64,000 bases of DNA from Eledone cirrhosa. Lineage: Eukaryota. The stretch covers positions 27,342,001 to 27,406,000 of the forward strand of contig OZ024755.1 of NCBI GenBank assembly GCA_964016885.1, written 5' to 3'. Shown here one piece after another: positions 1 to 64,000 of the stretch (the first letter of the stretch is position 1; each line of letters starts with the position of its first letter). Made by a program: the position numbers and the translations under genes. A model generated the notes under the pieces. It was not told the origin of the DNA, ran no database searches, and saw only the letters and a list, made by a program, of their open reading frames with translations.

Positions 1-36
1 ACATATATATATATACATATATACACATATATATAT

Positions 37-67
<31 letters not shown>

Positions 68-114
68 TACATATATACACATATATATATATACATATAT
101 ACACATATATATAT

Positions 115-149
<35 letters not shown>

Positions 150-194
150 CATATATACACATATATATATATACATATATACACATATATATAT

Positions 195-229
<35 letters not shown>

Positions 230-330
230 CATATATACACATATATATATATACATATATACACATATATATATATACATATATACATATATACACATAT
301 ATATATATACATATATACACATATATATAT

Positions 331-361
<31 letters not shown>

Positions 362-384
362 TACATATATACACATATATATAT

Positions 385-429
<45 letters not shown>

Positions 430-433
430 TATA

Positions 434-471
<38 letters not shown>

Positions 472-476
472 CATAT

Positions 477-550
<74 letters not shown>

Positions 551-574
551 ATATATATATATATACATATATAT

Positions 575-631
<57 letters not shown>

Positions 632-650
632 CATATATACATATACATAT

Positions 651-695
<45 letters not shown>

Positions 696-718
696 CATAT
701 ATATACATATATATATAT

Positions 719-789
<71 letters not shown>

Positions 790-818
790 TACATATATAT
801 ACATATATATATATATAT

Positions 819-860
<42 letters not shown>
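1..860. repeat. (TA)n/(TACA) compound microsatellite
   Basis: Continuous ATAT/ATAC repeats. Confidence 0.98.
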
Positions 861-869
<9 letters not shown>

Positions 870-1393
870 TTACAATAATCAAAGTTCAGTTTAAGTCATT
901 TGACTTAAATGACTTAAACTGAACTTTGATTATTGTAATCTCTATATAACTGCTCTGTAAAACAACTGATGTTATTACATTGAGCTATTTATCTTACTGG
1001 TAATAAGATAGTATTGAATGACTATCTTTCACTATTTAAGGTTTGTATAAATAATATATTACCATTAAAGGTTTTATTACATACATAACCATAAATAGTA
1101 TCCTTAATACATATATATATATATACATACATATATATATACATACATATATATATACATACATATATATATACATATATATATACATACATATATATAT
1201 ACATATATATATACATACATATATATATACATACATATATATATACATACATATATATATACATATATATATACATACATATATATATACATACATATAT
1301 ATATACATACATATATATATACATATATATATATACATACATATATATCTATACATACATATATATATATACATACATATATATATATACATA

Positions 1394-1850
1394 CATGGTG
1401 GCTGCCAACTCGTTTTCGAGTACGGCCACTACTTTATATCCATGTAGGAGAACCCCTACCGATGCGCTGAACGCGTGTGACTTTTTAGTCCAGCCAGCGA
1501 CTTGAAAACTCTGGTACAAACACTACACTTGTGACAATTACTGACACATAGTGCTGGGCCCATGGTACCATGTGACGACAAGTGCAGAGAGATCTCCAGA
1601 TATAAAGCAATGCCTGTGCCGTGAAGCTTTTATAGTGAGCAAAGGCACTGCACAAAGCCAGTCCCACTCTCTTAACCAAGATGATATTTACCAAAAAGAA
1701 GAACAAGTCAACATCATTGGATACCATCAGGGTTGCAGGTGTTATATCAGAGTTTTCCTTCTCCTAGAATTCTGCCTTGACAAAGGCTAAGGGGTCATCT
1801 CTCCCGGTGATTTTGGATGGCCATTGACTCTTAAGAGCTCCTTTGCCCTT
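1394..1850 (-). mobile_element. short non-autonomous RTE-type retroelement (copy 1)
   Basis: Homologous over its length to 57100-57403 (GACCCC.TAGCCTTTGTCA, CTAGGAGAA, GATGTTGA, GCACAGGCATTGC, ACTCGA..ACGAG..GGCAGCCA). Confidence 0.55.
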
Positions 1851-1855
1851 TATAC

Positions 1856-1954
<99 letters not shown>

Positions 1955-2113
1955 CATATATATATATACATATATATACATATACATATATATACATATA
2001 TATATATATACATATATACATATATATATATATACATATATATATACATATATATATATATACATATATATACATATATATATATACATATATATATATA
2101 TACATATATATAC

Positions 2114-2160
<47 letters not shown>

Positions 2161-2161
2161 C

Positions 2162-2206
<45 letters not shown>

Positions 2207-2269
2207 CATACATATATATATATATACATATATATATATACATATATATATATACATATATATATATAC

Positions 2270-2366
<97 letters not shown>

Positions 2367-2399
2367 CATATATATACATATATACATATATATATATAC

Positions 2400-2430
<31 letters not shown>

Positions 2431-3074
2431 CATATATATATATACATATATATACATATATACATATATATATATACATATATATACATATATACATACA
2501 TACATATATATATATATATACATATAGGACTAGAACTGTTTCATTCATAAGAAATCATCAGGAATCTCCCTGATGATTTCTTATGAATGAAACAGTTCTA
2601 GTCCTGTAGAATCTCTTCTATATTAAAACTGTTATACTCTGCTATGTATTGAGTACCTTACTTACTGTGGTTACCTCCGTTTCAACCCGGAATAACGTAT
2701 ATATACATATATATATATACATATATATATATATACATACATATATATACATATATATATATATACATACATATATATACATATATATATATATACATAC
2801 ATATATATATATATATATACATACATATATATATATATATACATACATACATATATATATATATATACATACATACATATATATATACATACATATATAT
2901 ATATATATATACATACATATATATATACATACATATATATATATATATATACATACATATATATACATATATATACATACATATATATACATATATATAC
3001 ATACATATATATACATATATATACATACATATATATACATATATATACATATATATATATATACATATATATAC

Positions 3075-3105
<31 letters not shown>

Positions 3106-3182
3106 CATATATATACATATATATATATACATATACATATATATATATACATATACATATATATATATACATATATATATAC

Positions 3183-3232
<50 letters not shown>

Positions 3233-3336
3233 ATATACATATACATATATATATATACATATACATATATATACATATATATATATATACATATATATAC
3301 ATATATATATATATACATATACATATATACATATAC

Positions 3337-3379
<43 letters not shown>

Positions 3380-3402
3380 TACATATATATATATATATAC
3401 AT

Positions 3403-3436
<34 letters not shown>

Positions 3437-3462
3437 ATATATATATATGTATATATATGTAT

Positions 3463-3497
<35 letters not shown>

Positions 3498-3515
3498 AAT
3501 ATATGTATATAAATG
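1850..3515. repeat. (TA)n/(TACA) compound microsatellites interrupted by a fold-back insertion at 2526-2700
   Basis: Direct inspection; source of the spurious YI-rich ORFs. Confidence 0.95.
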
Positions 3516-3985
3516 TATGGGGGGGGGGAGCATATTGTCTATTTGCTTCAGCTTCGGCTTGTTCCTGTGGACGTCGGGTCTTCTGTATTACTGAGTGACG
3601 CCAGACGTCATGGTTGTGTCATGGTTGTCTTGCTCGCATAGGACTGTCTGGACATGCCTGCACAGCTGCTCACAGCTGCGGTTTGAATGAGCTTGCAGAT
3701 AGCATAACTATAGTCTCACTGTAGCTGTGAGCAGGTGTGCAGGCATGTCTGGTAATTGAGATCCTAAAAATGGAAAAACCCACAGTCATCTGGCTTAAAG
3801 GACACTTTGAGCGCAGAGAGTTAGAATCTTACCTTTCCTTCACCGATAACAATGTATTTCATGTCTGAAATTATTGACTCAACCGTAACGAGTTAACACT
3901 ATGTAGATCTATTTTATTCCCTATTGTATAAATAATATTACAAATAAAAAAAAGAAAAGAAAAAAACAGAAGCGAGTGGAACACT

Positions 3986-4108
3986 CATCTAGGACCACAT
4001 ACAACACATAAGCAGGTAATACACACATCTAGGACCACATACAACACATAATCAGGTAGTACACACATCTAAGACCACATACAACACATAATCAGATAAT
4101 ACACACAT
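3986..4108. repeat. 40-bp tandem repeat x3
   Basis: CATCTAGGACCACATACAACACATAAKCAGGTARTACACA repeated three times. Confidence 0.85.
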
Positions 4109-4305
4109 GTTTGGAATATTGTTAATCAATTTTTTAGTAATCTACTGATATAAAAATCAGTAGTATATTGAAAAAGTAAAAAAATAGGGTGGGGGAGGCG
4201 TTTCGTGATTTCGAGGGACAAAAGGGGGCGTTTGGCCTAAATGGGTTCAGAACCTGTGGTCCAAATAATAATGGTGGAGAGTGGGGGCGGGCAAAATGGG
4301 TATGG

Positions 4306-4970
4306 GGTAGTTAGCGAGGAGAAGGTTTTAAATAAAGCAATAAACAGTAACAAGCGATATACTAGGATTTTAAAATACACAAGATTATTTAGAATAGCCA
4401 GACAGAATTATAGAATAACATTGAGAAAGTAGGATTGGATTCTGGGCGATTATACAGATATATAGATGAATGAACCAAAGAGTGGGAAGACAAGAAGAAA
4501 ATGCTATTTTTACATTACATTTCGTAGAAGTGGACTGACCATTAATAAGAGTTGACAAATTCTGAGATTCGTACCTCGTAACAGGTTTATTTATATTTGG
4601 TGCGAGTTGGGAGTGATCGAGAGAGAGACCAACAGGCACGTATGTGATAGAGAGAGAGGGGGGGGTGGGGGTGATAGAGATTTAGAGGGCCGAGAGAGGC
4701 CATTTTTATGAATCCTGGAAAATTTCGGCCAAAATGGTAGTTAGCGAGGAGAAGGTTTTAAATAAAGCAATAAACAGTAACAAGCGAAATACTGGGATTT
4801 TAAAATACACAAGATTATTTAGAACAGCCAGACAGAATTATAGAATAGCATTGGATTCTGGGCGATTATACAGATATATGGATGACTGAACCGAAGGGTG
4901 GGGAAACAAGAAGAAAATGGTATTTTTACATTACATTTCGAGAAGTGGACTGACCATTAATAAGAGTTGA
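4306..4970 (+). repeat. ~250-bp direct duplication (4306-4560 and 4736-4970)
   Basis: GGTAGTTAGCGAGGAGAAGG...CCATTAATAAGAGTTGA present twice with few differences. Confidence 0.85.
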
Positions 4971-5282
4971 TATGTTTATACTTATATATATATTGTTATA
5001 ATTGGGGAGGGTCATATTGTTTTAATAATATTGCAAGAAATACCAACAGAACATACTCACTGTTTGGGTAGTTTTCGCTTCTGTGTCTTTTATATCTCCA
5101 GTTAATTCATTCGGTCCTCAATGCATTTCATTGACTGACCAACGCTCAAAAATACAGATATAATATAGATATAAACACATATATATAATCTAACAAAGTT
5201 CTTTCATTGCACATCTGCAACATCATCAGTGGTACTATTATGTTCCTCCTGTTGTATCGTATATTTACGCCATTTTTATTTT

Positions 5283-5628
5283 ATCATCATCATCATCATT
5301 TCATTTTTACGTCCGCTTTTTCCCTGCTTGCAAGGGTGGGACGGGAACTGATTTTGGCTTGATTTCTACAGCTGGATGCCCTTCCTAACACCAACCTCAT
5401 TTACAGTGAGTGCTGGGTGCTTTTTTTCCGTGGCACCTACACGTCCACTTTGCAGTGGAATGATAGGGACCCCAGTCCCTATCATCTCATTTCTACAGCT
5501 GAGTAAACTGGAGCAATGTGAAATAAAGTGTCTTGCTCAAGGAAACAACACATCACCCGGTCTGAGAATTGAACTCACAACCTTTCGATTGCAAGCCCAA
5601 TGCTCTAACCACTAAGCCATGTGCCTCC
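5283..5628 (-). mobile_element. tRNA-derived SINE, CORE-like, with RTE-derived 3' tail
   Basis: A box TGGCTTAGTGG, B box GAGTTCAATTC, CCTTGAGCAAGACAC core, (GAT)n tail; near-identical to 21895-22290. Confidence 0.8.
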
Positions 5629-7235
5629 ATGTTTATTTATTTATTTATTTTGGGGGGGTGTCAATTAAATCGGCCCCAATATGTTACTGGTGCTTTATTT
5701 TATCGACCCCGTAAGGATGAAAGGTAAAGTTAACCTCAGCAGGACAGTAAAGGACCATAACTCTATGCTGCAAAGCATGGCATCCGACTCTCTACCGATA
5801 CTGCTAATCCACCACCCTTACCACAGAAATAATAACAATGATTTCTTTATTAACCACAAAGGGTTTACATAAAGAAAAACATTAGGACAGCACAGAACGA
5901 AAACATGTATGTGTGTATGTGTGTATGTGTGTGTGTGTGTGTGTGTGGGGTGGTGGTGGTGCATGTAAACAAATTTTAACAATGTTAAAAAAGGATAATA
6001 ACAATAAAATTAAAACAAAGGGGATTCCTCAATAGGGAGGAAACGTCTGAGGGTTACCCCTGGAGAAAAACCCAAAGTAAAATTAATGGATAAATGTAAA
6101 ATGGAGAAAAAGCTAGAGGGATAGAAAGGGATGACAATGAAGACAAACCTAAATAATTGAAAGCCGCCATAACTCTAGAAAATGCAACATGAAACGGTCC
6201 TCCTTACATGAATCTGTGCTTCAAGCAGTGTACTGTCTGTAACTGTAGTTGCACACCAATCTAATTTTTCTGTCTGTGTCTGTCTATGTGTGTGTTAATG
6301 AGTTGCACACAAGTATGTTTGCATATATATCTAAAATATCAATACACTGCCTTTGAATGTGGGCAAGTCCCCTTTGTTTCCTGGCAACCTGCATACACAT
6401 ACACACACACATATATATCAGATTGAGGGCAGTAAAAAAACACTTATTCAGTACTTAATACTTTGGTCAGTAGATTGGGTAATATGAAAACTTTTTTCAT
6501 ATATACATCATCATCATTAATATTATTTTACATATGCTTTTACCTGTCATTGGTGTACGTAATTAGAGAGAGAGAGAGGGGGCAGATATATTAACCAACA
6601 GACAGTCATATAGATAGCTAGATAGAGGGTGTGTGCATGTGTGAGTGTCTTTGCGTATGCAATCGACTGACAATATGTAATGTATCTCATCAAACCCTTA
6701 TCACATCTAAAGTCAACCAGACAGGATATTGTGTATCTTACTTGATATATCCAACCAATCCACTTATATGCAACTGTGGACTTTGGACTTGACATATCTC
6801 TCTAAGCTCCTCATACTACAGATGTTTTTCAGAAATTCTTTCTATAACGCCTTCTTATCTTGACAACTAGGACTGTTTTTATTGACTCTGACCATTACAT
6901 AAAGTCTAAAGCATTGTTTCATTATTGCAGTATAGCTTCAGAATGAGTGTCTTTACCACACCTACCTATGTTTTTTTATAATTTTCACCATTAAGTAATT
7001 TTGCATAAATCTTGGTCTTCACTTCACACAGCTCATGCTTTGTCTTTGATCACCTCCATTGTAAAAAAACAAACAAACAAACACAGCATGTTTCATGTTA
7101 AATTTGTTCACATTGATCATGCTGTATTGCTTCTTTTACTACATTAGTGAAAGGGCTCAGGGTCTGGTTGTGCCACCAGTACTACATGTCCTACAAATGT
7201 ATGGCAGCCTACAGCTTCAATTCAGTATCCCATCT

Positions 7236-7440
7236 TAACCCTTTAGCATTTAAACCAGCCGGATACGGTCACAATTCTGTTCAAACTGGCTGTTCATACT
7301 GACATTAAGGTATTGTTCTCAAAATAAATAACATCAAAATCTCGTAGATTCGATATTATGTGAGATAATTATGTAAGATAAAGCCTTTACAGTGAAAATA
7401 GTACAGTATATATAGAGTAATGTAAATGCTAAAGGGTTAA
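7236..7440. mobile_element. piggyBac-like MITE (TTAA target site, CCCTTTAGCATTT TIRs)
   Basis: TTAA-CCCTTTAGCATTT...AAATGCTAAAGGG-TTAA; further copies at ~10643-10925, 23518-23733, 29710-29921, 30328-30543, 32047-32440, 32883-33622 and 63727-64000. Confidence 0.75.
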
Positions 7441-7876
7441 GGTTGGATGGGTATGGAAGTACACTGATTTCAAAAGGAAACAATCTACTTAGCTCTACAT
7501 GATGCTCCAATGTAGATTTCTTCACATTGCCCACTTCTATGATTCTCAGACATACAGTAGTGGTAAAAATAAGAGAACGATAAATTAATTTTTCATTATT
7601 TTCCTTATTTGACAAAATTTTTCCTTTAATATTTTAAAGAATATTCATAAACTATATATCTGTCTTGTGCTAAAATATTTCTAAATAATCAAGGGTATAC
7701 ACAAGATATTAATGATATACCTTTAACGATCCGAGTTCAAATCCCGCCGAGGTTGACTTTGCCTTTCATCCTTACGGGGGTCGATAAAATAAAGTACCAG
7801 TAATGCACTAGGTAATTGCTGGCCTTGTGCCTAAAGTAGAAACAATTAATGATATACCTTTAACTTTGAAAAAGTA

Positions 7877-8505
7877 CAGTGATCAAAATAAGAGAACGGA
7901 AATACAGTTAAACATGAGATTTGGTCTACAAACTAGGGTTTATGTATTCTCAAACATTAATAGGAAGTGTAGAGGCCCTTGCTTTGGATGACTTCGGCAC
8001 ATCTGCATCCACATGAAGTCACCATCGTATTGCACAATTTTGGAGTGATATTATTCCATTCTTCCTCGAGTTTCTTCCATAATTCAGTGGTTCGAGCAGG
8101 TTTTTTTGCCATGACATTGTCCCCAATGCTCTTCCAAAGGTTCTCAATTGGATTTAAGTCAGGGCTCTGGGCTAGCCATTTCAAAACTTCTATTTCCTCA
8201 TCTTTGAGAAATGTTTTCACTCATTTAGCAGTGTTGCATGAAAATGGTTGGTTGATTGGGAGAAGTCCTTAAAGAGGGAATGGCATGTTGCTGAAGGAGG
8301 TTCCGGTACACATTAGCATTAACAGTACCATTTAAGTATATGAGAGGCCCCACTCCGGCTGCTGAGAACATTCCCCAAACCATGAATCTTACACACTTTT
8401 TAACACACTTAGAAAGAAGTCTTTCCCCAGTTTTACGTCTTACACATTGGTTACTCTCTGAACCAATCAAATTAAACTTGCTTTCATCACTAAAATGAAC
8501 TTTGG
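7877..8505 (-). mobile_element. Tc1/mariner transposon remnant (degenerate DDE transposase 3' part)
   Basis: FSDESKFNL, MVWGMFSAAGVGPL, WLAQSPDLNPIENLW motifs with frameshifts; TA-CAGTG terminus at 7875. Confidence 0.9.
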
Positions 8506-9620
8506 GTAGGAATGGAGTTTAGTGAGGAATTCCAGATACAAGTAGTGTTCAGTCCTCAGCCAGCTCTTGTTCATTATAGTCCTCCAAGCCATAACAGAGG
8601 GGTTTAAGACTGGCTGTCCATGGGAACTTCTCTATGCTGATGATCTGGTTCTTATAGCAGAATCAGTAGAGGAGCTAGAGAATAAATTCTGGCTATGGAA
8701 ACAGCAGTTGGAATCAAGAGGACTGAGAGTGAACATAGCTAAGACAACAGTGTTGATGAGTAGAAGAGAGGACAAAACTCTGATTCCGTCAGGGAAATGA
8801 CTATGTTCGATATGCAGAAAAGGAACTGGCATAAATTCCATAAAATGTACGCAATGCAGATCTTTGGTACACAAGAGATGTAGTGGGATAGCAGGTAAAC
8901 TAACAGGTAGAGAGAAATACATATGCAGTAGATGTACAGGGAAATTAAACAGTAGAAGTCGTATTGATAGACACATTTTTCAAATGCAGGTGGGTGCTAT
9001 AGAAGTGGTTGATAGCTTCCAGTACCTAGGAGATGAGATTAGCATGGGAGGGGATGTCCCGAGGCCATAGTATCTAGAATAAAGACAGGTTGGAAGAAGT
9101 TTAGGGAGCTGCTTCCTCTGCTGATGAAGAAGGGTTTCTCCCTGCGTACAAAAGGCCGGTTATATGATGCCTGTGTGAGGAACGCGATGCTGCATGGTAG
9201 TGAGACATGGGCAGCAACTACAGAGGATATGGGACGGCTGGAGAGAAATGAGGCAAGCATGCTCCGCTGGATGTGCAATGACAATGTGCGTGAACAACAT
9301 GGATGTGTTGAGAGAGACACTGTGTCTGAGAGGGATAGAATATAATGTACGGGAGAGGAGACTGCGGTGGTATGGACATGTGATGCGCATGGAGGATGAC
9401 CAATGGGTGAAGAAGTGCCAGGAAATGCCTGTTGAAAGAAGACGTGGTAGAGGTAGACCACGAAAAACATGGGCGGAGATGGTGAGAACAGAGCTCAGAT
9501 TGCTGAAGCTCACAGTGGAGATGACGAAGGACCGAGACACGTGGAGAGATGCTGTGCTGAATAAGACCCGTCCCACCCTTGCAAGCAGGGAAAAGCGGAT
9601 GTAAAATGATGATGATGATG
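8506..9620 (+). mobile_element. 5'-truncated RTE-clade LINE
   Basis: RT 'LLYADDLVL', 'LHGSETW', 'RRLRWYGHVMRM...RGRPRKTW'; stops and frameshifts; (GAT)n tail. Confidence 0.92.
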
Positions 9621-10159
9621 ATATATATATCGAGAGAGAGTCGATTGACTTTTGTCAAATTGGACCGAGGAAACAATGTTTCCATTGGCCTTTCTAATTG
9701 CTACTACTTTCTAATTGTTACGTTCCTAGAACACCCGTGAAGACTGAAAAACTGCAAATATTGGACGTCATCCCTAAAAATGCATATAAACATCAAAATA
9801 GAATTAAAAAAAGAGGAAGCGTCTTATGCGAAGGGGCGTTCAATAGGCCAGCAAATACAGTATATTGTTATTAATAATTTAGCGTTAAAAAAATATAAAT
9901 TGCCAGAAAAAAGCCATTAAAAAAATAGCGTAAGTTATTTACAATTTCGAGAATATACAGTGGTTTCCACGAACAATTATTAGTTAAGTTCTAAGGAAAA
10001 TTCTGTGAATAACCAGGACCGCGAATGCCGGGGATACACAAAAGAGAGAGAGTTCCACAACAAATTAGCTATATATTGCTACTCTCTGAAGTCGATATAC
10101 CTATGTGCCAAATTTAAAATGGATGATATTGGATCAATTAAAAAAGATATTTTAAATCA

Positions 10160-10165
10160 TTTATT
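10160..10165 (-). terminator. candidate polyadenylation signal of TRMT10A
   Basis: AATAAA on the minus strand ~135 nt past the stop codon. Confidence 0.4.
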
Positions 10166-10299
10166 GTCAGTAAAATAAATAATCCATGGATGTACATAAT
10201 ACATAAACACACAGATTCCTTTGAAATAGGAAAAAAAAAAGATAGGCATAAAAATATGAATGTATTTTTATAGAAAAGTGTTTTATATTTTCATGTGTA

Positions 10300-10505
10300 T
10301 TAAATATTCAACATATCTGGTCTATCTTTAGCTGATTCTGGTTCACTCATTTTATCACAATCTGCCTTCATATTAGTGTCAGCTTCTGTTTCACCAAAGG
10401 AATTTTCATTTACCAAACATTTGACACCCTTTCTTTCAGGAATTACTTGGAAAAGAGATTTGCTCCAATCTTTAGTTTTTGTGTATTGCAGAAGTATCTC
10501 AAATA
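10300..10505 (-). CDS. TRMT10A: TRMT10A coding exon 7 (terminal)
   Basis: TTCTTTTACAG acceptor; (V)FEILLQYTKTKDWSKSLFQVIPERKG...DMLNI-stop (Trm10 'VFEIL...DW...VIPxRK'); TAA at 10300-10302. The seven exons sum to 924 nt, an open frame of 307 aa plus stop. Confidence 0.93.
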
Positions 10506-11251
10506 CTGTAAAAGAAAGTAAGATCAGAAGTCTGTAAGTCTTAGAATAAATAGGATGATTAGTTAAGGAATGACATTCATAAGCCTTGAAAAATTAACAT
10601 AGATACCGAACTTTAATGTTCAAATTCCTTATCTGATGTATTTAACTCTTTAGCATTTACATTACTCTATATTTACTATTGTATTTTCACGGTAAAGGCT
10701 TTATCGCATACAATTATTTCACATAATATCAAATATATATTCATGAATATATATTTGATATTATTAAGGCTTTACCTTACATAATATCTCATATAATATT
10801 GAAGCTATAAGATTTTGATATTATTTATTTTGAGAACAATAACTTAACATCAGTATGAGCAACAGGTTACGGCTGGTTTCAACAGAAAGAGGTGAGACAA
10901 TTCTGGCCGGATGCTAAAGGGTTAAGTGATAAGACAAATATTCTATATAAGATACAAGTCCCTTGTTAGAATCTTTCCTTGCTACTTGCACCACATAGCT
11001 TGAGGGAATATAGAATTAAGTAGTCTTCCTACAAACCAAAGAAACTAAGTGATTTTGAACTCATATTACGAATTTGTAACTATAAACATTAGGGAGAAAG
11101 TACATATTGGATATATTGTGCCAAAATAAGATGAGATGGTCATGGCTGGAATGTGTTTGATTATATGCTTCGTGAATCGAAGCTAATGATTGGTTAAACA
11201 ACATTAATAAATCACTTGAAAATGTTCCTGTTGCTTATAGTGGTGGACTAT

Positions 11252-11930
11252 CATCATCATCATCATCATCGTCGTTTAACGTCCATCTTCCACGCTTGCA
11301 TGGGTTTGGATGGGAGGTTTCCCACTTGAGGCAAGATTTATTGTCCTGCTCATACAGGACTGTCTGGCGGGTTTTCCACGGCTGGATGCCCTTCCTAACA
11401 CCAACCACGTTTACAGTGTGGACTGGGAGGTTTTTACCGTGTTACCTACACGGCCACATTACAGCATGGACTGTGTTTTTTTTTTGTCGTGACACCTACA
11501 CGACCTCATTTGTTTCGGACTGGATGTTGTGGCACCAACATAACTTCACATTTAAGGGGGTGGTGTGGATGGGGGGGGGATTTATTTTGTTAGAGGTGCC
11601 TACTGACTGTAGCTTTCGCTTTGTACTTAGGCAAGGCGGGTCTTCTGTATTACTGTGTAGCGCCAAAGATCTCGGTCCAGTGACATTGTCTTGGAGAGGT
11701 GTAAGTGTGTGAGGTCGGAATTTATCAAGTCGTCCCAGGTTTTTCTGGGTCTGCCTACTCCGTGACTACCATCTATTTTTATTGCCCTGCACTTTTTTAT
11801 ACAGCTGTCGTCTTTCATGCGCATCACGTGACCATACCAACGTAGTCTTCTCTCGAGTAAACAACATCTGATCCCTCTTATTCCTAATTTCTCCCTTAGT
11901 TCGTTTATGCTTTGCCGTTCACGTATATTA
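11252..11930 (-). mobile_element. RTE-clade LINE 3' end with long 3' UTR
   Basis: RWYGHVMRM...GRPRKTW C-terminus, then 3' UTR and (GAT)n tail; homologous copies on + at 13568-14050 and 16570-16960. Confidence 0.8.
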
Positions 11931-12135
11931 CTATGTGACTGTGTTGTGTTTTTGTGTAATATATTTGTGTGCGTGTATGTGTGTGTGTATATATGTATGT
12001 TTCTGTGTGTATATATGTGTGTGTGATTTTGTATGGCTATGGATATCTATGTGTGATTGTGTGTGTTTATATATGCATATGTATGCATGATTGTGTTGTG
12101 TAATGTGTGGTGTGTGTGTGTGTGTGTGGTGTGTG

Positions 12136-12177
<42 letters not shown>

Positions 12178-12298
12178 CCTGCATATATGTTTAATTGTGT
12201 GTGATATATATATATATATATACATTTATGTGAATGTGTGCGTTTGTTAGTGTGTGTGTATATATGTATATATAAGTGTGTGATATATAAATATACAA

Positions 12299-13190
12299 TC
12301 TATATATATAAAACTGTGGTTGTCTGTCTGTCTATCGATTTTTGGCACACATCTCCTCTTAGAATCTCTCACGGAATTCCACCGAAATTGCTATACTTGT
12401 ACATTGAGCCCTAGCGAAGACATCGGAAAAAAAAAGATTTCAAATTGACCCACCCTATGTGACGAAATCGAATATAATGTATCGATTTTTGAGCGTAAGT
12501 TATCAGTTATTTCCCTTTGTTCTGTTTACATTGAGCGTCTTACGTAAAAAATTACGCTGGCTTTCTCAGCGTTTAAAATGACATTAACACAATACACGAA
12601 CAGTTGAACACTAAGCTTCCGTTTTGCTTCATTTCCATTTAAAAGCATTTTAAAACAATATTTTTACTTGAAAACAAGTCTATTTAAAGACTACGTAAAA
12701 CAAGCAAATATTTTGTCGGTAGGCGTGCAGACAGACAGTCGTGCAGAGAGGTGATATACGCGTGCAGACAGACAGTCGTGCAGAGAGGTGATATAGGCGT
12801 GCAGACAGACAGTCGTGCAGAGAGGTGATATAGGCGTGCAGACAGACAGTCGTGCAGAGAGGTGATATAGGCGTGCAGACAGACATAACTGATAATTTGG
12901 TTACGCTAATGTTTTTCTCTGCGTTGCAGTGTTTACATTTTCGATCTTTGTTAATAAATAACCAGTGCAGTTTCTATCCCCAGCATCCTCTTTTGTTATA
13001 ACATTCGGGTTATCGTTATGTTTTCTTAACTTCATAAGGCATATTGTTGGTTGAGGGAATATTAATCAAAAACACCACATGCAAGTCTGCACAGTAGACA
13101 CTACAGTTTTTAAGCCAAGAAAGAAACTTAACATTGTAACTTTAACACAGCTATTGAGCGACCCCGAGCAACGCCGGGCTTTACTGTTAG
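12299..13190 (+). mobile_element. non-autonomous Helitron with an internal 37-bp minisatellite (12720-12885)
   Basis: A|TC TATATATATAAAA...CTGTCTGTCT 5' end; GC hairpin CCCGAGCAACGCCGGG followed by TTAG|T at the 3' end. Confidence 0.75.
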
Positions 13191-13525
13191 TATATCAATA
13201 AATGGAAACCACACTCACAAAACCATATTCACTCTATTATACACATTTCAAGGGCAACCAAGGCAAACCATGGCGCGCTTTCATCAGATAAAATACAGGA
13301 AGCTCCAACCATTAAGGTTGTCTTTTTTTCCGGGTATGTCAATATTTATTTATAAAACAAATCTGTATTTTATCTGATGAAAGCGCACCATAACCTGCCC
13401 CGGCTGCCCCCGAAATATGTATAATAAAACAAATATGGCTTCACAAATATAGTTTCCATTTATTAATATAGTGATTATTTACTCCACTTATCTGCTGAGT
13501 GCTTTATATCAGTTATAAAAATTTT
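13191..13525 (+). mobile_element. Penelope-like pLTR remnant with inverted copy and minimal type I hammerhead
   Basis: 108-bp arms 13191-13298 and 13363-13470; CTGATGA 13374, GAAA 13412, stem I TTTTAT/ATAAAA; same family as 45540-46050 and 59588-59705. Confidence 0.7.
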
Positions 13526-13567
13526 TTAATTAAATATAACCTCTGCATATATAAATATTCCGACATC

Positions 13568-14050
13568 ACACACTTACACCTCTCCAAGACAATGTCACTG
13601 GACCGAGACCTTTGGCGGTACTCAGTAACAGAGAAGACCCGCCTTACCTAAATATATAGTAAAACCTACTCCAGCCAGTAGGCATCTCTAACAAAATACA
13701 CCCCGTCCCACCACCACCACCCCACCCCATCCACACCACCCCGTTCTATGTAAAGTTATGTTGGTGCCGCGCCATCCAGGCCGAAACAAATGAGATCGTG
13801 TAGGTGTCACGACAAAAAAACACACAGTCCACGCTGTAATGTGGCCGTGTAGGCAACACGGTAAAAACCTCCCAGACCCACACTGTAAATGTGGTTGGTG
13901 TTAGGAAGGACATCCAGCTGTAGAAAACCTGCCAGACAGTCCTATGCGAGCAAGACAATCACTCTTGCCTCAAGTGGGACTACCCCCGTCCAAACCCATG
14001 CAAGCGTGGAACACGGACGTTAAACGTTGATGATGATGATGATGATGATA
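13568..14050 (+). mobile_element. RTE LINE 3' UTR fragment
   Basis: Inverted homolog of 11252-11715; (GAT)n tail. Confidence 0.75.
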
Positions 14051-14523
14051 TATATATATGTGTGTGTGTATGTTAGGATGTGTGTATGTATATTCTCACA
14101 CTAAAGGAGTAGCAGGAGGCTTTGATTGTTTTTGTTTTGCTCAGCTTTTGTTTATTTAACTGAGTTAATATAACTATTCATGCATACAGCCTTAATATTT
14201 GACAAAAGATACTTCTGTAGAATAGTCTAGAGGTAGCAAGAGAGAGAGAGAGCTGGACTGTAGAAGGTCTTCAGAGAAGAAGCCCCCCTCATGCAAGTGT
14301 TTTGGCCCTTAACTCTCTACACTTTAAGGGGACAAGGCTGGTCACATCTAAGCCATGACACTACGGTGTTCTTCTTCTGATGCATTTTAATCATGTGGAT
14401 GGATATTACAATTTTATTGTTTGTAGGGTATGGGGGGTAAAATGCAACAACTACAGATAAAAATGACAAAGTTACTGCTATAGGCTAACGTGATCTTAGG
14501 GAACACTATACGACTAGACATAC

Positions 14524-14629
14524 CATGGTTCACTGTGAGTACCTTCCTTGACTTCATCTCTAAATACTGTGATATTGGTAGCTGTGCATGAGAAATATTA
14601 GCCTCTTCTGCCAGACGATGGCAGAGACC
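14524..14629 (-). CDS. TRMT10A: TRMT10A coding exon 6
   Basis: TTTTCAG acceptor; GLCHRLAEEANISHAQLPISQYLEMKSRKVLTVNH (Trm10 'AxLPI...RKVLTVNH'); donor G|GTATGT, phase 1. Confidence 0.95.
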
Positions 14630-14819
14630 CTGAAAATTAAAATAAACCATACAGAAATAAATTGAAATAACAAAATAAGTAAAATTTCATCAAATTTTAT
14701 GGTCTTGTCCAATTGACGACTGCAAAGTAGAACATTATAAAAAGGATGATGATCTGCATATGAAAGACTCTCAAGCAAGGGTAGGGAATGCATATACCTG
14801 CAGACAAAACTATATTTTA

Positions 14820-15845
14820 TAATAATAATAATAATAATAATGAAATTATTGTGTACAGTGCTCAGGTGCACTACAACTCGTCAAAGGTGCATTTATAGTA
14901 CATAGAATAATATACAAATGTCAGGGAAGTGAATAGTGTATGAGTCTTGTGTGCGTGTGTATGGAGGAGGAATATTAGGTGTAGTGTTGGCGAATCTCAG
15001 GAAGCATGGAGGTTTTAAAGGATGCAGTGTCTCGACAGCTAACAACTGATGTAGGTAGTTTGTTCCATGCTTCAGCAACTCTGAGCGTGAAAATGTTTCC
15101 GAAAGTCATGGGAGCTGTGCTGTTTTCTAACTTAGTAGGCATGCCCACGTGTGTTAGACACATGGAAATCAAAAAGGTACTCAGGGTTGTTGTTGGCAAG
15201 ATGGTTAATAATTTTGTGGGTGTTTACCAAGTCAGTTGCCAGACTTCGGAGCTTCAATGTATCCATGCCCAGGGAAGCAAGGCGTTCAGAGTATGGTAGA
15301 TGCCTGATGGAAGGTATTCGCTTGGTTGCACGTCCCTGAACAGTTTCCAGGCGGTCAATGTTCTGAGCAAGATAGGGGTTCCAGACTGGTGATGCAAATT
15401 CTAAGTGTGGCCGCACCATAGCTATATACAGCTTTAAATAGATAGCTGGAGAGCGGCTGACAAAGGTCTTGCTGAGTGTTGCTAAGACACCTTCAGCCTT
15501 CTTGACAATTTTAGAGATGTGCTTCATCCAACGCAAATCGCTGTTGACTGTAATGCCCAGGTCACGTTCACAAGAAGACTTCTTGATATCAGTGTTGTGG
15601 AGGGAGCATGTGAACGCTGGGTTTTTACTCCCAAAATGCATGGTGGTACACTTGTCCACAACTAGCTTGAGTTGCTAGTCTGTGATCCATTGTTGCATTG
15701 TATCCAGGTCAGACTGCAGGCAACATCTATAGTGTTCAGGATCTGTCCTTTTTATCTCAAGGTACAGCTTGATGTCATCTGCATATTTCATTACTGTGGC
15801 ATTCTTTAAGTTGGCATCTATGTCATTAATATATGCCACAAATCT
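14820..15845 (-). mobile_element. CR1-like LINE 3' part
   Basis: 'MKYADDIKLY', 'ERDLGI', 'VRPHLEFASPVWNP', 'WNKLP'; (ATT)n tail; fragments also at 34445-34690 (-) and 42590-42835 (+). Confidence 0.9.
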
Positions 15846-17414
15846 GAAGCTGCTTGCTAACAAAAGCAACCAGCCCAGACTGTAGAGTGGTTGTGTAGGT
15901 GTCACTATAAAAAGCACCCAGTACTCACTGTAAAGTGGTCATGTACGCATCACAACAAAAAGCCACCAGTACTCTCTGTAAATGAGGTTGGCACTAGGAA
16001 AGGCATTCAGCTGTAGAAACCAAGCCAAAACCAGTTCTGTATGAGCATGACATGGTCACCTGAGCTAGCATTGCTCAAACAGGATAACTCATCTAACCCA
16101 TGCCAGCATAGAAATATGGACGTTAAACGGTAATGATGATGATGATGACAAACTCTCTAAAGCCCATTTGAATAAGAAACAGTTTAAGCCTTAAGACTAA
16201 AATAGTAATTTAACCTGTCTAACCTATGCTAGCGTGGAAGATGGACATTAAATGAAGATGATGGTGATGATGAATATAATTTACGTATTTATGAATTTGT
16301 AAAATTAAAGATACAATATTTTTCTGAGCAAAGAGGCACCTCCACATATTTTTTGGTATTGAAATCGTCCGCACACATACTCTACAGTAAGTCTATTGGG
16401 AAAAAAAAGAAACTGTAGCCCCTGAAGAATATGACAGAGTGTGGTGAGAGATCAGAAACTACAATAGAGTGGAATGATCCCTTTTAGCCTGCAAGGGTGA
16501 GACATCTCTAGTATTGGTTGGAATGCACTCTACCTACCCATTTATAAAGTGGTGAATAAATGAAGAGTGGTCACTGGATCGAGATCTTTGGCACTACGCA
16601 GTAATACAGAATACCCGCCTTCCCTATGTACAAAGTTAACCTACAGTCAGTAGGCACCTCTTAATCAAATAGACACCCCGACCCACTACCCCTACTCCCA
16701 CTCCCACCAACCTTTCTCTGTAAAATTATGTTGGTACCACATCCAGTCCACACTGTAAACTGGTCGTGTAGGAGATACGGTAAAAAGGCTCCCAGTCCAC
16801 ACTGTAAATGTGGTTGATGTTAGGAAGAGCATCCACCATAGAAAACCTGCCAGATATAGTCCTATACGAGCAAGACACAGTCACCTGATCAAGCTTGCCT
16901 CCTGTGGGACAATTCCCATCTAACCCATGCTAGCGTAGAAGATGGATGTTAAACAATGATGAGAACTTGACAGTCTTTCAGTACACCCTGTAAAGTGGTT
17001 AACAATCAGGGAGAGAGTAGGTAAATCTTTAGATCAACTCCAATCAAGCAAGTGTTTCAGCCCTTGATAAAATGCAACCAGTACACCCTGTTGAGTGGTT
17101 GGTAACCAGAGGGAGGCAATATAGGGGAAAAGGGATTCTCCAGACTTGCTGAGTACATGCTGACCTTTCTAGTTCTGGTATTATGATAAAATGTACTCAA
17201 TGCAGCTGTAGAAACCATGTCAAATATAGAACATATGAATAAGAGCAGGTTCTCCAACCAGTTTAATCACAGACTGTGGTGACCCATCCAACACATGCCA
17301 GCAGTTTCCCAATGTATAATAGATCCATCCAACCCATGCCAGCATAAAAAAGCTGATAGGTTTTGTTGATTTTCCCAATAAGAAATTCCTGCTGCCACCA
17401 CCACCACCAAAGTA

Positions 17415-19485
17415 ATTGTGTAGATGTCACGACAAAAAGGACCCAGTCCACACTGTAAAGTGGTCATATAGGTGTCACGACAAAAAGGACCCAGTCCACA
17501 CTGTAAACTGGTTGTATAGGTGTCACAACAAAAAGGACCCAGTCCACACTGTAAAGTGGTCGTATAGGTGTCACGACAAAAAGGACCCAGTCCACACTGT
17601 AAAGAGGTTGCGTTGGTGTCACAACAAAAAAGCACCCAGCCCATATTGTATAGTGGTTGTGTAAGTGCCACAACAAAAAGAACCCAGTCCACATTGTATA
17701 GTGGTTGTGTAAGTGCCACAACAAAAAGCACCCAGCCCACATTGTATAGTGGTTGTGTAAGTGCCACAACAAAAAGCACCCAGCCCACACTGTAAAGAGG
17801 TTGTGTTGGTGTCACAAAAAGCACCCAGCCCACATTGTATAGTGGTTGTGTTGGTGTCACAACAAAAAGCACCCAGCCCACATTGTATAGTGGTTGTGTA
17901 AGTGCCACAACAAAAAGCACCCAGCCCACATTGTATAGTGGTTGTGTAAGTGTCACAACAAAAAGCACCCAGCCCACACTGTAAAGAGGTTGTGTTGGTG
18001 TCACAACAAAAACACCCAGCCCACATTGTATAGTGGTTGTGTTGGTGTCACAACAAAAACACCCAGCCCACATTGTATAGTGGTTGTGTAAGTGCCACAA
18101 CAAAAAGCACCCAGCCCACATTGTATAGTGGTTGTGTAAGTGCCACAACAAAAAGCACCCAGCCCACATTGTATAGTGGTTGTGTAAGTGTCACAACAAA
18201 AAGCACCCAGCCCACATTGTATAGTGGTTGTGTAAGTGCCACAACAAAAAGCACCCAGTCCACCTGTAAAGAGGTTGTGTTGGTGTCACAACAAAAAGCA
18301 CCCAGCCCACATTGTATAGTGGTTGTGTAAGTGCCACAACAAAAAGCACCCAGCCCACATTGTATAGTGGTTGTGTAAGTGTCACAACAAAAAGCACCCA
18401 GCCCACACTGTAAAGAGGTTGTGTTGGTGTCACAACAAAAACACCCAGCCCACATTGTATAGTGGTTGTGTTGGTGTCACAACAAAAACACCCAGCCCAC
18501 ATTGTATAGTGGTTGTGTAAGTGCCACAACAAAAAGCACCCAGCCCACATTGTATAGTGGTTGTGTAAGTGCCACAACAAAAAGCACCCAGCCCACATTG
18601 TATAGTGGTTGTGTAAGTGTCACAACAAAAAGCACCCAGCCCACATTGTATAGTGGTTGTGTAAGTGCCACAACAAAAAGCACCCAGTCCACCTGTAAAG
18701 AGGTTGTGTTGGTGTCACAACAAAAAGCACCCAGTCCACATTGTATAGTGGTTGTGTAGATGTCACAACAAAAAGCACCCAGCCCACATTGTATAGTGGT
18801 TGTGTAAGTGCCACAACAAAAAGCACCCAGTCCACCTGTAAAGAGGTTGTGTTGGTGTCACAACAAAAAGCACCCAGCCCACATTGTATAGTGGTTGTGT
18901 AAGTGCCACAACAAAAAGCACCCAGCCCACATTGTATAGTGGTTGTGTAAGTGCCACAACAAAAAGCACCCAGCCCATATTGTATAGTGGTTGTGTAAGT
19001 GCCACAACAAAAAGCACCCAGCCCACATTGTATAGTGGTTGTGTAAGTGCCACAACAAAAAGCACCCAGCCCACATTGTATAGTGGTTGTGTAAGTGCCA
19101 CAACAAAAAGCACCCAGTCCACATGTAAAGAGGTTGTGTTGGTGTCACAACAAAAAGCACCCAGCCCACATTGTATAGTGGTTGTGTAAGTGCCACAACA
19201 AAAAGCACCCAGCCCACATTGTATAGTGGTTGTGTAAGTGCCACAACAAAAAGCACCCAGTCCACATGTAAAGAGGTTGTGTTGGTGTCACAACAAAAAG
19301 CACCCAGCCCACATTGTATAGTGGTTGTGTAAGTGCCACAACAAAAAGCACCCAGCCCACATTGTATAGTGGTTGTGTAAGTGCCACAACAAAAAGCACC
19401 CAGCCCACATTGTATAGTGGTTGTGTAAGTGCCACAATAAAAAGCACCCAGTCCACCTGTAAAGTGGTCATGTATGGCAAAAAGC
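17415..19485 (+). repeat. 48-bp minisatellite (~43 copies) in TRMT10A intron 5
   Basis: Unit CACCCAGCCCACATTGTATAGTGGTTGTGTAAGTGCCACAACAAAAAG with variant units and a ~429-bp higher-order duplication. Confidence 0.95.
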
Positions 19486-19580
19486 ACCACCACCACCACT
19501 ACTACTACTTCAAACAAGTGTAGAGTTCTATTTAAAATGATAAAGACAGAGAGAAATCAATGTCCTGCAAATATTCTTAC

Positions 19581-19727
19581 CTTAAGGTGATTATGGTCCA
19601 CTAGACCCCCAATCACATAGACCTTGTCTTCTTCAAGGTCATCTAGGACATTGTCTGATTCACTAGACAAATAAACAAGAGAGCTTTTATCAAATATTTC
19701 ATTGTACTTTTCAGGACAGAAGTTCAC
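19581..19727 (-). CDS. TRMT10A: TRMT10A coding exon 5 (SPOUT catalytic motifs)
   Basis: TTTTTTATAG acceptor; [49 protein letters not shown] with the signature 'VYLSSES' and '[10 protein letters not shown]'; donor AAG|GTAAGA. Confidence 0.96.
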
Positions 19728-19964
19728 CTATAAAAAAACAAAAAACAGCTTTAGAATTGTATTTCATTTTTACCAAAACTGATATTCGGTTCAGTCAGAA
19801 ATGCCATCTATATCAAAACTAGTAAGCTGAAACCAAAGAAGGTGCTTCTATATAGTTTTGTTGGATCAGCTACAAATAGCAACTAATCTTCTTCAAATTA
19901 GATACTGTTATTTAAAAATAGAAGTATACATTGACTAGAGTCATAATTACTGTTGGGATAAACA

Positions 19965-20860
19965 CACAACAAAAAGGACCCAGTCCACACTGTAAAGTGG
20001 TTGTGTAGGTGCCATGACAAAAAGAACGCAGTCCACATTGTAAAGTGGTTGTGTAGGTGCCATGACAAAAAGGACCCAGTCCACACTGTAAAGTGGTCGT
20101 GTAGGTGTCATGACAAAAAGGACCCAGTCCACACTGTAAAATGGTCGTGTAGGTGTCACAACAAAAAGGGCCCAGTCCACACTGTAAAGTGGTTGAGTAC
20201 GGCAAAAAGCACCTGGCCCACACTGTAAAGTGGTCACCATCACCATTGTTTAATGTCTATCTTCCATGCTAGCATGGGTTAAATGGGAATTGTCCCACTT
20301 GAGACAAGATTGGTCGGGTGACTGTGTCTCGCTCGTATAGAACTATCTGGTCATGTACGGCAAAAAGCACCCAGCCCACACTGTAAAGTGGTCGTGTAGG
20401 TGTCATAACAAAAAACACCCAGTACACACTGTAAAGTGGTCGTGTAGGTGTCATAACAAAAAACACCCAGCCCACACTGTAAAGTGGTCATGTAGGTGTC
20501 ATAACAAAAAACACCCAGCCCACACTGTAAAGTGGTCATGTAGGTGTCATAACAAAAAACACCCAGCCCACACTGTAAAGTGGTCATGTAGGTGTCATAA
20601 CAAAAAGCACCCAGCCCACACTGTAAAGTGGTCATGTAGGTGTCATAACAAAAAACACCCAGCCCACACTGTAAAGTGGTCATGTAGGTGTCATAACAAA
20701 AAACACCCAGTACACACTGTAAAGTGGACGTGTGGGTGTCATAACAAAAAACTCCCAGCCCACACTGTAAAGTGGTCGTGTGGGTGTCATAACAAAAAAC
20801 TCCCAGCCCACACTGTAAAGTGGTCGTGTGGGTGTCATAACAAAAAGCACCAAGTACTCA
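19965..20860 (+). repeat. 48-bp minisatellite arrays (19965-20235, 20355-20860) in TRMT10A intron 4
   Basis: Same unit family; the second array runs into a SINE/RTE tail ending (GAT)n at ~21033. Confidence 0.92.
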
Positions 20861-21894
20861 CTATAAATGAGGTTGGCATTAGGAAGAGCATCCAGCTGTA
20901 GAAACCAAGCCCAAATCAGTTCTGTATAAACAAGACATGGTTACCTGACCTTGCATTGCCAACAACCGGACAACTCGTCTAACCCATGCTAGCATGGAAA
21001 AATGGATGTAAAACGGTGATGATGATGATGATGCTGCTCACTGCTGCAATGTCAAATAATCATATTTTTTATGTCCTTTGCATTAAATATGTTAACACTA
21101 ACCTAACTATTGTTTTTCACAGAAATGGCATCCCTGAGATATTTATGGTATAAACAACTCTAGTTTTCGAAGTCAACCAGTGTGCACTCTTGAATTTAGT
21201 AATTCTCTCATCACTACTTCGGCAATTATAATTGTTTCTATTTTAGGCACAAGGCCAGCAATTACCCAGTGCATTACTGGTACTTTATTTTATCGACCCT
21301 GTAAGGATGAAAGGCAAAGTTAACCTCGGTGGGATTTGCACTCAGATCATAAAGGGACGTAACTCTGTGCTTCAAAGCATGGTGTCCGACTCTCTACCGA
21401 TACTGCCAATCCACTACTTCACTGACGAGGTCATAATTGTTTTTACTTTAGGCACAAGGCCAGCAATTTGAAGGGGAGGGGGAAGTCGATTAAATCGCCC
21501 CCAGTACATTACTGGTGCTTTTATTTTGATGACCTTGTAAGGATGAAAGGCAAAGCTAACCTCGGCGGGTTTTGAACTCAGAACATAAAGGGCCATAACT
21601 CTCTGTCACGGAGCAGGGTGTCCAACGCTCTACCGATATTGCCAATCCATGATATAAACATGTCCAAAGTTGTTTCTTGCAGTTGCTCAATTAAATTGAA
21701 GTACAAGCAGTAGAAGTGGAAATTCTGCAGTTGTTGGAAGTTTATAGAGAACCATGAAATACAAAATTTCTTGTGAAACTGTATTTTTTCTGATGTGCTT
21801 GGCTCCTGAGATGGCGTAAGGCAGGCATGCCAAACATGCGGCCTGCACAAAGGTTTTTACAGCGTGAGCATATTTTATCTTCGTAATTTGACGT

Positions 21895-22290
21895 GGAGGC
21901 ACATGGCTTAGTGGTTAGAGCATTGGCCTTGCAATCGAAAGGTTGTGAGTTCAATTCTCAGACCGGGTGATATGTTGTTTCCTTGAGCAAGACACTTTAT
22001 TTCACATTGCTCCAGTTTACTCAGCTGTAGAAATGAGATGATAGGGACTGGGTTCCCTATCATTCCACTGCAAAGTGGTTGTGGAGGCGCCACACAAAAA
22101 GAGCACCCAGCCAGCCCACACTGTAAAGTGGTTGTGGAGGTGCCACAGCAAAAAAGCACCCAGCACTCACTGTAAATGAGGTTGGTGTTAGGAAGGGCAT
22201 CCAGCTGTAGAAATCAATTCAGAATCAGTTCCTGTCCCACCCTTGCAAGCAGGGAAAAGCGGACGTAAAATGATGATGATGATGATGAAT
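21895..22290 (+). mobile_element. tRNA-derived CORE-like SINE with RTE tail
   Basis: A/B boxes, CORE-like middle, 3' end CCCACCCTTGCAAGCAGGGAAAAGCGGACGTAAAA(TGA)n shared with the RTE at 9572-9620. Confidence 0.82.
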
Positions 22291-22785
22291 ATAAAATAAA
22301 AAAAATTGTAATGTGAGCAATTAGTTGTCGTGTGACCCTCAGACAACGCATATGTGACTGATGTGGCCCTCGGGGAACCCTCTGTTTGACATGCCTGATC
22401 TAAGGTCACAAAAAATAGTTCTGAATGTATAGTGTTAGGAAAGAAAATCTTTGAAAACTCAATTTTTGTTACATACATGTCACCTCTTCTAACTGGAGAG
22501 CTATTATCTGTCATTTTTAATATTTATAGTGAACATACTCTAGAAGAAGCTACATACAATTGTACATGGAAAAAAATACTGGTTCATTTCTCTTCACATT
22601 TAAATTAAGAAGATAGTGAGAGAATATTAACAAAAATAATAATGTAGTATAGTTAATATGAAACTCTGTGAGATATAAAATAAACCCTTTCTTCCCTATA
22701 TTGCATCCCTCTGATTACCAACCATTTTACAGGGTGTACTGGGTGGATTTTACCAACGGCTGAAACACCTGCTAGATGGGAGTTG

Positions 22786-23120
22786 ATAAGTTTCAAAAAC
22801 CCAGTAGAATGTGGTAGAAATATATAAAGGGCAAATGATGATAAATAAAACAAAACAAAGTAATGCTTGAACCCGCATATTTCAGGGTTAATACGCTCTT
22901 TTCAAATATGAAATGAAAACAATTCAAAACAAAAATTAACGACTAATGTGTTCTTCCCTAACTGGGGCACCGTTTTCGTTTCACATTTGAAAAGAGGGTA
23001 ATAGTTCTGAAATATCATGTTAAAATATACTGGGTAAAAAATTACTTTGTTTTATTTTATTTGTCATCCTTTGCCCTTTATATATTTCTACTACATTGTA
23101 CTGGCTTTCTGAAACTTATT
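22786..23120. repeat. degenerate fold-back inverted repeat (~135-bp arms)
   Basis: ATAAGTTTCA...GAAAAC versus GTTTTC...TGAAACTTAT; mixed substitutions and indels. Confidence 0.7.
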
Positions 23121-23224
23121 GGTTATTTATAACAAAAATGTTTAATAAAACAGAAAGGTAGAGGTAACATGTTTCTGCAGTCATGCTTCTTCAAACTTTT
23201 AGAAAAATAAAAGTGTTGGCTTAC

Positions 23225-23296
23225 ATCCCATCTATTGCAGTCACCTATGTTGTCTAATCTTTCCTGAGTCTTGCCACTGCAACCACAGATATACAG
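23225..23296 (-). CDS. TRMT10A: TRMT10A coding exon 4
   Basis: TCTCTCTTTCAG acceptor; LYICGCSGKTQERLDNIGDCNRWD; donor GAT|GTAAGC; 72 nt, phase 0/0. Confidence 0.88.
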
Positions 23297-24801
23297 CTGA
23301 AAGAGAGAATAATCTTTCCTGAGTCTTGTCACTACAACCACAGCTATACAGCTGAAAGAGAGAATAACCTTTCCTGAGTCTTGTCACTACAACCACAGCT
23401 ATAGAGCTGAAAGAGAGGAAATAATCAAATGTTAACTTTAAAAATTGAGGAGTTTTTATATTTCTTTTTAAAAGAGATTTGAAGTTTGGTTAGAAATTTT
23501 CAGCAGCCTATCACCATTTAACCCTTTAGCATTTAAACCGGCCATATCCGGCCAGAATTGTCTCACTTCTTTCTGTTTAAACTGGCCGTAAATAGCTGCT
23601 CATACTGAAGTTAAGGTATTGTTCTCAAAATAAATAATATCAAAATTTCATAGATTCAATATTATATGAGATAAAGTGTTTACCATGAAAATACAATAGT
23701 ATATATAGAGTAATGTAAATGGTAAAGGGTTAACAGAGCAAACTCTATTAAATGGTGGTGGTGTTACTATAACGTCTACTACTACTATTGCTGCTGCTTA
23801 TGAGATATATTAAATTTTAGCCAGCTTTTTGTTCTTGTTATTGATTGGAAGTAATAGTTTTGATTCTTTAATGAAAAATCAAACAAGAATACTGTCAATA
23901 TTATAATACTTTTCACAGTTATTCACCTTATAATGATGATAGAAATCATTTTACAATCAGTTCCCGGCTGGCCGAGGTTATGTTCTAAGTTAGTCTTAAT
24001 ATCAGATATTTTCATTTTTCTCCAAAGGACGGGGAGAGTTGACAGGTCTAGCTATATATTTTAGAGAAGAGTGAAATCGGTTAAATCAACTCTAGTATAA
24101 TTTGGTATTTATTTTATGGATACAATCAATAAAACTTACTCAGTACACTCTGATGAAACCATGTCAATAGGTTGAGAGGATCCTTCATTTCATGACATGC
24201 TGGGATCACGAAAAATGTACCTAGCATACCTTTATAAGGTAATTGGTGATATGAAGGGCATTCAGCTATAGAAAACTTACCAGACAAAGAATTGAGAGGA
24301 CTCCTCAGTTGCTGCAAAGGTGTGCTGACCACTCAAGTGTAACAACCACTCAAGTGTAACAACCACTCAAGTGTTGCTGATATGATAAAATGTACTCAGT
24401 GATAGAAAAGGCATCCAGCTTTATAGAAGACTTGTCAAACAATGGGTCACAAGGACTTTTCAGCACTTTGCAGTGTGGGAACCAATCTAAGCAGAATGTG
24501 ACCCTAAGCCAATCTGAGAAGTCAGCAGCTTCAATTAAGTAGTGATTTAGGCTGTGATGACCCATCCAACACTTGCTAACAGGGAGAACAGATGTTAAAT
24601 GATAATGATGAACTCCAAAAGGATGAAAGGCAAAATTGAGATTTAGAGGGAATGAGAAGAGACAGAACACAATATGTAATCAGTATTCTATCAATAAGGA
24701 TTCTTGAGGTTTATGGAAATTAAGAATTATAGGGTTTAATCCTATATTACTTTAGCTTAGAAATTCATGAGCTTTCTTAGTGAAGTTTGGTTAAAACATA
24801 A

Positions 24802-25062
24802 CTAGCAGAAAAACCGGCTGTATCTGGCCAGAATGTGTAGTGTGTATATTGATATTATACACAAATATATATATACATGTAGAATCTTAAAATAAACAAT
24901 CATTATATATAAGAATATTTATGTTTAATCAAAAGCTATGAAATTTAGTAGATAAATTATGTAATATTCATTATTTATTCAAAGTAATCCAACTTATTTT
25001 ACTAACGGGATAAGAAAGTATATTCAGGTCAGTCCCGCACTTCTCCCTTTATTATATTATGA
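24802..25062 (-). mobile_element. short non-autonomous Helitron
   Basis: CTAG end plus hairpin at 24802; TC-ATAATATAATAAA start at 25062; related 3' end at 43225. Confidence 0.55.
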
Positions 25063-25574
25063 TTGTAGACTGAGAATTTCAACTTCTTTTTTCTTTAATA
25101 TCCAAGTCAAAGGGGGAAGAGCAACACCTATGATCCCTTTCAGGGCCTCTGTGACTGCTGAGAGGAAGTTATACTAATCCCAGCTACTTTATCACAATGC
25201 CTGCAACAGAGCGGCTTCTGCTGATGGTACCCAATGATCAGGTCGCTGTATCAAACTGGGCAACAAATTAAGTCTACAACTTAAATCTGCCAAGTTGAAT
25301 ATAATCATATATATCCTTTTCTTATTCTCACACACCCACACCACCCTCCCACTTCTGTCCACACCACTGTAAAGTTAAGCACCCAGCCCACACTGTAAAG
25401 TGGTCATGTCGGAGTCACAACAAAAAGCACTTAACACACACTGTAAAGGGTTAGGTAGGCTGTCCCATTTGAGGCAAGTTGGGTCAGGTGACCATGTCTT
25501 GCTCATATAGAACTGATTCTGGCTTGGTTTCTACAACTGGATGCCCTTCCTAATGCCAACCTCATTTACACTGA

Positions 25575-26768
25575 GTACTGGATGCTTTTTGTTGAGACAC
25601 CTACACAACCACTTTACAGTGTGGACTGGGTGCTTTTTGTCATGACACCTACACAACCACTTTACAGTGTGGACTGAGTGCTTTTTGTCGTGACACCTTC
25701 ACAACCACTTTACAGTATGGGCTGGGTCCTTTTTGTCGCGACACCTACACAACCACTCTACAGTGTGGGCTGGGTGCTTTTTGTCATGACACCTACACAA
25801 CCACTTTACAGTGAGCTGGGTGCTTTTTATCATGACACCTACACAATCACTTTACAGTGTGGGCTGGGTGCTTTTTATCGTGACACCTATACAACCACTT
25901 TACAGTGTGGACTGGGTGCTTTTTATTGACACCTACACAACCACTTTACAGTGTGGACTGGGTGCTTTTTATCGTGACACCTACACAACCACTTTACAGT
26001 GTGGACTGGGTGCGTTTTGTAGTGACACCTACACAACCACTTTACAGTGTGGACTGGGTGCTTTTTACCATGTCACCATCACAACCCCTTTACAGTGTAG
26101 ACTGGGTGCTTTTTGTAGTGACACCTACACAACCACTTTACAGTGTGGGCTGGGTGCTTTTTGTAGTGACACCTACACAACCACTTTACAGTGTGAGCTG
26201 GGTGCTTTTTGTAGTGACACCTACACAACCACTTTACAGTGTGAGCTGGGTGCTTTTTATCATGACACCTACACAACCACTTTACAGTGTAGACTGGGTG
26301 CTTTTTGTAGTGACACCTACACAACCACTTTACAGTGTGGGCTGGGTGCTTTTTGTAGTGACACCTACACAACCACTTTACAGTGTGAGCTGGGTGCTTT
26401 TTATCATGACACCTACACAACCACTTTACAGTGGACTGGGTGCTTTTTACCATGTCACCATCACAACCCCTTTACAGTGTGGAATGGGTGCTTTTGGTAG
26501 TGACACCTACACAACCACTTTACAGTGTGGGCTGGGTGCTTTTTATTGTGACACCTACACAACCACTTTACAGTGTGGACTGGGTGCTTTTTATCGTGAC
26601 ACCTACACAACCACTTTACAGTGTGGAATGGGTGCTTTTGGTAGTGACACCTACACAACCACTTTACAGTGTGGGCTGGGTGCTTTTTATTGTGACACCT
26701 ACACAACCACTTTACAGTGTGGACTGGGTGCTTTTTACCATGTCACCATCACAACCCCTTTACAGTGT
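25575..26768 (-). repeat. 48-bp minisatellite (~24 copies), inverted relative to the 17.4-20.9 kb arrays, TRMT10A intron 3
   Basis: Unit GACACCTACACAACCACTTTACAGTGTGGRCTGGGTGCTTTTTGTAGT is the reverse complement of the upstream unit. Confidence 0.95.
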
Positions 26769-26808
26769 TTTGGCGTAGTTGATAACATACTCAATGCTGT
26801 GATATTAC

Positions 26809-26880
26809 CTGTAGTGGATCCTCGGCACGCCGATTCAATGAATAGCAGCTCTGTAATTGCTTCACAAGCTTCATGACATC
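26809..26880 (-). CDS. TRMT10A: TRMT10A coding exon 3
   Basis: TTTCAG acceptor; DVMKLVKQLQSCYSLNRRAEDPLQ (Trm10 'KQxxxCYxxNRR'); donor CAG|GTAATA; 72 nt, phase 0/0. Confidence 0.93.
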
Positions 26881-27337
26881 CTGAAATTGAAGGAAACAGC
26901 TAAATATATATAACTAAAACACACTATGTTTAGAATCAGGTATTTTAGCATTTTAAAAATAATTATAATTTGATTTGAGCAAGGGCATTATACAATCTAT
27001 GTAGATGAGTTTTTCATTAGCTAAATAGATAGTTTTTAGTTACAAGGTTAAACAGAAAATAGACTGTTTATTATGAATATCATCATCATCATCGTTTTTA
27101 CATCCATTTTTTCCATGGGTTAGATAGGTCCTTCTTGGCACAGCATCTATCCACTTGCAATGTTTCTCTGAGAGACTCAGCAATTTCAGCTCAGATCTCC
27201 CCACCGCTACCCAGACAATCTTGGCAGGATCTGACTATTGTTGAAGGTGCTCCACCAACATGGACATAGTCTAATGATTGAAACCAGTAAAAAAAATACT
27301 AAATATTTTAGAAACCAATACTCAGTTTAATTTGAGG

Positions 27338-28800
27338 CCCAATACAGGTTGTTACTAGTTCAGCTCAGCCATGATTAAGCCCCAATCGAGGGTGTTATTG
27401 CTTCAGCTCAGCCCTGATTAAGCCCCAATACAGGTTGTTACTAGTTCAGCTCAGCCATGATTAAGCCCCAATCGAGGGTGTTATTGCTTCAGCTCAGCCC
27501 TGATTAAGCCCCAATACAGGTTGTTACTAGTTCAGCTCAGCCATGATTAAGCCCCAATCGAGGGTGTTATTGCTTCAGCTCAGCCCTGATTAAGCCCCAA
27601 TACAGGTTGTTACTAGTTCAGCTCAGCCATGATTAAGCCCCAATCGAGGGTGTTATTGCTTCAGCTCAGCCCTGATTAAGCCCCAATACAGGTTGTTACT
27701 AGTTCAGCTCAGCCATGATTAAGCCCCAATCGAGGGTGTTATTGCTTCAGCTCAGCCCTGATTAAGCCCCAATACAGGTTGTTACTAGTTCAGCTCAGCC
27801 ATGATTAAGCCCCAATCCAGGTTGTTATTGCTTCAGCTCAGCCATGATTAAGCCCCAATACAGGTTGTTATTGGTTCAGCTCAGCCCTGATTAAGCCCCA
27901 ATACAGGTTGTTATTAGTTCAGCTCAGCCATGATTAAGCCCCAATACAGGCTGTTATTGGTTCAGCTCAGCCCTGATTAAGCCCCAATACAGGTTGTTAT
28001 TAGTTCAGCTCAGCCCTGATTAAGCCCCAATACAGGTTGTTATTGGTTCAGCTCAGCCCTGATTAAGCCCCAATACAGGTTGTTATTAGTTCAGCTCAGC
28101 TCTGATTAAGCCCCAATCCAGGGTGTTATTGGTTCAGCTCAGCCCTGATTAAGCCCCAATACAGATTGTTATTAGTTCAGCTCAGCTCTGATTAAGCCCC
28201 AATCCAGGGTGTTATTGGTTCAGCTCAGCCCTGATTAAGCCCCAATCCAGGTTGTTATTAGTTCAGCTCAGCTCTGATTAAGCCCCAATACAGGTTGTTA
28301 TTAGTTCAGCTCAGCTCTGATTAAGCCCCAATACAGGTTGTTATTAGTTCAGCTCAGCCCTGATTAAGCCCCAATACAGGTTGTTATTAGTTCAGCTCAG
28401 CTCTGATTAAGCCCCAATCCAGGGTGTTATTGGTTCAGCTCAGCTCTGATTAAGCCCCAATCCAGGTTGTTATTAGTTCAGCTCAGCTCTGATTAAGCCC
28501 CAATACAGGTTGTTATTAGTTCAGCTCAGCTCTGATTAAGCCCCAATACAGGTTGTTATTAGTTCAGCTCAGCCCTGATTAAGCCCCAATACAGGTTGTT
28601 ATTAGTTCAGCTCAGCCCTGATTAAGCCCCAATACAGGTTGTTATTGGTTCAGCTCAGCCCTGATTAAGCCCCAATACAGGTTGTTATTAATTCAGCTCA
28701 GCTCTGATTAAGCCCCAATCCAGGGTGTTATTGGTTCAGCTCAGCACTGATTGGGGTTCAATCCAGGGTGTTATTGGTTCAACTCAGCCCTGATTGAACA
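27338..28800. repeat. 43-bp minisatellite (~34 copies), TRMT10A intron 2
   Basis: Unit AAGCCCCAATACAGGTTGTTATTAGTTCAGCTCAGCCCTGATT; alternating A/B dimer in the left part. Confidence 0.95.
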
Positions 28801-29169
28801 GATTTATGATCAAAGGTGTTCTCACTTAGAGCATTCTATATATTCTGCATAAATACTATTTTTCTAAGACTACATTTTAAAACAATAAGGTGTGATTTTA
28901 GGAATATACTTTATTTCCATTGCTCCTTCTGCCTGGAGTTGCAACCGACAGTAAGTATTAGAAAGACCAATGGAAACAGTTTCCTCGGTCTGATTTGACG
29001 AGCTCCATCCCACTCGTTAAACGAATGAGGTCTGGGATCTTGTCAATCGACTCCTATTTTGGTTGCTATTTCCAGCAAGTCAAAGTTCCTTCTTTCACTT
29101 AAGAGACTGCCAATACTTAACATGTACTAAGAGACTACATTTCTATTTAGCTTACAATATCAGTACAAG

Positions 29170-29465
29170 ATTACATCCAGGCAAAATACTCTCACACACC
29201 CTTATTAGACCAAAAAGCTGTTTCACTGCCACTTTCGCCTAAATAGACGGAAAGCTGCCTTCTTGATCCGCATCTCTGGACCCTGGAATCGGCTTCCAGA
29301 AGAAGTAGTCAATGCGCCATCCACGCAACAATTCAAGGCAAAATTGGACCTGTGTTGGAGTTGCGACCGATAGATAGTATTAGCAATTGGAAATACCAAC
29401 GGAAACATTGTTCCCTCGGTCCGATTTGACGAAAGTCGATCGTTCCTATATATTGAATTGAATTG
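29170..29465 (+). mobile_element. CR1/L2-type LINE 3' end
   Basis: Encodes FRLNRRKAAFLIRISGPWNRLPEEVVNAPSTQQFKAKLD; (AATTG)n tail. Confidence 0.7.
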
Positions 29466-30674
29466 AAAAAAATACAGTATACTGAGATGACCTCAACCAA
29501 CCAATATTAAGTGCAAATAAAGAGTAATCATAATGCTTTTATTGAGTTCACATTATCCAGTTAGAAGCTATAGGCATAGAACATGGTATAGCAACAGGAA
29601 CTAATCTGATACCACTATTCTGCCTATCAACTTACCATCACTATTCTATCTATCTACCTATATTGTCATCATTTTATTTATTTATCTATCAGCACCTTTC
29701 TGTTTATTAAGCGTTTAGCATTTAAAACAGCTGTATCCAGCTAAAATTCTCTCACCTCTTTGTCTTCAAACCAGCCATAACCGGCTGCTCATACTTATGT
29801 TAAGGTATTGTTCTCAAATTAAATTATATCAAAATCACATGGATTCAATATTATGAGATAAAAACCTTTATTGTGAAAATATAATAGTATATATAGAGCA
29901 ATATAAATGCTAAAGGGTTAAGCTGCCAACCCCATGGTAATAACATCAATAATGATCATTTCTAATTTTAGCACAAGGCCAGCAATTTTTTTTTTGGGGG
30001 GGGGGGGGATTACTTTGCCCTAGTACTTGACTGGTACTTATCTTATCGACCTCAGAAACATGAAAGGCAAAGTTGACTCTGGTAGGATTTGAACCCATAA
30101 AGTAAAGGGATGTAACTCTATGCTGCAAAGCCTGTTGTCTGATGCTATAATGATAATTGTTTCTACTTTAGGCACAAGGCCAGCAATTACCCAGTGTATT
30201 ACTGGTACTTTATGATAATAATAATTGTTTCTACTTTTAGGCCCACTTTCAGCAAATTTTTTTGGGGAAAAGAAAAGTCGATTAAATCAACCCCAGTGCG
30301 TGACTGGTACTTTCTTTTATTGACCCCTTAACCCTTTATCACTTACATTACTCTATATTTACTATTATATTTTCATGGTAAAGGCTTTATCTCACATAAT
30401 ATTGAATCTATGAGATTTTGATATTATTTATTTTCAGAACAATACCTTAACATCAGTATGAGTGGCCGGTTACAGCCGGTTTGAGCAGAAAGAGGCGAGA
30501 GAATTCTGGCTAGATACAGCCAGTTTAAATGCTAAAGGGTTAAAGATGAAAAGCAAATCTAACCCCCGCTGGGTTTGAACTCAGAAGGCAAAGGGACATA
30601 ACTATGCTGCGAAGCATGTCTGACGCTCTACCGATTCTGCCAATTCAATGATTGTAATAGTATTAGAATGATAA

Positions 30675-31290
30675 CTAGACCACCCGTGACCCATTGGGTC
30701 ATGTTCACTTCAAAATAGCCTTTAAAAATAATGTTCACTTAAAAATAATTTTTAAATAATTAAAATATACAGACGTGTTTGTATATAATGTGAAATGAAA
30801 CTGGAAGGCCCATATATATGTGTGTGTATGTATATATATATAAATATGTGTGTGTATACATATATATATGTGTATATATATATGTGGGTGTCTGTGATCT
30901 ATATACACTGGTCATAGATACACACATATATATATATATATAATATATATATATATATATACACACACATACATATATACACAACACCACCACTAGCTTC
31001 ATTCTCTTTCATTCTCCTCCTCTGTCTCTTCTCACTCTCTCTATGTCTCTCTTTCAATCTGCTCTCTTACAACCACTATCTCTTTCTCTCTCTCTGTTTA
31101 TAAAGGTTCCCAGAAAACCCTATATCTTGGGAACCCATGCTTCGATTTACGCGAAACTTGTTTTATTCCATTTGTATTCCCATTTCAGGGGCAACTTCCT
31201 TTCAAAGTATTTTCCCATTATGTGCCCTTTTGGCTGTATTACATTCCAGACAAGCAAGCAATCAATCACAGACTTTTAGTATTGTATAGA
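30675..31290 (-). mobile_element. non-autonomous Helitron
   Basis: TC start at 31290; hairpin GACCCAATGGGTC and CTAG end at 30675; A|T target; homologous to 39572-40223. Confidence 0.8.
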
Positions 31291-31294
31291 TATG

Positions 31295-31765
31295 TTTCTT
31301 GATTAGCCACAGAAGCACAAAAGAAGGGGACAAATACAAAGGGGGAAGTTTACATACAATAAAAACGTGTAAAATACTATCACAAATGCAATTTAAAAAT
31401 TAATCGATTTTCCCCAATAGGGGGAGACATTACGTATGGGTAACACATACCCCCCCCAAAAATGTGCAACCCTCATCTCCAAGAGTACGAAGAGTGAGTA
31501 TCCCTTTCCTCTCTTCCTCTTTTACCTCAACCTACAGGCTGATATAGAGAGAAGGCCCATTCACTCGGGCCATTCTCGCCACTTTCACCCACCTTTCATA
31601 AAACTTGCTGGGGTACAGCACCTCTCTCTCCATCCTGATTCTTCTTCTAAAGTGGTATTTGAAAAAAAGAATCAGTTGTTGGCCGGAGAAAAAGGTGTCT
31701 GACCTCAGCCCTTTCAACCTCGTCCACCATACAACCTCTTTCGCCATAGCTATCACACAGAGGAG
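31295..31765 (-). mobile_element. L1/Tx1-like LINE 3' end
   Basis: ORF end FFKYHFRRRIRMEREVLYPSKFYERWVKVARM...ISL-stop plus 3' UTR; near-identical copy at 61055-61535 (+); relatives at 37330-37770 and 42835-43205. Confidence 0.65.
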
Positions 31766-31816
31766 ATAGATAGATAGATAGATAGATAGTATTAGAAGTA
31801 TATAGAGAATGAATAC

Positions 31817-31982
31817 CTTTTCAGACATGTAACTGTCAAATGAACAGTCAATGGCAACTTTCATTTGACATTTAGACTGCTTCATGGAATTTTGTTTCAA
31901 AGCTTTCCTAGATGGACCCACATCTAGCCCTTTCTGAACAGCCTCCGCTTTACGTTGTTTCTTCTTCAGCCGTTCATGTTTC
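31817..31982 (-). CDS. TRMT10A: TRMT10A coding exon 2
   Basis: TTTCAG acceptor; KHERLKKKQRKAEAVQKGLDVGPSRKALKQNSMKQSKCQMKVAIDCSFDSYMSEK contains the Trm10 'IDCSFDxxM' motif; donor AAG|GTATTC. Confidence 0.93.
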
Positions 31983-34959
31983 CTGAAATTGTATTAAACA
32001 AATAATAAAACCGATGCATATCACCGTTGTCATCACCATCACCACTTAACCCTTTAACATTTACATTACTCTATATTTACTATTGTATTTTCGTGCTCAA
32101 AGCTTTATCTGACATAAAAATTTGTTGTAACAAAATATTCTTTATAACAAGATCGACCAAAAGAAATTGAGCCTCTGTTTGTTATTACCTCGAGGATTGA
32201 AAAAAATGTTGTTATACTGAAAAATTCGTTATAATGGTATTCATTATAATGGAATTTTACCTGTATTGTATTTTTGTGGTAAAGGTTTTATCTTACATAA
32301 TATCGAATCTATGAGATTTTGATATTATGTATTTTGAGAACAATACCTTATCAGTATGAGTGGCCGGTTACAGCTGGTTTGAACAAAATGAGGAGAGAGG
32401 ATTCTGGCTGGATATGGCCAATTTAAATGCTAAAGGGTTAAAAGTAACAGTGCATCTAAGAGGTGCTAAGAGAGGGAGAATTGGCTGTTACTTTTAGATC
32501 AAGCAGCCAGATAAAAGGTCCTTCATTGACTTATGACAATATAACTAAATGGAATGTGCTACTCCCATGCCTACTCAAAAAAGCACAATACCTACATACA
32601 TACATTTACACATTCATTTACATACACACATACATACATTTACACACACACACATACATTTACACACTTACATACATCTCTTTCTCTCTATCTTTGAAAG
32701 AAAGCAAATGCATGTGCCTATGTTGTCACAACCAACATTTTCAGTTTACTTTATGAAGCAGCAATGAGAAATTTCAATGAGTTTACATAAAGGACAAACA
32801 TACCATCTGCCTTATTACATATTTCCCACTAATGTTTTATGCAAATACCATTCTCTTAAAATTCTCCAGTTAAAGCCTCATGTTAACCCTTTAGCATTTA
32901 CATTACTCTATATTTACTACAGTGAAATTCTGTTATAACGAAATTCAAGGGGTATAAAAAAAAATTTGTTGTTAGAAAATATTCTTTATAACAAGATCGA
33001 CCAATTGAAAAAAATGTTTGTTATACTGAAAAATTCGTTCTAATGGAATTTTACCTGTATTGCCGACCTTACCCAATTACACCTTTCAAAGGCAATGACA
33101 CACGACCGTGACTTCTGGCATCACGCAGTAATACAGAGTACCCGACCTCCCATGGGTACAAGCTGAAGCATATAGACAATATGCCCCCACCGCAAGGTGG
33201 TCGTGGAGGTGCCACAGCAAAAAAGCACCCAGCCCACACTGTAAAGTGGACGTGTAGGCGCCACGAAAAAGCACCCAGCACTCACTGTAAATGAGGTTGG
33301 TGTTAGGAAGGGCATCCAGCTGTAGAAATCAAGCCAGATCAGTTCCTGTATGAGCAAGGCATGGTCAGCCGACCAGACACTGCCCACAACAGGACAACCC
33401 GTCTAACCCATGCTAGCGTGGAAGAACGGACGTAAAACGGTGATGATGATGGTGATGATGATGATTGTATTTTTGTGGTAAAGGTTTTATCTTACATAAT
33501 TATCTCACATAATATCGAATTTATGAGATTTTTATGTTATTTATTAATGAGCAGCCAGTTTGAACAGAAAGAGACAAGACAATTCTGGCCAGATACTAAA
33601 TGTTTAAATGCTAAAGGGTTAAACATGACAGATGTATATAAAATATCTTAAATATGCTTCAATGAGAATTGGACACTTTTTAAAGAAATTTACATTAGGA
33701 TTAACTATAAACTAGATGTCTACAGAGGATGGAATCACTCACTTTGAGATTAACTTATTCAGTTTGTCCTTACCTTTTTTAAGACAATAACATGCTATTT
33801 GCAGAAACCTATCTACTGTTGGTGCCACAACAAAATGCACCCAGTATGTTCTGTAAAGTTGTAAGTGACGAAATATGGTATACTATACATCTCCCATGAG
33901 GACAGACCGAAGTATGCATCCAGTGAAGCCCCCAGCCCACACTCTAAAGTGGTCGTGATGGTGACATGGTAAAAAGCGCCTAGCCCACACTATAAAGTGG
34001 CTATGTTGGCATCACAACAAAAGCACCCAGTACTCACGGTAAATGAGGTTGGCATTAAGAAGGGCATCCAGCTGTAGAAACCAAGCCAAAATCAGTTCTG
34101 TATGAGCATGACATGGTCAGCTGACCTAGCAATGCCTACAACAGGACAACTCGTCTAACCCATGCTAACGTAGAAAAATGGACGTAAAATGATGATAATT
34201 CTTTAGTCATGTTGAAGTTATGATAGTTTGTCTAGAGTTGGTGCCATGATAAAATGCATGGATGGTGTTAGGAAAGGCATCCAAACACAGAAACTATGCC
34301 AAAAATAGAATAAACAAGAAGTGGTTCTCCAACCAGTCCAAGAAAGAGGCCAGTAACTCTGAATAAGAACCAACTTGAATTGCAACAGTGTGTCCTACCC
34401 ATACCAGAAAAGAAAGTGAATGTAAAATGATCATGTATACATATAATAATGAAATTATTGTGTACAGTGCTCAGGTGCACTACAACTCATCAAAGGTGCA
34501 TGTATAGTACATAGAATAATGTATAAATGTCAGGAAAATGAACAGTGTACGAGTCATGAAATACATGTGTGCGTGTGTATGGAGGGGGGACATCAGGTGT
34601 AGTGTTGGCGAATCTCATTGGAGGTTTTAAAGGATGCAGTGTCTCGACAGCTAACAACTGATGCAGGTAGTTTGTTCCATGCATCAGCATGTAGATATAT
34701 GCTAGAAATAACCATCAAATCTCACCATATCTTATAAAAATATAGATTGAATAATGTAGCCCTAGATATATACACACTATGCTGGTGAAGATTTAAACAC
34801 CTTTCACCAGGAGTCTGCTTGAACAATATGAAAAATAAGAAATAAAAGATTAGAAGTTACAACAAATATGCAGACTTGCCAACCTCTAAAAAAACCCAAA
34901 CGGGAGGTACCATGAAAAAAAAGGGCCCCAAAACGGAGAGAAACGAGGCAAAATGACAT

Positions 34960-35143
34960 AATTGTTTCTACTTTAGGCACAAGGCCAAAAATAACCCAGT
35001 GCATTACTGGTACTTTATTTTATCGACCCCGTAAGGATGAAAGGCAAAGTCAACCTCGGCGGGATTTGAACTCAGATCGTAAAGGGACGTAACTATGCTG
35101 GAAAGCATGGCGTCCGACCCTCTACCGATACTGCCAATCCACT
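34960..35143 (-). mobile_element. tRNA-derived SINE family A with target-site duplication
   Basis: A box TGGCAGTATCGG, B box GAGTTCAAATCC, GCCTTTCATCCTTACGGGGTCGATAAAAT domain; flanked by the direct repeat GAGGCAAAATGACA. Confidence 0.85.
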
Positions 35144-36256
35144 GAGGCAAAATGACAATGAAAGCTATACCCATTTTCACAAGAGAAGACAACTCTCATC
35201 CACCCCTAACGTGGGTGAGAGATCTCCTCGCCGGACGGGGAGAGTTGACAGGTCCGAATATGGTAGGGACTTGCTATAGTGTCTCCGGATCATTTAGTTA
35301 ACTCCACATCACCAATCATCCAGTAGACCTATGCTCAAAGATATTCCAGCTTCGACCATCTCACGGAGGTTTTTTTTGAGGGGTGGGGGTCAGACAGTGT
35401 GCATTCAGGACTACCTGATCCAACCCTTTTTATAAATTATTTTGATGATTAAATTGTTTTTGTACTGATGTTTTCGGGCAGAATGTAAAGACTAACACAG
35501 CCTTGTTTTTTTACAAGCACCCTGCTGAGGATTTTTTTACTGTTAAGTTAGGGAAGGAAAGGTAGTGCCCATAACACACTTAGGGAATCCAAGGCAGGTA
35601 TTTCGGACAATATAAAAGGTTGGGGGATATTACAAATATGAATCACAAAATAGTTAGGTTAGTGCAGCCTTTTAACCCTTGTGGAACCCTTGAAACAGTT
35701 TTCATGTTTTATGGAACCCCTGCATAAAAATCTATTATATACCATTATTAATATCTATCTCTTTTAGCTTATTTATCAATGTTACTCGCGGAACCCTTGG
35801 GTTCCGTGGAACACCGGTTGAGAAACACTGGGTGTGGCAAAAAATAACACTCAGCGTTTACGGGCTAATAAGGGATCCTCTATGTGTTCGCTCGGTTGAG
35901 TAGAAATAGCAGCTAAATCAGTATCAAATTACAATATATTGTCTTATAAAGTGAAGCAAGCGTTGGATATTAAGGTCTTAGATATCCTTAAAAATACAGG
36001 GTCACATTCAGAGCTCTTTTGAACAGGTTTGCTCGACCAGGGCTTATCTATGGCTTAATAATAACGATTTCTACCTTAAATAAAAGGTCAGCAATTTGAG
36101 GGGGGAGGAGAAAGTCGATTATATAGATCCCAGTACCTGAGGGTCACTTTATTTTATTTAGCAAGGAAGGATGAAAAGCCAGGTTGCTCTCGATAGAATT
36201 TGAATTAAGAACGTTAAAAACATTTTGTCCTATGGTTAATTAATAACAAAACTCAC

Positions 36257-36411
36257 CGCTTATCTTTCTTAACTAATAACCATTTCTCACGTTTTTTTAA
36301 CTTCCGTAATTGATTTTTCGACAAGCTATTCGTTTTCTGGGATGTATCTTCTTCTGTAGCCTTATCTATCGTATCCACTTTATCTTCTGTCAGGTTATTT
36401 TCACTCGACAT
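36257..36411 (-). CDS. TRMT10A: tRNA (guanine-N1)-methyltransferase TRM10 homolog A, coding exon 1
   Basis: ATG at 36411; translates MSSENNLTEDKVDTIDKATEEDTSQKTNSLSKNQLRKLKKREKWLLVKKDKR, matching the Trm10 N-terminal 'SKxQxxKxxKxxxW' basic helix; donor CG|GTGAGT at 36256; phase 2 matches the next exon. Confidence 0.85.
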
Positions 36412-36640
36412 ATTTGTCTATAGCGCACTTCCATACAACGTCGAACTGAAGAGAAATACCGCGTGGAAAATCACATGTGTTGACAATAACGCACACTCTT
36501 CCAATATAGGTGGGATAACTACTGCCCTTACAAAGGTTGCAGGCGACATTCAAAAGATTTGGCAGATTCGTTATATATATAAAAATATATATATTATAGA
36601 GTAATGTATATATATATATTATGTATATAAAATATATATA

Positions 36641-36677
36641 TACAAAAAAAATTTTGTCGGAAAATTATCAACCCTAC

Positions 36678-36717
<40 letters not shown>

Positions 36718-36753
36718 GTAGGGTTGATAATTTTCTGACAAAATTTTTTTGTA
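36641..36753. repeat. inverted repeat with (TA)n centre upstream of TRMT10A
   Basis: TACAAAAAAAATTTTGTCGGAAAATTATCAACCCTACAAAAT-(TA)n-ATTTTGTAGGGTTGATAATTTTCTGACAAAATTTTTTTGTA. Confidence 0.85.
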
Positions 36754-36769
36754 CATGCACGCTAAGCAT

Positions 36770-37320
36770 TACCTTTCATCTTTACGGGGTCGATAAAATA
36801 AAACACCGGTAACGTACTGAGGACGATTTAATCGACTTTTTTCTCCCACCAAAATTGCTGGCCTCGTGCCTAAATCAGAAATCATTATTATGACGGTGAA
36901 TTGGCAGTATCGGTAGAGGGTTGGACGCCATGCTTTCTAGCATAGTTACGTCCCTTTACGGTTTGAGTTCAAATCCCGCCGAGGTTAACTTTGCCTTTCA
37001 TCCTTACGGGGTAGATAAAATAAAGTACCAGTCACGCACTGGGGTCGATTTAATCGACTTTCCCCTCCCCACAAATCCCCTCCCCACAAATCACTGGCCT
37101 TGTGCCTATATAAGAAATAATTATTATGACGTGGTTGATTGACAGTATCGGTAGAGCGTCAGACGCCATGCTTTGCAACATAGAGTTATGGCCCTTTACG
37201 TTTGGAGTTCAAATCCCACCGAGGTTAGCTTTGCCTTTCATCCTTATGGAGTCGATAAAATAAACCACTAGTAAGGCACTGGGATAATTGCTGGCCTTGT
37301 GCCAATAGTAGAAACAATTG
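36770..37320 (+). mobile_element. tandem cluster of three SINE family A copies
   Basis: Repeated A/B boxes and GCTGGCCTTGTGCC 3' ends; other copies at 21233-21648(-), 37860-38050, 41193-41382(-), 41944-42128, 53960-54175, 61872-62248 and 63759-63938. Confidence 0.85.
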
Positions 37321-38084
37321 CGTAATCATTGATGTTTATTTTTAAAATAAAATTTAGTAAGAAAAAAAAAAGGGAAAGAAAGAATAGAGGAATATAGAGA
37401 AAAAAAGAGAAAGAAAGAAGAAAAGAACGGGAGGGGAGGGGGTTGCAAGAGCTCTGGTGTCGCAGAAGAGAGAGAAGGGTGATTAGGCTTTGGGCCTAGA
37501 GCAAGAGGGCAGAAGTGCTGCGCCTCGCTGACAAGACGACAAAAGCATTTCCCCGGACGATGGCCAGTGACACCCGCTGCAACAGCCACCCAACCTCGCG
37601 GGGCTTCTTCCTCAGACGGGCCGCCAACGCTCCGATCTTGCTGAGGAGCTCGGCAGTATGGGGTCCAAGTACGCCTGAGATCTCGGTCGGACAAACTCTG
37701 GTATTTCTTTATTTTACGTTCTTCTGCGAGGCGGGCGTTTGTGGCCGAAAAGACTAAATTAGAGGCGGAAAACGTGTCGCAGTAGGTGGCGTCCCAGATG
37801 AGAGATCTACCTCCTTCGAATGGGAAGAGTGTGATCCCGTCAGGTATTATAATATATAGGGTGGTGGATTGGCAGTATCGGTAGAGAGTCGGACGTCATG
37901 CTTTGCAGCAAAGAGTTACGGCTCTTTATGGTGTGAGTTCAAATCCCGCCGAGATTAACTTTGCCTTTCATCCTTACGGGGTCGATAAAATAAAGTACCA
38001 GTAATGCACTGAGACAATTGCTGGCCTTGTGCCAAAAGTAGAAACAATTATTAGGCAGGACACAATTAATCTCTAAGTAGTGGT

Positions 38085-39933
38085 GGGCCCTACCTGACAG
38101 CGCTCCATGTGTTTCTGTCCGCCGGTCTCACTTTGGCCAAGTCAAACCTAGCTTGATCCCAACGGACATCCTCCATCCAAGTCCTTTGTGGTCTTCCTAG
38201 GCCTCTACTGCCTCCTGGATCGACATTCATTACTTTGTTGATCCAGCCCTCACTATGCCTTCACAGCGCATGCATCTCGTGTAAAGCACATCCTCGAGGT
38301 CGTTAATCAGCAGTCTTTTCAGGAGCTCAGTTGAGCTGACATCATCCTCAGTGGTCACACCGCACATTCAGCGGATCATAGCTCTGTCACTTCTTCTGGG
38401 CCGATTCAGACAGTCGGATGACATGGCCCAGGTCTTGCTGGCATGAAGCAACATGTTTCTCACACAGGCGTTATAAATCCTCCCCCTTGGTGACTAATGG
38501 CAGCCAGCGTGTCTGGAGGATTGGGAGAAGCTGCCTAAACTTATTTCATGCAGAGTTGCACTGTGGGATGGCGGCGAGCTTGGCTCCACCTCCCGTTGAC
38601 AACATGTCACCCAAGTAGCAAAATGATGCCACCACTTCCAGCTTCTCCTCACCAACTGGCACCTCTGTGAAAGGCCGATCGTCAATTGGCCTTGCTGTTC
38701 AACGGCACCTCTTGCATCTGAAGTCGTCCATGTACACCAGTCCGTCGGTTAAACAACTGCATCTCTTGTGCACCCACATAGAGCAACCCCCTAGAAAACT
38801 GTGCCTTGACCCGAGCCCTTAAGACGAACGGCACATCGGTCCTTGTCGGATATTTCCGGAGAGTGTCCAGGGCAGAGCCAGAAATGAGAACCTTGGTCTT
38901 GCCTATGTTGACACGTAGTCCTCTGCTCTCCATTCCAGCTTCTAAATCAGCCGCTCCATGCTTTCTGCCATGATGACAAGGTCATCAGCGAACAAGGCTT
39001 ACCACAGCCTGTGCGGAATTCTTGAGACAGGGCCTCCAAGACGACAATGAAGAGCAGTGGACTGAGACAGGAGCTCTGATGCACACCAACATTGACTTCA
39101 AACTCTTTGCTCAGGCTACTTCCGACCTGAACTGAACTGTAGGCATTCTGGTACATGCTCTGAACGAGTCTTATCAACCACTCCTCCACACCAAGCTTCA
39201 TCATGGACCACCAGATGACCTGCCTGGCTATTCGATCGAAAGCCCTCTCCAGGTCTATGAAGGTCATGTATAGGGGTTTTCCGACAATAATGAATTTCTC
39301 CTGCACACTGTGGACAAAGAAGATGGCATCAGTTGTTCCACGGCCATGCAAAAGCTGAACTACATGTCGTCGATCATCCCTTGCTGTCTAAGGAAGTTCT
39401 CAGTGACCCTCTCTAATACCTTCATCACCTGGTCGAGAAAGTTCAGGCCACGGTAGTTTCCGCGCTCGAGTGCAGTTCCTTTGCCTTTATAGAGGCTGAC
39501 AACAGTGCTAACCTCCCAGTCCGAAGGAACTCTGCCATGCACAGAGATGAACGCATACACATGTCTGGCAATCTATATACTACTAAAACTCTGTAATTGC
39601 TTGCTTGCTGGTTAGTAATGTAATACATCCAAAAGGGCGCATAATGGGAAAATACTTTGAAAGGAAGTTGACCATAAAATGGGGATACAAATGGAATAAA
39701 ATGGAATAAGTTTCACGTAAATTGGAGCACGGGTTCTCGAGATATGGGGTTTTACCGGGGACCTTCGTAAACAGAGAGGGAGAAACATAGATAGAAAGAG
39801 ATAGTGGTTGTGAAAGAGTAGATTGAAATAGAGAGATAGATAGAGGGAGAGGAGACAGAGAAGGAGAATGGAAGAGATAGAGCTGGTGGTGTTGTTGTGT
39901 GTATATATATATATATATATGTGAGTGTGTGTG

Positions 39934-39964
<31 letters not shown>

Positions 39965-40640
39965 CTATGACCAGTGTATATAGATCACAGACACGCACAT
40001 ATATATATATAATATATATATATATATACACACACATATATATATGTATACACACGAACACACACATTTATATATATACATACACACACATATGTATATG
40101 GGCCTTCCAGTTTCATTTCACATTATATATATATCTGTGTATATTTTAATAATTTAAAAATTATTTTTAAGTGAACATGATTTTTTAAAAATATTTTGAA
40201 GTGAACTTGACCCAACGGTCTAGTTACCATCCTAAGAATGATGATTCTGTCCGAACCGCACAGTACCTCGAATACATTCTCTACCGATCTTTCTGCCAAC
40301 AGGATGCTGCAGCCCAATAGAACTTGTACCGCGAATCTTTTCCAGTGATTAACTTTCTCTGGTTGGATTCTAAACCTCCCTTCCATTTGTGCTTTTGAAG
40401 GTCGCAAAAGTCGATCCACCTTCTAGAAGCAGTTTCGACTACTTCGCAGTCCTTCTTCCTCAGGGTCCCCCACATTGAGTGTGCCCACCTTGAAGTTATT
40501 TGGGCATTCGCTTGATTCGCATATGCTCAACGCCGCATCTCCATACCCTCGAGCTGCTAAGTTGGGGGGGGGGGCATCACTGGCTCTTCCTATGCCGCCA
40601 GTACCACCTGGACGAAACACTGATTGGAATACTGTCATGG
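38085..40640 (-). mobile_element. degenerate RTE-clade LINE (endonuclease start and RT), interrupted by a Helitron
   Basis: 'VGTLNVG' APE start, 'YKGKG..LERGNYRGL', 'GRGTTDAIF', 'FIDLERAFDR', 'GVHQSSCLSPLLF', 'FADDL'. Confidence 0.88.
39572..40223 (+). mobile_element. non-autonomous Helitron nested in the RTE
   Basis: A|TCTATATAC start; GACCCAACGGTCTAG|T end; homolog of 30675-31290. Confidence 0.8.
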
Positions 40641-41544
40641 TAAATTGAGGTCGAAGGTTTTATGGGACCACCCGCCCTAGCTGTCATCCAAACTCAAACA
40701 CTATATAGGTTTAGTGGTTTACTACTGGATAGAACTGATCATTTCGTATAGTTAATCATGATGTAATAGTAGGAAAAGCACTCGACGTAATGCAACTCAC
40801 CCATCATTGATGTTGAATCCTGTTGATGGTGCAGGAACGAAGTTAAATATTAGTGTGATTAAATAATAGGAGGCCGGACTGCTGAAGTTCCCTTAAATCT
40901 TTAGCATGTACACCACTCTATATTTACTATTGTGGAGGCACGTGGCCCAGTGGTAAGGGTATTGGACTTACGATCATAATGTTGTGGGTTCGATTCCTGT
41001 GTTGGGTGTTGTGTTCTTGAACAAAACACTTCATTTCACGTTGCTCCAGTATACTCAGCTTAAAATGCCCAGGAGATGCCATATGTCACTACAGCATCCC
41101 TATGACTCCATCAGGAGTTATGAGACCACACATTACATAACTTTACAAAATATGTCTGCTGTAGGTAATTTTTAAAACCACTTTTTATTAATAATTGTTT
41201 CTACAATAGGCACAAGGCCAGCAATTATCCCAGTGTATTACTGGTACTTTATTTTATCGACCCCCGTTAGGATGAAAGGCAAAGTTAACCTCGACGGGAT
41301 TTGAACTCAGAATGTCAAGGGCCGAAACTCTATGCGTCAAAGCATGGCGTCCGACCCTCTACCGATACTGCCAATTCACCGCCCTTTTTATTAATAATAA
41401 TAAATAAACCACTTTTTTTAATTAATATTATTAACAATAATTTATGCAGGGACCTGTTACTAAAGAATATTTCACTTCTGGTCTGGGTCTATTACCAGCT
41501 TTACAGGGACCTGTTTGTTTGGGAGCCTATATTTTACATCTGAT

Positions 41545-41830
41545 GTGGAGGTGTGTGGCCTAGTAGTAAGGGTGTTGGGCTTACAATCATAATGTCATGG
41601 GTTTGATTCCAGGGCTGGGTTGTGTGCTGAGTTCTTGAGCAAAATACTTCATTTCACGTTGCTCCAGTATACTCAGTTGAAAATGAATACCAACAGTAGC
41701 TTGGGGTTTAACCCTGCGATGGGCTGGCGTCCTGTCTGGGGGGGGGGGGGAATCTTGTACTCTCAGTCGCTTCACGCCATGAAATCGGGATAAGCACCGA
41801 CCAAATGAGCCTTCTGGCTTAAGACAGACT
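41545..41830 (+). mobile_element. CORE-like tRNA SINE
   Basis: TGGCCTAGTAGT A box, CTTGAGCAAAATACTT core; partial relatives at 40934-41065 and 42140-42330. Confidence 0.65.
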
Positions 41831-43344
41831 TTAGTCATCGATACTTACTATTATATTTTCATGGTAAAGGTTTTACTTCATATAATTATCTCACCTAATA
41901 TCGAATCTATGAGATTTTGACATTATTTATTTTGAGAAGACGCGTGGATTGGCAGTATCGGTAGAGGGTCGGACGCCATGCTTTCCAGCATAGTTACGTC
42001 CCTTTACGATCTGAGTTCAAATCCCGCCGAGGTTGACTTTGCCTTTCATCCTTACGGGGTCGATAAAATAAAGTAGCAGTAATGCACTGGGTAATTGCTG
42101 GCCTTCTGCCTAAAGTAGAAACAATTATTTATTTTGAGAAGACGCTTGGATGAGTGGCTGGAGAATTGGATTCGCAATCGTGAAGTTGTGATTTCGATTT
42201 CCCGACCGAGCGATGCATTATGTCCTTGGGCAAAGCACTTTATTTTACGTTGCTCCTTCTGCCTGGAGTTGCGACCGACAGATAGTATTAGCAATTGGAA
42301 ATATTAATGGAAACATTGTTTCTTCGGTCCAATAATTATATTTTTCTCTCCAAACTACCAAAACACACATCTATTTGTATATGCGCTACAATTTATGTAC
42401 ATGTTATGTTCATCGCATATCAAACTTTTTTTTATATCTTGGTTGACTTTTGATAATAACAGCTAAACTAACCACTACTACTAAATTGACCAAATTTGCA
42501 CCCCCCCCCCCCCATCAAATCAGAAATGCTTCCACCATCCTTGGAGATACCATCAAATCTAATAAAAGATGATAGAATGTTTAATTAATCAGAGACGTGC
42601 AACCAAACGAATACCCTCAATCTGGCATCTCCCATACTCTGAACGCCTTGCTTCCCTGGGCATGGATACATTGAAGCTCCGACGTCTGGCAACTGACTTG
42701 GTAAACACCCACAAAATTATTAACCATCTTGCCAACAACAACCCTGAGCATTTTTTTCTTTTAATTCCACGTGTCTAACACCCGTGGGCATGCCTACAAT
42801 GTCAGGAAACAGCACACCTCCCACGACTTTGAAAAGGAAAATCGGGTTGGAGAGTGCGGTGCTCCCTTCCTAGCAATTTGTTGAAAGATGGGTGAGTGAG
42901 GCGAGCATGGCCCGGGTGAATGGACCTGTTCTGAGTATGCGCCTGTAGGTTGGAGGTGGAAAATTGGGAGGGTGTACTTGCCTTGGTGGTCAGGGTCAAT
43001 GAGGCTGTTTTGTGGGCTTTCTCCACGAGTAACTCTCGGTGGTCTCCCCCTATTGGGGATTTTTCCTTTGTTTCCATTTTTTTTTATTTTGGTTACATCT
43101 TTCCTTTTTATTTCCTTTTGTTTTACATGCAAAAACCCATATTTGTACCGACCCATGCTGTCCTTAATGTATAGTTTTTGTAGACCCTTCGTGGTTGATA
43201 AAGAAATCGTCATTATTATTATTACTAGCAGAAAAACCGACCTTCGGGCGGTTTTCTGCTAGCATATGTAGTGTGCATATTGGTATTATACGCAAATATA
43301 TATGCATGTAGATATATGTAAATTGAAAAGTAAATTGACAATAT

Positions 43345-44030
43345 CTTCTTCTTCACCCACGTATTTCTGAGAGGGTCGTGGGGGAAGAGTCCTTCTCAAA
43401 CACTCCTTCCAGCGAGTCTGTCAGAAGCAAACATCTCTAACTGATCCAGCTGGATCCCAAAGCGTGACCAGCCAAGCTCATGGATGTTATCCAACTATAT
43501 TGCTCAGGGTCTACCTCTGGGTTTCTTGCCGTTTGGTTTTGCCTGTAAAATGTGTCCAGCGATTCTTTACTGAGACATTCTAACCACATGCTCATAATAT
43601 CGGAGTTGTGATCTCTCAATTAAGAGAAGTAGCGGCTCTACCAGGAGTGACTCTCTGGTCTCTGAGTTATGCACTTTATCGAGTAACGTTACTCCAATGA
43701 CCCTTCGGAGGAATCCCATTTCTGCCACTTTTATTTGCAATTGTATTCTTTTGGTCATTACTCAAGATCCATGATCCTCGGTAAGAGTTGGCAGGAATAT
43801 CAGGAAGACAGCGAGTTTGGCTTTTACACCTATCCCCCTTCATCTGATTACTGAATGCTGAGGCTGGCGCATTGCTGCATCAGCTTTTGCAATTCTTGCA
43901 CTTAATTCAGCCCCCCGCATTCCATCACTCATGAACACGGCTCCAAGATACTTGAACTTCTCTAACTGCTTCAGTAGAACTCCATTCACATGTATATAAA
44001 TTTGAGGGACTTCTGTCCACACGTCCATCA
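43345..44030 (-). mobile_element. RTE-type LINE 3' fragment
   Basis: 'FKYLG', 'AEMGFLRR', 'IERSQLRYYEHVVRM'; (GAA)n tail. Confidence 0.8.
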
Positions 44031-44059
44031 CGCAATGTGTGTGTGTGTATATATATATA

Positions 44060-44987
44060 CTAGAAGAATGGTCCGTCGCTGATCGGGGTTCTAAACATAG
44101 ATTGGCATGTTTATCCCTCCTTTCTGAAACAGTACAGAGAAGTACGGAATACCTCGGCCTGGGGATGGTGTCTACATTTTGTTCTTAGGCAAATAATTTT
44201 CCAGTAAGATTTTTCAAAAGCATGTAATTGCGTTCCCTCTCTTTTTTGTTGTTGTTTTTGCTGCTGTTGGTGTGATAGCAGCCGTTGGTCGTACTACTAA
44301 CACAGTCTCGTCCTTCTTCAGCCAACCGTGTATATCCCCTTCTGCATCGTCTATCTAAACAATGATTGTAGCACCTCCTTGTACACAATGTTACTAACAA
44401 CCGCCAATGGCGTATCGGGCCTATGCAAAGAGATTTGTCTTACTTCCCACTCTTGAGCAGCCAACGTATAGTTGCCCGTGTGAAAAACATGACCCTTCCA
44501 AAAGAAGACCAGCAACAGCTAGGGTCTGACCCTGGGATTTGTTGATAGACATTGTAAAGCTGACACGGTTCGGCGAATGGTTCGTTGGTTGTCTGTTTCA
44601 AGTGTTCTTCTGGTGGCAGTACGTTCAGCATCTTGCGACCGTCGAATAGCAGATTCCACTGACGATTCGTTTGCCCGTCTTGTTCTTTTTCTTGCCGCTT
44701 TCGCGGTATTTCAGCCAATGGAGTATCTCTTCCTTCGAGGCATGACTTAAAAGCAGGACGAAGTACACTAAGACTAACTGGTAGAGTAAGGAGTAAACTC
44801 GTCAGTGATACCTGTGATTTCCGAACCGTTGACTATGTAATTGCTGGCCTTGTGCCAAAAGTAGTGGGACTTTTTGGGTGGCATATCGGCAGTAACAATG
44901 ACGATACGCCGTCTGTGCTTTCGTGAAATAAATACGTTTGTTTATATTTTGTTTTTGTGTATGCAAAAATATCTGTACACGAATTTA

Positions 44988-45043
<56 letters not shown>

Positions 45044-45505
45044 TAACAGATTAAAGTTTAAGAAAAGAATCGCTGCTTTCACCCTTAACGGGATCTTCTG
45101 AAACTAAAAAAATCAATCTGTGAACGCAGAGTAAATATTTTGAAAAACGTTGCAACCGATGGAAAACAGGAAGACGATACTTTGGTTCGTGAAGACGTTC
45201 ACTGGCAATGAACGGAAAATAGCGAAGATAATACGTCAGCAATGAGAACAATATTTGTCATATCATACAGACAGATATTATAAGGGCGCGACGTTATAGC
45301 TATGTATCTATCTAAAAAGACAGGCTAAGAAAGAGAGAGAGGTAGATCGCTAACCAGCGCCTAACACGCCTTTAACAACAGAACATTGAAAAATAAAAGC
45401 TGCAGTTAATATCTTTAGACCGCAAGTTTGAAGTCAATCGGAGTAGAAATGTGGATTTGTATAGACTTTCCAAAAGTTAGGGGACACACACAGACAATTT
45501 CAGTT

Positions 45506-45515
<10 letters not shown>
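44060..45515 (-). mobile_element. probable Helitron-type element (~1.45 kb) with non-repetitive interior
   Basis: CTAG end with GC-rich hairpin-like motif at 44060-44090; ATATAAAACTGAAATTGTCTGTGTG start near 45515 resembling the 12299 Helitron start. Confidence 0.5.
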
Positions 45516-45539
<24 letters not shown>

Positions 45540-46044
45540 GGAAAGTTATATTTAAATTGTTGGGTTAACAACGAGTAAATATTTATAACTGATATAAAAG
45601 CACTCAACAAGTATTTGGAGTATATTTATGATATTAAATAAATGGAAACTATATTTATAAAACCATATTTACTTCATCATATATATTTCAGGGATATCAT
45701 ATTAACAATATGTTATGCCTTCTTCAGACAAAATACAATATAAACAGTCTTATAAATAAATAGATACGACATACCTTTCAATCGACTTGCATTTGGGAGG
45801 TTGATTTGGCAGTAAAAAATATTGTGGACAGTTGTAAAAAGAAAGAGAGAATATATATTTTTTACTGCCTAATCAACCTCCCAAATGCAAGTCGATTGAA
45901 AGGTATGTCGTATCTATTTATTTATAAGACTGTTTATATTGTATTTTATCTGAAGAAGGCATAACATATTGTTAATATGATATCCCTGAAATATATATGA
46001 TGAAGTAAATATGGTTTTATAAATATAGTTTCCATTTATTTAAT

Positions 46045-46050
<6 letters not shown>
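45540..46050 (-). mobile_element. Penelope-like pLTR remnant with ~190-bp near-perfect inverted repeat and hammerhead core
   Basis: Arms ~45629-45822 and ~45853-46050; CTGAAGA-AGG...CCT-GAAA-TATATA; flanked by (TA)n on both sides. Confidence 0.72.
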
Positions 46051-46134
<84 letters not shown>

Positions 46135-46327
46135 AATTTTAGACAGGAACACAAACATATATATATATATATATATATGTAAAGAATTCGAAGTTTGAAA
46201 GCCACGACAATGCGGATTAGACGGAAAAGAGGGGTGCTTTTTTACCTTAATCTATTCACATGTCCTGATATTTCGAGATTAATATATCTTCTTCCGAGGA
46301 GTTTTAAGTAAATTACAAATTCCTTTT

Positions 46328-46410
<83 letters not shown>

Positions 46411-46844
46411 TGCAATTTATATATTTCTAACACATACCCAAGAATACATATTTGAGGTGAAGAGTGTACAGGAGCACAGTCAGTTATATAGAACCCTAGA
46501 ATATATCTGGTACTTTATTTTATCCACCTTGGAAATTTTATCCACCTCTCATAGCTTCAGACAAACGAACGTAAGGTACAAACATTAATCTGAGACGAAC
46601 CGCGGAACTATGAATATCTAACGCTATTATGTCACTTTACACTACAAATCCTAGTTAAACGGCCAGACATCGCTACTAGAGATTAATGTTTGTACATTGA
46701 TCAAAATGTCATGTCCAGCTGACAATAATAACATTACTGTGAAAAATAAAGAAAAATCTGTCAAAATACGGAAGCTTAGATGTATAGAATCAACATCAGT
46801 TGTAAAGACAAGATTAGCAGAATGAGTGAAATGTTGGACATGAT

Positions 46845-47480
46845 TGTTTCCTACTTATAGCACAAGGCCAGCAATTACCTCAGTGCATTACTGGTACTTT
46901 ATTTTATCTAAGGATGAACGGCAAAGTTAACCTCGGCAGGATTTGAACTCAAAACGCAAAGGGCCGTAACTCTATGCTGCAAAGCAAGGTGTCTGGCGCT
47001 CTACCGATACTGTCAAACCACCGCCCTTTGTATGGTGTAATAATTGTTTCTAGTTTTTAGCACAAGGCCAGCAATTACACCAGTCAGTACATTACTGGTA
47101 CTTTATTTTATCGACCCGGTAAGAATGAAAGGCAAAGCTGAACCTCGGCGGAATTTGAACCCAGTAGAAATAGCAGTAACTCTATGCTGCAAAGCATGGC
47201 GTTCGACGCTCTAACGATTCTGCCAATCTGCTGCACTTATAATAATAACTGTTTCGAGATTTGGCACAAGGCCAGCAATTAACCCAGTGCATTACTGGTA
47301 CTTTATTTTATCGACCCCGTAAGGATGAATAGCAAAGTTAACCTCGGCGAGGACGACGAAGATGATATGATAAGAATAATTGTTTCTACTATTGGCACAA
47401 GGCCAGAAATTACCCAGTACATTACTGGTACTTTATTTTATCGACCCCGTAAGGATGAAAGGCAAAGTTAACCTCGGCGG
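46845..47480 (-). mobile_element. tandem array of four SINE family A copies
   Basis: Four head-to-tail GCACAAGGCCAGCAATT...ACCTCGGC units. Confidence 0.85.
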
Positions 47481-47778
47481 ATAAGAATAATGATAACCCA
47501 CACCACACACACGCGCGCGCGCGCATGCGCATGCGCAAATAAGAACAAATAAGGCTGCACGCAATATGGAGGTGTACCTGATAATGTAGTAGAAACTCGT
47601 ATGAAACTGTCGAAAGTTTATTTATAATAATAATTCTTTATTAGCCACAAGGGCAACATAGAGTACAGCGACATAGACAAACCCTTGGGATGTGTGTGAC
47701 TATATATATATATATATATAATAAATATATATATATATATATATAATAAATATATATATATATATATATATATAATAA

Positions 47779-47809
<31 letters not shown>

Positions 47810-47813
47810 ATAA

Positions 47814-47863
<50 letters not shown>

Positions 47864-47879
47864 GTTTATATACGTATTC

Positions 47880-47936
<57 letters not shown>

Positions 47937-47980
47937 AACATGTACATAGTACATAGACACATCCACACACATGTATGTAC

Positions 47981-48082
<102 letters not shown>

Positions 48083-48480
48083 TTATAATTTTATATATAC
48101 AAAGAACGTAGAAATAAAAGAATGCATGTAAACAGTTAACCTTGGTCTTTCGTCATATTGAATACTGACGCTCTGCTACTTGAACTGCCCTCAACAACAA
48201 GAACTTGAACTATCGATGACATGGTCGTCGGGTTTAAACTCCTGATGAGCCGAGGGTTGCACTGTGCATTGAGCTTCTCTCATTTTATCAAAGATAATAG
48301 TGAAGTACTTCACTATAACCACATATATTATATTATGTTATATTATATTATGATACATTATATTATATTATATCATATTGTATTATATGTGTGTGTTAGT
48401 GAGTGTGAGGAAACGAGTGGAAAATACACATGCATACGGGTGCACGCTCATACACACATGCAATAATAATAATAATAATA

Positions 48481-48573
<93 letters not shown>

Positions 48574-48700
48574 ATAAGTAAACGGAAGCAACAAAGCAAA
48601 CAATTCAGTACGATGAAGAAATATAATGTATTTGTATAACATTTGATATATATATATATATATGTGTGTGTATGTGTGTGTGTATGTAAATATACATATA

Positions 48701-48734
<34 letters not shown>

Positions 48735-48808
48735 CATATACATACGTATAGATATATATATACATATATATATAATATATATATATATATGCATATATAT
48801 ATGTATAT

Positions 48809-48865
<57 letters not shown>

Positions 48866-48910
48866 TATATAATATATATATATATATGCATATATATATG
48901 TATATATATA

Positions 48911-49000
<90 letters not shown>

Positions 49001-49439
49001 CTATATATATATATATAATATATATATATAATATATATATATAATATATATATATATAAACTTAAGAAAATTAACAGAGTACAAAACAACGAACGAAAAC
49101 AAGGCAAAACGAAAAAGAATGTTTTAAGTGGAAGCTTAAAAATGTTTTTTCTAAAAAACAAAATACAAACGAAGTACACAGAACTCCAGGGTCAACGTCC
49201 GTTGGGATGGACTGGCAATTTCGACCCGACCAACGGTACTGCTAGTACACCCTGGGTTACAGCATCGGGCACCAGCCAAACGCTGTCCAGTGGAGTTTAG
49301 AGACGAAAGATAAAACATTAATTTATAGCAATTAAGCTATAACAAGTACACATAGAATATATATACAGTATATATATATATATATATATATATATAATGT
49401 ATGTATATATATATATGTGCGTGTGTGTATGTATATAAG

Positions 49440-49479
<40 letters not shown>

Positions 49480-49685
49480 GGAACGAGTAGGACCCCGACG
49501 GCTGAGCTCAAGCCGTTTCGACGGCTAATTCTGGACTAAAGATTTAGTCCAGAATTAGCCGTCGAAACGGCTTGAGCTCGGCCGTCGGGGTCCTACTCGT
49601 TCCTATTACCCACTCTACTACCCTAAGTATTGAGTACTTTGGTGCGTTATGGTCCACCTGGTTCCTTACCACATTTCCTTCGTTA

Positions 49686-49763
<78 letters not shown>

Positions 49764-49770
<7 letters not shown>

Positions 49771-50708
49771 ACACTTTGGGAGGGTCATGTTGCCAATAAG
49801 AAACACACGCACCAGTTGCTTTCACTTCAATTTATTATAATAAATTTATAAGTTGAGGAATTTATAAATTTCCGGTTGGTTGGTTGGTTCCACAACCAGA
49901 TGGTTGTTTATATATTGTCAAACTTCTTTCGTCACACATTATGTGACCTCTTCAGTGACTGGGGGTTCTTTTCTTTGTTTTTGTCTTTTTGTTTTTTTTG
50001 TGCTTCTCCTTTGTTCTGTCCTACGCCATCTTGTTTTTGTGTGTGTGTTGTGTGCTTAGTTTGCGCATGTGTTACATCCGGGTGTCTGTGTGTGTTTATA
50101 TTCGTTTATTTATTTGTTTATTTACATGTTACTGGTTGGTTGTTTGTTCTATGTGCGTGTGTGTTTTCATTTTGTCCTTAATTGTAAGTTGTGATGTTGC
50201 TGTTCCACTCATGTTTTCTATTTAATTTTGGTTGTAATTCATTTATGTTTATTGCCTCTGTGATTTGTCTAAACATTGCGTCTTTTCTGTGTGTAGATTC
50301 TATTTTTATTTCTATGTTCTCTAATTTACCCTTATGTTCTATTTTAGCATGTTGGTAGAGTACAGATGATTCTTTACTATCTTGAAGGTCTCGCCAGTGT
50401 TCATTTATCCGTTCCCCTATACTACGAGCTGTCTCACCTATGTACACTATATTTTTATCTCTACATTGTCCTTCAGTACATCTTATGCTATATACTACAT
50501 TTCTAGTTTTACAGTTAATATGGGGGCTTAATTTACAGATTATACATTTCTTATCTATATATAAACAACCATCTGGTTGTGGAACCAACCAACCAACCGG
50601 AAATTTATAAATTCCTAAATTTATAAATTTATTATAATAAATTGAAGTGAAAGCAACTGGTGCGTGTGTTTCTTATTGGCAACATGATCCTCCCAAAGTA
50701 TAACAATA
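49764..50708 (-). mobile_element. 5'-truncated Penelope-like element: GIY-YIG endonuclease end, hammerhead-bearing pLTR and inverted pLTR
   Basis: ORF 50178-50588 has NCKTRNVVYSIRC...VYIGETAR...RINEH...ITEAINI...LN (PLE GIY-YIG); ~150-bp inverted termini 49764-49915 and 50557-50708; CTGAAGA/GAAA core at 49927-49955. Confidence 0.88.
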
Positions 50709-51004
50709 TCGGTTTCAACACACGTTTTCAGATAAAGAATCTTGCTAAACAAATTCAGAAACGAAATGTATATATATATATATGTACATATATATACATA
50801 TTCATTACGTTTATTGGTTGGTGACGCACGTTTCGCTATTGATCAGCTCAAGGTTCGATCTGTATCGATCTGACCCGAACCGGAATCAAAAGCTCGTCGG
50901 ACCTCTGTTGTAGTAATCGATACAGATCGAACCTTGACCTGATCAATGGTGAAACGCGCGTCACCAACCAATAAACGTAATGAAGGCTTAACAAATCGTC
51001 CTTG

Positions 51005-51161
<157 letters not shown>

Positions 51162-51644
51162 CATCCCGGGTTCACTCGGGGGGTAACTAGAACTATTTCA
51201 TTCGAAGGAAATCATCAGAGCTTTCCTGATGATTTCCTTCAAATGAAACAGTTCTAGTCCTGTAGTGGCCATTTCTATAATAAATATGTATACTCTGCTA
51301 TGTATTGAGTACCTTACTTACTGTGGTTACCCCCCGAGTGAACCCGGGATGAACACACACACACACACACTCATTAAGTTTATTCAAGTGTGACGCGCGT
51401 TTCACGTTTGATCAACTCAAGGTTCGATCTCTATCGATCGGACCTGACTCTGGAATCAAACGTTCATCGGATTTCTGTTAGCTTAATGACAGAATTAAGC
51501 TAACAGATGTCTGATGAACGATCGATAGAGATCGAACCATGAGCTGATCAATCGCGAAACGCGCGTCACACCTAGATAAACTTAATGAAAATTTGACACC
51601 TCGTCCATACTTATTACATATATATATACATTTTTTTAAATCTC

Positions 51645-51650
51645 TTTATT
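51645..51650 (-). terminator. candidate polyadenylation signal of the GT31 gene
   Basis: AATAAA on the minus strand ~205 nt downstream of the stop codon. Confidence 0.4.
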
Positions 51651-51855
51651 CCTTTTAGTTTTTCTATGAAAACAGTTTCACATCCTTGTTCACGCCTGTA
51701 CATCGACTTATATATAAAGATACACACTTCAACACACATAAACCTACGTGTATATATATATTTATATATAAATATATATATATATACAGATAAACAAGCA
51801 TAGATAGATATGCATACATATTTATGAACAATCATTATATACATATATAGTTATA

Positions 51856-52890
51856 TCAATTGCAAACGTTTTCTATCATTGCCTTCCATACCAAGTAATG
51901 TAACTTGGCCGTTACACTTTGGCTTGCAATTTTCTTGTTGGTCGCCAACTCACACTGTGAAGCTATCTTGTCTGGATGATACCATTTCGATGGAAATGAT
52001 CGATGTTTAGCGTGAATCACTTCAGCTAGAATTCCTGTGATGTAAACGTCTTCCATTGACACATAAGGAAGATATTCTGCCACGTCTAACAACAAACAGG
52101 AAGTGTTGAAGAGAAACAGATAGATGTTACCTACAGTGTAGTTTGGGTAATACGAATATGGATATTCATTCCAGCTAACTCGATATTTTGTGGACCAGCG
52201 AAACGGCATAGTTTCTTTGAAGACGTAACCCATAATCGTTCTATCCCAAACGTTTTTAGACAAGATAATGTCAAACACCATCGGTACATTAACAAAAGTG
52301 TCATCATCAGCTTTCATGACGAATTTGGCCTGGGGGCAATAGTGACGAGACCATTTTAATCCCATGGGCACTTTACGAGTTAGATTTCGGTAACTTTCGG
52401 TAAAGTTCGCCTGTACGACATCGTTGTACTGAGCACTTTCGTAAAGTAGCTCTCGATTGTGTGCGTCGTTGGGGTGATACCCGAAGAGGAAGACAACTTT
52501 CGTGAGGAGATTAGGAGGCGGGTTTGACGGTTGGCCTCCATATTGGCTTCGTGGCCACGGTTTTCCGATCGATACGCTGCCCCACGTGGAGCGGATTGCG
52601 TCTCGCTGGGATCGTCGCGTGTGCAGGGACACGATGAGGATGAGCAAGAAGGGAGGTCTGTGTCGACAGATTTTCTCACCTGGAATTGTGTAGGTGAAGT
52701 CAAGCGGGTTGATACGTTGCCTGCTCCCACGGTAATGGCGGTATGTATCTTCGATTGACTCCAGGAATCCATTGGTAGGATAATTGCGATTGTTGCTCTT
52801 AAAATAATGAAAGATTATGACGATCGATATGGGTGAACAACAAAGCAACACAACTTTGAGACATTTTGCCTTCAAAACGCCACCAAGCAT
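51856..52890 (-). CDS. GT31 family beta-1,3-galactosyltransferase/GlcNAc-transferase-like protein (344 aa, type II membrane protein), intronless CDS
   Basis: N-terminal TM segment (VVLLCCSPISIVIIF); motifs RDAIRSTWG, ESAQYNDVVQANFTESYRNLT, FVMKADDDTFVN (DxD), EDVYITG. Polypyrimidine tract plus AG acceptor at 52938-52970 suggests the ATG at 52890 follows a spliced 5' UTR. Confidence 0.92.
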   Translation of the reverse strand: MLGGVLKAKCLKVVLLCCSPISIVIIFHYFKSNNRNYPTNGFLESIEDTYRHYRGSRQRINPLDFTYTIPGEKICRHRPPFLLILIVSLHTRRSQRDAIRSTWGSVSIGKPWPRSQYGGQPSNPPPNLLTKVVFLFGYHPNDAHNRELLYESAQYNDVVQANFTESYRNLTRKVPMGLKWSRHYCPQAKFVMKADDDTFVNVPMVFDIILSKNVWDRTIMGYVFKETMPFRWSTKYRVSWNEYPYSYYPNYTVGNIYLFLFNTSCLLLDVAEYLPYVSMEDVYITGILAEVIHAKHRSFPSKWYHPDKIASQCELATNKKIASQSVTAKLHYLVWKAMIENVCN

Positions 52891-55207
52891 TGGGAGAGAA
52901 GTAGAAACTGGAAGCCGTGTTCTAGAAAGTGGTTTGCCTAAAGGGAAAAAGAAAAGAAAGTAAAAAGAAAATATCAAAAACGGTTCTATACTTTTATTTC
53001 TGTATTTAGATATTAAAATCTGAATACTATAGAAATCGGTACGATTATATAAAACAGCCAATAAAGCTAACTACATCGAAATAATGGCATATGTACTGGG
53101 ATTTGTTAAACGCATTCATGGCAATCTTATTGTCTTTTAGCCATTACTATATATTTTACGATACATTTATACGTATATATTTTTCTTTTGATCGGATCAA
53201 CTGAAATGGGAACAATATTTATTAATCTTTAAAAGGGAAAATTATAAGAAATCTTGAATGAAAATCTAGAAACATTTGAAAAGGAATTTACAAAATAGAT
53301 TTCTACCTTCCTTTGAAACCTCACTGTCGCAATCAATACGATTTATGGGAAGACATTGAAGTTAACATACAAACAAAAACATAAAACTAAACAATAACAA
53401 AACAGAAAAACAAATAACAACGCCAACAATAAATTTAAAATCAATAACAAAGGTTGTGTCATAAATCTAAGATTGAAATTGGCTGTGCATTAGAAAAACA
53501 TGCATTAATAAATATATAAATATCTATATAAATTAAAAATGAGAAATTGCAGCGTAGTGTCAAACGAAAGAAATTATATACTGAATGATGTAACTCATTG
53601 ATTTCTACCATACTCACGATGGTAGACATTTTAGGGGGAGAACAAAGTCGATTGTATTGATTTCTGGATTGTAGACATGAAGTGTTAAATTTGGAGGTGA
53701 TGAATAGTCAATTATAACAACCCAAATATTTGATTGGTATTTCAGTTCATTGATCATGAAAGGACGAACGTGAGATTTAAACATAGAATGTAAAAGGCAT
53801 ATTACCTGATTAAACCTTTCATTACCATACTTTCAATAAAATACATTACTTACATGTTTGAAATAATTTTTAATATTTTAAGAATTTGTAGCGATTTAAT
53901 AAAAATAACTGTAATTTTCTTTCTCGTGTTACAAATTTTTAATATTAAGTAAACTTAGGATGGTGGATTGGCAGAATCAGTAGAGCGTCAGTCAATATTC
54001 TTTGCAGCATAGAATTACGGCCCTTTATATTCTGAGTTCAAATCCTGCCGAGGTTAGCTTTACCTTTCATCCTTACGGGTTCGATAAAATAAAGTACCAG
54101 TAATGCACTGAGGTCGATTTAATCGATTTCCCCTCCCATAAAATTGCTGGCCTTGTGCCTAAATCAGAAACCAATATTAAGTAAACTTAGAGTTAATAGC
54201 TTCAACACATGTTGTAAAAAAGTGTGTAACAAGTAGGGCATATAAGCTGTAGCGCTTGTGAGTTCGTATCTGACGATTGACACTCTCCATTTTATTGTTT
54301 ACAACTTGTTATGCTATTTTTCTAAATCAAACCATGGTTTGAGCCTAATGTTAACTTAATATTCAATATATATGCGCGCGCGCGTGTGTGTGTGTGTGTG
54401 TGCGTGTGCATGGGTGTGTGTGCGTGCGTGCGTGTGTGTGTGCGTGTGTGCGTGCGTGCGTGTGTGTGGGGGTGCGCGCGCGCGCGCGTGTGTGCATGCG
54501 TGTGTGTGCGTGCGTGCGCGTGTGTGTGTGTGTGTGCGTGCGTGTGTGTGTGTGCGTATGTGCATGCGTGTGTGTGTGTGTCATACATGCCTTTTCCTTA
54601 ACCAATTATTTGGGGAGTAAGAGAAGTGAAATGGCTACAAACACGGATTGCAACAACTTTGCGATTCATTAAATATTTAAAATACGTAAAATTGATATCA
54701 AATTACCATTTTTTTGGCATCGTTTTATAAAATAACTGATGTGTTTATAAATTATGCAAACATTATGGTAATATATAGAAAATGTTTAGAAAAATATTCG
54801 TAAAGAAAAACAAACAGTAATGACAGAGTCGTTAGAGCGTAGGGGAATATGCGCTGTTGTGACTCCATTAATATCGTATATATTATTGTCGTCTACAGAA
54901 AAATTGCATCGAGCGAGAATCTGCAAGAGGCCTTGTAGTTACCTTCAGCTTCATACAAAGATATTTATTTAGTTACCTGATCTTTGCAAGTGAAATTAGC
55001 ATTGACGGAAATGGCGTGGAATCTCGTCAAATGGATTTAAACTAGTTGAAACATCAACTGACTGACTTTACATACAACTGACTGTAACACTGACTGTAAC
55101 ACTGACTGACTGTAAACTGACTTACTGTAACACCGACTGACTGTAACACTGACTGACTGTAACACCAACTGACTGTAACACTGACTGACTGTAATATATA
55201 TACATAT

Positions 55208-55261
<54 letters not shown>

Positions 55262-56060
55262 AATAGTCGTTTTGGAAGCCTCTACAAGGCAGATGGGTAA
55301 ATCTCCGAGTAACAAAATTAGGTGGTAGTAGGAAGAGAGAGAAAAGTAGGAAGAAGCGTAAAAAGAAAACCTTGGAGGAGATTTATTGGTCCCTATATTT
55401 CGGATTTCACATCCATCGATATGAGACGGTTCCAAAGGGAAATAGGTATGCCAGGGAACAGAACAATGTGTGGTCTTCTTTATCTGCCGTATGCGTACAA
55501 ATATATATATATATATTTGAAAAGAAAAGTGTATATTCATAATGTGGCGTTTGGACATGTACAAAAAAATGGAGGGTGGGGGGGGGTACACGTGCGTATT
55601 CAGTCAGCCATATATATATATATATAAATCAAAATGACGAGCTGTGTTGTCGCAAAATAATAAAAAATACAAGTTACGGGCGAGAAAGAGGAGTATCCGT
55701 CATCAGTTGTCTACTAGGAATCATAGGTATTTCTTCGCGTTAGAGACAATATACCTCAACCTAAGGCGAGTCAATAACTAAAATAAGTTATCGGGATAAA
55801 AGAAAGGAGTGGGGAGAAAAACATGTAAACAGGCAAGAATGGTGAAGCAACGTAAAGAGACGAAAATTAGGAAAAATATCAAGTCAACAACTCATTTCGA
55901 ATATAAGAACGGGTGAATTTTGACGAGAGACAAAAGACACGTCTTAGACCGTGGCAGTGTTAGCGAGAAAAGAGACCGCGTACAGTGCTGGACGATGGAG
56001 GAAGTGAGTTAGCGCGGAGAGAGGATGAATAGCATAGAGGGAGTGAGTGAAAGTGCGAGG

Positions 56061-56133
<73 letters not shown>

Positions 56134-56144
56134 TACACACACAC

Positions 56145-56226
<82 letters not shown>

Positions 56227-56400
56227 GCGCAAACAGACACACTTACAAAAATACACACTCACAGACATACATTCGCACAAACGCATACATACAATTACAC
56301 AACCACACACCACATACACATACACTCACACACAGCGTAGCAAATGGAATGCCAGCTGCTGTTTTGCTATTTATTTTTCACCATCCCCTTCCTTCGTTCC

Positions 56401-56482
<82 letters not shown>

Positions 56483-56864
56483 ACACACATTGTGTGACGG
56501 ATGGACAGACGGACGGAAGTCGCTTAAATTTTTATAGAGATGCGAATATGCAAAACTGACAAAATTGTTAATAAGACCAGAGAGAGAAAGACAACAGTTA
56601 AAATGTATTTCATATGGAATATATACTTACTGTTGTGGTTTGATTATCATGTTTATCACTGTTCCTTAACTTCACCATTATGGTAATGTCTGCAATACAA
56701 TTGATAAATCGATATACATAAAACTGCATGGAATTCTGGGTGCGTGTATATATATATATAAATGATTTGTATAGGACTAGCACTGTTTTAGTCGTATGTA
56801 TGTATGCATGCATGTATGTATGTATGTATGTATGCATGTATGTATGTATGTATGCATGTATGTC

Positions 56865-57403
56865 GGGTCACCCTGGAGTGCTACTGGTAACATGTAACCC
56901 AGTACAACCTGTCGCATGGTCGGGTCATCGGCGACTAAACCGGCAACCCCACCAAGTTTACTTGGTGAGGAGGGTGATTTTGGACACCCTGCAGGACAAA
57001 AAGCAAAACCTGACAAAGGGCGGAAGACCTCATAAGAGTCCACGACGGCTATCCGAAAGTGTGTAAATATGTATACACACATATACCACGCGGTTAAACC
57101 ACTGGGAGTGAAGGACCCCTAGCCTTTGTCAGGGCATTCTTCTAGGAGAAAGCAACTCAGGAAACTGGGATAACTCCGACATAAAACCTGCGGCTCAGTA
57201 GTTACCGATGATGTTGATCTTTTCTTCTTTTCGGGTTATAGCTACTGTCGCTCAGAGAGTGGGATTGGCTCAGTGCACAGTCTCTCCTCACTTTAAAAAA
57301 TATCTTCACGCACAGGCATTGCACGATAGAATTAATTTATAATTATTAATAATGGTATATCGTGCTATGGCCATACTCGATAACGAGGGGGCAGCCATCA
57401 TCA
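56865..57403 (+). mobile_element. short non-autonomous RTE-type retroelement (copy 2) inserted in (TATG)n
   Basis: Homologous to 1394-1850; ends GGCAGCCATCATCAT. Confidence 0.55.
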
Positions 57404-58265
57404 TGTATGTATGTATGAATATATATATGTATGCATGTATATATATATATATATATGTGCATGTATGTATGTATATTTGTATTATGTATGTATGTATGAA
57501 TATATTTATGTATGTATGCATGTATGTATGCATGCATGTATGTATATATGTATTATCTATGTATGTATGAATATATGCATGTATGTATGTATGCTTGTAC
57601 GTATGTATGTATGTATGTATGTATGTATGTATGTATGTATGTATGTATGTATGCATGCATGTATGTATGTATGCATGTATGTGTGTATGTATGTATGTAT
57701 GTATGTATGCATGTATGTATGCATGCATGTATGTATGTATGTATGTATGTATGTATGTATGTATGTATGTATGTATGCATGTATGTATGTATGTATGCAT
57801 GTATGTATGTATGCATGTATGCATGTATGTATGTATGTATGTATGTATGTATGCATGTATGTATGCATGTATGTATGTATGTATGCATGTATGTATGTAT
57901 GTATGCATGTATGCATGTATGTATGTATGTATGAATGTATGTATGTCTGCATGTATGTATGCAGGTATGCATGTATGCATGTATTTATGTATGCATGCAT
58001 GTGTGTATGTCTGCATGTATGTATGTATGTATGTATGTATATATGTATGTATGTATGCATGTATGTATGTATGTATGAATGTATGTATGTCTGCATGTAT
58101 GTATGTATGCAGGTATGTATGTATGCATGTATTTATGTATGCATGCATGTGTGTATGTCTGCATGTATGTATGTATGTATGTATGTATGTATGTATGTAT
58201 GTATGTATGCATGTATGTATGAATGTATGTATGAATGTATGTATATATTTATGTATATATGTATG
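57403..58265. repeat. (TATG)n/(CATG) microsatellite
   Basis: Direct inspection. Confidence 0.97.
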
Positions 58266-58491
58266 TGACAAGGTTGTAAAGAAACGGAAATTTCGCCCAT
58301 TGTAAAGTCTCTCATTTTTTAAATCTGGAGAATGTTTTACAGATTTTGACATTTCTAGACACCATTGGTCGTTTGTAGCTGATGTATTCTGGGGATGCCT
58401 TCTCTCTCCAACACTCTTAGTTCTGCCATAATTCGGTCCAGCCGGGCTGGTAATCATCCCGTGCAGTTCCGGATTTAGAACAAATGAGACC

Positions 58492-58649
58492 CAGGGCCAC
58501 TTAACGCATGGGCACGCTGGGCAGTTGCCCGGGGGCCCCACGAGCATAGGGGGCCCATTTGTATTTTTATTCCTGTGAGTGGTTGTGTAGGTAGGGGCCC
58601 CAGTGCTCTGCTTTGCCCAGGGGTCTATAATGCTGTTATGACGGCCCTG
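58492..58649. mobile_element. hAT-like MITE
   Basis: CAGGGCC...GGCCCTG termini; 8-bp TSD ATGAGACC/GTGAGACC. Confidence 0.75.
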
Positions 58650-59238
58650 GTGAGACCCTGAGGTAGTTACGTTATGGGGCCCCTTACTTGGGCACTGAAG
58701 GAGTTAAAAAACTAATTTGACAGGTAGATGTGTGTGTGTACGTGAATGAATGTGTGTGTGTGTGTGTGTGTGTCTGTACGTGAATGTATGTGTGTGTCTG
58801 TACGTGAATGCATGTGTGTGTCTGTACGTGAATGTATGTGTGTGCGTCTGTACGTGAATGTATGTGTGTGCGTCTGTACGTGAATGTATGTGTGTGTGTC
58901 TGTACGTGAATGAATGTGTGTGTGTACGTGAATGTATATATGTGTGTATGTGTCTGTACGTCACAGCACATTTCAGTTATATCCCAACCAGTAATTATTG
59001 ACACAGTTACCATCAATCGATAAGAAAACAATATCTAATCAATAGATATATAATAAGGGAGAAAACCAACAAAAACAATGAAGACATCTATGATGACTAC
59101 TTTGATGACTTAATTTACCTCTTAGATGTAATTAACAATCTTATTCTCTTCCTCTTCCAGGAAATCGGTCAATTCTTTCCCTTCTTTCTTCTTTCATTAA
59201 GAATAAAATGTCTTATTAAAAGGAAAATGTTTCCATCA

Positions 59239-59316
<78 letters not shown>

Positions 59317-59359
59317 TACGAGCTGAGGATGCCCTAAGGTGAAACAATTGTTCTCCGTA
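59317..59359 (+). ncRNA. minimal type I hammerhead ribozyme candidate (Penelope-type)
   Basis: TACGAG-CTGAGGA-TGCCCTAAGGT-GAAA-C-AATT-G-TT-CTCCGTA: stem I pairs with one bulge; palindromic stem III. Confidence 0.55.
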
Positions 59360-59397
59360 TGGTGAACTAACTGTTGTGTAACCACTTCTATATATAC

Positions 59398-59491
<94 letters not shown>

Positions 59492-59764
59492 GAAAGGTAT
59501 AGAAAACATTGTAGCGAAAAGCCATATATATATATACTCGTATATATATATATATACTGATGGAAACATTTTCATATACATATATGCAGAAGTTATATTT
59601 AATTTGTTGGGATTCCAACAAACTTAAAGGTTTATAACTGATATAGAGCAATCAACAAATTACTGGAGTAAATATTCAATATATTAATAAATGGAAACTA
59701 TATCTATCCAGCGAATTTTCAACCGTCAAGGTTGTTTTCCATGGCTATGTCACTATTTATAAAA

Positions 59765-60737
59765 CATATCCATGGTTCGCTTTCGTCTTCCGGTCTATAT
59801 CTATAGTTCACTTTCGTTTTCCGGTTTATATCCATGGTTCGCTTTCGTCTTCCGGTCTATATTTATAGTTCATTTTCGTCTTCCGGTTTATATCCATGGT
59901 TCGCTTTCGTCTTCCGGTCTATATTTATAGTTCGCTTTCGTCACCCAATCTATATCTATAGTGCTTTCGTCTTCCGGTCTATATCTATAGTTCACTTTCG
60001 TCTTCCGGTCTATATCTATAGTTCGCTTTCGTCTTCCGGTTTATATCCATGGTTCGCTTTCCTCTTCCGGTCTATATTTATAGTTCGCTTTCGTCTCCCA
60101 GACTATATCTATAGTGCTTTCGTCTTCCGGTCTATATCTATAGTTCACTTTCGTCTTCCGGTTTATATCCATGGTTCGTTTTCGTCTTCCGGTCTATTTT
60201 TATAGTTCATTTTCGTTTTCCGGTTTATATCCATGGTTCGCTTTCGTCTTCCGGTCTATATTTATAGTTCGCTTTCGTCTCCCAATCTATATCTATAGTG
60301 CTTTCGTCTTCCGGTCTATATCTATAGTTCGCTTTCGTCTTCCGGTCTATTTTTATAGTTCATTTTCGTCTTCCGGTTTATATCCATGGTTCGCTTTCGT
60401 CTTCCGGTCTATATTTATAGTTCGCTTTCGTCTCCCAGACTATATCTATAGTGCTTTCGTCTTCCGGTCTATATCTATAGTTCGCTTTCGTCTTCCGGTT
60501 TATATCCATGGTTCGCTTTCGTCTTCCGGTCTATATTTATAGTTCGCTTTCGTCTCCCAGACTATATCTATAGTGCTTTCGTCTTCCAGCCTATAGCTAT
60601 AGTTCGCTTTCGTCTTCCGGTTTATATCCATGGTTCGCTTTCGTCTTCCGGTCTATATTTATAGTTCGCTTTCGTCTCCCAGACTATATCTATAGTGCTT
60701 TCGTCTTCCGGCCTATAGCTATAGTTCGCTTTCGTTT
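59765..60737. repeat. 31-bp minisatellite (~31 copies)
   Basis: Unit TATAGTTCGCTTTCGTCTTCCGGTCTATATC with recurring variant units. Confidence 0.93.
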
Positions 60738-60943
60738 TGCCTTCCTTCTCTATTGTCTCATCTCGTCTTCCAGTAATTCTCTATTACTCTCTTATCTTCT
60801 TCCAGTTACTCTCTAGTGTTTTCCATTCAACTTCCGGTCTTTTTCTATTGCTAACTTCTCGTCTTCCGGTTTTTCTCCTACCACAATCAATGGATACTTT
60901 CACTTATTCTGTTTTACTCTCTTGCTTCTCTGTGTGGTTTTTG

Positions 60944-61024
<81 letters not shown>

Positions 61025-61054
61025 CTCTATCTATCTATCTATCTATCTATCTAG

Positions 61055-61535
61055 GCGGTTTTCCTTTGTGTGATAGCTATGGCGAAAAAGGTTGTATGGT
61101 AGACAAGGTTGAAAGGGCTGAGGTCAGACACCTTTCTCTCCGGCCAACAACTGATTCTTTTTTTCAAATACCACTTTGGAAGAAGAATCAGGATGGAGAG
61201 AGAGGGGCTGTACCCCAGCAAGTTTTATGAAAGGTGGGTGAAAGTGGCGAGAATGGCCCAAGTGAATGGGCCTTCTCTCTATATCAGCCTGTAGGTTGAG
61301 GAAAAGGAGGAGGAGAGGAAAGGAGTACAAGCTCTTCGTACTCCTGGAGATGAGGGTTGCACATTTTTTTTCGGGGGTATGTGTTACCCATATAAACTGT
61401 CTCCCTCTATTGGGGAAAATCGACTAACTTTTAAATTCCATCTGTGATAACATTTTACACGTTTTTATTGTATGTAAACTTCCCCCTTTGTATTTGTCCC
61501 CTTCTTTTGTGCCCCTGTGGCTAATAAAGAAATAT
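61055..61535 (+). mobile_element. L1/Tx1-like LINE 3' end in (TATC)n
   Basis: Near-identical to 31295-31765; AATAAA terminus. Confidence 0.65.
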
Positions 61536-62696
61536 ATCTATCTCTCTATCTATCTATCTATCTCTTTCTACCTCACCATGGTTCTGTCTTTCTTTTATCA
61601 TTTGGATTTCTTTTATTGTATTCTCCTGTCATATCTCTCTTTCTATCTTCAGGGGCGGTGGAAGTATTTCTGAATTGGGCGAGGGGTGAGTAGCAAATTT
61701 GGTCAATTTAGTTGTAGTGATTAGTTTAGCTGTTATCAAATATCAACCAAGATATCAAAAAACTTCGATATGTGATAAATATAACATGTACATAAAAATT
61801 GTAGTGCATATACAAATAGATGTGTGTTTTGGTAGTTTGGGAAAATATAATTATTGGTGGGGGGGGGGGGGGCTTTGCAGCATAGAGTTACGGTCCTTTA
61901 CGGTCTGAGTTCAAATCCCGCCGAAGTTAACTTTACCTTTCATTCTTACGGGGTCGATAAAATAAAGTAACAGTAATGCACTGGGTCGATATAATCGACT
62001 TTCCCTTCTCCCCAAAATTGCTGGCCTTGTGCCTATATAAGAAACCATTATCTCCCCGGGCGGTGGATTGGCAGTATCGGTAGAGGGTCGGACGCCTTGC
62101 TTTCCAGCATAGTTACGTCCCTTTACGATCTGAGTTCAAATCCCGCCGAGGTTGACTTTGCCTTTCATCCTTACGGGGTCGATAAAATAAAGTACCAGTA
62201 ATGCACTGGGTAATTGCTAGCCTTGTGCCTAAAGTAGAAACAATTATGTCCAATCTCCCCATTTTGTCTCATTTCTTCCCGTTTTGGAGGCACTTTTTCA
62301 TGGTACTCTCCGTTTGGGTTTTTAGAGGTTGGCAGGTCTGCAAACACCTAATGTATGGAAACATAATAGTAAAGTAGGCGCTAGTAGTGTTGCTGTTGTA
62401 AGCCAAGAAATTTAAATAAACTGAAATTACAACCGCAGTGAGGAATGCAATCAGTATTTAAATTATTAATCCGGTTTAAAATAAACAAGGAAGACGTTAT
62501 TGGTTTTTGGGGTGGGTGGGTTTCTAGCTATCCCTCCTTTTTGCCTTCAGTTTTCTCCAACAATTATTATTTTAACATCTTACCATTTGTTGTTCTGCTT
62601 GCTGTTTTACATTTATATTACATTTTGTCTCATGCTTTCTTTACTGTGATATCTTATTTTGATATTTTACCCCAAAATTGATTATCTTTCTGTTAA

Positions 62697-62763
<67 letters not shown>

Positions 62764-62888
62764 ATCTACCCTCTCACACACACTCTTTCCCTTTCACACT
62801 GTCTCTCTCTCGCGCTCTCTTTCTCTCTCTCTCTTTCTTTGATATTTTCTTATATTCTCATCACACAAATTGTATATCTTTCTGTTAA

Positions 62889-62940
<52 letters not shown>

Positions 62941-63403
62941 ATTTTTCTTTATTTCGTCTCTCTTTTCTTTTCTTCTTTCTTTTATTCATTCATTTGTTTT
63001 TTCTTTCTTTCATCCTTCTTTTTTTCCCATTCTTTTTTCCTTATCTATTTATTTCTTCAACTTTTCCTTCCCTCCCTCCCTCCTTCCTTCCTTCCTTCCT
63101 TTACCTTTCATTTCTTTCTTACGCTTTTGTAGATTTGAAAAAAAAAAAAAAATCTATTTCTTTTCCAATACCTGGTACAAGTGCTGAATCTAGTAAGTTA
63201 ATTACTTCCAATTGTCCAGTAACCAATCGATTATCTCCTCACCCCACCCTCAGACTAACTTCTTACCCTCCATCTTCCTAAATCTTTGCTGAAGTTTTTT
63301 TAGGTGGGGGGAAGGGGTCTATTTTTTTTCTTTTTTTTTTTTTTATCTTAAGTTGAAAGTGATTTCGAAATTTTTGCCAAAATTGTCTTTGGAATATTTA
63401 TAT

Positions 63404-63693
63404 CAGTCATGGGCAACCTGCGGCCCGCGAACTTTTTTTAATGGCTCACCAGAGTCACCTAAATAAAATCTTTCTGATGGTTTAAACCCCAACTTTTCAG
63501 CCGTAATTTATCTTTCCATCATTTTCACGATCGAGGAAAACAACGTGTACGCATTCTGAAGAAACAAACAAAAAAAACCTGAGTTACTGCACTTTTTTTT
63601 TGTGGACATGAATGTAAATTAGCGCTTGCGGCCCACCTGATGATGAGTCATATCTCATGCGGCCCGCTTCTCGAAAAAGGTTGCCCATGCCTG
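63404..63693. mobile_element. hAT (Charlie-like) MITE
   Basis: CAGTCATGGGCAACCT...AGGTTGCCCATGCCTG TIRs, GCGGCCC subterminal motifs, imperfect 8-bp TSD ATTTATAT/ATTTATTA. Confidence 0.75.
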
Positions 63694-64000
63694 ATTTATT
63701 AGTTACATACATTGTAGTTTCTAGAGTTAACCCTTTAGCATTCACATTACTCTATATCTTGGCAGTATCGGTAGAGGGTCGGACGCCATGCTTTCCAGCA
63801 TAGTTACGTCCCTTTACGATTTGAGTTCAAATCCCGCCGAGGTTGACTTTGCCTTTCATCCTTACGGGGTCGATAAAATAAAGTACCAGTAATGCACTGG
63901 GTAATTGCTGGCCTTGTGCCTGAAGTAGAAACAATTATATTTTCATGGTAAAGGCTTTACCTCGCATAATATCTCACATAATATCGAATCTATGAGATTT

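Follow-up and report, generated by a model that had tools for sequence, protein, structure and literature searches.

A Penelope-like hairpin in a TRMT10-family intron of Eledone cirrhosa, probably a retrocopy of ADAR-edited RNA

The hairpin and its surroundings

The window analysed here is a stretch of 64,000 nucleotides of the Eledone cirrhosa assembly GCA_964016885.1 (contig OZ024755.1), and positions given without a locus or contig name are counted from its first letter. A minus-strand exon at 19590-19727 matches PF01746 and places the host gene in the TRMT10 family of methyltransferases, as had been stated in an earlier note on this DNA; the hairpin itself (13191-13470, called here the C15 copy) is located between TRMT10-family exons at ~14.6 kb and ~10.5 kb, the upstream one being recognised by its translation at 14528-14629 on the minus strand. 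The short arm of the hairpin (13191-13298, minus strand in element sense) and the long arm (13363-13470, plus strand in element sense) enclose a 64-nt loop (13299-13362) whose junction with the arms is identical to that of a twin copy on C9; judged from its sequence, the hairpin is an inverted pair of pseudo-LTRs (pLTRs) of a Penelope-like family. The long arm carries a minimal type I hammerhead-like motif on the plus strand (13366-13431), with CUGAUGA at 13374, a long helix II, GAAA at 13412 and a palindromic helix III, and a mirror copy of this motif sits in the left arm. The long arm is followed by an unpaired pLTR tail (13471-13558, plus strand), which displays no T>C cluster and has a deletion in common with the C9 twin; a 3-base change at 13471-13475, at the outer end of the stem, is private to the C15 copy.

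The end of the left arm is split by a plus-strand insert (12299-13190) which we take to be Helitron-like, from its 5' TC, its 3' TTAG, a subterminal hairpin and its position between A and T. Beyond this insert lie a TG/CA satellite flank (11935-12298), common to C9 only, and a 5'-truncated LINE with an (ATG)n tail (11249-11934, minus strand), presumably of the RTE type and of the same polarity as the edited strand. On the other side, the tail is followed by the 3' fragment of an RTE-type LINE with an (ATG)n tail (13559-14047, plus strand), absent from C9, and by a unique flank (14048-14200) found only in C15 and C9, where the two are 95-96% identical. Since C9 has neither the Helitron-like insert nor the LINE fragment at 13559-14047, both were inserted later. 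Elsewhere in the window, a short repeat at ~1190-1850, the 3' part of which presumably encodes a zinc-finger-like LINE C-terminus (RTE-like), has a copy fused to an edited block on C8, and a tRNA-like Rfam match (5562-5619, 31.2 bits) within a common repeat is likely the head of a tRNA-derived SINE.

Alignment of 13191-13298 with the reverse complement of 13363-13470 reproduced the 108 bp without gaps and the 24 mismatches (13 C/T and 11 A/G) of the earlier note, all of them A.C mismatches on the plus strand and G.U pairs on the minus strand. The predicted fold of the hairpin is of -159.6 kcal/mol on the minus strand vs -104.7 kcal/mol on the plus strand. A search of the organism's own genome (3.0 Gb) yielded 2,391 candidates, the best 30 of which, including the C15 copy, were aligned, and the column majority of the 29 other copies was used as the reference for polarisation. 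All 24 sites, 13 in the left arm and 11 in the right, were found to be T>C on the plus strand (A>G on the minus strand), with no mixture of C>T and A>G; the polarity on both arms, previously deduced from ~10 sites, is thus stronger than had been claimed. No other substitution is present in the 215 arm columns of the C15 copy, and none of the 25 T of the loop is changed. Neither G>A nor C>T was seen in the C15 arms, whereas APOBEC DNA editing is recognised by sense-strand G>A. The remaining 29 copies display at most three T>C apiece, T>C accounting for 27 of their 202 substitutions; against this background, the chance of 24/24 in a single class is about 2e-21.

The exact left-arm 22-mer and right-arm 28-mer of the C15 copy are unique to this locus genome-wide, so that the edited variants are not shared by many dispersed copies. 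Three runs of one sample contain 0.65-0.71 of the words from 11000-14700; these words are not edit-specific, the sample may be the assembly's own and no RNA run was listed with them, and they are accordingly given no weight here. As proposed earlier, hammerhead helix II is damaged by the changes: those at 13410-13411 disrupt it, the family sequence having CTT before GAAA. Other inverted repeats in the window do not share the skew. The 22.8-kb hairpin of the same gene has the mixed substitutions previously ascribed to it, with no A>G excess; an inverted LINE pair (480 bp) that surrounds the C15 element in the same intron is likewise mixed. The hairpin at 45.7 kb (45620-46046), a young pLTR pair of a sister subfamily for which no flank-sharing twin was found, is unedited, with 3 mismatches in 202 bp.

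The element family and its hypermutated copies

In the 30 aligned copies, the element consists of an inverted pLTR pair with a tail on one arm only, set in (TA)n targets. An unedited arm 22-mer has 46,002 occurrences in the genome, and the family therefore comprises at least 46,002 arms. Each arm carries CUGAnGA, a long helix II, GAAA and a palindromic helix III; 170 such hammerhead motifs were counted in the loci examined, with 80 variants of helix II in which compensatory changes were judged by eye. An Rfam search gave no hammerhead match to the arm motifs, and the commonest helix II variants have an A-U pair before GAAA and not the G10.1-C11.1 closing pair. No RT or endonuclease ORF attached to the pLTR family was found upstream of the arms examined, and the PLE ORF near the C9 copy carries a different pLTR; the Penelope-like label is hence a structural one. 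A Penelope-like element on C9 (L077:3418-6665), with a pLTR unlike that of the hairpin family, contains an RT (PF00078, a weak match), a GIY-YIG domain (PF01541) and 1-kb inverted arms that are 99% alike, and a fragment of this element is present at 49707-50783 of the window.

Excerpts of PMC8557442 and PMC11167929 describe a Penelope-like layout of an inverted pLTR pair, a one-arm tail and (TA)n targets, and those of PMC4209133 report minimal hammerheads in PLE pLTRs, with CUGAnGA...GAAA, a long helix II and a palindromic helix III. As far as these excerpts go, the present family is the same in its inverted pair, one-arm tail, (TA)n targets, two end points and hammerhead core; it differs in the A-U pair, in place of G-C, that closes helix II in the commonest variant, in the length of its tail (~90 nt here vs 30-40 nt), and in having been found without an attached RT or endonuclease ORF.

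Further loci were picked by motifs taken from the edited arms, three of which gave 12, 21 and 10 matches, while another matched the C15 copy only; this selection covered T>C/A>G motifs only. When compared to their nine nearest arms, 16 of the 24 loci picked were hypermutated, and the strand-uniform A>G hairpins for which the earlier note had suggested a genome scan are therefore present elsewhere. Nine of the 16 resemble the C15 copy (A>G on one strand, in both arms), one is changed in one arm, four are symmetric and two are single arms. In 136 control arms, which were chosen by similarity and lean young, no transition class exceeded three changes. The eight loci that were not hypermutated are L037, a chance match, and L044, L045, L047, L048, L051, L053 and L082, with no more than five changes per class. 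Edited loci are rare, with ~16 found vs at least 46,002 unedited arms.

In each of the four symmetric copies, one set of A>G changes is present in both arms, which are 97-100% identical with the edits included; this is the pattern that copying of the two arms from a single edited RNA would produce. Every one of the four is A>G in element sense, with no reversed case. Relative to the tail, the edits of L081 are on the other strand than those of the C15 copy, so that the element does not dictate which strand is edited. At L046 (C2:204598500-204599300), an edited head-to-head pLTR tail pair is nested between unedited arms of another subfamily, which suggests that the RT switched onto an edited RNA in mid-insertion. 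L191/L192 (C18:1616769-1618626) is a 1.5-kb local inverted duplication with edited pLTR pairs in both halves.

Unedited twins and their junctions

The best match to the C15 hairpin in the genome is L002, on C9. Both flanks are shared (11935-12298 and 14048-14200), each of them being found at two places only, C15 and C9, and the C9 twin is without the 24 changes. The shared block thus extends over 11935-14200 minus the two later inserts, with its RNA-5' end in the unique flank. At its RNA-3' end it meets the LINE at 11249-11934 through a 2-nt microhomology, so that a LINE 3' end and tail stand at this end of the C15 block in the edited polarity, the same arrangement as at C1 and C8 (see below); in C9, the satellite runs on past the junction point. 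Over 645 sites, 14 changes are private to this LINE, compared to 6-17 for its 11 nearest relatives, and its age is therefore compatible with that of the block. The edit at 13196 is 5 nt from the present end of the stem and ~15 nt from the end that existed before the Helitron-like insertion; given the duplex-end rule for ADAR editing, the greater distance suits early editing.

The RNA-5' junction is the reverse of that seen at C8 and C1: here C15 continues in unique sequence and C9 meets a microsatellite. An (ATG)3 run lies ~290 nt beyond the block in C9 and would offer a possible site of priming, were C9 the daughter copy; the 65 nt preceding it have no other match in the 0.94 Mb of loci examined. 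No target-site duplication (TSD) was found flanking the proposed C15 insertion. Other copies of the same LINE in unique sequence are likewise without a TSD, and a survey of 20 LINE copies was uninformative because most of them lie in (TA)n. A 14-mer test of the origin of the satellite (C9 vs C15) gave no signal. No credible Pfam match to a host gene was obtained within 130 kb on either side of the C9 copy, and its transcription is consequently assumed.

Twins were also sought for other loci, the best 40 candidates being scored for each. Flank-sharing twins were obtained for four of eight edited loci, vs none of three unedited controls; none was found among the best 40 candidates for L080, L081 and L083, and L087 has only a local inverted duplicate. 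The C12/C8 pair is alike over 2,566 bp except for 32 substitutions; in C8 all of them (32/32) are A>G, with 25 falling in the hairpin and 7 in a microsatellite. C12 runs on at both ends of the block; C8 has a microsatellite at its start and, at its end, an RTE-like short element without counterpart at that point in C12. The C2/C1 pair shares a block of 5.8 kb, made up of ~3 kb of flank and a LINE with a terminal (ATG)n; at either end of the block, C2 goes on into an older LINE and C1 meets microsatellite, and this end structure marks C1 as a LINE 5' transduction. The C1 copy has 32 A>G on the LINE-sense strand within the two 500-bp bins covering the hairpin, and ~1% of mixed change elsewhere. 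As read from the junctions, the edited copy is the retro-insertion in both pairs (C12 to C8 and C2 to C1). In the C4/C28 pair, whose block ends at the short pLTR end and whose direction (C4 to C28) we assume, 53 of 55 substitutions in the hairpin are T>C, and the adjoining 962 nt have 4 T>C among 23 substitutions.

The C12 donor (L090, C12:32737607-32740164) lies ~900 bp past the stop of an RB-family (p107/p130-like) gene, on the edited strand; this location would fit an edited 3' UTR or run-on RNA of that gene having been retrocopied. Exons of an eRF3/HBS1-like GTPase gene (L145:1570-1755 and L149:7470-7652) come to an end ~10 kb away from the C2 donor and are antisense to the edited RNA. Around the C8 and C1 copies, no credible Pfam match to a host gene was found. 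In the (TA)n/(CA)n parts of the edited copies, T>C makes up 7/7 substitutions in C8 (L089) and 48/70 in C28 (L187), where the alignment is uncertain; edited retrocopies may thus turn (TA)n into (CA/TG)n repeats.

With the four pairs pooled, 132 of 466 helix A were changed, vs 3 of 151 outside the helix; the corresponding counts for the C15 copy and its C9 twin are 24/90 and 0/45. Sorted by 5' neighbour, the changed A number 77/188 after U, 43/174 after A, 10/66 after C and 2/38 after G, and the depletion of 5' G is significant (p=5e-4). The 5' neighbour preference claimed in the earlier note reaches significance only in the pooled pairs; for 5' U or A it is slight in the C15 copy (21/24 edited A vs 42/56 unedited A), in which 5' G was edited 0/5 times, too small a count. 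Depletion of 5' G is an ADAR signature common across animals, according to excerpts of PMC5625713. Being confined to helices, in one direction and avoiding 5' G, the changes support, at the level of sequence, ADAR hyper-editing of dsRNA that was then reverse-transcribed, one of the routes considered in the earlier note. As in the hyper-editing of palindromic repeats described in those excerpts, dense A>G occurs in a self-folding repeat and 5' G is avoided; there the difference is between RNA and DNA, whereas here it stands in the genome assembly (PMC5625713).

Routes from edited RNA to DNA

That edited RNA became DNA by some route is, in our view, highly probable. The C15 hairpin is probably a retrocopy of an ADAR-edited C9 transcript, inserted already edited by way of a LINE. 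In such a history, the C9 block would have been transcribed through its inverted pLTR pair, and ADAR would have deaminated about a quarter of the stem adenosines; a LINE RT, primed on LINE RNA at the TRMT10 intron, would have changed template to the C9 RNA once ~690 nt had been copied, inosine being read as G; the edited insertion would have entered the germline, and the Helitron-like element and the second LINE would have been inserted afterwards. In general terms, a pLTR-hairpin transcript would fold, be edited by ADAR and be copied to a new site by a LINE or Penelope-like RT. If the C15 hairpin is an edited retrocopy of C9 RNA, its match to the TRMT10 strand is a one-in-two coincidence. This match had been taken earlier as a pointer to the host transcript. 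Against that reading stand the unedited C9 twin and the junction of the block with the 3' end of a LINE whose polarity is that of the edited strand, the two other pairs in which the edited copy is a new insertion with a template from another chromosome, and the occurrence of both polarities relative to the element tail (L081 being the opposite of C15).

The main alternative is that the hairpin was rewritten in place: the block would be native to the TRMT10 intron, C9 would be an earlier, unedited retrocopy, and cDNA of the ADAR-edited TRMT10 pre-mRNA would have replaced the hairpin by homology, perhaps when the RT switched from LINE RNA during insertion of 11249-11934, the remainder of the satellite being deleted. 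We consider this rather unlikely, even though it accounts for the edited strand being that of TRMT10, for C15 running on in unique sequence at 14200 where C9 meets a microsatellite, for the (ATG)3 beyond the C9 block, for the private change at the outer stem end (13471-13475), and for the lack of a TSD at C15 and of a detected gene around C9. A single locus would have to have undergone two rare events, namely an earlier retrocopying (twins were found for 0/3 controls) and a conversion that deleted several hundred bases; in both pairs of readable direction it is the newly inserted copy that carries the edits, and A>G skew is absent from the 480-bp inverted LINE pair of this intron. In its specific form, that during a LINE insertion in the TRMT10 intron the RT moved onto the nascent ADAR-edited pre-mRNA and that the cDNA overwrote the germline template in place, the idea is unlikely; if true, such overwriting would be a direct, locus-specific path from an RNA edit to an inherited DNA change.

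The other explanations fit the data less well. ADAR is known to act in vitro on the DNA of hybrids, and deamination of DNA itself (that of a hairpin, or the DNA strand within an R-loop or RNA:cDNA hybrid) would also give strand-uniform changes; it is nevertheless very improbable, as the edits track intramolecular helices and not the extent of a hybrid (see the pooled counts above), kilobases of co-copied flank are unedited, and the edited copies stand at retro-insertion junctions. The changes were read from assembly sequence, and at C15 the edited strand is that of the host pre-mRNA, as would be expected had RNA-derived reads or polishing placed edited bases in the consensus. Polishing, however, cannot create edited duplicates with retro-insertion junctions on other chromosomes, or copies with identical edits in both arms; it would require most reads to be edited at all 24 sites, and the other hairpins of the same gene are unskewed, so that an artefact of this kind has little probability. 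Ordinary mutation, with selection keeping G-U wobbles in a pre-mRNA hairpin, would agree with the far better fold of the minus strand, but would admit C>U on the RNA strand as well, which is the case for 0 of the 24 sites; in C12/C8, 32/32 changes are A>G in an otherwise identical 2.5 kb, and the absence of any other arm substitution from the C15 copy leaves no time for 24 single events. The probability of this last explanation is close to nil. Both wobble selection and the action of ADAR on DNA, put forward as alternatives in the earlier note, thus fit the twin pairs poorly.

The retrocopy route has several known counterparts. LINEs give rise to 5' transductions and to template-switch chimeras such as U6-L1, in which the 5' part of a cellular RNA is fused to a retroelement 3' end; the copies described here are built alike, with a 5' part from a cellular RNA and the 3' end and tail of a retroelement, and differ in that the captured RNA is hyper-edited, which marks donor and recipient. 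RNA edits also reach DNA through reverse transcription in A>G hypermutated avian retroviral proviruses and in organelle retroprocessing; those cases concern a virus in culture and C-to-U editing in plant organelles, respectively, whereas the present ones are nuclear retrocopies in the germline. Excerpts of PMC4866542 and PMC2873906 describe APOBEC DNA editing of LTR retrotransposons, with G>A changes fixed in vertebrate genomes, and report APOBEC-type editing to be absent from invertebrates, where a screen of LTR elements for G>A gave only noise. Compared to what these excerpts describe, the principle is the same, in that a deaminase acts on a retroelement intermediate, whose hypermutated copy is then integrated and passed on, recognisable by one-way clusters vs an unedited relative. 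The differences are that the changes here are A>G and not G>A, are confined to RNA helices and come with non-element flanks, and that the routes are non-LTR and Penelope-like, in an invertebrate-type genome.

An excess of A-to-G substitution at edited sites has been described for cephalopods, flies and humans, the single-site changes being ascribed to selection, and in the excerpts of these sources no mention of a reverse-transcription route was found (PMC7703385, PMC7186786). In those reports, as here, an edited A is replaced by a genomic G; here, dozens of changes per event arise in new copies. Human L1 is restricted by ADAR1 without editing of L1 RNA, according to an excerpt of PMC5224506, and a 2026 preprint on retrozymes and Penelope-like elements makes no mention of ADAR or octopus (10.64898/2026.07.22.740005). 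In the literature searched (titles and abstract openings, with few subscription journals), no paper on fixed ADAR-edited retrocopies was found; such retrocopies with donor/recipient pairs, while expected in principle, are apparently undocumented.

RNA edits are normally not inherited. Because further edited/unedited pairs exist in this genome, it is likely that RNA edits became inherited mutations here; in the pairs, ADAR-type edits are seen to enter germline DNA in bursts, each hairpin receiving 24-53 changes, and their entry via LINE and Penelope-like RTs would be the A-to-I counterpart of APOBEC DNA editing. The cases seen alter new non-coding copies and not existing genes, and no function is implied for the copy in the C15 intron. 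Edited retrocopies of this kind would constitute a fossil archive of RNA editing in the germline or early embryo, with the edits marking the donor and the recipient of each retrocopy, and the pairs make it testable whether genomes bear a mutational trace of heavy editing.
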